A DNA stretch of 63,775 nucleotides, filler included, from Neolecta irregularis DAH-3 (taxonomy: Eukaryota), in assembly GCA_001929475.1 (NCBI GenBank). It is 5 parts of 5 records of this genome, joined end to end, with 100 filler letters (N's around TTAATTAATTAA, not from the genome) between each part and the next. Parts side by side here need not be neighbours in the genome. Positions count along the whole stretch, not along the records: positions 30,441 to 58,894 come from LXFE01000146.1; 4 more parts are not named here. The stretch is one strand, 5' to 3'. Position 1 is the stretch's first letter; each line of letters starts with the position of its first letter. A model generated the notes under the pieces. It saw only the letters and a program-made list of their open reading frames with translations. It searched no databases and was not told where the DNA came from. Both the position numbers and the translations under genes were made by a program. This document shows positions 1 through 63,775 of the stretch, one piece after another.

Positions 1-67
1 TCAGATTTGAGTTATATGGATTGAGATTCTCAGATTTGAGTTATATGGATTGAGATTCTCAGATTTA
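1..67. repeat. Tandem 30 bp duplication at the window edge
   Basis: TCAGATTTGAGTTATATGGATTGAGATTCT-type unit occurs twice plus a partial third copy; may be an assembly artefact. Confidence 0.7.
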
Positions 68-367
68 TGTATGCGTTTGTCAGCATGCAAACTTGGTTTT
101 GATGCTGGGTGAGACTTTGATTGGGTACTCTAGCGTAGTTACTTGGAAGAGATGTAACTGTATATATTGAATCTCGTGAAAGCCTAGCCTGCTAGTCAGG
201 GTAGGCGCTACTTTTATACAAATCAGCACATATGCACACTCGTCATTTGCCTCTTTGCCTCCCTTGACGTACCCGGTGGCAAATCCTAACTATCCCGAAT
301 GGGCGAGGCCATGACGCTGGCGGCTTCTCCTGACCGTTCCTTTAGTTACCCCTGGTTGGGTGGTGAT

Positions 368-1178
368 CAGGCTTGCTTGCTTGCTCGCTTTGTAAGCATG
401 CAAATCTGGAGGACAAATTGGCAAGTAAGCAAGTACAACTAGACTTGCTTGAATAGACAATAAACTTATAGTTTAAGACTTTTAATGGGACATTGAATTT
501 TTCTTAATACCTCTTCCAAAAGTCCATCCTCAACACTGCAAGTACATTTTTCCTACTTCTATGCTCCAAATGATTGACCAAGGGAAGGTTGAATAGAGAC
601 TTGAACCATTTAGACGTCCAGACCAACTTGACATTTCGTCTGGTCGGTCTAGACAGATTTTGCCAGTTTGGTCTAGTCTATATCGGCCGTCTATTAGATT
701 TACTCGATTAGGAAACGAGGAATGGAAAATCCTGGGCCCATTGCACCCAGATCAGCCTTTGGCTGAGGATCCAATATCATACTGGATACAGCAACAAACC
801 ACCTATCCAACTCTCAGTCTCTTGATATCTTGACAATACCAGTATCAAGTGCTAATTGTGAAAGAGCATTTAATGAGGCAGGTATGCTTGAGCCTCGTCG
901 ATCTAAACTTCAGCCACATATTATTGCAGCAGCCCAGTGCCAGCGAAGCTCCAGTCGGAATGACTTTGTGAATTGGTAATTTATATTAATATATCTTTTC
1001 GTTTCCATTTAACTTATACGCTGCAATGCTTACAATATGGTGAGACGCCCAGTTGCATCAACACTAAAAATTCAAGCAAGTCCATCAAAGCAAGTCCAAT
1101 TATGCAAGTAAAATACCAAGTAAGTCCAAGCAAGCAAGCAAGTCCAAAATCCAGACTTGGACTTGCTTAGCAACTCTG
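368..1178 (+). mobile_element. Deleted hAT-family DNA transposon
   Basis: Right TIR reads CAGAGTTGCTAAGCAAG on the minus strand (ends 1178); degenerate left end CAGGCTTGC at 368; GCAA/CTTG subterminal repeats at both ends; flanks GTGGTGAT (360-367) and GTGGTAAC (1179-1186) form a 6/8 TSD; internal transposase remnant. Confidence 0.8.
765..950 (+). pseudogene. hAT transposase C-terminal dimerisation-domain remnant
   Basis: Translates EDPISYWIQQQTTYPTLS, then a frameshift, then LDILTIPVSSANCERAFNEAG...RRSKLQP, matching the hAT dimerisation motif W..YP.L..A.DIL.IP.SSA..ER.F..AG. Confidence 0.85.
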
Positions 1179-1412
1179 GTGGTAACTGTGGCAACCTGGG
1201 GTTCGCGTAAATATGGGGAAACCCCAAGTCCCCATTCATATGGAGTGCGAGATTATTGCGAGGTTCATATTAGAGTGCATGAGATCAGATCTATATTCGA
1301 TGCAGTTTTATGTTTTACATTTGACCTGATTGTCACCGTATTTCAGTCCACACTTGGCCAATTCACTCCACACTGCGTTCTTTCACCCCACACCTGTATT
1401 CTGGCGCTCCCA

Positions 1413-4400
1413 ATGGCTCTGGCTTCTGTACAACCCGCATAAATCTCCTGCTTACGCCAGTGGCGCCAGTTTTATTTCTTCAACGCTACATTTATACGCG
1501 ACGAGCAGAACCGTGCGCCTGCAGTCTTTAGGGCACACGACATCAACACCATCGCCTCTTCAGACAACAGTATCCTTCTAGGCGATTCAGAGGGCCGTGT
1601 CCATCTTGTCGCCTCCTCTTTCAAAGTCGCACTCACATTCATCGTTTATGACCAAGGCCGTATCTCACACATGCGCACAGTCTCTGGGCTACTCGTCACA
1701 ATTGGGGTGCATTTATCCATGCCGTCTAAACTCTGATCAAAGAATGAACTCGTTTCAGAACCTATCATCAAGGTCTGGGCTCTAAATAATATCGATCGGA
1801 AAACAAATGTTCCCATATCATCTTTTACCCTAAACACCGGACGGAAACCCTTTCCCGTACCACACCACACACACACCGCTAATCCACAGGTCTCTGCTTT
1901 CACAGTCTTCCCGGATCTCACTCAGGTTGCCGTGGGTTTCTCAAATGGCACAGTAATCCTCGTTCGAGGCGACTTGGCTCGAGATCGAGGGGCAAAGCAA
2001 AGGGTAATATTCGAAAGCGAAGAACCAATCACCGGCTTGGAATTCGTCTCGGGATCCAAAATGACGCTGCTATACGTTGTCACTACTGCTCGCGTCTTGA
2101 CCTACACTTGTCTTGGCAAAGGACAAGGTCAACCTGTCAGAGTATTGGATAGTCTCGGTGCAGGACTGAATTGTACCTCGATCACTCAAGATGGAAACCT
2201 CGTTATCATCAGAGAAGATGCAGTGTATTTTTACAAGGAAAACAATCGGGGTCCTTGTTATGCGTTTGAAGGTACATCAATATTTTTTGATCCACTAAAC
2301 CAAGGACAAAAATCCCTTCTCAAAACTTTTAATGGTTACTTGGCCGTTGTCAGTCCTCAACCCCATCAAACTTCCAAATTCAAATCAATGTCTCCTGTCC
2401 CCCCAGATCCATTTGAAACCAGCAAAGTCACCCTTTTGGATACTGAAAACAAATTTATCGCGCACGTTTCAAGCCTCCCAAATGATGTCAAACATATATT
2501 TTCCGCATGGGGAGAACTCTACGTCTTATTAATCGATGGCTCTGTAATTCTCTTCGACTCGCCCTTGGGTTTTAACTATCAAGGTACTCCGATTAGCAGA
2601 AAAGGAAATGTCTGCAAAATTAGAAATTTTATACCAAAAAAGTCTCTATATGCTCGCGATAAACCTCGCACAAGCAAAACATCTTGATTTGCGAAAAATA
2701 AGCGAAATTGTCAAGAGATATGGAGATCATTTATATAATAAAGGAGACTACGACAGTGCTATGCAGCAATACATCAAATCCATCGGTGCAGTGCAACCCT
2801 CTCTTGTTATTCGAAAATACCTCGATGCCCAACGAATTCACAATCTTACCTCCTTTCTCGAAGAATTGCATAATCGCAGACTAGCAAATTCAGATCATAC
2901 AACCCTTCTACTCAACTGCTACGCAAAATTAAAAGATGTGGAGAAATTGCAGAAATTTGTTACCAGTGATGAAGAATTGAAGTTTGATTTGGAGACTGCT
3001 ATTACCGTTTGTCGACAAGCTGGGTTTAATACGCAGGCTGCATATTTGGCTAAACGGTATGGTCAAGTTGATACGCTTATGGCTATCATGATTGAGGATT
3101 TAAAAGAGTATTCAAGTTCTCTTAATTATATACGCAGAATGGAACCAGACAATGTACGTCTAGACTAGACCACCAACTAATTCTCAAGGTCGTTAATGTC
3201 CTTGAAATATATGGAAAGTCCCTTTTGGATAAACTACCACAAGAAATGACTAATCTGTACATTGAGCTTTATACGGGAAAATATACACCTTTTATTGAAG
3301 ATGATCCGGTCGCCGAATCTACTCTGCAAGTTGGACCATTTGCTTCATTCATGACACTGCCTGCGATCACGAATTTGAATTTTGCGGATTATTTACCTTA
3401 TCGATCGGCTAATTCGATATCGAGCTCGGTTATATCGCCTCCACCGTCACAACGAGAAACTTCGATTGTGGAAACGGGATTTATGAATATTCCGGCACCG
3501 GTTAAACCTACTTACCAGGTTCCCAAACCTAGATCTGCGTTTGCGGTGTTCGTCGATCATCCAAAATGTTTTGTGCAATTCCTTGAAGCGTGTTTGGAGA
3601 TTGAACCTACTGATCAAGATGTCCGACTTGCTCTGTTTGAAGGATATCTCGGGATGGCTAGACTGATTCCGGATGAAAAGGATTCGTTGCATTGTAAAGC
3701 TAAAGATTTGCTTACTTCAGATTCTGTAAATCTTGTAGTGCATTTCACAGCTGATCCATCACAGGCGACTGTAGACCCCCCTCGTGCGCTTCTCTTATCA
3801 CATCTATGCGACTTTTCAATTGGAAAAGACTTGATAAGAGAACGCTCGGGGCTAAAGGTTGATATCTTTCAATCATATACAATCGCCAACAACGTACAAG
3901 GGGCAATATCTGCGTTGAACAAGTATGGAATGGAGGAACCTGAACTCTATCCGCTTGCCTTGACCTACTTTACCAGTTCCCCAGACGCCATGGAAGCCGC
4001 TGGTGATGAATTTCTTTCAGTACTGAGGAAAATCGAACAAGACGCGTTGATGGCGCCATTACAAGTCGTACAAGCGTTGAGCGGAAATGCAATCGCCACT
4101 ATCGGCGCGGTGAAAAGTTATCTTGCTGAAATCATCGACAAGGAGAAACGAGAAATTGAGAATGTATGAATCTGTTTACTCCATGATATATTGACCACCA
4201 TAGAATCGTAAATTAATCGAAAGTTATAAATCAGACACACTGAAAAAGAAGAATGAAATCAAAGATCTTCAGCAAAGGTGATAACCCCGGGGAAAACACG
4301 GTTTACCGACTAGTGCGAGAGTATTTCAAGTCACTAGATGTTCAGCATGCGGAGGTTCCCTGGAATTACCAGTCATTCATTATCTCTGTAAACACTCCTT

Positions 4401-4668
4401 CCATCACCGGTAATCTCTTCTCTAATTAAATACTAACATCCATTTTCTCAGCTGTATCAACGATACCGAAGACTCTGAATGTCCACAATGTGCTAGTGGC
4501 AATGCAGCTGTTCGGGCCCTTGTCCGTGCTCATGACGAAATGGCAGATCGAAACGATTTATTTCATGCAAATGTTACTAATGCGCAAGATAAATTTAAAG
4601 CAATGTTGGAGTTTCCGGGAGTTTTGAATTTAGAAAGAGGATTATTGGTTGATTCATATAAAATATAA
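1413..4668 (+). CDS. VPS11: Vacuolar protein sorting-associated protein 11 (HOPS/CORVET core), about 11 exons
   Basis: Spliced start MALASWRQFYFF; motifs VRGDLARDRGAKQR, YGDHLYNKGDYDSAMQQYI, KYLDAQRIHNLTSFLEELH, DHTTLLLNCYAKLKD; C-terminal RING (CSACGGSLELPVIHYLCKHSFHHRC...CPQC). Confidence 0.95.
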
Positions 4669-5135
4669 TTAAACGTCATTAAAATTAATCTGTTCTTTTG
4701 ATTTATTCGTATCGTATGAATGTTGGAGTAGAGGTTTCCTTCCTAAACGTATGGCTAGTCTAAAAAGGGAATGGGAATTGGAATCGCTGGGAATATCTTC
4801 AGACTATTTTTGCACTATATCATAATTTGTATAAGATTAATTCAATTGTGGTTGGGGTTTAAAAAAATCTGTGGGCCTGTAGGTCTGTACGTATCCCATT
4901 TATAACAGCTTGAGCTGATGTACTATTTCAAGCTCTCATCTTGGTTGATTTTCCATATACCTTGTAACTGAAATACAGGTAACAAAGGAATATCTAAAGT
5001 ACATTTCAAGTATTATGACAAGCAGTCGACACATATATACAGTTGTACAGTTGTGAACAAAAAGACTCAATATCAGCACCAAAACGATCCTACCCAAACC
5101 CCAAAATTTCCTTACCGCAAGAATTTTGAAAGCAA

Positions 5136-6573
5136 TTAGCTACTGAGAGTTGACAAATTATCGTCCTCTTCTTGCTGTCCATGGTGGTATTGGTAGTTAT
5201 CCTCAGCAAGACTATTGCGGAATGCTTTACTCGCTTCTTCCATGAGGTCCCACCGAGTAGTTTCAAGGTAACCCTTGATCTCACCCAAAATTTCGTCCGG
5301 TTCAAATTTCCCTTGAGGAGTGAATAACAGCAGAGTATCAGCTTTCTCATGTGGACTTGCGTGCGGTGTCTCAAAAGTTTTAAATCCGTCGTTTTTCCTT
5401 GGAGAAGAAAGTCCCTTTAAGAATTAGATGATGTTGCATAAGGACAAGGCGAACCTGAAAAGTTGTATCACTATTTAACATGGCTTGAGGCATTACATCC
5501 TGCGCAAATGCTTCATATAAACTTGCTTGAGCTGCCCGAAGTTCATCCTGTGTATTCAACATCTGTGTCCTCTCAGGTTTGTCTTGGTCGCCGACTTTGT
5601 CGCGTGGCGACGGGGGAAGGATGAGAGCAATTCCCACGGATTCCTTTTGTTTGAACTGCTTTGGATCAGAAGATGAGGTTCCAGGAACGAAAGAGGGGGT
5701 CTTTGCGGACAGGGGAAATTTAGGATGAGGCGTGGGAGATGACTGTGGAATAACTGTAGAGTCGTGATGAGAAGATACTTTATGGACAGATGTAAGAGCG
5801 AGGTTATTCACCAAAGAGGTCCAAGGTGATCTCGATTTTTCTCGCGGTACTGATTGTTTACCAGATTGGGTTTGCACTAGCTTTGATAACGATAGGGCGC
5901 AATCACCATTTGTCGGGATTAGAAACGGTTCAGATGGAACAACGACAGCTTTGATGGGCGATTCGGTCAATACAGTCTGTAAATTGTCTTCCGAAAAAGC
6001 GACGCGGATTTTTCGAGTCTTGCTTGCATCACGATCATCATCATCATGGGAAGCGGTTTCAGTTCTATCTTCGCTTTCTTCTCCTTTCAATCTAACTTTC
6101 TTCTGAAAATGGAAAGATGGGAGCAATGAACTAGAGGGGCAATCAAGTGATTCGTGGAGTGTAGGCTGGCTAATGGTGCCCGCGACAGAATTAGAAGTCG
6201 GTGCCGGAATGTGTTGCAACGCTGAAAAATCGGCCTCAAGAGTCTCCAGTTTCGTTCGTTTTGAAGTCGAGGCCCGAATTTCTTTCCCCACAGCAAAATA
6301 CGTCGAGATCTTAGCATCATCTTGCTCCCTCCTCCTCCATTTCCGCTTAGTTCTCGAGACTCCTGATTCTTGTGTAGATGATGCAGGTGTACATGATACT
6401 GTATGTTTTGATCGATTGTATGGATTGATATCAAATGGGCCTCGAAGCATTGCTGTAAAAATAGAAATAGATTCACCACTCAGGACCTTGTCTTTGAAAA
6501 ATTTGACATTGGCCTTGCGTTGTTCGTGGTTTTCCTCAGTATCGCTGTCAGGCGCCAGGATTTCGTGGTCCAT
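5136..6573 (-). CDS. Uncharacterised, mostly disordered protein with short conserved-looking motifs (2 exons)
   Basis: 397 aa ORF plus a ~40 nt intron near 5416-5455 extends to a stop at 5136; motifs IFTAMLRGPFDINPY, NTQDELRAAQASL and DEILGEIKGYLETTRWDL. Confidence 0.75.
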
Positions 6574-6647
6574 CCAAGTCTAGCTTCTCGTATGTTTGGG
6601 TGGCTTTTGAATGATCCCATGAAATCGGACGTTCACGTGCGTTCTAA

Positions 6648-7853
6648 TTAATCTCGCAATCGATTGTATTTGTTTACAATAAGACGAGTCAAAAATAAAT
6701 TTTGCAATACAATTATAAATTGGCCATATCTATGTTTCCAATCTGATTGGCTATTATGAGAGGGAAAGACCCTACCAATGCCTACAGTTAATCCGATTCG
6801 AATAAAAAGGTATACAAATGCACGGCAATCTATTTCAACAATTACCTTGACTTGGATCTGGTATTCTCTGTTCAAGCTTGGTGTTTTGAAAGTTTGCAAA
6901 AGGTGTACGGGTATGCCAAGCGTCATTGCTTCTGGTAATTCCTTGATATGCTCCACAGTCTCTCCAATATATTCTTTATGAAGGCAATTCTTGTAAGACG
7001 AGACTTGCAGCAGATCTGCCGAAGTCTTAAGAACTTTATATTTTACCTTAGTAGCAAGATGAATAGAGAAGTTGTAGGAGCTGCCCATAAACGCGACAGG
7101 GTGATATTTGAGTTGTAAGGTCGCAGGCTTTTTATTTTTAGTTGACAATACAGATATTCGCTTAACTGAATGAAGCGTTTGATCGAAAATGTTGTGTTTC
7201 TGTATGAAATTTGCAGTTCTTGGCGGGGACAAAAGAAACCAAGAAGGAATTGGCAAGTTTGCTTCACGAGCCAAATGGATCTCAACTTGATAGCGCTTCA
7301 TTTGAGGACGTTTCCTTGATATCTGAGGCCACCTGATAATGACTTTAAAGCAATACCTGTACAAGATCAATACAGTGCATACATGTTGTGCAACCATATA
7401 CGCGCAAGCTTGTCACCGAGCATTACTTGAGTGCTTCTAGGAAGAAGATAGCGAGACCGCTCTTGGAGATAGATGTCCCAATACTCGTTCTGGTCTTTAG
7501 AATGGTAGACTAAGATATCTGATTCTTCAGGAATCCTGAATTCAAAATACTCGTTATGGAAGCCCTTATGGTAATGCCTAAGTCGAGTCGAGAGAATAAC
7601 TCGCGATAAAATCTATGTATTAGACTAGACTAGATTGAACGGGGCGCACCCTTTGATTCTTTCCACCTACAGAGCAATAGCCTTCGAAGAGAACATCAAG
7701 TCCGTCTATATAGCCTGAAGCTAGAGTTTCGAAGAAAACGCTAGCCCGTATATTTTGACCAACGTGAATAGGTGAAAAATCATCGGATTGCTTTTGATAT
7801 TCGATTTGGACCTTGCTACCGAGAGAAGCGAGTTTAATATCGCTTATCGTCAT
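6648..7853 (-). CDS. Putative arrestin-fold/Bul1-like adaptor protein (3 exons)
   Basis: ORFs 7620-7853 and 6648-7397 are joined by short GT-AG introns; beta-strand pattern (LDVLFEGYCSV, IWYCFKVII, QTFKTPSLNREYQIQVKV) resembles fungal arrestin-like proteins. Product call is tentative. Confidence 0.5.
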
Positions 7854-9658
7854 ATTATCAAGATTATTCCAGAGCTGCTTTACAGAAACTGAATTTAGAA
7901 CGTCGAGGCAACGTAGAGATGAAAAATATGAATGTTGGTGGACTTCTCTTCAGCCATTAAAAATGACGAAATTGACTCGAGTCTACAAAGTTTGATCGCC
8001 ACAAATATGGAGCAAGAAGCATATCGTTTCGAAACGAAAACTATGCCCTGGGGTTTTGTGCATCACCAGTAGAGAAATGAGTTCCCTATTTTTAAGGTGC
8101 CAATTCAAATCGGGGTTGCACATTCTAACATTTCTATTCATTTTGCTCAATCATTGCAATCATAGCCTTTTTCTCATTATTGATTAACAGCATTGCCTTG
8201 ATATATTATAGTTGTTACAGGCATATCCACATGTAAATCGACTCTGTAGATTACATAATGGATAGGAAACATCTGGTCTTTAGACTACTAAACATTCATC
8301 GCAAAGCCACAGTTTCACTAGTTCATGGAATCAATACAAGGTTCAATGCATGTGTAACACACAGATTGCAATTTCAGGTAGGTTCACAAGGAACTGGACT
8401 TTTCTTCTCACTTGGAGATTCAATTTATCTGAGGGAGCATGGTTTTGGTTTCCTTGAGGCTGAGATTAGGAGAGAGTTTGTAGAAATTAGAAAGGTATAT
8501 TGTGATTTGTGACTATCCGAAAAGACTGGCTCCAGGCACATATTTACAGCCCCACTGTTCTCCTATCCAGCAGAGGGGCGAGAAAAGTAGTTAAGGAAAG
8601 ACAAAGAGAGAAGGAATATATTAGCACAGAAAAAGGAGAGAAAGAAAGAGAAAGTGCTTACCATACCGCCAAAGAGACACAGGCCGGGGATTAGGTGACT
8701 CCGTTCGGTTGCTAGTAAAAAAGGCTTCCAAATGATGGTTGATGCTGGGAGGAGGAAGGGGTGGGTATTGCAGTTGATTGCGAGAAGGGTTCGAGAGCAT
8801 GGCATTAGGAAAAAAAGAGAAAGATTTTGGGCCATGGGGGAGAGGAAAAAGGGGGAAATGCGAAGGGGTGAATTAGGCGACAGCATGCTGGGGTCACTAA
8901 AGGTTCTGGGATCACTAAGGGTAAAGGTCGCAGAGAATTATGGTAGCGGGTGATTAATGCGATGAGATGAAGGTTTTGGTTATGATGATATTGAGTAAAA
9001 AGTGTCTCGTACCACACGTGTATGACCTACTACTGTCACCTAAACTGTTTGTGGTGTGAACTTTATGACTATTAGTCAGCAGAAATTTTAGGATTAGAAA
9101 TGCTTTATAAAAATTTTCGGCTCTCCGTGTTTCATTGGGTCATAAGCATGTCCTACTACGACTTATTGGCGTTACTTCGCCGAATCGGTTTCAAATAACT
9201 CGCCGAATTCTTCCAACTGATATCTCTCTCGCTCTAAAAGTCGGTAGTGGCCGAGGTTACGATTAGCCCGTTGGCTTGGCTCGGCGTAGGGCCAAGCATT
9301 TAGGATCCACTTCATGCCCATCGTTCCAGACTTATCGCTCCTTTGAATGTCACGTCCTAAACATGGAAGGCAAGGTTAATGAACCCATTTCATATCGGCT
9401 TTCGGAAAACCTTTTTGGGGGGAGCACTCAGCCTCACGGTTGATACATCTCGGCTTTGGTGTCTTAAACACTACCCTACAAAGCACCCAACAAATAAATC
9501 TGCGATGTGATCAACATCACTAAAATAGTCAACTACCACGAGTTTTTATATGAGACGAGCAAACCGGTAGGAAAAGGAGGTCCCTATTTCTTCTCCCCTT
9601 ATTACACAAGCTTCAATAATCACAATCCGTGGCTACCTTTTGAAGTTCAACGATTAAG

Positions 9659-11102
9659 ATGTCTCACAGCCTCAGTAATCCACTGTTGATTGATCCGAAA
9701 CTCATGCAAGCATCTCGAAAGAAGTACATTACAGAGCTGAGCTTTTCCAAGAACGATTTCGGTGTCACCATCGGACGTCGCGATTCCATAAATCTGTTAC
9801 ATAAAGCTTCCATAGGTGTTAAGGGAATTATTTCATCGATTCGTGGAGATCCATCAACATACCATACGCTGAAGAATCAAATTAAAGAACAAGAGGCTAC
9901 CATCAAAGAACTTCAAGTAGTAGTTGCAGAGCAGGAGGAACAAATCAATTCAATCAAACTCAGTAATAACACATTGTCAAGAACGGCCTCGAAGATGTCA
10001 TGGGCAGCCGAGAGTGTATCTCGAGAGAATCACGACGTTAAAAAACAATTACTTGGTGTCAAAAAATTGGCGAGCATGCAGAGCATTAATGCTCAGCAAT
10101 TGATTCGCGAGATTGGATCTGAGATTACAATGCTTCAAGAACAAAATTTTCGATTGCATATGGAAATCGAACACTCGAATTTCACACAAGTACAGGCAAA
10201 TCCAATCCAGACCTTTGGTGAATCTGATGGCTATTATGCCGAGTCCTTCGAGAAACTTGAAGAAGACATTCAAGCATGGGTGCTTGATATAGACAAAGAG
10301 ATCACAGCTTCGATTATGGGGAACCGAATCCCCATTCCCACTAATTCTGCTCTCTGTAAATTTATCGAGAAATCGGCATGCAAACAAATCACTGGTAATG
10401 TCTTACTTGAAAACAACAAGATTCGAGTTGCAAGTATTCGAGCCTTGATTGCAGAAAAGCTATTCGAGTATGTTTTTGGAAGATTTCTTGTTATGTGGAC
10501 AAAGGATGCCAATGATGATTTCTTGTACTTAATTTCGTTGATGGAAAAAGGTATCCAGTTTTATTTTGCACGGCTAAACTCAATAAGACCCGAAAGTAAA
10601 TGCAGCTGAGTGGAAAGCAGAAATCTTCCGAGTAATTTCACAAAACCCTGAAGTTTATTCACCAACAAAATTTGTCGAGTGGTTCAGCGAAAACATTTAC
10701 AAGATTCTCGATGGATTTTCGGTGTCTGTGAGAAATGAGGCAAACGATAAAGCACTTGAGAAAATTGTGCTATTTGCCATTTCTCTGTCAATGCAGTTAC
10801 AAATGGAGAGCTGGAAGCGGTCAACCGTATTTATCGATACAAATACCCGTTATCAGCTCCTCGAGGAAACAGTTGTGACGGATAACGCGGTTGAAAAGGG
10901 TCATGTATGCCTATGTATTTTTCCACTTATTCGTCGAATCAGCACGAATGACCAGTCTGCATCAGGCAAAGGTGAGAAGTCAGCATTGTTGGTAAAGGCA
11001 AGATGTTGGATATCCGAACACTCGAAATGCACTATGACTAATTTCGAATCCAGAGAATCACTGAAGAGACTCAAACATCGCAGCATGCCAGGGTTTCTGT
11101 GA
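9659..11102 (+). CDS. Hypothetical coiled-coil protein (start uncertain)
   Basis: 316 aa ORF with heptad repeats (LKNQIKEQEATIKELQVVVAEQEEQI) joined through a short intron near 10550-10587 to the 10722-11102 frame. Confidence 0.7.
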
Positions 11103-11620
11103 TTTTGCGCCTATAAATTCCATGTCGATTGATTCTTGAGGTGCTATTCTTATATTTGTAATTAAGGAGATCTATGTACGATGTTTATTGTTTATTGTTT
11201 AATGTTTAAAGTTGAGTTGATGACAGTGGAATATTACAGGCTATATACGGCTATTATCAGAATCAGTGAACATTGCTATTCAATCTGTACTTAAAGTTTA
11301 GTTCAGTTGGATCATTTCAAGTATACAATTCTTAGTTGGAAAAGTCATTGATATGCAGCAGTTCATTCAAGGCCATCAAATTAGAGACTACAGATGTACT
11401 GAGTCCGGGATGAATACTTGAAAATGATTTGTGCATCTTGATCTTCACAATATTTTATTCAAGCGTTCTTCCTAACAAACTAGAGCACCCGTCACTTCCT
11501 TGAGGGAATCTTTTTCCAGGAATTGTTGAGTAGGTGGTTCATAACCACCTAGTAATCTACCATATTGCCAAGATTATGCTGTATTGTCTTCCTCTAAGCC
11601 AAGTAACATAATATCTTTAA

Positions 11621-11817
11621 TGTAAGTCGTGAAGCTCTGAGTACAAATAAGATCGGATTATATTTCCTAATCTAATCTAAGTAAGTAGACTTTAGAGCTT
11701 AGGTTAGGTATGCCTCGCTTGCCTTTATATACTCTATCTAATTGCCCTTATGTTAATCTGCGCCGCCTTACTATATTGGTAACTTATACTCTGTAAATCT
11801 CTGAGTATATCGTTACA
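11621..11817 (-). mobile_element. Diverged solo LTR, ~197 bp family
   Basis: TGTAAG...TTACA termini; aligns by eye with the reverse complement of 26979-27173 (GAGTACAAATAAGATC, CCTTTATATAC, CTATCTAAT, CCCTTAT). No TSD retained. Confidence 0.75.
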
Positions 11818-13777
11818 GAAGGTGTACCCTTTCAGCTACAGTATTAAAGCAAGTTTGGATGAACCATTCTATTCATGTACCACATATAAAGCTTGAGCCA
11901 TGCAGGTTGTAGCTAGAGTATATATACATAATTGATTTAATAGATTGTTGATGGATGAGCGCAGTCGTAGAAGAACAAAAGCAGAAACTGACAGGGACAA
12001 TTTCATAACACCAGCCTCCCCGGAAGAAGAGATAAATGATTAATAAAAAGATAAGTAAAAGAAGTAGCCATCATCAATACCCTGGATCCGGCCAAGGAGT
12101 CTTGAAAGTGACGGGGAAGCAAGGGGAGGATCGTTGTGTTGAAATTGGGTTGGAGCAATTTCTCGCCGGCGGTGCCACAAACTTAGGGAAAATATCATCC
12201 CGGCTCGGTGGCGCAATAGCCGAGAGCTGATTGGTACTGCGGTATCTCGATAACCATCCAGACCCCTCAATCAAAACAAACCTCCAGATCTCCCATTTCC
12301 AAATTCAACCGCCATACAATCTTAACCTACATTCTTTCCAAGAAATGCAATCGCAACCGCTGCCTGGTATAGCGCTGCTTCTCCCGGGGCTGAACCCGCT
12401 TTTACGCCCACAAATATCTTGCCCAAACTTGCTTGGAACCGCTCGTTCCCTGACTCACCCTCATTTGCCCTCCCCTTCGAAGTGTTCTCCGTCGCCTACA
12501 TCGGATTACTTCAGTGAAGATGAAACGTAATGACCATGACCAAACTAGAATACTAATATATAGACGCATGCACTTTCGTTCGCCAAAGGAAAGACCTATC
12601 CTTCGCAATATACAATCAAATATTTCGGTTCATGTTCAACGCTCCATGGTGAGTTTTAATGAAGTAATCCAGCCGCCTTCGAGTCGAAAGTCTAGCATGA
12701 TCAGTATACTTAACGCTTTCGGAAGGGCCGAAACAGACAGTAATGTAAATGACCGTCTAGCGCCTATTGAAGACTCGCCGGTGTTGTCGTCATTACCGAA
12801 CAAAGATCCCTCAAAGAGACCTAGAAAAAAGAACTATTGGATTAGGTGGTTTAAATATGTTCCAAAAGAAAGGCGTTGATGATGTACTGTGTATGTTTTG
12901 ATGCTCATTTTTAGATGGTACTGTGCATTTTGGTTCTTTTATGTTTGTGTTATGATTTGCAAAGATCCTTAAATTATTGTATACAAAGCAACCCATGGGA
13001 TTTCCACTTCCAGTGGTATTGATACTAGTTGGAAATTGGAATGAGGTTGAGGCCGCAATACTGATAACTTTCGGCATACTAGTAGTTAAGCTTTTGCAGG
13101 AGGTGTTATTTCGAGAAATGAAATCTTTCAATGTTTTCATTGCACATCTGGCTTAAGAAATACCGACGGATTAAAATCTATTGTCAAATATCGGCATAAG
13201 GTGTGAAATAGGCGATAGTGGTATCATAGAACACCAGCCTAATGGACCTCAGAGATTGACGGCGCTGCTCATAAAAAGGAGTTAAATCACTCGTCTATAT
13301 ACTGCTTCCGGAGATGATGAACCTAGAGTGGATCGTTTGACCAACACCTGCCTACCTTTTGTAAGTGTCACAGTTCTGATGATAGGAATCGTGAAGGCGT
13401 ATCTCACGAGGAGATGTTATCATTAGTATATAAAGCTGTCACATTACGCAGACCTAACCGATGTCCACGTACTGAGGTTAGAATAAACCTTAGTCTCATT
13501 CGTACTTGGGTCCTCGTCTTACACCTTTCGCTGAAATAGTAATCGAGGGAATAGGCTCTTCTGCAGGGCTATTTGTGTAACCCCAGTTATCCATCAAGCG
13601 TGGCAATGCAGTTAATCATCTTCAAAGGATAGTCACTACATCACAAAATAAAAGTTTGCGTGTTGTCCCCAGTTATGGTAAAAAGATTTCGGTCATGTGA
13701 TCTTGCAGTCACATGGTCTTGTAGTCAACCTTGAAGTTGAATGAAAGTCCGCCTGAAATCTCGAAACCAAAGCATAA

Positions 13778-16290
13778 ATGATGTCTGAGTTCTGTATTCA
13801 AACACTGCATATAAATGCTTAGGGAATAGCTAAGAAAGACACTATTCGGATTCTCATTGCATCCGATAATCATGTTGGTTATCTGGAACGAGATTCGGTC
13901 CGTGGAAATGACTCCTTCAGATCATTTGAGGAAATAATGCAATTGGCTAAAGACAAGGACGCATGTAATCCCCATTATATGATGGACTAAGTGCAAAGGT
14001 CGATATGGTGTTACTAGGTGGTGATTTATTTCATGACAACAAACCTTCGAGAAAATCGCTGTTTGAGGCAATGAAAAGTTTGAGATTGAATTGTCTGGGC
14101 CCAAAGCCCTGCGAGTTGCAAATGTTAAGCGATATGTCGAACGATTCCTATGATCCGTATGAAGCTTCGCGCCTTTGAAATAATGTTTTGAGGTCATTTG
14201 CTCATCTTAACTATGAAGATCTTGATATTAATGTAGCTATCCCGGTCTTTTCAATACATGGAAATCACGACGATCCAGCAGGAGTATGTCCAGTCACAAT
14301 GGTGTTATTTCTAATGTTCTAGGAAGGCCGCTTATGTGCTTTGGATATCCTCCAGGCTGCAGGTCTTATCAATTATTTTGGACGTGTTCCAGAGAACGAC
14401 AATATCACAGTACGCCCAGTTCTTCTTCAGAAAGGTCGAACCAAACTCGCATTATATGGACTAGGTAATGTTCGAGACGAAAGGCTATATCGGACTTTTA
14501 GAGAGGGGAATGTGAGATATATGCGGCCTCTAGAAGATCAAGACAACTGGTTCAATATTTGTGTGGTTCATCAAAATCAGTAAGCTCCCCTCATTAATCT
14601 ATATCTTCTGAGTATTCAGTGCAAGCCATACAGATACTGGATACCTTCCGGAAAGCTTTCTACAAGATTTTATGGATATAATACTGTGGGGCCACGAACA
14701 TGAATGTCTTATCGATCCTCGCCAGAATGATCAGAGAGGCTTTTATGTCATTCAACCAGGATCCTCCGTTGCGACTAGTTTGTGCATGGGAGAATCGATT
14801 AAGAAGCACGAATATAATATGCTACTACAGCCAGCTGACTGCAGGCATGTTGGAATTCTTAGTGTGCGCGGCAAAGAAAGAGGATTTGAAAAAATACCGC
14901 TACGGACTGTCCGGCCTTTTGCAATGCGGGAAATTGTTTTGGCTGAATATAATGAAATCCCAGCAACAGGGAAAAATATGAGGCAGGTACGAGAGTTTCT
15001 TGAAAGACAAGTTGGTTCCTTTTCTTTTGGTTTGCTCATAGGAGGTTGAAGGAATGATAAAAGAGGCTATCACTGACTGGAGGAAGATGATTGAGGATTA
15101 CGATGATCCTTCGTCGACTGAAGTCTCAAATCAACCGCCTCTACCTCTCATTCGTCTGCGGGTATAATCGTAGATATTTCATATTGAGGATAGGTTGAAT
15201 ATACCGGAGTCTACGAGGTGGAAAATCCGCAGCGTTTCTCGCATAGATTTATTGGACGAGTGGCAAATAGCAACGATATAATCCAATATCATCGCAAGAA
15301 AGCAACGACACGTCCATATTGTAACTTATATTATTGCTAATCTTGTGCAGGCAAAAGCAAGAATGTCCTCGGTTTCCCAGAATTCGATGAGCTCGTCGAA
15401 CACGTCACGCTATCGAAACTCAGAGTGGAAACCTTGGTTCGAGAATTCTTAGATGCCCAGACATTGGTCGTTTTAGCAGAGAATGGGTTGGGGGACGCAG
15501 TCTCTCAGTTTGTAGAGAAAGATGATAAAAATGCGGTGAACGAGTAACTTTATATGCTTACACGTCTGCTAATTCTTTAGTTTTGTGAAGGATTCTGTGA
15601 AACATCAAATCTCGTCGCTCTTGAAGAGTGGAATAGAAGACGATGATCTTGAAGAAGCTCTCGAGAAGCAGAAGGCAGCCATGAAAGAAAAGATTGAAAA
15701 AAAAGCTGGAAAAGTAGCATCTTCTTTTCAGCATCATTTATAACCATAACCCTCTAGCACACTAACATAGGAAATCGTGATAGCTGGGACGATTTTGAAA
15801 TGGGAGGAATCCATTCCAACCGACTAGATAGTGATGACGATGAACCTGAATTATCACATCCAGCGAAATCAACAAGACGTTCTGCTGCAAAAAAGGGGAG
15901 TGTGCCAAAGAAAGCACCTGCAAAAAGACTGCCGGCTAAGAAGCCTACATCTAGGAGAGGACGTAGGACGGTACGATTCCGCATATTGGCACATATAATT
16001 TGAGACTCCATCACCAGCAGAGAGCAATATTCCTGAGGAAGAGGACGTCGAGATCATAGAAGACACTCCACCACCACCTCGAAGAACAAATCGACCAACA
16101 TCTCCCACTTCTGTTACTAGTAACAAAACTTTTGGGCGGAAAGCTACATTAGACTTTGCGCAGCCACCAAAGGTATGTTCTAATTTAATATTGTCAATGA
16201 ATATAGCAGCCTAGCTTTCTCAATGATTCGGATGAAGATGACTTCGTGGATGTAGAACCTTCAGCGAAAAAGCGGAGTGCAAGATCGTAA
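13778..16290 (+). CDS. MRE11: Double-strand break repair nuclease Mre11/Rad32, about 14 exons
   Basis: Phosphoesterase motifs [96 protein letters not shown]. Confidence 0.96.
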
Positions 16291-16414
16291 ACAGGTACTT
16301 CTGTCGGATGAGCATAATACATCATAGTAATGCATTGCTCCTCTAGTTGAACTTGATGATGATTCTTCCTGGGTTCTTTCTTCTCAGATTTTCATTTTTT
16401 CATCCAATCATACA

Positions 16415-17072
16415 CAGTGTGTCCACCCGCCCGCCGAAGAAATCTGAACCGCCCGCCCGCCGGGGGAGCTCCGGCTGGCGGGTGAGCGGATGGATTTTAT
16501 GCCTTCTGCCTCCACCAAGAGATCCAAATCACCCACCTGGAGTGTGCTCCAATCTCAATGACTTTGGTACCGTTCGAAAGCCCCCGTTGAGGTGCATCCG
16601 CCCGTGGTAATTACGTTTTCCTGTGATGTGTTTTGAATACCGCGCTTCCATGTGATGCTTCCTCAAAGGTCCACATTTAACTTTCTTGTACTGAATTTGT
16701 TGGCAGACCATTGGTTTTGCCTTTAAATTCCGATTCCGATAGTGCTTGTTTCGTTTGAATCCGTTGGTTGGTTGTTCAACTGTGAATTGATTGCCAGGGA
16801 ACCCGAACTTCTGCTCGCAAGATTTGTCACGGATCACGTGACACATATCAGGATAATTCGACGTGAACTTTGAGAGTATGTGCAGCATACTTCAAGAAAT
16901 GGCCAGATAGAAATCATTTTATATTAGCCATTTTGGTTATTTAGTGAATTTGGTATTGCACCTATATAAATTGGCCAAAAAAACGACCCACCCGTCCGCC
17001 CGCCGGAAAAGTTTTGACCCGCCCGCCCGCCGGAGGGTCTCCAGCACAAGGCGGGCGGGCGGGTGGAGACTG
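16415..17072 (+). mobile_element. Non-autonomous hAT element, CCCGC-repeat family
   Basis: Termini CAGTGTGTCCACCCGCCCGCC and GGCGGGCGGGTGGAGACTG; clustered CCCGC subterminal repeats; flanks ATCATACA/TTTATACA (6/8); internal similarity to 46513-46983. Confidence 0.85.
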
Positions 17073-17216
17073 TTTATACAGCACACCAGAGATATACATA
17101 TCGCCCGATTTGTGCCAGGAGGCATAGATGGAGCAGAAGCACAGAATGACAACAGCTGGAATGAGTTCAAATAAATGCCTTTGCTAACCATTTAATTATA
17201 TTTTCTTTTCGATTGA

Positions 17217-17294
17217 TGCCGCGTTTGGCGCGTCGAATTCAAATTTGACGAATTTGGCTAATTTCTTGAAATTTGGTGCGCGCCAAACACGGCC
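17217..17294. mobile_element. 78 bp PIF/Harbinger (Tourist-like) MITE
   Basis: Termini TGCCGCGTTTGGCGCG and CGCGCCAAACACGGCC, flanked on both sides by TGA (3 bp TSD). Confidence 0.75.
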
Positions 17295-18473
17295 TGAATA
17301 TATTGCAGTGAAATTGCAGGAAAAATAAATATGATTGATTATATAAATCAAAGTCACCGCCTAGGTTTTCTCTTTGTGCGGCACACCCCTTTACCGTGTT
17401 GCTCACGGTTGTTACTACTTCCATACGATTCGCGAGCGTCATAAGGTGGTGCAGAACATTTTGGATATCTAAGTACCCTTTTTATTGTTCATTGAATCAT
17501 TCCGTTTTCATTGGATGGGGTCGGTGGTTCGGACATTCATTCATATACGCTTGTCGCGCAGATACTGGTTGTAGAGTTTTTCAGGGGGATTCTGATATAT
17601 ATCAGAATCGATTCTTGGGGGAGATGAAGCGAAAACGTTTCATCGATTCTTCGCGTGGATGGATAGAGCATTATCCAACCCTGTACAAAAAGGTAGCTAC
17701 ATGACTACTTATAGTTTTATAAGTATGAGCCACGTCATAGTAGCAAACTGAGGAAGTGCATAATAATAGAAAAACCCATCCGAGCCAGAAAATACTATGT
17801 GTACCATTTTTCTGCGACCCAATTTCTATGATTTTGCTAGCTTCAATATCTTTTCTTAGTGATGACCCAATTCTTGCCTTCATTCTTCAGACTCTTAAAA
17901 CATCCATCTAGCGTGGAGTGTATCGTATCATTCACTCTCTTTCAGCCGCGTTTAGTATTCATAAACGGGGTTTCTGGTGTCTTGGGCGTGTTCGCTGACA
18001 TATCCTGGGCATAGCCGGTACAGATTCTCATATTTGATCCTGTTCAAACGCGAATGCATCTTCAAGTTTGGCAAGTAACTAATTTTGTTAACTTTTGTTA
18101 ACTTTTGTTGGCTTGTGTCATTTTGAAGTCCATTGATTTCTACTAACAAATTTAAACAATTTGCGCTGAAGAGTATCCAGCGAGTCTATTTCCCTGGAAA
18201 TTTGCTCACTGTGACAGGTTAGCATATAATTGTGAGGGCGAGCGATGCTGGTCTCTCATGCAGAGTCTATTTTCTCTACCCAGAGCCATCGTTATCCGAA
18301 CATGTAGAATAGAAGGGCAGAGGGACATAAAGTAGAGTCTAATTCTGGTTTTTGAAATTCTGATTCAAACACAGTGGGATAACATTCCGCAAAGAAATAG
18401 GGTAAAACAATCAATCGCCATGTAATCTAATCCCAGTATTAAATAAGAGAAGCCAAATATTAAAGCTACCATA

Positions 18474-19388
18474 TCAACCCTTTAGAGCCTCCAGGCGTCT
18501 TTTCATCGCCTCGATGTCAATTTCCTCATCGCTCTCTTCCTCCTGCTGTGCCACAGGCTGTTGTGCTTGAAACTCCTCGCTAGGGACTTCTGGCATTTGA
18601 TCGACCTTCTCTTTCCCTCCAAGAATATCGTCAAGTACTTTATCGATCTCGGAATCTTCTTCGATGTCATCGCTCTCCACAATATCAAAGGTATCATTAA
18701 CCATTTCCTCCATGACACCGGCCTACGTATCAGATTTGCAAATGTATAAATATGTGTACTTTCATGAATTCCATTGAGAGATCGCGCATGGTCCTTGTAA
18801 GCTCAGGGAGTTTGATTGCTGAATTAACATTCCGTAAAATTGACGTCGACTTCCGCAGATTTCCAGTGATTTTATATTGCGCTAAAGCTATTAGGATATA
18901 TTCTCAGATAATTGAGTGAGATAGAGGTAGAGAATATTAGATGTTCTTGGGGTTATGATTAGGTTAAGATCTACTATCCATGCAATATGCGAAGAGCGGT
19001 AGAATGCAATCTTATCCTCCCTCCAAATTCCCCAAAGACCGAAGGAAAATGAGAGAAAACATACCATACTGTTCATTTAACTTCATTCCTATGCTCTCAA
19101 CCATCGCTTTACTTTTCCAAAGCCGCTCCTTCTGTTTGCCGCTGCGCACAAGTTCTTTCGCGAGGAGCCGTGCATTTTGTTCGTCATTACGTTTACTTAA
19201 TTGTTGTATCGTCTTCTTCAGTTTATTCTCAGCAATCGTTAAAGAGGAAAGTTGGCGATCTAATGCCCTACTCTCGGAGCGTAGTTGGGATGTCCATTTG
19301 CGGACCTATTGTTAGAATGTGAAGAGCAGCGGTCGACTACTTGCTCTTGTGGTGTTGGACGGTGGAAAATGGAAATTAGGGTATTCAT
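18474..19388 (-). CDS. VPS24: ESCRT-III subunit Vps24 (4 exons)
   Basis: MNTLISIFHRPTPQEQVRKWTSQLRSESRALDRQ, NARLLAKELVRSGKQKERL, IKLPELTRTMRDLSMEFMKAGVMEEMVND; C-terminal MIM MKRRLEALKG. Confidence 0.93.
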
Positions 19389-19816
19389 TGGCTTCTATGG
19401 GCTAAGGTTGAAGTTGGGCATAGGATCATCCTCACCAACGTTTTCGGAAACCGGAATCCGTTCAGCTCCACTCAGATCCACATTTCAATCGAGCCAACTT
19501 TAGGTTACGCAACGCTCTACGAATTCTCCAATCCTACTTTTGCGCAATAGCTGTATAATCTCGTTTCAGCAGGGCGACATCCATCTATATCCTACATCCC
19601 AAAGTTTCTGTCTTCAGACCTTTAATCCGATCACAATGCAGCCCCCTTCCTGGTTGATCTCTATGAAGCAGAAAACAGGAATGTTCGTTATTGAATATTA
19701 GCTAACTGTAGACCTCAGGTTCACCTTACAGCAAGCTCGGTAACCAGCAAATGTACAAATGTCTTATTAAAGATGCTTGATAGATGAATAGAGATGGCAT
19801 TTCTGCCATACAATTG

Positions 19817-20849
19817 CTACCATTCCCAAATGCGTATCGTCTCGTCCCAGCTGGCACTACCGACAAAGCCTTGCTTCCACAAACTCCAATCACATCCCAT
19901 CACAAACTCGCGATGCTCATCCATTTGACTAACTTGTTTTCCATCCTGCCATAGCCGCACGCACATATCATACCCAGAAGACATGACTTCTCCTTGTCTC
20001 CAAGGACTGCAACTGACCTTTCGAATAGCATACCCACCTATGGCAGTCTCTATCCTTGGTTTGGATAGATTTCGAGGATCAAAATATCGCAGAGTTTTGT
20101 CTGTTGAGCCGGTTATGATTTCTCCTGAATACCGATCATAATCTATACTGAGGATTTCCGAAGGAGTGACCTGAAATGAATGACTTGGATGAGGGATCCT
20201 GACGTCCCAGATTTTGACTGTTCCATCACTTGAACAAGACGAAAATTCGGTGTCAGTCCGTGGCGAGAATTTTGCTTCATAAACGCAACCTTGATGTCCT
20301 AAATAAGTCTGCATAGCATTTTGATGAATTGGGTCCCACTACGGTTCAGAGTCTTCCACAGGGATACCATACCAGCTTGATTGTAGTATCCCAGCTTGAA
20401 CTTATGAAAGTCTGTTTCGATATCAAATTCCAATTAACGGAAAAGACTTCACGGTTGTGGGCCTTGAAAATATTCACTGGATGGTCCTTGCTATTAGATT
20501 TTATTCATGTGAAACGATCACCTTTAGTGATATGTCCCACAGCCTTATTGACCCATCTCCGCCGCCAGTAACGAGGTGATTTTCATGGCATTCCGAAAAT
20601 GCGAGGGTAAACAGGGTATCTTGTGTATCAAACCTTTTTTGTCAATCTTTTTGTCAAGAAGAAAGCCTACACGGTCACAATTTGTAATTGTCGTTGAGTA
20701 CCAATTCTCAAGATATGTAATCTGCCATTGCCGATGAGATTAAAATTAGTACCACTTGAAAGGCCGATTATATCTGGAAGAAAGGGCGAGAACTGTATGG
20801 CAGAGTGGTTGAATTGGGGTATTTGGAATAAAGTGGATTTTTGGAGCAT
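19817..20849 (-). CDS. PEX7: Peroxisomal PTS2 receptor Pex7, WD40 (4 exons)
   Basis: AIQFSPF...SGTNFNLIGNGRLHIL, FDTQDTLFTLAFSECHENHLVTGGGDGSIRLWD, HNREVFSVNWN, HREFVMGCDWSLW...SASWDE. Confidence 0.93.
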
Positions 20850-21559
20850 AAGGAAGGTAGCGTTCGCCTCCACAAAAAAACCAAGGAGCGCTACCCCGCG
20901 TCCTCCACTCGCCTGCTGCGATGCCCTCATCATCCCCGGCAGCGTTCGCACTTCCATCGCCCTCCTCGCCTGCCACACCCGTCTTCTCCAGCCTCTGCGC
21001 CAGATGTTGCCATGCCTGTAGAACCGCTGCCCCATCGAGAATCCCGCTCCAGCTCCGCCTGCCTCATCCACTTGCACCAGTTCAGTACTGCTGTCACTGC
21101 TAATAGAACCTTCCAACCAGTCAGTTGAAGAACAGGCGGCATGGGTCAAAGCAGAAGCTTAGGGTTAGGGTTGCGTTAGATCCGTTCCAGAGAAGAAGCT
21201 TGCGCCGCAGCCAGCGAGAAAGACTTTGGCCCCAACCTCGTCTAAGAAAACTGTCAGTCGAGGTTTTGAACGAGAAGGTCATGAAGAGGAACGTTTTGAG
21301 TTGGAAGAGCAAATCCGTCGTGAAGAGGAGGATTTGTTAGCTCAGAAGACTGCTCAGGAAGAGCGTCTGCCACAGTTGGAAGCACAGGTCCGGCAAGGGA
21401 AATCGAGGAAACCTGATGAGGCAAGACAGCGGGAAGAGAATCTTTGTATCATGAGAGCTGAAATTGAAGTGAGGAATCCACATCGGCTGCTACTACAAAA
21501 TCTAGATAGTATCTCAATGCGCAACACTTTGGCATTAGGGCTATGAATAGCCCCACCTC

Positions 21560-21644
21560 ACCTCAGCCCGGCCTACCGGCTAAGTCCACGGACCGGGCCG
21601 GACCCTCAGAAAAGCCCATGGGTTTTGGCCTATCCCCAACACTG
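21560..21644 (-). mobile_element. Terminal fragment of the CCCATGGG-family hAT MITE
   Basis: GACCCTCAGAAAAGCCCATGGG...GGCCTATCCCCAACACTG is the reverse complement of the left end of 27472-27882; the other end was not located. Confidence 0.75.
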
Positions 21645-21856
21645 CCTCCTTTTTTTTCTGATTTCAGAGCTACAGACAAACTGCTTGCATGGGTCAGGTC
21701 CATTAGGGTTACAGCCATCAATATTTAGTGGGAACCTTATACACCTTTGGTTTAGCACGACTATGGTAAGTCCGATTCTTGGAGAAGCAAAGTGTATAAG
21801 TTCACCCTTTTCCCCAGTGTATACAAGTAACTAGGCTTCGCTCTCTCCCTAGGTCC

Positions 21857-23586
21857 ATGGATCTTCTCGTGTTATTCTTGTTGGTATCAGGTGTTTTCAG
21901 TCAATTTGAAAAACAGCCTGAATTCACTGAAACTTTTGAGGTCAAGAGGCCATTTCAACCACCTGCTCATGCTATACCATGTACAATGCCCATGGCCCAG
22001 GTGTCGATTCCAACGGGTGATAGTAGATGGGCTGCGTGTACCTTTCTCAATGAACATAAGTTAATCCTACAGTTTCATATTCTCCAACTTGTGGAACTGG
22101 CTTTGACTCCGTATATTTAAATCTTACAATGGTTGCAAAAGGGAGGCAATACGATCGACTCGGATGGATCACAGTGAACGGTATCGAAATATGGAGAACT
22201 AGCACTGCAGAACCTTCTAAGACTGGTATCTATACCAATTTCATCAAAGATGTCTCCTACTATCGCGAACTTTTCCGATCAGATGCTGCCATTAATTTCA
22301 CAGTAGACAACTACATTAGCAGTGTCAATCCCGCCATTCTCAACTGTACTTACTGCATATGCTCGAAGTTGACATTCAGTTACGTTGACCGCCATGTTCT
22401 TTACTTCTCAAGATGTCCAACCTGCTGAATCCAAGCCTTCTTTCGTTCCACTTTTTGATGTTTTTACCTCAAACAACCGATCGGTTAGTGTCTCATTTCC
22501 TCGCAACCTGATTTCCGCCGAGCTTTCTATCCTTGCAAGCGGAAACGGCGATGATGAGTTCTGGTATACGAACGCTCCGGATAATTACACCGACACGTTT
22601 GGCACCGGTTCACTGCAAGGTGGCGGATCCTTACGCGAAGTGAGATGTTACATTGACAATAAACTTGTTGGATCATACATTCCAGACGTAGTAATATTCA
22701 CGGGTGGAGTGAATCCATATATGTGGAAACCAATTATGGGAATAGAGTCATCAGATTTATACTCACATCGGATTTCTCTTGATGCATGGATTCCGCTCTT
22801 GGTTGATTCAAGACGGCATGTAGTCCGCCTGGAGATTATTGCCCTGCCTGAAATTCTTGAAGATTGGTAGGTCTCTTGCTGGATCGGCTGACAAAAAGGT
22901 ATAATTCTGCACACATCAAACTCTGGCAGTCTTCCAATCCGTCAGATATTACAAGAGGCAGCATATCGACAATTACAAATACGGATCTTGATGTAAAACA
23001 GGAAGTGGTACTAGGGCTCAAGAACACTAGCCTTGCAGTCCACACAAGTGCGTCTAGAATGTACAGCATCTCGTCCACCCTCATTATCGCCGGCAATTCG
23101 AGACAGGTTGGCTACACCCAGACCATGTATTACGACAGCAAAATAAAATGGACAGATAGCGGCCTAACGCAATCAATCAATCAGGAAGTCAGTTCGTCAA
23201 CAGTATTTTTGAACGGCTCATCAAGCTCGACTTATCAACCCTTGGAGATTTACTCAGCAATAAGCACGTCAAAAAATGGCACTATGCGCTTGGAATTCGA
23301 TATAAACCGTTCTCTTACATTTTCTAACCCTTCCGAGTACAATCATCAATGGGGTAGTGCAGTATCAACATTTTCATCTAACGGCAGCCTCATAAGAGGA
23401 TCTGAAACTATGAACCAGCATCTCAAACTCGATGATTATGATGCCTACTTTAAAGCCGAACACGGAAAGCTGGTATTGGGAAAGCCGCCTGATGAATCAG
23501 TTGCTATGGTAGACCCTGCGCAAGTCTGGGCAAGTTTGCCAAGACATCTTCCCCGTCGCTTGCACAAGCATCCACCAATTTCCTAG
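21857..23586 (+). CDS. Secreted peptide-N4-(N-acetyl-beta-glucosaminyl)asparagine amidase A (PNGase A/At type), 4 exons
   Basis: Signal peptide MDLLVLFLLVSGVFS; motifs GRQYDRLG...EIWRTSTAEP, ASGNGDDEFWYTN, VIFTGGVNPYMWKPIMGI. Confidence 0.92.
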
Positions 23587-23832
23587 AGGTTTTTGTTCGC
23601 TTACCACAACTGAACATGCCGGTTAATGATTCAGCTTGTGAACTTTCCAGTTAATATCATGTTGATACTTCTTTTTAATAGTATCAAGTATTCAATACTA
23701 CTCATCCATTTCTTACATTTGAATCTCAAATTACCACCTTGATTGTCAAGAAAAATCGCAAATGGATCATAAATCTGGGGATCATGCGACCAACACATGA
23801 TATATTTTTGTGAAAACAACCCGTTAATCCTA

Positions 23833-23960
23833 GGCTGCGTTTTTTAAGGCTACGTTTTGGGGTCACCATAAAAAGACGATCGTGATATTCTAAAACAGGA
23901 AATATTATATGTTTTGATGGAAATTGAAATTATGGAATATTTTTCACGTGATATTCCTTC
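23833..23960 (+). mobile_element. Partial Harbinger-like MITE
   Basis: Begins TA|GGCTGCGTTTT with AT-rich GAAATT repeats resembling 55266-55462; no second TIR seen. Confidence 0.35.
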
Positions 23961-24410
23961 CAGCTTGCCACTGTCACACCCAAGTTCGTAGGGGTTTTGT
24001 AGTTGTAGTTGTGTTGTAATAGATTGGATGTTTCTTGGTGAGCACAGTAGTATTTGACTTCCAGATCTTTGGGATCAAAAAACATTGGTCCTGCGTTGTA
24101 GTCGACTATCTTTCGTATAGTCGATTAACCGCGGTTCAGGGAGCATACGTCGCTCCTGCTGCACGAGGCGTTGGGAGCAGCAGCGGAGCCGGGCGTGCTG
24201 TCGCCGTGGACGCTGGCTGCTCACCGCCCCCGAACCCGTGGCCGTACTCTTCGGTGGCCGCCTGGAGTGGCATTGCTTTTGCGGTTGCCGAAGCGCTACT
24301 CGCCTTGGCAGCGCACCGCTGGTCGAAACGGGCGGCGAGGGTAAAACGGGACGCGGCGTAGGGGTTTTTATACCACAGCGTCACATAGACGTGAAGTCTA
24401 TAATTTCGTA

Positions 24411-25541
24411 TTAATTCGAATTTCTTCCAAAATCTACTTGCTCTCTCCTGAATCCACTCAAATCTACATCTTCTTCTCCTTCGCTCTCATTCTCTACCAT
24501 TTCTGGATTAAACTCAAATAGTTCACGACCACTGAATCCTGCTTTCCCAGCAGCCACAGCGACTTCCATCTTCCTTAACTCTGCTTCTTCTTCAGCCAGC
24601 TTTTTGTCTTTACGTTCGGATTTCCATTTGGTGAAGGATTCCAGGGTTACTGGGGTGAGATCTTTGCCAAGTTTATGCCTTTCCGTTTCAAGGAACTCCT
24701 CCAATGTAATAATATCTTCTTCCTGTACTTTCTCCTTCTCTTTCGATTTGAGCTTAAAGCCAGGGGGTAGAGCGTGTTTGTACTTGCAAGCATCACCTAT
24801 AGCCGTCAACCCCGTCTTCCAAAGATGAAACTGATCACCATTCGGACATTCCCAGAACCAACCGTATTTTCCGATTTCGATAGCTTCGAGGAAATATTTG
24901 CAGACAATATCCGTCGTAGTTTGGGGATTTTTATGCTTTGATAGAACTACGTCTGCGAGTTTTTCCTGGTCCCAATTTTCAAAGAGATCGTTCACACGAT
25001 CATCTTGGTACATATTTTTCTTTTCAGATTTTCTATCAACTGCAGAGTCGTGTGAGAATTTGCATTTGGCACCCCGTAGACAATTCCCATTCTTAAAATT
25101 TACACACAGCACCTATTCATCAATCGTCATTCGCAAGAGGAGAAATGCTGTCTTTGGATCCGTTCCAAATGGAACTTTTTGAGATATCTGAACAGGTTTA
25201 AAGAGTTCATAGAGTTCAGCTTTCTTTGCTTCCTCTGCCTTTTTTCTATTGGCGATAACGGCTATGGCGTCTTCTTGAGATTTCTACCATCATCTTATCA
25301 ATCGGTGCTACGAACATGGATAAATACTCGATCTTTGGGGTTTCCTGCCTTGGAGGCTTGTTGCTGTATTTGTTCGATCTGTTTTTGAACTTTGGAAGAT
25401 TTATTCTTGTTCTTTAAGCCAAATGTCTGACATTCAATATGGTTTAAAAATATATAGAGAAATTACCTTATCTGCAGCAGATTGAGATGCCTTTTTGATA
25501 TCCTTTTTTACTTGGTTTCCTTGCTTTTGTTTCGGCGGCAT
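24411..25541 (-). CDS. TMA46: Translation machinery-associated CCCH zinc-finger protein Tma46 (5 exons)
   Basis: [99 protein letters not shown]. Confidence 0.95.
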
Positions 25542-25623
25542 TATCCGGCGACGGTGAGTGAACGACGTCCGCGGTGGCGGTGGTCGGGAAGAATGGGAGA
25601 AATTGGAGTTTAACCTTGCCTCA

Positions 25624-25887
25624 ATGCAGATATTCGATACTCTCTCGGCAACAGACTGGATACGATTGATCACTGTCGTCGGATCTTATCTTCTTGTGCG
25701 TCCGTATATCGTGAAATTGGGCTCTCGAATTCAGCAGAAAGAGTTTAAAAAGGCAGAAGCGAATGATGATATAGATGTGGTGGAGGACAGTTGGGGTGCA
25801 AAGGCAAGACTCAGACAACTAAAATGTGCGATGGGTGGAGATGAAAAAGACGATGATAGCGATATCGAAGGTTTATTGGAGCACTAG
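25624..25887 (+). CDS. PGA2: Pga2-like ER membrane trafficking protein
   Basis: DWIRLITVVGSYLLVRPY transmembrane motif, SWGAKARLRQ and acidic tail DDDSDIEGLLE typical of Pga2/DUF1531. Confidence 0.82.
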   Translation: MQIFDTLSATDWIRLITVVGSYLLVRPYIVKLGSRIQQKEFKKAEANDDIDVVEDSWGAKARLRQLKCAMGGDEKDDDSDIEGLLEH

Positions 25888-26978
25888 ATGGCTTTTTGGT
25901 ATGTAAGATATGGATTGGGAGTCTGACAGGAGGTTATATCAATCTGGCAATCGGTAATCAGCATCGGCAATATGCTATTTTGTACTCATTTGCAAGTCTT
26001 TTGCTTAAGTGACACTGGTATGAGGGTTCAGGGTCGCCTCCCTGCCCGGCCCCGCCATCGCCGCCCCGCACGCTGCTGCAGAACCCGCCTTCGCGAACGC
26101 CCAGAACGGAGACCCTGGGCTCATCGAAACCTCCTTCGCCCCTGGGCTGGCTCCCGACGCCTCTCCTGCATTGCTGTGCTCTGCCTCGCTGGCCTCCTTT
26201 CTACCCTCCCATCACCGTCCTCAGTCGTACTCCACTTCCTCGCCTATCTCCCCATCCGCCCGCTCGTCCACGGCGCCTTCTTCCGCGTCCTCCTCGCCTC
26301 TGCTCACGGCGTCGCCCTCGACCTGTTCTGCTGCCCCGGCCGCGACCTCCTTGCGGAGATCGCCCACGCTCTCGTTTTCCTTGCCTGCAGAAAGTCCTTT
26401 ATGCAACCTAAGATAAAAGTCATGGATCGAAAGGCTAGACTTCGAACTAGCCCAGGCGTAAGCGTACCAGGGCGAACTGGATCGCGTGGAACAGCAGAAG
26501 TCTCATTCGAAATGTGCTGGGATCTGTCCGTGGAAACGATAGCCTCCCTCCTCGAATCGCAACGTGAAGTAAGGCGTTCAAGGGGGGAAGCTCAACCAAG
26601 GGTTTTGTATTTCCCTTTCAACTCGAAGAAATTGACGTCTATCATCGTGTCAGAAAAAGAAAAAGATAAAGATAAAAATAATTCTATTAGCTCTCTGTTG
26701 TATTATGTATATAAACCGGCCCTTAGGTAGAAAATAATTATCTCTTTTTACTCAAAACTCGTAGTCGTCGTTGAGTTCTCCCCCATGCTGCCCCCAAGAC
26801 CTTGAGACACTCTTGGGCTTCGCAGGGTCAAGTTTTTGCAAGTACTGATACGATTTGGGGCGTGCCTAGCAAGTGTAACAAAACACACACAAAAAGAATA
26901 AAGAGGGGGATATATACAAACTTTGTATCTGAGTACATAAGTTTTCATCTACCGCGGACTGCGAGCACAGAAGCTCCC

Positions 26979-27173
26979 TGTAAGGGTATACCCGGATATT
27001 ACCCGGGATATACCCATACCAACACAGTAGGTGGCGGATAAGGTATAAGGGACATTAGATAGAAATGTATATAAAGGCTGCGCTCATATATCTTAGTCTA
27101 AGCTCACACGCCTACAAGCTTAGATTAAGGAAATATTACCTGATCTTATTGTACTCGAGCCTCAACACTTACA
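26979..27173 (+). mobile_element. Intact solo LTR (195 bp)
   Basis: TGTAAG...CTTACA inverted termini, internal TATATAAAGG, perfect 5 bp TSD CTCCC (26974-26978 and 27174-27178). Confidence 0.92.
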
Positions 27174-27471
27174 CTCCCCGAACATCGGTTAATCGACCAT
27201 ACGAAAGATAGTCGATTACAACGGGCTTGGGAGTAACAAACTGGAATAATAGAAGATAAATTGCAGTCAAAGTCGACATCACGGGCTTGGAGAAAGAATA
27301 TTATGCTTCTAGATTTGTGTTTTGGCATCTAATGTTGTTTCATTCAACTCATGTTTTCTATATGGGAATGCTAGTGGCCGGTGCTATATTTTGGGTTAAA
27401 CCCCATAGGCAATAATCTGAAAGCTGAATTTGGGGCACAAGATGATTGCAGAGGGTTATGCCTCATGAGAC

Positions 27472-27882
27472 CAGTGTTGGGGACTGGCCATAAAAAGCCT
27501 GGCCCATGGGCTTTTCTGAGGGTCTGGGTCTAACATGTGACAACCATTTTGGGTGGCGGGGTACAGGGCAGTGATGGGCAGGGCAGGAATATGTTACAAA
27601 GCAAGTCTAAATTGCTATATTATGTATATAATTCTTTATATTTATCGCGAGGCTGGAGAGGCGCGAGAAGCAGGTGAGATGGGAGAGGCGGGCAAGATGG
27701 GCTGGTGAGGCGGGCAGACGAGGCGGGTAGGAAGGCGGATAGGAAGGAGACATAAGATGAGAAGGGCTACAGAGTATTATTTAATATCACGTGACAAAGC
27801 CCGTTTCGGCCCATGGGCTTAGTCCATGGGCTAAGCCCGCGGGCTTTTCATGGGCTAAGCCCATGGCCCGTCCCCAACACTA
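27472..27882 (+). mobile_element. hAT-type MITE (411 bp), CCCATGGG family
   Basis: TIRs CAGTGTTGGGGACTGGCCA and TGGCCCGTCCCCAACACTA; perfect 8 bp TSD CATGAGAC (27464-27471 and 27883-27890); subterminal GCCCATGGGC repeats. Confidence 0.93.
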
Positions 27883-28168
27883 CATGAGACGTCTGGATGC
27901 AACCCGACGAATGAATGCTTGCTGGTGAATACGCAGAGAATATGGGGAGTATATGCATGCTATAGGCGATAACCGGAGGAAAACGTGTACCTTCCACAAA
28001 GCCACGCTCCAAACTCTTCCAGTTGTGAGCCGAACTCGAGGGGCTGAGACGCAGCAGCCCCAGCGCACCTGATAAAGCCACATGACGCAGTATCGGCCTC
28101 ACCTCTGCGCGCACGCCGCTGTTTAAGACCGGTGGTCCCCCGCGGTTCTCTTCTGCAACACTATTCTC

Positions 28169-29852
28169 ATGTCTACTTCCGACTCTGCAACTCTCCACTT
28201 TCCAGATGGCAGGTCTGTCATTGTTCCTACTGGCCTTTTCATCAATGGCCAGTTCGTCAGAGGCAAGGCCGGGAAACAGTTTGATGTCATAAATCCTACG
28301 TATCTCCACATCACAACACCTCCTGCTGATGGCAAAGCAACGAAAAGCGTATCTGTAGCGTCCACGAAGCACTTGAGGAGGACGTTGATATTGCAGTCGA
28401 AGCTGCTCGGAAGGCATTCGACACAGTCTGGAAGACCACTGCTTCTACTGAGCGGGGAAAGCTGCTTTCTAAATTGGCCAATATGATGGAGGAGCACCTA
28501 GACACACTTGCTGCTATTGAAGCCCTCGATAACGGGAAGGCATTTAGCATGGCGAAGATGGATGTGGGCCTTTCTCTTGAATGCATACGATATTACGCAG
28601 GATGGGCAGATGTATGCTCATGTTGCAGAAAACGTTCTAATTCCTGCTTAGAAAATTCACGGAAAGACGATGGATACCAATGCTGGTCAATTTGCCTACA
28701 CTCGCCATGAACCAATCGGAGTTTGCGGTCAGATCATTCCGTGGAATTTCCCTCTTCTCATGTTCTCCTGGAAGCTTGGACCTGCCTTGGCTACCGGAAA
28801 TACTGTTATTCTCAAGACTGCGGAACAGACTCCCCTTTCCGCTCTGTATATGGCTACTCTTATTCAGAAGGTCGGAATCCCTCCAGGCGTTGTGAATGTG
28901 CTCTCCGGATATGGAAAGACTGCTGGTGCTGCAATTGCTTCGCATATGAAAATCGACAAGGTTGCTTTCACTGGAAGCACCTTGGTTGGCCGATCGATCA
29001 TGAAGGCTGCCGCCTCTAGCAACTTGAAGAAAGTCACACTAGAACTCGGTGGAAAATCGCCAAATATTGTTTTTGATGATGCGGATATCGAACAAGCCGT
29101 TGCTTGGTGCAACTTCGGAATCTACTTCAATCATGGACAGTGTTGCTGCGCTGGTTCACGTAGGGGTTGTGCTACGAGATATGGCTTAGGTGACTAGGGA
29201 TTTATGTTCAGGAAGGAATCTACGATAAGTTTGTGGAAGCTTTCAAGGCTCGTGTTGCAAAAAATGTTGTCGGAGATCCATTCAAAGAGGATACATTCCA
29301 AGGTCCTCAAGTTTCTCAGCTTCAGTTCACCAGGTATATAGCTTCTGGCATATATCGCAAATTGATTTCCAGAATTATGGACTATATTAAATCTGGAAAG
29401 GAAGAAGGGGCCAAAATCGAGCTGGGCGGTGAACGACATGGAAAAGAAGGCTACTTTATCCAACCCACAGTACGCTTCCCACTTTGCTATCACTGACCAA
29501 GATTTTTTCCAACGTCAAACCAGATATGAAAATAATGCAAGAGGAAATTTTTGGCCCGGTTTGCGCGATTGCTAAATTTAAAGACGAAGCAGATGTTCTC
29601 CAGAAGGCGCATGATACAATCTACGGCCTAGCCGCCGCCATCCACACCAAAGATCTTGCTCGAGCGATCAATGTGTCCAACGCTCTACAAGCTGGCACTG
29701 TCTGGGTTAACTGTTATAATATGCTCAGTCACCAAGTCCCCTTTGGTGGGTACAAACAATCCGGCTTTGGACGAGAATTGGGCAAGTATGCGATTTCCAA
29801 TTACACGAATATCAAAGCTGTCAACATCAACCTCGGCATAGAAATGCAGTAA
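28169..29852 (+). CDS. Aldehyde dehydrogenase (ALDH1/2, aldA-like), 6 exons
   Basis: [83 protein letters not shown]. Confidence 0.97.
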
Positions 29853-29994
29853 TTATCTGATAGATCTTCATTTCTATGCTTTCCCCTAGAGTTACCAAGT
29901 GGGATTATATTACATTGATATCAGTTCTTGTATTTCATATGAATTTGATCCTTGATCCTTGCTTGTCTTGTGTGGTGTGCTTTCCAACCACTTT

Positions 29995-30340
29995 TTCAGC
30001 CCGATTTGACGGGCGGGAGACGGGAGACGGGCGTGAGGCGGGCGGGACGGGGTGCGCGCACTGCCTGCCGCTGGGGTTCTTTGTGTAAGCGCTTCCAGGG
30101 TTTGCATGGCCGAACCAGCACGCGGCAGCGTTGGGAGCAGTGGCAGGGCACCGGCAGCGGCAGCGATTGCGGGTGCGGAGCTAGGTGTAAGCTTAACGCC
30201 AGAAGTTACAAATAAGACCAGGATATATTTCTAGCCTAAGTGTTGTAACTCCGTACAAGGACATACCTAGCCTAAGGTAGGGTTTGGTTCGCGCTAAATT
30301 TCGTAAAATGTGGCTTTTAACAAATTGTAATTTCAAGCGC
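29995..30340. mobile_element. Cluster of TE fragments: hAT right end, LTR fragment and Harbinger-like end
   Basis: GCGGG repeats ending GCGCACTG at 30063; TGTAAG...TACAAATAAGACCAGGATATATTTC from 30186 resembles the solo-LTR family; GGGTTTGGTTCGCG near 30280 runs into the gap. Confidence 0.55.
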
Positions 30341-30440
30341 NNNNNNNNNNNNNNNNNNNNNNNNNNNNNNNNNNNNNNNNNNNNTTAATTAATTAANNNN
30401 NNNNNNNNNNNNNNNNNNNNNNNNNNNNNNNNNNNNNNNN
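30341..30440. other. Assembly gap with artificial TTAATTAATTAA linker (same at 58895-58994, 61090-61189, 62250-62349)
   Basis: Identical 100 nt N-linker-N structure at four sites; the linker places stop codons in all frames. Confidence 0.95.
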
Positions 30441-30788
30441 GGTAGCCTAATATCGTGTTCATATAATCACGACGTTCTTGACTCGCCACGATAACGTAAA
30501 TATGCTCGAATCCAAGCTTATCTTGATTTAGGCTCTGATCATCGACAACTACGGATTTCCAATTTTTAGGCCCTAGTTGTCGTGGTCTGAATATGACGAT
30601 AAGAGTAGGGATCATGACCCTGGCTTTTTAGTGCAACTCTTTACAAGATTTTCTTACATTACGATCAAAAGAAACAAGCCTAAAAGACTGAATATTATTC
30701 GTTTCTTCTTGTTAAGACGTGGTTTTGAAGATGGTTTCTCGTCATATTGAGAAACTTCAGCTCCTTGATTCAAGCTAGTGCTGTTCAT
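30441..30788 (-). CDS. Glycosyltransferase family 25-like type II membrane protein, 5' part only (truncated by gap)
   Basis: MNSTSLNQ...KKKRIIFSLLGLFLLI transmembrane segment, then KLGFEHIYVIVASQERRDYM, resembling the fungal GT25 start LGF.KI.VI....R.DRRD.M. Confidence 0.7.
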
Positions 30789-31496
30789 GTCGAACTTTCA
30801 GTGTGACCAGTCAAGGGACAACGGCTGCCTTTAAATTGATAAAACAGAGTGAGACATTTAAATTTAGATGAGACATTGGTATATTACTAAGACATTTCTT
30901 TGCGTAGTTTCAGTTGACATCCCACACCGAGGACCACAAGGCAAAATCACCATGACCCGGCATAGCAACATTGTAAACGCACAAGGCCAACTGCAATAGG
31001 GTATAGTAGAAAGAAGGGTAGATTCCTAATTCAGTTAAACAAGCAATAGCAAAACAAATAGGATAAGCTCAGGTACGATGAAGTCAAATATTTGGGTCAA
31101 CTTGAGCTCAGTATGGATGCAAAATTGGATTCTCTTTACTTCTCTATCCAGTCCTCCTTAAGCAAGAAAGTAATTATTGGTATGCAAGTATGGCGGCTGT
31201 CCCAATATTTATAAAACGGATGCCGGTTTCTTATTTACTGAATATAGACGAAAGAGAGACCAACAGTAGGCCTTGTCATCGAGTTATGAGTCTCACCTAC
31301 CAGTTTGTATATACGAATCTATGAAATTCGAATTACCATTCTCAAAATGTCAAGATAACACTTTTAATCACATCAGGGATTTGTTTGTAGACGTCTCTAG
31401 CATCTCACTGTGACTGTCAGCTTCTTTGATATTCCCAGTTTTCGGTTTACAACCTCTTCAAGGACAGAAATCTGTTAGATATCCCTTGTGTGTCAA

Positions 31497-33489
31497 ATGC
31501 CTGTACAAAGATCCAATAGCTTTCCCACTATCCCCACAAATCCTCCCTCAATACTTTGCTTAGACTCTTCAAAGGAAAAAATTCTTCTCGGCTCCTCAGT
31601 TATATCACCCCAATCAGAAAATCCCTTTCTCTCGCCAAAGGATGCACCCCAATCCCGTCAAATCTTCCCTCAACAGTCTTTACCACACTCTTCAGCATCG
31701 AACACCACATCATCCTTTACAAGTCCACTCAATATCTTCCAGTCATTTTCCCAACAAAAAAGATCAAGTTCGATATCTTACTACTGGTTCCCGTCAACCC
31801 AGACTATTACAAAAAAATTCACAATAATTCCTCACGCTGGGTTGTTATCAGATCCAAAAGATGCCGAACCAGATGATGCAATGCATAATCCCTCAGTCGA
31901 CAAAATCTCTCAAGAATGCAATATCTGGACACAACGAGGATTCGTCAATACTGGCGGATTGCTACTCATTGCGAGCGGTTTAATCATTATGTTTGTCGTA
32001 TATCCCATTTTTTCAATAACTGCAAAACCAATCCATCCAGCTTGTGATTCTCGCTGGGACTGTGTTTCAAATGCGCCAGAGTATTCCACTTTGAAAGGTT
32101 TTCGAAGAAATCTCGTGGATCCTGATACCCCAACAAGCGCATGGACAAAAACCGCCCATGATGGCTCGAAATACAAGTTGGTATTTTCAGACGAATTTAA
32201 TCAAAATGGAAGGACATTTTATCCTGTAATACCCATCCACTTTAATAATTAACTTTGCAGGGCGAAGATCAGTTTTGGTATCCATAAGAAAAGGTTGGAC
32301 TGACGTTCAGGGAAGCAGTAGATTTATGGTACTGGCCTACTCAAGACCTCCAATGGTACGATCCAGATGCGATCACAACAAAAGATGGATTCCTCCAAAT
32401 TCAACTGGATGCTTTTAAAAATCACAATTTATCATACCGGAGCGGAATGTTACAGAGTTGGAACAAGTTTTGCTTCAAAGGTGGTATTATTGAAGGTATA
32501 TCAGCCTGTTATTTAGTACTGAGCAACAGCATCAATTTCATTACCTGGTTCAGGAAATGTTTCCGGTTTATGGCCCGGTTTCTGGACAATGGGAAATCTC
32601 GGTCGTCCAGGGTACCTTTTTCACCTTCGTCTTGGGAAATAATGCAAAGTTACGGAGCAACAAATGAGGGAATGTGGCCTTACAGCTACCAAGAATGCGA
32701 TACTGGAATAACACCAAATCAATCTCGCTCGGACGGTCTCAATTTACTACCTGGAATGCGTCTTCCAAGTTGTACTTGTTCAGAACAAGATCACCCCTCC
32801 CCAGGAAAAGGACGTTCTGCACCTGAAATCGATGTTGTCGAAGCTTCAGTTGATCCGACCCTCTTACTTGGAACTGTCTCTCAATCAAACCAAATTGCCC
32901 CATTTGACGATTACTATATGCCTAATTACGATTACTGTGCCGTATATAATCCCAATCTCACCATGATCAATAAATACCGAGGAAGCCATTTTCAACAAGC
33001 AATGTCTGGTCAAACACTACTCAACAACGATTGGTACGATGGAAAAGCTTATCAATCATACGGCTTCGAATATCAACCTGGAAAGAACGGATTCATAGAA
33101 TGGTTCATAGGTGATTATAAAACATGGATGATGACCGCAGATTCAATCGGACCAAACGGGAATATAGGACAAAGAACAATAACTGAAGAACCAATGAGTA
33201 TAATTTTCAATCTTGGCCTTTCAAATTCATTTTCGTATATCGACTGGGAAAATTTGGGGGGCAGCGCGACCATGAGAATTAATTGGATACGCATTTATCA
33301 GGATTCGCAGGTAACTACTTGTGATCCCGAAGGGTGGCCTACGTCCGAGTACATTTCCAAGTATATCTGATCTTGATCATTTTTAACGTGGATAGTCATC
33401 TTGAGGCTTATATGAATGCAAATTGGACTACATGGGAAGCAGCGGGATATACAAGACCAAAAAATAGCTTGATGGATGGATGTCATTAA
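31497..33489 (+). CDS. KRE6: Beta-1,6-glucan synthesis-associated GH16 protein, KRE6/SKN1 family (6 exons, one 17 nt micro-exon)
   Basis: RGFVNTGGL transmembrane segment, [68 protein letters not shown]. Confidence 0.93.
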
Positions 33490-33557
33490 GCATTTTCTCT
33501 TCAACGGTATTGCTATTGCGCTCTTATCTTAAATATTACTCTATTTTCTTCTCTGCA

Positions 33558-33747
33558 TGTGGTTAACCCTGGCATATTAATAAGTCTATATTGTGTTTGC
33601 TAACCTAAGTGATGGGTGCGTCTACAGGGGGCATACCTAGCCTAAATATTCGTACTTGACTAGGAATATCTAACTTTCGCCTTTATATACTTCCCGTCAA
33701 GCCACCTTGCCGTATTGGTAAGATATACCTTTGGGTATATCCTGCCA
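33558..33747 (-). mobile_element. Diverged solo LTR (190 bp)
   Basis: TG...CA termini; shares GCCTTTATATAC, GCCACCTTGCCGTATTGGTA and GGGTATATCC with the 26979 family; flanks CTGCA/GTGCA (4/5 TSD). Confidence 0.7.
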
Positions 33748-35236
33748 GTGCATAAACCGAATCAACAGGTTCAGTCCAAAATCAGCGACTTTAGACTGAC
33801 AAATAGACAACATTGTATCCATCCCCTGCGGAACAATCCTTGAATGCTTTGCAAGTTGAGCAAATAACTGGAATCGGCCACCGTCATTGAAGATCCTGCG
33901 AGATCATCTCCTGCATGCCTCGAAGCTGGCCGTGAGGGACATAAAGCAAATGCGTTCTTTGACTACCTCCAGTCGGCTTTTCAACAAGAATGGGCCATGT
34001 TTATGGGATTTATTACATGGCAAAGGCCTTTTCGAAGGAAAGAATACGCCAAAGTTGCCTTCCCAAATCTCAATCGAGGGTCCTTTCTCGCACATAACCA
34101 CACTCTTAATGAACTCATGCTTCGTCTTTCAAAGTCGTTATTAGTGAGAATACATGTTGCGCTAGTCGAGAATGGAAAATGGATAGGGTATTCATGAGCA
34201 CTTCGCGTTTCCATGCGACCGCGGAAATCGCGGCGTCCCGGAGCTGATTCCCGCAAATCAAAAATCATTGAGCTTCCAGCTGAGATCTTTGAGGTCGATT
34301 GGACGCAAGCGAATTTCTCGCACAGAAAGTTCTTTCGCCGTTAATTCGAAAAAGTCTCAAAGAACCATTTGATATCTCGCTAATCAAATTGTGTGTCCAT
34401 AGTTTTGAGAAAGAGCGAGAGGTTGGGATAAACTCATTCCTTAAGAGAAAATGAGTTGAATTAAGCTTTCCCGTAGAGCTACCTTATCCAAGCAAACGAC
34501 CCGAGACAAGACACTAGTAGCGAGGACGACAATCTCATTTGATACTACAAATCCAACAGTCGTTATATGAGCGAAGCTGAAGAGATGAGAGAATATGAAA
34601 GTCTGGTCATTGAGCTTTATGATGACCTTCAGAATGTCCAAAGTTGTTCCAAATGCGGTAGAGAGATCTTTTTCTAGGCTCGAGCAGCTCATGAGCAGTG
34701 GCATGAGACCGAAGCCAATTGAGGATCTCTTCTGTAGAATTCCTTCCCAACCTTATATCCATGGCGTTGCGTTCATATTTCCTATATCGCGGTCCTCGTT
34801 ATCTTCTTTGTTCGACATACTGACTGGGAACTGATCTCATGTTTATGAAATCATCTTGCCTTTGGAGCTATTTTCAAAGCGCCGCCTCTCGACAGGCAGT
34901 CATCAAATTTCAATATTTTGTTAGAATATTGACCATGGAAATATGCCGAGAAACCGTTCCCGGAATTGCTATCCTCTCCGTCGAATTTAATTGGTACAGC
35001 AGAATTCACTTTTTGGATATTAGAATGAAAGCAAGTCAGTGCTGCCCGAATTAGACAAATTATCGATATAGGAATAAATGTTTGTAAATGACACGCCTCA
35101 TATCAACATAAAGCGTCTTGGAGTAACGATACGTCAATCATTTCAAGATGAGTCGGTTGAAAGACCAAATCTGAAGGTTCCTTTCGTGAAGAGGCGTCGC
35201 ATTCGGTTATCAAGTGTCATCAGACGTGGAAAGTAG

Positions 35237-36058
35237 ATGTTTCAGCCTGTGTTCAGAACTCCCGATGACTTCCGAAAATCCTCTACAGATCTTATTCATA
35301 GGCATAAGCGGCCCAACCTGCTCTGGAAAGTCAGTATGGATGTACCTAGCAGCATGAAAACTTACAGAAAGACCTTGTCTCATATACTGAAGAACGTTTT
35401 AGATTGTCGAATTCTCTATGAAGATGACTTCTACAAGGTTAAATATTGTTACAATCAAATCTCCTGAGAGAAATAGAATAGAAAGGATATTCCCATTGAT
35501 GAAGCGACAGGAGAAGAGAACTGGGATTCACAAGAATCACTAGACATTCCACGGTTCGTAATGGCATTAGAACATATACGACGAACAGGCTCCATACCAG
35601 AGAATCATAAATCGATCGAAGAACATCAGGAATACGAAATGTGCAATGTATCCGATGAACTAATTGAGGCACTGCGCCAAAAGCTGCCTTCGTACCATTC
35701 GTTTAAAATCGTTCTAATCGACGGCTTCTTACTATATCCAGTTTCAGAGATTCATGCCCAGCTCGATATTAAGCTTCTGCTAAATTCGTCCTATGAGACT
35801 GTCAAAAGGCGCAGGATGATGAGATCTGGATATCTTACTCAAACCAGTTATTGGGTTGATCCACCAAATTACTTTGATCGTGTATGTTGGCCATGGCATG
35901 TGAAGAATCACACCTCTTTATTCAAAGAAGGGAATATGGAAGGAGATGTTTTACCAAATTTTGGGATTCTGGTACAGCCAAGTGAAATGTCAAGCATGGA
36001 AGATATTCTAACTTGGGCCGTTGATGTTATTTCCAAGAGGTTGACTCCAGAATTCTAG
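35237..36058 (+). CDS. NRK1: Nicotinamide riboside kinase (4 exons)
   Basis: Spliced P-loop IGISGPTCSGKSTL, LYEDDFYK, NWDSQESLD, IDGFLLY, RRMMRSGYLTQTSYWVDPPNYFDRVCWP. Confidence 0.9.
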
Positions 36059-36355
36059 TCTTTCTAATAAAGTTATTGTCCGCAAGACTAGGGCTGTGTC
36101 AATCGGAAGTAGACCTGGCATCTGCTGTCTGGGTCATTATAATAGCATAATGAAAGCAATCGTGAGATCAGGTTTCCCATCTCTTGAGCTTGAAGGATCC
36201 AACGCATTTGCTAGTCAAGGGCATTCCAACAACACAGCCTACCCGCCTTGACTGTGCTACATACAATTATATTAAAAAGAACCAGGCTAGTTTAGAAAGC
36301 TCTTTGTGAAGGGCTGTTTTTGAGAGCCAGCAAATACCGAAAAGCTGGCTATTGC

Positions 36356-36916
36356 TTATTTGAGCAAATAATCATCACCTTCAATGTGATCGACACTGAA
36401 CCCCATACTAGCCAGAATCCTGTTCCGTTTCTTTTCTATCCTTGCCTTGGTAGCTTGATCGCGATTTTGTATAGCGAGAGCTTCTTTGGGATTGATTCTT
36501 CGTAATTTAGGCAATATTTCATCCGGCTTCAACAAGTCCTGAGATAATAAATTTGTGCCGGGCGATAGCCTTACCAACTCTCCTAATAGAACCACATTCT
36601 CTCCGCGAATTAAATAGATACCTTTTGCAATGTCGGCGTAGGTTGTTTCGGTATATAGACGTTCAATTGTATCTTGTAAAACCAGATTAGCTAGAATATG
36701 AACACTGCTTTCAAGATGAAGAAGAAGGTGTACCATATTGATCGTAAGATCTAAGAACTCCAAGCAATGTTTTCCCGTCTCGAAGAACTATGATTAACCT
36801 TTCTAAAGGTCAAGCGTCTTTGGAGAAAAGTACTTACTATCGACACAGTCCAGCAGAGATCCAGAGGTCGTAAAGAAGGTCAGTAGAGCGGGATCTGAAA
36901 TTTCCGGACTGCTCAT
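36356..36916 (-). CDS. LSM1: Sm-like protein Lsm1 (4 exons)
   Basis: FTTSGSLLDCVD...[29 protein letters not shown]...GIYLIRGENVVLLGELD. Confidence 0.95.
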
Positions 36917-37161
36917 GACATATGCTGATGATGTGGTGACGTTGGACTAGGCTAACCAGATTGTTGGTTCAACACCAAGGTATCTTACAAGTGCATGTTC
37001 AAAACTCTTCTAACAATTTTTTGCGTAACTAAGGACCAACTACTAAAGAAATACAAGGACTATGCTCGGTAGAGCCTGTCTGATTTCTGATAAACTGATC
37101 AGAATGGACATTTCCATAGGGTGGGGCATAATGTAGTATTTTTGACGTAACTTCGACTACA

Positions 37162-37908
37162 CTAAATTGATGTTTGAAGCACAAAGTTACCCTTGATAGG
37201 CACTGTTGACTGGTTAAACTTCATAAGACGCTTTGTCCACCGCCATCCAACTATTATTGCCCCCCAGAAAATACCAAAAGGACTCCAGGTTATCATTGTA
37301 CATAACCTGGAAGGTCGAATCCGACACACCCATTTCTCTATTTCAAGTTCTAGTTCCTTAACTGGAACTTCGTTCCAAATGACACTATCGCCAAGCAAAC
37401 ATTTTTCAGTGATGCTCATTTGACTTTTAATTCTTTGCTCGGCTTCTTCCTGCGATAATTGACTATCTCTGTGTCGAAGACGTCCGATTTGCGTTTCAGG
37501 TCGACATCCAACGACCACAACCAACCCGCAAAACATCCAGAGCGGCCCCTCAAGTAGCAAAGGTATATCCAGTACAATTATCCTCTCACAGCGGATCCAA
37601 TATCCGAAACACATCCAAGCAATTTCCTTGGCAACGGCTGGATGGGTGATTTCATTTAACACTTTTCGTTCTTTTGCGTTTGAAAAGACGATTCGCCCCA
37701 GCGCAGGACGATCTATTTGACCGTCCTGAAGAAGAATACTGGAACCAAAGTGTTTTACAATTTTTTGGTAGGCTGGTTTCCCTGGTTGTACAACTTCTCT
37801 TGCCAATACGTCTGCGTCGATGACTGGGATTTGGTGATTTTTAGAAAGAAGAGAGGAAACTGTGGATTTTCCCGTCGCTATCGACCCCGTTAATCCGACA
37901 ATTAGCAT
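37162..37908 (-). CDS. CAB5: Dephospho-CoA kinase
   Basis: MLIVGLTGSIATGKSTVS, IDADVLAREVVQPG, DRPALGRIVF, LNEITHPAV, VLDIPLLLE. Confidence 0.95.
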   Translation of the reverse strand: MLIVGLTGSIATGKSTVSSLLSKNHQIPVIDADVLAREVVQPGKPAYQKIVKHFGSSILLQDGQIDRPALGRIVFSNAKERKVLNEITHPAVAKEIAWMCFGYWIRCERIIVLDIPLLLEGPLWMFCGLVVVVGCRPETQIGRLRHRDSQLSQEEAEQRIKSQMSITEKCLLGDSVIWNEVPVKELELEIEKWVCRIRPSRLCTMITWSPFGIFWGAIIVGWRWTKRLMKFNQSTVPIKGNFVLQTSI

Positions 37909-39825
37909 TTTTCCCTTCAACTGTTGGTTCAAAAGATCCACGACTTCAAAGAGAAGATATGGAGGTTAAGTCTTAAAGAATCGACTGGCACGTTATGAAT
38001 TGGTAAATCGGCGTTATCTCGACAACCAAGTCGGATCCAAGTAAAGGGCGAAGTGTGATATGAGTATAAGCAATCCCAAAAACTGATGAGTCAGTGGAGA
38101 ACTAAAGGTAGGTACTACACTGATCGCAATTAGCTGTATCAAAGCTCTGCAATTGCAATGCACGACTAGAAATCGATACAAAGACGTTGCAGTTCGGTTG
38201 GTTCATGTAGAAATTCACACGCAAAAGAATCTAGTTCTGGAGCCAGGTGGTGTTCTTGACAATGACATTAGGTACAATGTTCGATCAGCCTATTATGCTC
38301 CAGGAGATCAAAAGCTGTACCATTCCCGCTTCGGTTTAAATACGACAATGAGTAAAGAAATCGGCTGTCTATCCACTTTACCATCCGGGAAACACACCAG
38401 AAAGAAATACAAGTATAGCGATCAATTTAGATTCCCGACACCTTTCCTTAATTCCTGCAGAAAGTTCTTCTTCCCATCTTTTAAAATACCATCTAAACCA
38501 TTAAGCCATGAAAAGAAAAAGAAAACTTGCTTTGCTTTCCCCATGCCGGTGCCGCAGTCTTCCATTCCCCTCCTTCGCAGGCATAAAGTGTTGGCTTATC
38601 TATCAATATCAGTTCTTAATTCTGGTCTGCTGAATGACCAGGCCCATTATACTGAGGATTTATAGCCTTGTTATATGCTTCAAGATACCCTGAAAAATCA
38701 ACAATATGTTTGCCTATTGGGCGAACCTTTGTTCAAAAAGTCCTTCACTTCATTTGAATTGAAATTCTTTACACTACTGTGCTCCTCCTGGACCACTTTT
38801 TGCCCCATTCCGTTTCGATTATGTTTGGAAGGTCCTGCGTTGTCAGTGCTACGTGTAAGGTCAGCCTATAACTTACCCATCGACGATTTCCGACGATGAT
38901 GATTATAGCCGTTATTACCTCCCCGAGCGAGGACTGGCGGTCTATAGAATCAAATTTATGTGAGCAAAGAGGCGAGTACCGAGAATCCGAGTTGTCGCGG
39001 GTTGGCATAAAAAATGCGATTCCACTGTGGAGACTGGAGGGAAGAATTTCCACCAGCGCTGATGGTTATGGTTTTTGCGAGGATTTTGCTTATTACTTTG
39101 TTATACAGGATATCGGATATCTATATGTATATACAAGAACCGGGTTTATAACGCATTGCGACTGGGATAGACGTATATAGAATGCCGTGTGTGATTAAAG
39201 AAAGTAATCCATCCGCCGAATATGGTTTTGTACAAGATAGCGAAAGTCAAAACAGGGAAGACGAGACTAAAGTGTTGTGAGACCGGGAATAACAGGCGGA
39301 TGAACACAGCACTGTATTACTTCTACATTATATATGCAAAGAAAACATAGAAAACGGACTCGAGAAATACACCTACCTGAGCGGACGGTAGATCAACGAC
39401 ACAAAACAGAAAAAGCTGAGGCAAAACTGGTTTTCACTGGCTGTATATATCCACAGCTGGTGTTTCACTGGATTTATGGATGACACTGAGAAAAATGCAT
39501 TTGCTGATAATGATCTACGCGGGTCAGCAGAACAAGCCACATTACCTATAGCAGGGACGGGGTTGTCTTTTAGGGCGCGGTCAGGAGTGTCAACGGAAAT
39601 GATGAGTTGAGTTATATGGTATATACTTGACGGAGGAAACATATCGATCTACCGCTTCAAACGAGCTGGAGCTGTATACTGGGGTTTTACGAAGACTGGT
39701 CAACGTTGTATAAACTCGAGAAAGAATTGATGATAAACAAGTACAGAAAAAGTAGAAGTTGCGAAGGTCGCTGATTACCGTCTCCATAGTACGAAGGATA
39801 TTGAGAATTTTTGTTTGCACAAGGA

Positions 39826-40785
39826 CTACCGCCTGTCGTAGTATCCACCGCGATCATCTCTGTCGTATCGTGCATAACTAAACAGGTCAAAATCAATAGA
39901 GTTTTAATACAAGACAAGTTACCTCGAATAAGAACGGTCTCGCTCCTCAAAGCCGCCTCGTCGGTCATCAAACCGTTCGTAGCCACCTCGTCGGTCATCA
40001 TAGCGATCTCGTCGTTCATAGCGATCATATCCGCGGTCGTAACCTCGGTCATAGCCACCTCGTCGAAAGTCTCCGCGGTATCCTCGACGAGGCGCGCCAT
40101 ATTCGGCTAAAATTCAGCACTCTGAATACCGAGAAAGAAAAACGTTGTTTAATAGGCCCATGGTAAAACCCAGGAGTAGGAGTTCTAGGACGACAACGTT
40201 TAGCCTTGTCGACACTTACTTGTCAGAGAGATTCATCGATAATAGACCTACCTCACAACACGACCATATCGCTCCTCACCAGTGATTCCTTCGCGCGCGG
40301 CGTCAGCTTCAGCACTGGTTGCCATACAAACGAAGCCAAATCCTCGAGACTCCTTGGTGTGCGGATCGCACATAATTTGGCACTTTTCAACTTTGCCATA
40401 TTTGGAAAACATTTCTTCAAGCTCTTGCTCATCCATTCGAGAAGCGATTCCAGTGACAAAAAGATTTGTTCCTGCGTTTGGAGCTTCCTCGGCTTGACTG
40501 ACAGATGAATAACGGTGGTTGTGGCAAGAGGTGACGTACCCAGAATTTCCATACCCGTTTCGAGCAGGCGAACGTTCCCGTCGATCGTCTCTTCGGTTTG
40601 CTCGAGGTGATCTGTCTCGATCACGTCGTGGCGGGCTTCGCCTCGAAGCTGGCGAGGCTGAGCGGTTTTGCATGCGAACATCTTCTCGATCCCATTCCGT
40701 GGCGCCTGCTACAGCGTAAAAAGTCGTGTTCAATCAGAAAGCGCTAACCATTCGGAGCACGTCTATCATCTTCCCAGTCGGCCAT
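39826..40785 (-). CDS. Tra2/SR-like single-RRM RNA-binding protein (6 exons)
   Basis: RS-rich N-terminus (RSASPASRRSPPRR), RNP2 NLFVTGI, RNP1 ESRGFGFV, VDKAKRCRPRTPTPG, and an RGGYD/DDRGGY-rich tail. Confidence 0.9.
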
Positions 40786-41152
40786 AATGGTTACAATATT
40801 CGATGAATAGCGGCCGGTGGTTAGGGAAGAGGATGGGGGTTGGAAACAGAAACAAAGGGGAGATGCCGCGTTTTGCCTGGTTTATATCGATTTAGCGGCA
40901 GGGAGTAGGCCAAAGACCGCTAATTAGTACGTTCATCCGAACTGATCACAATTTCATTACATACCACGCAGCTGTACGTGATGGGCCTACGAATCTACCT
41001 TAGTACATTATCACGAGGGCAATCATCTCATATATATTCACGACTTGATCGGTTTCGATTATACTAAATCGTCGATAAGGTGGGAGGAAACCTTCTGTAT
41101 TTAGATAGAATATGTGTAACTTCTGCACAAAATGTGAAAACAGTAAAAGTCA

Positions 41153-44100
41153 TTAACTGCCTAATGCATATATATCTTCAGGTTTCTTCTGTAACGACTT
41201 GATCTCTTTCGCGATAGCGACAAGGGTCTTCTCGACTTTACGAATTACATTATTCCGGTTCCAATCACTGCGATAACGCCATACTGCGTCCATACACCCC
41301 GCATTAACTTGTTCCAATTGTTCAACTGAAAATCCTATGGTGAGGTCTGCAAAAGTCCGATGTAACTGACGCAAAATGTTCCGATCTATCTCAAGATCCG
41401 GTTTCGGAGATGGTGGAGATGGCGTTGGATCTTTTGGTACTGGAAATACTACAGATGGATTTGGGTCAATTGATGAATCGCCTTTGATTTTTTCCTCGGG
41501 GACTGGTTGTTCAATAAGTGCGGGAGCTATATTTATCAACATGTGATTGAAAAAGATATGCCTACCTGGAACGATAGGAATAACGTTATTGTTTGGAGGG
41601 TCATCAACGCGTATCACTTGCGATGCAGGTTCATCGTCTCCTGCCTTGCTCAATACCGAGGTTTGACCAGTACCAAGTTGATCATTCGGCGGAAAGAAAA
41701 TTTCGCCGGCGCCATTCGGCTTTTGTTGATCGGTCTCTGGTTCTTCATCTTGCATAATGACGTCGTTATTATGATCCGCAACTTGCTCATTGTTTCCTAT
41801 ATCAGCTTCTACGGCCTCCTCAAGCTCCTTGCGATAGGATTCGTTATATTTACTCCGGCGATCAATCTCACGTTGTTCTAAGCGAGAGTATTCAGTCATG
41901 GAATGCTCGTCAAACGCGTCATCGAATGACCATTCAACGTTGTGGTACATTTGTTTTGCCTGAAACCGTCAACTAGGATTCAGACCAAAATGATATTATA
42001 CCTTTATAGCATTCTCTCGATTCCCAGATATTTCAGCATCTTCAACAATCAGTTTTATATCATTCAAGAACCCCTTTGGATGAATGTAGAAGCCATTCCA
42101 AAGACGTTCTTCAATGACATCGAGACTCATTCCGTGATAAACTTTTCCAGTTGCGTTCTCCATGAATTTTCCGTCTTCAAGACGGGTGATTACTGCCATC
42201 TGGGAAGCTGGGTTATCGGTATCGGGGCCGAAAGCTTCGCTAAGATCGCCCACAGGAGTGGGCTCAATTTGATTAACCTTATCAAGATCCTAGCCCATTA
42301 ACGTGACAACTCGAACAATTCAGACAATACAATCAGGGGTTTTTTAAATTTCCGATTCGAGGGTTGTTGTTTAATTAGATGTAAAAACGATGATAATCTC
42401 TGCTTTAATAAACGCTTGAGCTGAGGATCTTTGTTTCCTAATGCTCGAAGCTCTTTAGGGGTAAACACCTTATTTTGATCCTCAATTCCAACTACCTGCA
42501 ATTCCTCAAGAATTCGAGGTTTGCGTTTTACAGCATCAGGGAGCGACGTCGGTGCAGCTGCAATGTAACCGATTAGTGAGTTAAAATAGTTTACTATCAT
42601 ATCCTACTATAATCAGCCGTGAAATCTACCAGGCAATGCACCCTCGTTGGCGATGATACTTCCACCCTCCCAAGCATTGAATACCCAAACCAATTTTTGA
42701 CGTGCGGGTGAAGTTCATCAATATCACAATCAGCGAATCCCAGTAAAAGAACACTATCGGCTGGTCCCAAACTGCGTAACAATGTCGAGAAGGTACTTCG
42801 AATAGTCTCGCTGACTGCTTCGTACCAAATGTCTAACCCAGCAATGAATAAGACAGAGGGCTTATGACGACGAACTTCGACGAATGCCTGTATCAATGCG
42901 GCCTCTGGGGTCTGAAGACTCAGAAATGATCCAAAAGTAAACTTTACCCTGGAGGAGTCGCCCATCAAAAATCCCAGATCAAGGCTTTGAACATGATAAC
43001 CTTCGAAAAAATGGAGCGCTGCTGCCGCAAGATATCGTTGCCCCATTCCCGATTGCCCATAGATGAGTAAACGGGGCCTAAATACCCTTGACGCTTCGAA
43101 TCCTACCTTGTCAATATAGGACTATCGGACATAGTTTACTCTGCAGCAGGGTCTCGCGTTCAAAACCATCTTCGCCTTCTTCTTCAAACATTGATTCTTC
43201 AAGAACAGTTTTTCTCTTCTGTTCAGGGAGCATGCTGGCCAATGAAGACTTGATACTTTCGAACGTTTCACCAAGAAGGGGTGTAATGTGGTCAGGTAAC
43301 GGTGCAGCTCCAGAAGTGCTACTTCTCTCTGACGAAGGCACAATTTCTGCAGATTAAAGATATTCTCATATGTGAACTTACTTCTAATTGCCGTCATGAA
43401 ATCTCTTGCTTTCACCTCAATATTCGCGGTATCAATTTTCAGCTTGTCCACGGTCGAGTATATTTGAGGATACCGCCTCTGAACTGCATTCAATGCGGCT
43501 TCCGTGCAAAGTGCCCGGAGATCGGCGCCTCCATAGCCTTTTGTTAACTGGGCCAACTCCTTCTTGAAGTCCTCAGAGAGTGGTGGATCCCACCCTTTCG
43601 TATGAATATCAATGATTCCCTTTCGCGCAGTAATTTCAGGTAACGGAAAATAAAATTCTCGGTCGAAGCGGCCCGGCCGTCGTAGTGCCGAATCAACGCT
43701 ATCAGGACGATTTGTTGCACCGATTACAATTACTTGCCCCCGACCGTCCATCCCGTCCATTAAAGCAAGCAAAGTTGAAACTATTGATGCATGGATTTGT
43801 TCTTGTTTCGATGATCGAACGGGCGCAAGACCTTGCAATGAATTATACTTCACTCAGGGAAAACTACCGTCGATTTCATCAAAGAATATGATACTTGGTT
43901 GAGTAGCCTTTGCCTCTTCGAATAATAGTCTGAGTTGTCGTTCTGCTTCCCCGACCCATTTCGATAGACAATCCGCTCCTTTACGCATATAGAAGCTAAT
44001 GTTTCGGCCTTCAGTTGAACAACTGGCAGCGAGAGCTCGTGCCATAAGTGTCTTGCCTGTCCCTGGAGGTCCATGGAAGAGAACTCCACGCGGCGGTGTG

Positions 44101-45564
44101 ATATGGAACTTTTGAAATATCTCAGGATAAAGGAGGGGAAGAGTAACCATTTCTTTCAGCTGGTTGATATCAAGAGGTAAGCTTGAGAAGAAGAGAAAGA
44201 GACATACGATCGCTTAGACCGCCCACGCTTTCAAAGGATACATTTGCATCGACACCGAGGGGATCCGTATCAGCAAGGTCTATCGGTTAGTTCAAAGCTG
44301 AGGTTACATACTATTGATGTTCTTCACTCTACCAAGATTTGCAGGGGTTCCCTGTGTTATATGAGCAGGTGTAAGTCCCAGAGCATTCCCCCGTTTAAGC
44401 TCATCGTCCTAGCAGTCAATAATGTTTACTGGCGAGAAGCACACCGAGCTATCATACCCTGGCATTGCGCCAAACCCACTAACCGTCCCGAAAAAGCTCT
44501 TTGACAACCCAGAAGTGCGACTTTTTGAAGGGCCGCCTAATCCCATGTTTTGCATGTTATCATCCGCAGGAGGGATATAATAATTGACTTGTTTTCGTCT
44601 TCTTAGTTCTACTTGACGTTGTTGATTTCGCCTTGGTCGATCATTTAATTCTGCAATCTCATCGTCTAAAGTTTCGTATTCTTGAAGAGCAGCTCGTGTT
44701 CGTGCACGAGTCTTTCCACGGGGCAATATTTCATGGTCAACAAAGTTGTTTGGTTCAGGAGAAGAGGTTTCAAGATCCAAAGCATCAGGATCGCCTGAAT
44801 TATTATCCTCTTGGTATGACTCTTCTGAAGAGTCTGAAGTTGCTCGCTTGCGCGGTGGGCGGCGATTTCGAATGAGTCGCTGGCGAGATCTTCCTGCTTG
44901 TCGCTCTGACATCGGCTGCTTGCGGGATGGTTTCTTAGTTCCCCGGTGAAGTCTTGGAGGTTTTGGAGCCGAATAATCCGATATATCTTCCCGGAGATTA
45001 TCTTCTTCTTGCTCCTCTTCTTCTTCGTCAAAATCATCTTCATCTTTGATAACAACTGATGCGCGTGATTTTCGCTTTTTGGGGTGTATTTTATCTTCAA
45101 CGTTAAAGTGCGATTCCTCTGTTGCAACAGGGTGCAACAGAGAAGATCTTCGAGACTCTTCCTCTGGTTCCGTGCTATCTCTTTGGGCGCTTCGTAATTT
45201 AGCCGGCGACACTTTCAATTTGATGACATTCCCCCAGCGTTTCGACACTTCGATTTGTTCATCCGAAATTTCTTCAAAGTCGGAGGACCCAGAGCTTTCA
45301 GCATAAATCTTCCGGTCCCGTTTTCGCAAAGAATGACCGCCACTGGTCTCGACAGAATCCAAACTTTGACGATTCCTTGAATCAGTGCGCTTGCGTTTCC
45401 TAGTATCTGGCATTAGATGTTTCTGAGCCCCGATCTATGCCTTGTTCGCAGTTAGCGACCGGCATAAAGAGTCGCGATACCGGTATGATATCGACTTTGT
45501 CCTTGGAAAAGTCAGCATCGTGAAGACCCAAAGTACATACCAATGAGCCGTTGGCAATAACCAT
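41153..45564 (-). CDS. YTA7: Bromodomain AAA+ ATPase histone chaperone Yta7/Abo1/ATAD2 (start 45564 or 45413)
   Basis: LADTDPLGVD, VGGLSDHINQLKEMVTLPLLYPE, GVLFHGPPGTGKT, MRKGADCLSKWVGEAERQLR, FFDEIDGLAPVRSSKQEQIH, LRRPGRFDREFYFPL; second AAA domain and non-canonical bromodomain. Confidence 0.96.
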
Positions 45565-46512
45565 AACCCGTTAGGACAAGGTCGCAGGTCGACTATAATC
45601 GAGGGGTAAGCGAGGTGGTGTTGTGGTAAAATTGAAGTGCGGTCACCCTTCCTACGTATATGTCGCTCACTCTCAGTCCTCCGGTCAGCAGAAAAAGAAC
45701 GTTATCTGCATCGCCTCTATCTAGGATACCGTTATCATCTAGATGCGTTATATTCTGCCCGAAGAGCATGGACTTCGCCATGAGATCTGGAAGAAAAGGA
45801 TATTAAAGAACATCAAGATAAACTGATTTGGTGGAGTGGAAAGCTGGAGTTTGCGTCATATCAAGGCTAGGAAATGAGATAAAAGATATCGTGAACTGAG
45901 TATCTGATATTTCGCCCAATCACTAAATAAACACAATATCTCCAAAGTGAAAAATCCAGCATTAACATATGCCTGCTTGGAAGCACAATCCTTATTCTTC
46001 CTAGTGTATAACTGGGATTCCAGCGTTGTTGATGACGCAGCTCGCAGTGAATTCGCGCTCGACTGAATGGCAGAGTACAGCTTCAACCTCTCCACTCGCG
46101 TCTCTACTTGCCTCTTATCATCGCATCCAACTTGTTGGAACTGTTGGAAATTACCATGGTATTGCCGCACAATTCTATGATTTCTAGAAAACTGCGCCTA
46201 CATGCTCTAGCACTGAATATAAATATCATTTCTTTGCGTCCTAGACTCTGCTTGCAAGAAGCTACGGGAAATCCATAAAGATATGGCACAAAACACCGGG
46301 CTATTATATTTCCAGTGGGCATATAGCAGTGAGTATGAGTATCTCCGTAAGCTAGTTACTCTGGTATGTATCGTCATAACACATTGTACAGTTGATTGAA
46401 TGCCAATTTTGTCTTTTTAGTACATCTCTCATCATGACGGGAACTCTGAAAACCCAGAAGCACATGATCTGCAATGAGTGAGACCAGGGAGGGCAGAGGG
46501 TTGACCCATTCC

Positions 46513-46983
46513 CAGTATGTCCAACTGCCCGCCGAGGAGGTCTAAACCGCCCACCCGCCGGAGAGTGTTCCTGCAGGCGGTTGTGCGGTTGTGCGGGTTG
46601 TATAAAAGGAACAGAGTGATAAAGTGTATGGCATGGTATTTTGCCACAAAATTGATGTTAAGCGTACTGCGTACGCATATATGCTTACTACATTTCTACT
46701 TCTATAACTCTATTACGTTATTCTAATGCACTGTGTTGTTCTTGCCTTTTTGTTAGTTAAAGTCCTTTCCATGAGGAGAAATAATAGCAACTGAAGAAGT
46801 AGCCAGATGAAAATCAATTGTGTTAGCAATATTTGTTATTTTTAGTAGGTGCGAGATTGCGAACTTCAAGTCTGAACCACAAAATGTTATCAGACTCTAT
46901 AAATTAGTAATTCCTGCGGCAGGCGGCAGGTTTTAGTCACCCGCCCGGCGGAGGCGGGGTCGGGCGGGCAGTTTGGCACACTG
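46513..46983 (+). mobile_element. Non-autonomous hAT element, CCCGC-repeat family
   Basis: TIRs CAGTATGTCCAACTGCCCGCC and GGCGGGCAGTTTGGCACACTG; flanks CCCATTCC/TCCATCCT (5/8); shares internal GCCAGAT..AAATCA..TTAGC segment with 16415-17072. Confidence 0.85.
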
Positions 46984-47555
46984 TCCATCCTTCATCGTTA
47001 CTCACTCACTACCTTTGAAACACATAAATCGGATGAGATCCATTTTACACAAGCACCTTAAGCTGAACCTAAAAACAGCTCTCCAAATTTTCTGAAACCG
47101 CGGGACTTGATACTAATCCGCTGATACCAAAACCACCTAGATTTAACTAGGGAGAAAGGGGCCTCATATAATACATATTCTGAAACTGACTCGAATACAT
47201 GATTTATATTAAGAATGAGGATGGGTTCAAACAACCTAAAGCGCTGGATATGGTGTGTATTGTTTTAATATTGGTAGTAAGATCACCAGGGTAGTACCTC
47301 GAGATACCTACGTGGAGATATGGGCAATCACTGGGTGTGGGACTGCTGTCGCCTTCGGTATTACGAGCGAGGTCATTCAAATCGCTGTTTCGAGCTAGGC
47401 ACTATCTACACCGTTCCAAATCTGGCCGTGGATCGAAATATCTGTCATCCTACGCGATCGTTGCCAGGCAAATTCGAGATAAGATAAATCAAACCATATC
47501 TACTCATCAAATCCCCACTATCATCTTTCCTCTCCTCTTTTAAACACTGTTTGCA

Positions 47556-49495
47556 ATGTCTGATTCAATCGTCGCGGTCCACCCAACACACGAACCGACG
47601 GATGAGGAATTACTCGCAGATCTTGGGTACAAACAGGAACTAAGACGGAATTTCTCCTTCATTGAGGTTTTTGGGCTGGCCTTCAGCATCATTGGGCTGG
47701 TTCCGAGCATTGCAAGTACCTTGGTTTATGTAGGTCTCCCAAATCCAAATCCCAAATCGGGGAAATACCCTCACTATTTTAAGAACTGAAGCGCAGTGTC
47801 GTTTTTTAGCTCTAATATTGTCTTATACTGATGTCAGTAGTCACTGCCTGCTGGGCCGGTAGGATTAACTTGGGTATTATTTTTCGATCTCAATCTGTTT
47901 CTGCGCCAACTACACACAGGGTTGGCTTTTGCCTTCATTCTTCATCTCTTTAATTGGTATCGCAATGGGAGAACTTGCATCGTCAATGCCAACAAGCGGC
48001 GGCCTTTATTTTTGGTCTTTCCAGCTCTCACCTCCACCAGTTAACCGTCTATTATGTTTTGTTGTGGGTTATAGCAACACCCTGGGAATGTTAGCCGCCT
48101 TAGCTTCGGTCGATTGTACCTTTACTAGTATCTTATGATTGCTGATTATCTAGGGGGAGCTGCAGTTATGATTTCTGCTTGCATCTCAATTGCAAAAGAT
48201 GGCTCATGGAAGGCCACGGATGGCCAGCTCTATGGAATCTATATCCTCATTCTCATCTCTAATGCAATGATATGCTCGATCGCAACAAAAGCAATGGCTC
48301 GTGTGCAAAGTGCTTTTATAATTTCAAATCTGGCTATGATCATTGCGATCTTTATTATCTTTCCAGCTAGTGGGCGAAATAGGAATTCAGCACATTATGT
48401 ATTTGGACACATCGACAATTTGTCGACTTGGAGTTCTGGATTCAACTTTTGCTTGGCTTGGCTAACTCCTGTTTGGACTATGTATTCCCCATCTTCTCCA
48501 AGAAGAGGAATAATTATGCAGAGCATCTTTCGATTCATGTGTCCATATCTCCGAGGAAGCTACGAATGCTGCCAATGCAGTTCCTTGGGCCATTTTTCTC
48601 GCTACTTCGGTATCTGGAATCCTTGGATTTTTGATCAACATAGTTATTGCATTTTATATGAAGTCCGTACCCAGCTCAACTCATTGCTCATCATTAGTCC
48701 TAATGTCGAAGCTCTTGTAAATTCTGATTTTGGCCAACCATTAGCTCAAATTATTTTTGACGCCTTGGGAAAGCGAGGCGTCTTGATTATTTTTGCGTTT
48801 CTATTCTTGATTCAGTATTCAATGGGTGCATCAGTTGTAGGTCATTCTCCTCATATTCGATCTAACGTCAAAGTTGATCGGTTCGTCTCGGCAAATGTGG
48901 GCATTTTCCAGAGATGGAGCGCTTCCTTTCAGCGAATTTCTCAAGAAAATCAATCGTGCCACGGGCACTCCAGTTATTACTACGTGGGCTAGCGTATCTT
49001 GCGCAAGCGCTTTGGGACTATTATGTCTTATTGGACCAAGCGCCCAAGGTGCTTTATTCTCACTAAGCATCGTTGGATTGTATCCTGCTTATCTTATTCC
49101 AAGTACGCATTCATCTCGTCTGATAATAACTTGAAGTGGTATGTCGATTACTCTGGCCAAAAAGCTTCGCTCCTGGACCATTTCATCTTGGCATCTTTTC
49201 GAAACCGATACATGCTGTCGCCGTGAGTTTTATGTTATTTATCTGCGTAATTTTCGAATTTCCATCTAGTGGTCCAAATCCCAATGCAGAAGATGCAAAT
49301 TACGGCATCATAATATTAGGGGCAGTTTTCGGTGGAAGTTTATTATATTGGTGGTTTCCGACATTTGGAGCCAAACACTGGTTTACTGGACCAAGAATCA
49401 CTTTGGACGCAAAAGAAGTGGATTACTACAGGTCGGAAGTGATTGCTCAAGACCAAAAAAATCTAAATGTCGCTGCCCATGGACTTATGCTATAG
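47556..49495 (+). CDS. APC-family amino acid/GABA/polyamine permease (UGA4-like), 8 exons
   Basis: LADLGYKQELRRNFSFIEVFGLAFSIIG, GELASSMPTSGGLYFW, SFDSCVHISEEATNA, SSRQMWAFSRDGALPFS, PGPFHLG, WFTGPR. Confidence 0.94.
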
Positions 49496-50106
49496 AATGT
49501 CTGAATATCGCTTGCCATGAAATTGCTGCTATATAATGATGCTTCAGTGGATTGAAATTCGAATATTATAACATGCTGTCTTGATAGTTATCAAGAATGA
49601 TAATGTGTCAACTGTTGATTGTGTGAAGTACCCAAGTTGATATATCATACTATTCCTGTCGGACGAGAGATGGTGAGGAGGACTGTCTTGAAGATAGAAG
49701 AAATAAGAAATATCATTCAAATACCTCGGACTTTGGATGGTTAATTAACTGCTTGATAGCTATAACAGTAAATTGTATGAAGTTCTGCAAACACAAATAA
49801 CTCTAAAATAGGGTTCTAGCACAGCGCCTGAAGATTGTGTTCTTACAATCTAGTTCAAATCAGTAGTGGCGACAAGAAAAGCGATGCATTTCAAAAGACA
49901 AATTTTGCTCAAAATATTATGTTGAACAAATTTTTATTTTCTTTAGTTATGCTCCGGTTTGCCCTGGATATCCTGAATGAGTTTGTGGCCAGGCCCTGAT
50001 CATGCTCGGTGGAGGTTCCGATCCTCGGCGAATCAGTCAACCTCCCGTTGTAAATCATTAGCAACGTCGAACCAGACCATTGAACCCGTCTATTTTTCCA
50101 ATTCCA

Positions 50107-50945
50107 ATGGGTATTATGTCGATCTCAGAGCATAATTTTAACCCAAGGAAGATACATTGGCTTATCATCCCCTAATAACACAAACCCTTGCGTATTCATC
50201 AACAGTGGTGGGTAGAGATAAAATCTACCGGGCACTTCAGTACTGGTCTCGGTTTTATGCCTGGTATCTATATCGTAAAGGATATTCAAATGAAACAATC
50301 GAACCCTGGACCGCGCTTAAAAGTCATCTCGGTACAGCGAGGAAACTCATGCGAATCGGGAAAACCGTTGAGCACCTCAAGGCTGCTGCAGTTGCACTTA
50401 GAGATCGGAGCTCAAAAAATGATATACTGAGATACTTAGGAGTCATTAGACAACTTGGTTATGGAGGGTATCTCACGTTAGATATTGCTTCTTGGGCAAA
50501 CCTCGCTACGGAGTTTTAACTTATATTTCAGGCATATTCAGTTAAGTTTATCACGCTAAATAATCCCAAAAAGGTAGCAGAAGACGCCTATCGATTTTGG
50601 GCTGTGGGTTTAATCACTAGTATTGTTGCCGGATTATATAAACTCCATATCAATCTAGCTTCCGCCAAAGAACTCGCCTCAGAGGAGAAGACTGGGCCTA
50701 CCAATATCAAAATCAGAAGATTGCAAAAGTGCCATCTTGTATGTGGTATATTCTTATAATCTAGTGATCAAACTGCAATCTTTTATCAATTGATCCAAGA
50801 TTTCCTTGATATCACTATTCCAGGATCTGCCCTGGATTACTTCAAATTAGATGATGGGCTTGTTGGATTGGCTGGTGTAATCAGCAGCTTTATGGGTGCA
50901 AGAACTCAGTGGAAGAAAGTTGCAGCAAAAGACAAGGCTGCTTGA
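50107..50945 (+). CDS. PEX11: Peroxisomal membrane protein Pex11 (4 exons)
   Basis: LAYHP, TVVGRDKIYRALQYWSRFYAW, ARKLMRIGKTVEHLKAA, RQLGYGGYLTLD, AYRFWAVG, LIQDFLDITIPG, DDGLVGLAGVISS. Confidence 0.94.
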
Positions 50946-51592
50946 TAGACCGATTCCTGTATATGAGCTTCACTCGATACTTTTCGTTATCTACTGCTAT
51001 TTGATTTTCTTTACTAGTTTATGTTTTGAATCGTATGATTTATGTGTTTGTACGGGGAATTACATCAATCATATTGCACAAGATCTACGAAAGACAGCAA
51101 CTATGAACATGGTATAAAAAGATCCAAATCATTTCAATTGCATAAATTTGGAAACCTCTATTTGTGATTCCACCTTTCTCCTAAACACGGCTTCTTTCAT
51201 GTCTAAAGTTTCTGAGAAAATATTGTAATATAGTTCCCCCTCTTCATTATAGATATCTGTTGCAATAATTCCACCCTACCTCTTTAGAGAGCAGATGTTC
51301 AGTGCTAACTCTTTTCTATGAATAATTAATAAGAGAGACAAATCAAAGGGCAATATATAAGAAGTTGAGAAACTAGCAGCGGGCTGCCTATTTCTCGGCC
51401 CCTCTTTGCAAGAATTGGTTAGAATTTAACAGTTTCATCATTGTATCTGGCTACTAAGTTATGATGAGGTAGGTTTGCGTTTCCTATAATTTCATTCAGG
51501 TGCATTTGAAAACCGGCCAAGCCATTTCAGAAGGATATTCTAATGGCTTAAGGCTTTACTGAATGCTCAAATATTATTTCTCCCTTTCCAAC

Positions 51593-52549
51593 TTACAAAT
51601 GATCCCCACGAGCACTTCTCTGGCTCAAAACACCACCTTCTGTGCTCAGTAGCGGTGATTGCTCAACTCCTTGTTTTTCCTGAGAACTCGGATAGAGAAT
51701 GTAGTGTTGGAGGATAAAGACAAGATCAAAGAATATAGATAACGCTCCCAGACCGAGTTTTGTAGGGTTACCAAAGGACGACTTCCAATTTCCTGTCATT
51801 GATGCATCGACAAGCAGCTGTGCGTCGGAGAGAATCCCACCAGCTAAATCCTACAACGTCAGCTATAACAACAGTGAAAGGTTTACAAGAAGGACATTAT
51901 GTATGCTCCAGCCAGTGGTGGATCTAAAACAGTGATTCAGAATGATTTGTGGGATGTATTTGACAATTGATACCTACAATTTGTGAAATTATCTCAAAGT
52001 GTTCGTACCAATAGTTTAACATAGCTCAGCAAATAAACAACGTCCAAAGCACTCATCCCGAACTCCCAAATTCCAGGAATCAAAATGATAGTCCCGATAA
52101 TAACACTCCTTGAGACAATTGTACTCTGTTGACCCTCAGCTCGAGGATACCACAAGGTCTGAATCAGCGATATTGACGACATGACAAAAGCGTGAAATGA
52201 GAAGAGGAAATCGTTCCATTGAACCAGCGGTTCTGTGCCATTTCTGCGCCAGTACTCTTCGCGGATGGTAGGTGAGGTGAGAAGTGCGACATTGAAGATT
52301 GTATATGCCAGAAACCCAGTCACCTAGTAGCTAAGGACCGACTAATGAATATATCATCAAAGTACATTCAAGTAAACGAAATCAATACTCAGACCGCCTA
52401 CATGTTTACGCCGGAAATTCAACACGACCTGGAAATAAAAACTCCCAGACCATACCAGGGTATAGGCCTATAATATTTATAAGCATCAGCAGTCAGTAGG
52501 AAGATACCCAGCCTAGCAATCTTGAAAGTGCAGAGAGGATAAGTGACAT
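51593..52549 (-). CDS. ERS1: Cystinosin/ERS1-like PQ-loop vacuolar transporter (5 exons)
   Basis: [55 protein letters not shown]...[38 protein letters not shown]. Confidence 0.9.
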
Positions 52550-52928
52550 TATTGCGGCCAAAGACAAAAGGCACCCTGCCGTTCCGTTGCTCAAGAGTAA
52601 GGAGTGTGGGTACTGATCTCGTGGAATGAAGTGCTAGTGAGTACCACGTGCAGTGAAGCGATACCAACCGATAGTTCACGTTAAGCATTAATAATTCCAT
52701 CATTGAAAATTCCAGGATTCAACTACAGATACTGAGTTCTCAAGACTCAACAAAGGTATATGCCCTCATTTATAAACGAGTAGTCTATCACCGATTGATC
52801 CTTTACTTGCGATCCATGAAGAGACAGCAGACTGAAAATCTCTAATGTATATCTAATGGGCTCTAAAGATCATTTAAAGACATCAAACACAACCAAATTA
52901 TCTATAGGACGATAGTCCCGAATCTCTT

Positions 52929-55097
52929 TTACTCTTTTCCAACAGGGCCGGTTGGAACCCTTCCAAAATTTGAATCCATATCCTGAATGTATCAAACAGG
53001 AATAAATGAATTAAACTTACCAATATTAATTTTAGCGCATTTCGACTTCGAAGATATCCGAGATCGCTTTCCTTCTTCATCGCACTCACAACAAGTGGCT
53101 TTGTTTCTGACCCGGGGAATTTTATGAGACTCTGAAGAACCTCATAGCATGCCAATGTGGCTCCGAACTGGGGACTCGATCGAAGAACTCGAGCTCCAGC
53201 ACCTTTGAATAGTGCACGGATTCCTTCTTCTTTGAGGATAGTTGTAAATGCATGCGGAATGTTGCGGTAATTTGTTTGACCTTTCCGTAATTCTGCTTGC
53301 AGTCGCGTTTTTATCACATCAGCGGGTGTAGTTAGTGCTGCTGCCGGAGCACCGGCGACCGCCCCAGAGATCAAGAGTTGGATGATACCGAGTCTCTGAG
53401 TCGGACCCTCTCCATACCAATCTTTTTTCACGTGTGCATATGTAGGGAAGTAAATTGCGCTAAAAGGAATGTCTCGTAATAAACAGGCTGAGGCTCCTTT
53501 GTATAATCCCAATAAACCGAGGTTTTTTACATGCCAAAGTGCTGATCGTTTGGGAACACCTTCGACCTGTTTTGCAACTTCCCCTTGGATTTGAAGACGG
53601 ATTTTCACTATTTCCAGGGGGTTTGTGAAGATCTGTAGGGTTATTGGACGAGAATTTGAAGAAGTGGACATACCACTTGACACCCTCCTGCAGTTGCACC
53701 AGCAAGAATTTCAAAGGGCAGAGCGATTCTTCCATCCTTGCCTTTGGCTTTGTTTCGAATTAAATCGTTAACAGTTAGTTTGATTGCCTTTTCTGGTGCG
53801 ACGCCCTGGATTTCAGTTCCCTCGTCCAGCTCTAGTATGATACCACTAATTGCGGCAACAAGCCACTGTAAAGACCCTTCACACCTTCATTAGTAATCAC
53901 TTTCTTTGCACAATCGATGCTGTTCTTGTAAAGAAGTTCGCCAACGACTTTACTTCGTTGATTTTGCATCCGTGTTTTGATTAAATCGATTGGATAGACG
54001 ATTGTGGCTCCAAACGCACCTGCAAACGCACCCAAAGTAAAATGATATAGAGACTGTGCAACATCGTGCAAAAATGAGGCGCTATCTGATTTTGACTTTA
54101 CACGAGGTTTTGAAATGGAAGTTAAAGGTTCTCTCCAACTAGCATCTACAACCTTTTCGAAATCAGAGACGCTGAGACGACCAGAAGGATTATCGAGACT
54201 TGCAAAGTGGAATAACAGAGCAGTTTCCATTGGGGTTATCATGCTGAATCGCATCGATCTACTTGCTTCGTTTAAGAAATCTGATTTTGTGATTTTCCCA
54301 TTTGGCGTTTTACGAGAAGCGTTTTCGACAATAGTTCCTATTGAATCCATTTCCCTGAGAAGATTGAGAAATGCACGAACATCTGCATAGCTAATTTTCT
54401 GCGACTTTGTGACATTTGAGATCGTATGTAAATTCGCGAGAAGGGCATCACTAAGCTTGTGCGCGGAGGTATCATGGATTATCCTGGCAAATTGATCTGG
54501 TGTAATATACCCTGTACCATTTTTATCGAAATATGCGAAGGCCTGACGGACTCGTTCGCCTTGCAGGCCGCGCAAGAGTTGGGAGAATTCATTGTATGAC
54601 ATATCGTGACGAGTCTTGGAGCCTCCGAGGTAGAGACTCGCCCAGGGACAGTTCCAATTAAATGGAATCGAGTCCGAAGTCGTTCGTTGAGCATAACCTT
54701 CCTGGAACTCTGACCATGAAATTGATCCGTTTCCATCAGTATCGAAGAGTCGAAATGCAATTTCACTGTATTGTTAGCCACTGATACATCAGAATCAGAC
54801 AAACTATTCCGCCTCTGGTTTTGCGAGCAAATTCTGAAATGATATCCACTCATTCAACCCAATTCTCCCAGCTTTCTTACAATCCGCAACATTGAAAAGA
54901 ATAGCGAACTTGGAGCGGGGGATCTTATGGTAATCTTCTCTTTCCGGGGCAATTGCATTTACAAAATCTTGTTGCGTCATGTACTTGTCCCCTGTATCAG
55001 GATCGACGATGGTTGTATTATTCCCGAAAGTAGCTTTTGCGCGCAGGAGATAGGTATCTTCGGAGGAAGAACCTAAGAGGGTTTGAATGACAGCCAT
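52929..55097 (-). CDS. AGC1: Mitochondrial aspartate-glutamate carrier with EF-hands (Agc1/aralar), 5 exons
   Basis: [92 protein letters not shown]. Confidence 0.96.
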
Positions 55098-55265
55098 ATG
55101 GAAAGGCCTGCTGAAACGGGCAGAGACGGAATATTCGGATAGTGGTCGTTGGTTCGGCGATGTATTGGGCGGAGAAGAGCCAACTGGCAAGGTTAGCTCA
55201 CGTGGTGATTTAAAATTTTGTAGTATTTCAACTTTATCACTTTTTCGCCATGAAGGTTAAAACTA

Positions 55266-55462
55266 AGGTGCGTTTGGCAGAACCCTCAAAATAATTTCAT
55301 GAATTCCGATATTGTGAAATTTGAAATTTATTTTGCGTAATTCCAAAAAGCTCGGTTTGCGGTCCCTTGCCAAATTTTACAAAATAGCAATTCCGTTTAC
55401 ATCATAAAACAATGAGGTTATTTTGTGGTTGCAAGACGAAAAACTGACCTCAAAACGCACCC
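55266..55462. mobile_element. PIF/Harbinger (Tourist-like) MITE, ~197 bp
   Basis: Termini AGGTGCGTTT and AAACGCACCC, CTA/TAA flanks and an AT-rich interior. Confidence 0.7.
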
Positions 55463-56025
55463 TAAATCTTGTATATATAAATTATAAGGAGACTGCTTAC
55501 ATACACGCCAGAAATAAACCCTCTGTTTTGAATTGTCGGCGCCCTCTTACACACTACCTGGACTGAAGGAACAGTTTACAATCCACACATGATGAAGGAT
55601 ATGTGGCCATTGCTGGGCTAACTAGATACCAGTTCGCATGATAAAAGGAAACATCCAGTAGCTTCATATTTTTCCTCCACCAAGCAAATATTGTCAAGCC
55701 ATATATTTATCTATTTGCAGGATGTTCAACATTGCATCCTTTTTCGGGGTCTTTGCGTCCAAGCAGGTTCCATCCTATTGACAGTCCTTTAACCAAAGCC
55801 AGGGTATTGATCTTTAAACATTTTATAGCATCCACATGACAAAGAGAACACTGGACCGTTGTTTCACTTGGGGATTCTCAAGTCTATTCCAAACAGGTCA
55901 AGTTAGAACTGGTGCTACTATAGCTCAACTAAAATATGCAACCAACTGGATCTCCCCTGATCTAAAACTCAGAGAAAACTATGTATACCTCATGTATACT
56001 GTAACTGCTATTTTAATGCTTCAAG

Positions 56026-57858
56026 TCACAATCTGGAACGTGCTTTCACTAACAGAGGAGGTCTTATCGCCAGTGTGTAATCTTCAGGCTCATATCGATA
56101 GAAGGGATCTTCCAGTTCCGCATCAAACTGGAATATCCAGTGAGCCAGAGTAAGACGGATCTCCATGTATGCCATACTAAGAGCTGTAAGTCACCTTACC
56201 CCGAGGTACTTTACCTAAATCCGATACACTTGCGAGGTCCAAGAGAAAACGGTTGACTAGATTTCAAAAGAAGATCACAATGGCTTACTACTTTGCTTCA
56301 ACACCAAGAGTTTGATCTTTATCAAATCCATTCTCAAACCATCGTTCCGGGATAAATGATTCGGGGTCTGTGAAATATCTTGCATCTCGAGATAAAGCGT
56401 AGTGACAGTTTGAAAGAGTAACACCTATAGGGAAATGACAACCGGCTACAATGGTATCTGGTGCCGTTGTTAAACGTGGAAGCTCTCCTAGTACTGGCGG
56501 AGCAATTCGAAGAGTCTCCTCAATGACTGCATTTAAATAGGTCAGCGTGGCAAGACGGCGATGACTAATGTCCTCGACTGAATAGAACTCTTTGGCAACC
56601 TCTTGACGGAGTTTTGACTGAGCGAGAGGATTCTTGCAGAGATAGTAAATAGCAGCTGTAATCGTCGCTAGAGAGTGAGTGAAGTATGATACAAAGGAAA
56701 CGGTACAAGAGGTGGTATCGCCGCCCGCACCTCTACATTCGTTAGCAATGTAATATAGTAAGCTTACAGGAATGTCTGCATGATGGATTGAAGGTGGCCT
56801 ATGTCTGCCTCGTCAGTTTCTTCAAATTTCCCGTTATCAACAAGATAATGAAAGAAATCCTTTCGGACACTCTTGGTGGATAATCTTTCTCTCAAACGGT
56901 CATACGATTCCTTTGCGATAAAGATATACAACAAAAAGGTATCGACTCATACCTGAATTACCAAACGTCTTTTTTCAATCAAATTCTTTGGCGAAACGCG
57001 CAGCATAAGGAAGAGCAAATGTGGTGCGATGGCAAACTAGGGTTAGCTTTCTCCAACGATTAGAAGCGTACTACTGATGTCATCCTCACGGAACTTTGAA
57101 CCGCTTCAATGATTGGGTTTTTGACTCCAGTTTCCAGCATCCCATAAGTCTTGGAAAAGCACAAATCTCCTAGAACATCGAAAGTTAGAAAAGTGCTCCA
57201 TAGCGTTATATCCTTCTTTTAGTCAGTTTATAAGAAAATCAATCTACTAAAGGTTGTTTTCCGTCCTTTCCAAACCGTTTTATTCCATTGCAAAAAGCAA
57301 CAACATTCTTCTCAACATACTTCTCCAGTCCTTCAAGAGATCGAGTAGAAAAGGCAGCACTAATCTCGCGACGAAGTTGACCATGAGCAATCTTATTCTG
57401 CTCGTTGAAAACGTTTGAATAACGTAAATCAGCTCGAAAGGCATTGTACCCAGGCGATTTGATGAGTGTCACTCCGTGTTGATGTAGATCTATATAGCTA
57501 TCAATCTTAACCTACAAAAGAGTGCTTTACCTCGTTGTCCCGAGACATTACAGACAGATATATCGTTTAATCCAACTCGTACAATATCACCTAGAACCCG
57601 TTGAGAAAACTCGAACACCTCTCTACCGTATTGTTGATGAAGTCTAGTAAATCTTTTATGTCTTTGGCCCGTGGAAACTTGATATGCGTGCCAAAATGGA
57701 TTAATCTTTGCCCAAAATGGGCCGGGGAATTTGGAAAGCGGACAGAAATATAGCTGGTATAATATCCAGCAAAGAGTCTTTAGTAGACATTAGTAAGAAA
57801 TTGTCAATTTGCATACTGGTAGAATGACAGACGTAAAGAGGAATATTGCTTGTTGCAT
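56026..57858 (-). CDS. Cytochrome P450 monooxygenase, about 11 exons
   Basis: CPLSKFPGPFWAK, LHQQYGDIVRVG, TFDVLGDLCFSKTYGML, GAGGDTTS (I helix), YLNAVIEETLR (ExxR), FIPERWF, FSLGPRKCIG (heme). Confidence 0.95.
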
Positions 57859-59000
57859 GTTAGTTCACAAGAGCAAATAACAATGAATATCAGAGTGACA
57901 AGAGCGCCAGCATTGCTACTCTATATAAAGCAACAACTGCACTATTCATAGCAAATTATAGAATGCCAAGCTCTCTTTGTTCTATTTCTAATCAAACAAC
58001 TTCTTCCGGAGGCAGTCCTCGGGATTTGTCCTAAAATCTGATAGTCAGCCCGAGTCCGCTAAGTCTGGCCAATGATTGTGTCGCTGCCTTCTGTTGGTTT
58101 AATTAATGAGACAGATAATGGGCTTTTATCTGGAGTATCATACGTAAGTCCCGATTAAATCAATATACATTTGTTTAATATACTACAGGCAAAAGCGAGA
58201 TCTAGTCCTAATTAACAGATTACAGAGTTCTAGTATGGGATTCTACTATCACAAGACTATTACATCCATATGAAGGAATATTGCTTTGGAAGCTAATGAT
58301 TCCATGCGTGATTGATATTAAGATATTGTGTTACAGAAGCCGGAAGCCGAAGTCACAGGTGCCTCATCAGTTCGAACGTTGAGGAATTCAGGCTGAAGAC
58401 CGTACTTAGGCGAACAAAAGGAGCTCACAACAAAGGCATATGATCACCTGTAAGCTAGTCTTTGGAAGACGTTCAAAGGTGGTTTCAGTATAGAACAGAA
58501 CAATCATTGATACATCCCGTTAGGGAGATATCTCCATACCAGTGCAATGAAGATATTAAATGCCAGCCAAGTAGAAAACATGAAGTAGATGGTGACAAAA
58601 AAGAGTTAGATGATGAAGCACTCCAAGGGAGATCTTTGGTTACAGAAGGTGTTGCGGTTCGGCCGTGTGCCTAAACGGACTCTATCACGTGATATTAGAT
58701 CTGATGAACAAGTATGTTGATTTGTTTTTGTCCATGCCATCCGTAGCTGTCTCACGTTACTGCCCTACTCTATCTTCTCATTCTTCCACTTTGTCTCCTA
58801 CCTGTGCTCAAACTGACTCTGCAGGTAGCAGCTGCCCCGCTGCCGCTGTTTGACCACACCCTCCTCGCGGTCAGCATCAGCGTCTCACTCCCTGNNNNNN
58901 NNNNNNNNNNNNNNNNNNNNNNNNNNNNNNNNNNNNNNTTAATTAATTAANNNNNNNNNNNNNNNNNNNNNNNNNNNNNNNNNNNNNNNNNNNNCTATAG

Positions 59001-60378
59001 GACGTGTCAGAATGGTTGAGTTATCTTATGTTTGATTTTCTTGGAATTTTCTGTTTTGGAAAGCCTTATGGAATGCTCGAAAGTGCCGCTCTCCAGACGC
59101 TACCCGATTTCATCGAGTCTACAGTGATAATATTTAGTTACGTAAGTCTCCTTCCAGTCGTCATAGTTCAGGGGGACAGGGGTTTTTGATGCCATGGATT
59201 GAGCCGATGAAACGATTTTTCACTCCAAAATCTCTTGCCAGAAAGAGAGAAGCTATTTTCGAGGTAAGACCTTCCTCCCTCGCGCGTTAGTGGTCCTGAT
59301 GGGTAAGGACTGTAAGAATCGAGCCAATGAACGTATTTCTCGAGGGAGCCAGAAAAATGATCTTTTTGAAACAGTCTATCAATACGTAAAGGGTCTAAGC
59401 GACGAACCAGAGATTGTGAATAGGCATCTCATTGCCAACTTGGAAATATTCGTGTAAGTCTGATTGCCTTTTATTTTTTGAATAACTGGCAGAATTGGTG
59501 GAAGCGATACCACTGCATGTATATTCCATGATTTCATCACATGATAACATCCAGCAATGCTCACTGCTGCTTTTTTCCATATCGCACAACACCCTAATGT
59601 TTTACAGAATCTCCGTCTTGAGTTGGATCCATTGATGCCAAATCAAATAACAGGCCATAAACTTGCTGAACTACCATATTTGAATGCAGTGATCAAGGAA
59701 ACTCTTCGATTTTGCNNNNNNNNNNGTTCCATGATTTCATCACATGATAACATCCAGCAATGCTCACTGCTGCTTTTTTCCATATCGCGCAACACCCTAA
59801 TGTTTTACAGAATCTCCGTCTTGAGTTGGATCCATTGATGCCAAATCAAATCACAGGCCATAAACTTGCTGAACTACCATATTTGAATGCAGTGATCAAG
59901 GAAACTCTTCGATTTTGCCCGCCTGCACTTTTATTGCTTCCACGATGGGCAATGGACGATGTTGAAATTGGAGGCTGTATCATCCCGAAGCACACCTCTG
60001 TCATTGTACCGAATTGGTCTATTTTCCGCGATGCAAGATATTTCACACAACCGGATGCCTTCATACCGGAAAGATGGCTAGATCCTACATTTCGTCTTGA
60101 ACAAACATTTGGGAAATCTGCACATCTACCTTTTTCCACGGGCATCCATTCTTGCATAGGACAAACGTACGGGTGACTTTGAAAACTGCGGGCATTCTCG
60201 TTAACTTTGGATTAGACTCGCGCAACTGGAAATGCGTCTTACGCTGGCCTACTGGGTTTCGGCTTTTGATGCCGTCCTCGTTGATCCAAATTCGTCGTTT
60301 GAATTCGAGGAACATTTTGTTCTTTCCAAAGCTCATTGTCGCATTAGAGCATACCCTCGCGACATGACCTACGTGTGA
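59001..60378 (+). CDS. Cytochrome P450 paralog, 3' part (5' end lost in gap; contains an assembly overlap)
   Basis: WLSYLMFDFLGIFCFGKPYGMLE, GGSDTTA, YLNAVIKETLR, FIPERWL, PFSTGIHSCIG, LAQLEMRLTLA. Confidence 0.92.
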
Positions 60379-60645
60379 TGAATGATGTTGAAATGATTGC
60401 CCAGAAGTGACTTGGCTGATAGCTTCACAATATAATGAGATAACTATGTAATTGGGTGGGGTTCCCTCACAAGAATACAGAATTCTGGTTAGGCGGCAAA
60501 TCTCCTGTTTGGTTTGCTGTTGATCTTGATCCTACCTGAGAGCTCTTATATAATATATATTAGATGGCGCACCTGGTGTCTGATAGTATGCTCTTCCATC
60601 ATAAAGCCTGCTGCTCGAATACAGCAAGTAGGTTAAACTCCCAGA

Positions 60646-60848
60646 TGTAGCCACCGAATTTATCTCCCTGTCTCACTTTGTCTCCACCAAGTCACCTGAT
60701 GACATCTTCAATGTATATAAATATTGCATGTGAGTAAAGACTGAACCAATCTATACTCAGCGTAGTACAAGATCAGACCTTACCTATACTCAACGTAGTA
60801 CAAGATGAGTATAGGTGAAGATCAAGTTATCTACTTTTAGTATTTACA
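60646..60848 (+). mobile_element. Possible solo LTR with an internal direct repeat
   Basis: TGTAG...TTTACA termini, TATATAAA, and CTATACTCA.CGTAGTACAAGAT repeated twice; no TSD. Confidence 0.35.
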
Positions 60849-60938
60849 TAACCCTTATTGACTCATTCCTCTTCATTCCCTATTACCATCTAATGACGGT
60901 TCTTGTCTTAGCTCCATTCCTTAGAGCCACTAGAATGT

Positions 60939-61089
60939 AGTCTAACCCAACCCCACCGGAGACCCTCCGGCGGGCGGGCAGTTCAATCAATCTACGGCAG
61001 GCAGGCGGGCTGGTCAAAATGTATTTTTTGACAATTAGGATAATAGTTATACCACTGGCTAGCGTTTATTCAGCTTCAAAGAGGGAAAT
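60939..61089 (-). mobile_element. Terminal fragment of the CCCGC-repeat hAT family, truncated by gap
   Basis: GGAGACCCTCCGGCGGGCGGGC is the reverse complement of the subterminal sequence at about 17021-17042. Confidence 0.75.
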
Positions 61090-61262
61090 NNNNNNNNNNN
61101 NNNNNNNNNNNNNNNNNNNNNNNNNNNNNNNNNTTAATTAATTAANNNNNNNNNNNNNNNNNNNNNNNNNNNNNNNNNNNNNNNNNNNNATAAAAGGTTA
61201 TTTCCCATTCATCCTCAATGATAAAAGGTTATTTCCCATTCATCCTCAACGATAAGAACTAT

Positions 61263-62216
61263 TTAAAGAAAATCACCGAATTGACGCTGTTGTAAAACGA
61301 GATGGTGCTGCTGGACGCTGCGTTCCATCAATTCGAGCAAATCGCCCTTTCCTGTACCGCTATGGCTCAAATAGATCAACAAGTCAGTTTGGCCAGCGTC
61401 ATCTTGGATGTCGCAGATGTTTGAGATGCTGACTCTGGTGGAGTCGAGGACGTCGACGGGGGTGGGCAAGGTGAAGCCGGAGATGTAGTTTTGTTTTTCG
61501 CATTTGAGCAGGTTCTCGTACAAGAGGTCGAGGGGGCCCCAGTATCTTTTTAGTTTTGCGAGAAAGGCCATGCCGGAGGCGAAGAGCTGTTTTCCCATGG
61601 TGTCGTTTTCCTTCTTTGTGAATTTCTGAGAGTGGAAGAGGTTTGCGGTGTAGATGACGAAGCCGAGGACGGGGGCGGTGCTTGCGGGGATTTCCAAAGA
61701 GGTTGAGCAGAGGAGCATTGTTATTTCGTAGGCCTGCTTGAAGCATATTTCTGCGCGCTGGCGGAGGTAGTCTGGGGGGGGTTTTTCCAAAATGTCTTTG
61801 GGGAGACAGAAGCGGTTGAGGACCGTTTTGGAGACGAGGTGGAGGGCGTGGGAGACGATAAAGTTTGGCAGCTGGCCAGCGAGGGCGTGGGCGTCGAGGT
61901 TGTCTGTGGACAGGCGGAGCTGGGCGGGCAGCTGCTGGGCCCAGATATCGAGCTCGAGCTGGAGCAGGGCGAACTTTGAGGTCGGGGCCCAGGGCGGTTC
62001 GAGCGAGGGCTGGTAGACGTACTTGGACACCTTTCCCCACAGGCTGACGATCTTGATGAAGGCGGAGTAGAGGCCGACGGGGGGGTCTGGCGAGGCGAGG
62101 CGGGTGGTCGCGACGGGCAGGTCTGCGATGTAGTTGTGTTCGGGGGCGGGCAGCTGGATCTGGCAGTCCTCCTCGTTGATTGCGCAGGGGCGGTACGAGC
62201 CGTTGGAGTTGAGGCG
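61263..62216 (-). CDS. Fungal-specific transcription factor (Zn2Cys6-associated middle homology region), last exon only
   Basis: Acceptor CTAACGCTCCAG, then RLNSNGSYRPCAINEEDCQIQLPAPE...SAFIKIVSLWGKVSKYV...PPWAPTSKFALLQLELDIW...LPAQLRL, typical of fungal_trans/MHR proteins; 5' end lies in the gap. Confidence 0.85.
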   Translation of the reverse strand, partial: RLNSNGSYRPCAINEEDCQIQLPAPEHNYIADLPVATTRLASPDPPVGLYSAFIKIVSLWGKVSKYVYQPSLEPPWAPTSKFALLQLELDIWAQQLPAQLRLSTDNLDAHALAGQLPNFIVSHALHLVSKTVLNRFCLPKDILEKPPPDYLRQRAEICFKQAYEITMLLCSTSLEIPASTAPVLGFVIYTANLFHSQKFTKKENDTMGKQLFASGMAFLAKLKRYWGPLDLLYENLLKCEKQNYISGFTLPTPVDVLDSTRVSISNICDIQDDAGQTDLLIYLSHSGTGKGDLLELMERSVQQHHLVLQQRQFGDFL

Positions 62217-62349
62217 CTGGAGCGTTAGGCGGGGCGGGGCGGGGCGGGGNNNNNNNNNNNNNNNNNNNNNNNNNNNNNNNNNNNNNNNNNNNNTTAATTA
62301 ATTAANNNNNNNNNNNNNNNNNNNNNNNNNNNNNNNNNNNNNNNNNNNN

Positions 62350-62414
62350 CCCTTTCCGCCACTTGCTGTATTGGTATGGGTATATCCGGGTAATAGCCGG
62401 GATATACCCTTACA
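62350..62414 (-). mobile_element. LTR end of the 26979 family at a contig edge
   Basis: CCGCCACTTGCTGTATTGGTATGGGTATATCCGGGTAATAGCCGGGATATACCCTTACA closely matches the reverse complement of 26979-27040. Confidence 0.85.
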
Positions 62415-62552
62415 GAAATAGTCAATACTCAAAATTGACAATAATTGAATTACATATTATGTTGAAGTACATCCTTTACGTGTGGCATTAGCTTTGAGTA
62501 ATGACACCAATATCTGAAAACTTCTCCCTGAATTTCTTTGGCGTCTAGAATA

Positions 62553-62942
62553 TCAGATGACTTTTAAATCCCAACTAACCCTAATCTTCTTGATCCTGTA
62601 GTACTCAGTCACAAAGAAAAGCGCTTCTGATTCATCTATCATTTGGGTAAGGTCCACATCCGACCTTTCATCAAATAGGTAGCAGATTTCGCTATTGTCT
62701 CTTTGGTGAAAATCAAATGCCCGAAGGAAAGAACCACACGAAAGGTCCTTGATGCAGTGTTCAGCACAGTGTTCAATCTTCTGGCGGCGAGTGCCATCAG
62801 GGATAGTGATAATTTGAGATGGTTCCAAGATTTGGGAATCTACTCGGCTGTAGGCCATCGGAACCAGATTAAATTTGTCAAGATACAACGTCGCAAAGGA
62901 AAACTTTCCACACAAGGCGACGAACAAAAAGATTGAAAGCAT
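62553..62942 (-). CDS. Small secreted cysteine-containing protein, PAN/apple-like (129 aa)
   Basis: Signal peptide-like MLSIFLFVALCGKFSFA; CAEHCIKDLSCGSF...ICYLF matches the PAN/apple Cx3Cx5Cx2F...CxL spacing. Confidence 0.65.
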   Translation of the reverse strand: MLSIFLFVALCGKFSFATLYLDKFNLVPMAYSRVDSQILEPSQIITIPDGTRRQKIEHCAEHCIKDLSCGSFLRAFDFHQRDNSEICYLFDERSDVDLTQMIDESEALFFVTEYYRIKKIRVSWDLKVI

Positions 62943-63003
62943 GGTTCGCGACGGTTGAAACAGATTTAGGGCGGGCACATCGCGGTGAAATAATATTTTA
63001 CAA

Positions 63004-63265
63004 TACGAAAAGAGCAAATGGCTGGCTCTTCTTCAAACCAAATGCTTCTGAATGCGGGCATTGAAGTTGGAATATTCTATTTGAGGCTGATCTTAATATG
63101 AATGTCCTGGTCCGGAAAGTGATCACTACGAAAAGAGCAATGGATGACTCCTCTTCAAACCAAATGCATCTGAATGCGGCTAGCTGGAATATTCTATTTG
63201 AGGCAGAATCTTAATATGATATGTCCGTCCGGAAAGTGATCACTACGAAAAAAGGAAATGGCTGA
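63004..63265. repeat. Diverged ~120 bp tandem repeat (about 2.2 copies)
   Basis: Units start TACGAAAA near 63004, 63127 and 63244 and end CCGGAAAGTGATCAC; substitutions and indels between copies. Confidence 0.85.
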
Positions 63266-63283
63266 CAGATTTCAAGACAAATA

Positions 63284-63775
63284 CTAACTATTGCTGTTTT
63301 GCATGGAAGGCAGGAAATACTTAGAGGCGGGCGAGATTAGAACTCTATATTTCAAATCGAGGATGCATTGTAACTGTACAAATTGTTCCGTCTTAGCTGT
63401 ATTGGTTTGAAGAGTCTGCTTATATTCTGTAATTTCGGTAGAAAGCCTTTCCTTAAATGGAGAGCGCAAGAACGCGGCTTCAAGTTGGCTGGATGTTTGG
63501 GGCACCATATTAGGATCCATTCACTCGGCGATATCCCGTTCGTAAGGGTCAGTGCAACCGGTAAGGTAATCTGGTGTAGTTTGTCAAGGTTTGGGTGCAA
63601 TCCGAGGCCCTCAAAGTAAGCTCTTGCTTCATTTGCTGGGCCGTAGTAGACTTGTTTTCCGTCGTCAACAACGAGAACCTTGGTGTAAGTCTTTTCTGAA
63701 GCTTGATAAAGAGACAATGATGGTGTGTCGATGTATATCGGTCATAATTCGCAAAGATTTGGCATAATTGAGAGC
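63284..63775 (-). pseudogene. PDR/ABCG transporter pseudogene fragment
   Basis: ALNYAKSLRIMTD, VSLYQASE, KVLVVDDGKQVYYGPANEARAYFEGLG and QTTPDYLTGCTDPYER lie in different frames; TGA at the conserved Arg before QTT; short deletion after QASE. Confidence 0.85.

Follow-up and report, generated by a model that had tools for sequence, protein, structure and literature searches.

Few rules of splicing are as strict as the AG at intron ends, and fungal annotations show on average 98.7% GT-AG introns (PMC7072748). Human introns with TG ends, as characterized in the passages on such sites in Szafranski et al. 2007 (PMC2374985), occur in 36 genes and are U2-type, with a pyrimidine at -3 and a purine at +1; the TG is described as always secondary to an alternative AG within 28 nt, is never the sole site and is never orthologous to an AG. 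GT-TG introns are also on record in Drosophila (23 of about 60,000, of which 22 show a similar alternative splice; PMC4528330) and in Ganoderma (22, or 0.024%; PMC11590231), and, of human non-canonical sites as a whole, roughly one in four has been called constitutive (PMC4176328). In Saccharomyces cerevisiae, loss of Prp18 or deletion of its conserved loop leads to more UUG and AUG ends and to ends located 7 nt past the branch point, with help from upstream U-rich tracts, and at one site the loop deletion raises non-AG use beyond that of the null mutant (Roy et al. 2023; the relevant sections of PMC10711555). The discussion of the same paper describes a fixed branch-to-AG distance of 7-8 nt in Debaryomyces hansenii, and that discussion does not mention non-AG ends for this species. 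In Fritillaria borealis, a lineage-wide departure from GT-AG, with 95% of introns non-canonical, has been tied to a changed spliceosome part, namely duplicated U2AF (as set out in PMC13326754).

Here we describe a GT-TG intron in the AAA domain of the YTA7 gene of Neolecta irregularis DAH-3, located in a window (the whole stretch of DNA that was analysed) of 63,775 nucleotides, filler included; feature coordinates are collected in Table 1. The locus shares with the human tandems the U2-type intron, the TG end, the pyrimidine at -3, the purine at +1 and an AG within 28 nt, here with downstream AGs at 11 nt (CAG) and 18 nt (AAG); however, the TG is here the sole form seen, alone leads to a full-length product, and stands where the ancestor had AG. 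The Drosophila and Ganoderma introns have the same pair of dinucleotides, whereas the present case lies in a conserved ATPase core. The likeness to the yeast prp18 mutants extends to the UUG end, the branch-proximal 7-nt position, the upstream pyrimidines and an altered Prp18 loop, but the yeast non-YAG (BG) ends are mutant, minor and mostly aberrant, while Neolecta is a wild fungus, its mRNA is functional and its loop is substituted, not deleted. A close 3' end is likewise found in D. hansenii. Compared to F. borealis, the departure in Neolecta affects a few percent of introns at most, and U2AF1 gives one normal match.

Table 1. Positions of the features at the YTA7 locus and of the further TG-ending introns (unprefixed positions count along the window).
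Feature	Position	Strand	Remarks
YTA7/ATAD2/Abo1 ortholog	41153..45564	(-)	extent per public model P0015
YTA7 exon 3, 72 nt	44208..44279	(-)	joints 44170/44208 and 44279/44312
YTA7 intron 3, 37 nt, GT-TG	44171..44207	(-)	phase 1, within His codon; sequence and joint 44170/44208
5' splice site GTATGT	44202..44207	(-)	each position is the commonest letter of the donor matrix
Uninterrupted pyrimidine run, 18 nt, upstream of branch site	44185..44202	(-)	sequence
AG upstream of predicted branch A, not used	44182..44183	(-)	intron would be 26 nt, with a stop
Predicted branch site CTTAC	44177..44181	(-)	putative branch A at 44178, 7 nt from intron end
3' splice site TTG	44171..44173	(-)	-3 pyrimidine and -1 G retained, T at -2; DNA contig and spliced contig
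CAG 11 nt downstream of TG	44160..44162	(-)	out of frame; no use seen in contigs
In-frame AAG, acceptor of public model P0015	44153..44155	(-)	7 residues deleted; no use seen in contigs
YTA7 exon 4, AAA domain start, with Walker A and B	43868..44170	(-)
Second spliced GT-TG intron, 35 nt, ends TTG	39888-39922	(-)	neighbouring RRM-protein gene; X2 joint 39887/39923, CA..AC
GT..TTG intron, 35 nt, peroxisomal ABC transporter gene	G000:C2660:5889-5923 (L208:739-773 (-))		splits signature region
GT..TTG intron, 36 nt, TERT (telomerase reverse transcriptase)	G000:C2660:15253-15288 (L206:2054-2089 (-))

The identity of the gene follows from the AAA exon, the top solved-structure matches of which are Abo1 and Yta7 (E values of 6.5e-58 and 7.2e-55), and from the exon 4 translation, which from its residue 1 onward aligns to Abo1 of S. 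pombe and Yta7 of yeast; the short pieces from YTA7 exon 3 and TERT have no Pfam match. We enumerated all pairs of GT, GC or AT donors with alternative acceptors around the junction. On the minus strand, intron 3 opens with GTATGT and closes with CTTG, and splicing to this TG end at 44171 gives GGLSD-HINQLKEMV. Splicing from the 44207 donor to the AG ending at 44182 or to that ending at 44160 does not keep the frame open across the Walker A motif, and splicing to the AG that ends at 44153 keeps it at the cost of seven residues; the original prediction had foreseen a stop, a lost frame and a seven-residue deletion for these three sites, respectively, and the enumeration agrees. The TG is the only acceptor that yields the full-length YTA7 product. 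The seven-residue spacing that it restores is kept in 104 of the 111 homolog segments among the matches listed, in line with the earlier claim that only this end recovers the conserved pattern. The remaining seven segments are five gene calls that read through the intron, one late start, and P0015, the public Neolecta irregularis DAH-3 protein, which is 99% identical to the exon 4 translation and splices to the AG at 44153, thereby lacking the seven conserved residues. An in-frame 22-nt GT-AG alternative, which would add five residues, was rejected because it is contradicted by the spliced joint 44170/44208.

The region is covered by two runs of one study (P1), X1 and X2, and the evidence consists of contigs, not reads. 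A single X1 contig of 11,197 nt, with a depth of 439, spans 39500-44926 and shows 0 other letters over this range. At 44927, X1 does show a variant, at about 5% depth, so a 5% allele would have been seen. This genomic contig reads CAA, rather than CTA, at 44171-44173 on the plus strand, the very comparison by which the TG end had been proposed to stand or fall. X1 is possibly the source of the public assembly; it rules out an assembly error and is not equivalent to a second individual. The X2 contigs skip introns, so that X2 is RNA-derived, despite its kind label 'DNA?'; its sample, S2, carries a different organism label from that of X1.

In X2, a contig of 4,304 nt connects 44170 directly to 44208, with CA..AC on the plus strand, i.e., GT..TG on the gene strand. 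The joint has no ambiguous letters (both=0), so the cut cannot shift and the missing stretch is exactly 44171-44207; the displayed X2 pieces contain 0 other letters. By our own arithmetic, letters 1350-1822 of the record (473 letters) equal genomic positions 43830-44443 minus introns of 36, 37, 32 and 36 nt; with 473 record letters for 473 exon bases, nothing is inserted at the joint. The bin depth of 86.3 equals 101.2 x 214/251, indicating that no other X2 contig covers the intron. Among the 14 intron-like joints listed, 12 are GT-AG and two are GT-TG, and the nine other YTA7 joints among them are all GT-AG. None of the joints listed connects the donor at 44207 to an AG, and transcripts that use the downstream in-frame AG, named beforehand as evidence against the TG end, are absent from the X2 contigs, from which rare forms drop out. 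The GT-TG intron at 44171-44207 is real and spliced: the spliced X2 contig and the X1 DNA contig agree, and our confidence in this is very high. The TG is the sole form seen in contigs, which lose rare forms, and its use may be constitutive, as the original prediction had it.

The original prediction had treated a T-for-A base error as an equally good account of the TG end, and, as far as contigs can tell, this part did not survive the X1 contig, which at its depth of 439 has 0 other letters at 44172. An error of this kind, or a difference between samples (a genome that has TAG, or an RNA donor with an AG allele), could draw on the possible identity of X1 with the assembly's own source, on the other sample code and organism label of X2, and on the fact that an intronic base, here the T, is invisible in a spliced contig. 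However, the independent re-assembly has the T, an allele at 5% would have been visible, the X2 pieces are clean, and the four TTG ends described here would need four separate errors; we consider this explanation very improbable.

The intron has a GT donor with the U2-type consensus and is removed exactly, and orthologous canonical introns exist; with no AG at its 3' end, it is itself not a canonical GT-AG intron. Neither a U12 donor nor a U12 branch consensus is present, which argues against the minor spliceosome. Folding of the RNA around the intron ends revealed no stable structure (z = +1.11), and IRE1-like cleavage has against it this lack of a stable fold, the U2-type donor GTATGT and the GT-AG ends of the orthologous introns, although the fly Xbp1 intron does end in TG (as given in PMC4528330). 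Removal by either of these routes is extremely improbable.

We compared the intron to its counterparts in relatives, as had been suggested. Out of 80 fetched loci, 17 eukaryote-like loci were examined: ten have no intron at this place, and seven have one at the same codon position and in the same phase. All seven end in AG (one shows the acceptor side only), and thus an ancestral AG changed to TG by a single substitution at -2. It is likely that the intron is an ancestral U2-type intron, whose AG acceptor became a TG in the lineage of Neolecta, and that it is still precisely removed as the main form.

Further TG-ending introns bear on the claim that 3' splice-site recognition is relaxed in this fungus, and they strengthen it: in addition to the second spliced GT-TG intron in the window, two others, elsewhere in the genome, are forced by the protein sequence. 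The second spliced case sits where the coding region of the RRM-protein gene ends, ~4 kb from YTA7 intron 3. Without splicing, the frame stops within this intron, and TG splicing extends the protein by two residues. Splicing to an AG located 10 nt beyond the TG would append an RD-rich tail; this AG has the better branch motif, yet the TG is taken, and no use of the AG is seen in contigs. The gene, an RRM/SR-like neighbour of YTA7, is presumably Tra2-like, judging by its motif. The donor of an RNA-supported intron at 40107-40143 (-) is very weak, with a run of T after the GT. Within the last long YTA7 open reading frame, a 39-nt in-frame GT-AG intron at 41527-41565 (-) is truly spliced.

The two introns elsewhere were examined by DNA and protein comparison. 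In the peroxisomal ABC transporter gene, the flanking exons align gap-free to an intron-less paralog, and the 95 nt that follow the donor contain no AG, i.e., there is none within 61 nt downstream of the TG. In TERT, no AG occurs within 32 nt, and use of the next one, 33 nt on, would cost the protein residues that match those of human TERT. All four TG introns (YTA7, RRM, ABC, TERT) end in TTG. Non-AG ends are still rare: by eye, 17 of 17 introns in four neighbouring genes end in AG. There is one unselected TG case per about 30 nearby introns, which at the Ganoderma frequency of 0.024% would occur with a chance of about 0.7% (own arithmetic); the TG rate thus looks higher here than in curated annotations, from one unselected case.

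These introns also bear on a human-type TG-AG tandem, in which U2AF1 would commit via the CAG downstream of the YTA7 TG, with the TG chosen at the second step by an unchanged spliceosome. The CAG, ending 11 nt past the TG, is inside the 28-nt limit (PMC2374985), Neolecta U2AF1 is intact, the RRM-gene intron likewise has an AG 10 nt on, and a similar alternative splice accompanies 22 of the 23 fly GT-TG introns (PMC4528330). On the other hand, the ABC and TERT introns lack such an AG over 61 and 32 nt, respectively (at the DNA and protein level only), the full-length YTA7 product comes from the TG alone, and the human TG sites described in PMC2374985 include none with an orthologous AG, which the YTA7 intron has. 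Such a tandem is unlikely.

The architecture of Neolecta introns was characterized with a self-trained gene model, unvalidated and allowing AG ends only, on 528 kb of the genome (55 stretches). The model predicted 1,108 introns, of which 1,014 are 31-43 nt long. Of its scored branch sites, 888 fall 6-11 nt from the intron end (143, 233, 265, 137, 84 and 26 sites at distances of 6, 7, 8, 9, 10 and 11 nt, respectively), a narrow range that is partly built in because the search was limited to 5-13 nt. A GC donor was found in 100 of the 1,108 introns of this unvalidated set. The putative branch motif of YTA7 intron 3 lies at a typical distance, its position being predicted from sequence, and Neolecta U2 is normal; judged by eye, YTA7 introns 1, 2, 4 and 5 have the same 7-nt branch-to-end spacing as intron 3, and the ABC and TERT introns each have 8 nt. 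The RRM-gene intron, with its best consensus branch A only 5 nt before the TG, fits a distance rule poorly.

In the yeast P complex, as described in 10.1101/212811, G(-1) pairs with G(+1), A(-2) pairs with the branch A, Gln1594 of Prp8 reads the -3 pyrimidine, and the conserved Prp18 loop buttresses positions -3 and -4; a U at -2 results in a step-2 defect. TTG would retain two of three contacts of this complex. In the mechanism that we propose, splicing would be of the ordinary U2 kind, with the 3' end set 6-10 bases beyond the branch A and a U at -2 tolerated. In YTA7, the docked end would be the TTG at 7 nt, with the G(-1) and pyrimidine(-3) contacts kept and the pair of A(-2) with the branch A lost. 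The competing AGs would be disfavoured, one of them located before the branch A and the others 18 and 25 nt past it, and the best-strength donor and long pyrimidine run probably compensate for the missing A(-2); such features favour non-AG use in yeast (section 17 of PMC10711555). We think it probable that the TG introns are part of a lineage trait, i.e., branch-anchored, AG-tolerant 3' ends, and, with similar confidence, that the major spliceosome defines these tiny introns by their donor and branch site and then docks whichever end lies 6-10 nt beyond the branch A.

Among the spliceosome parts that read the 3' end, the Prp18 loop is the sole departure found in those checked, which were U2, U6, U2AF1, two Prp8 fingers and Prp18. 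The branch-pairing and ACAGAGA motifs of U2 and U6 are normal. U2AF1 gives a single genome match, with both zinc fingers close to those of S. pombe, and the Ser and Gln that are mutated in cancers are kept at what we take to be the corresponding positions. In Prp8, the alpha-finger (with the position of Gln1594) and the RNaseH finger have almost exactly the human sequence, and Slu7 and Fyv6 are both present in the genome. Intact Prp8 stretches lie on contigs C2538 and C2136; broken or partial copies were seen on G000:C4303, C2568, C1324, C4326, C1195 and C171. The U6 snRNA gene (L099:269-417 (-), G000:C1963) contains a 50-nt GT-AG intron right after the ACAGAGA box.

A single contig carries the Prp18 gene (G000:C702, L083 minus strand; protein P0121). 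With the Neolecta Prp18 exon as the query, 147 sequences were fetched, of which two were unanchored and one was the query itself, leaving 144. At the position of yeast Trp193, Neolecta has Asn, whereas Trp is found in 144/144 anchored homologs; at the position of yeast Asn190 it has His, a residue found in 0/144. Over the 15 columns before the loop's intron, Neolecta shows seven departures from the consensus versus at most six in 143 homologs, and its loop is the most divergent of 144 sequences. The lead-in to helix 5 (QVAHV in most aligned homologs) is also replaced, as are a His and an Arg past the loop's intron, where read-through of an intron in many homologs makes the columns noisy. The loop is standard in Saitoella, a named relative. 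Judging from this sequence, Neolecta would belong with a damaged Prp18 loop, not with an absent Prp18. The decayed Prp18 loop in Neolecta is new here.

Two readings of the loop have to be weighed. Yeast substrates with a branch-to-end distance of 7-8 nt can do without Prp18 (section 22 of PMC10711555), so the loop may have decayed through the short distances, as a cause or as a passenger. In the first reading, short distances would lower the need for Prp18, its loop would decay, step-2 fidelity would fall, and AG-to-TG changes would be fixed. We tentatively favour this causal role of loop decay in AG tolerance, at somewhat short of an even chance; against it stand that a single lineage is involved and that the yeast data concern deletion or whole-loop removal and minor isoforms, not these substitutions. 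In the second reading, TG would be tolerated only since very short branch-anchored introns offer no other end, with decay of the Prp18 loop a passenger or another step-2 factor (e.g., Prp22) causal. This differs from the first reading in the cause alone. The independence of 7-8 nt substrates from Prp18 would permit the loop to decay without effect, but the loop is the one departure among the parts checked, and at one yeast site its deletion exceeds the null in non-AG use (PMC10711555); a passenger loop is a real, if doubtful, possibility. Returning to the causal role of the loop, N. irregularis may, again at less than even confidence, be a natural low-fidelity Prp18 variant, with a major spliceosome that measures off its 3' ends from the branch point and a Prp18 loop without its invariant core, in which constitutive non-AG introns would reach the percent level with no helper AG, including those in YTA7, telomerase and the peroxisomal ABC transporter.

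A wild fungus that depends on TG ends for full-length conserved proteins indicates that the AG rule can be relaxed. If the change in the Prp18 loop is causal, it pinpoints residues that enforce this rule, and is directly testable in yeast. The public Neolecta gene models are wrong at TG introns (P0015 lacks seven AAA-domain residues), which matters because the genome serves comparisons of early ascomycetes. Early accounts of the Neolecta genome reportedly mentioned frequent non-canonical splicing. We found no paper on Neolecta splice sites, which may differ for subscription papers, meeting abstracts and supplements: the main text of the genome paper (PMC5309816) contains neither 'splic' nor 'intron', three of its supplementary files do not contain 'canonical', and the main text of PMC7072748 mentions neither Neolecta nor GT-TG. 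Phage and viral collections contained nothing relevant.

Elsewhere in the window, the PEX11 gene has an intron at 50111 that was considered as GT-GG and rejected, since the N-termini of homologs show an ordinary GT-AG intron, 50111-50151 (+). In this first intron, the nearer AG, 6 nt from a branch-like A, is skipped for an AG at 10 nt; the second intron, at about 50496, has a GC donor. The JGI protein P0315 is 85% identical to the PEX11 product and may be from a close relative. A repeated element at about 46590-46930 shows high depth and loose ends, with one joint common to both runs.
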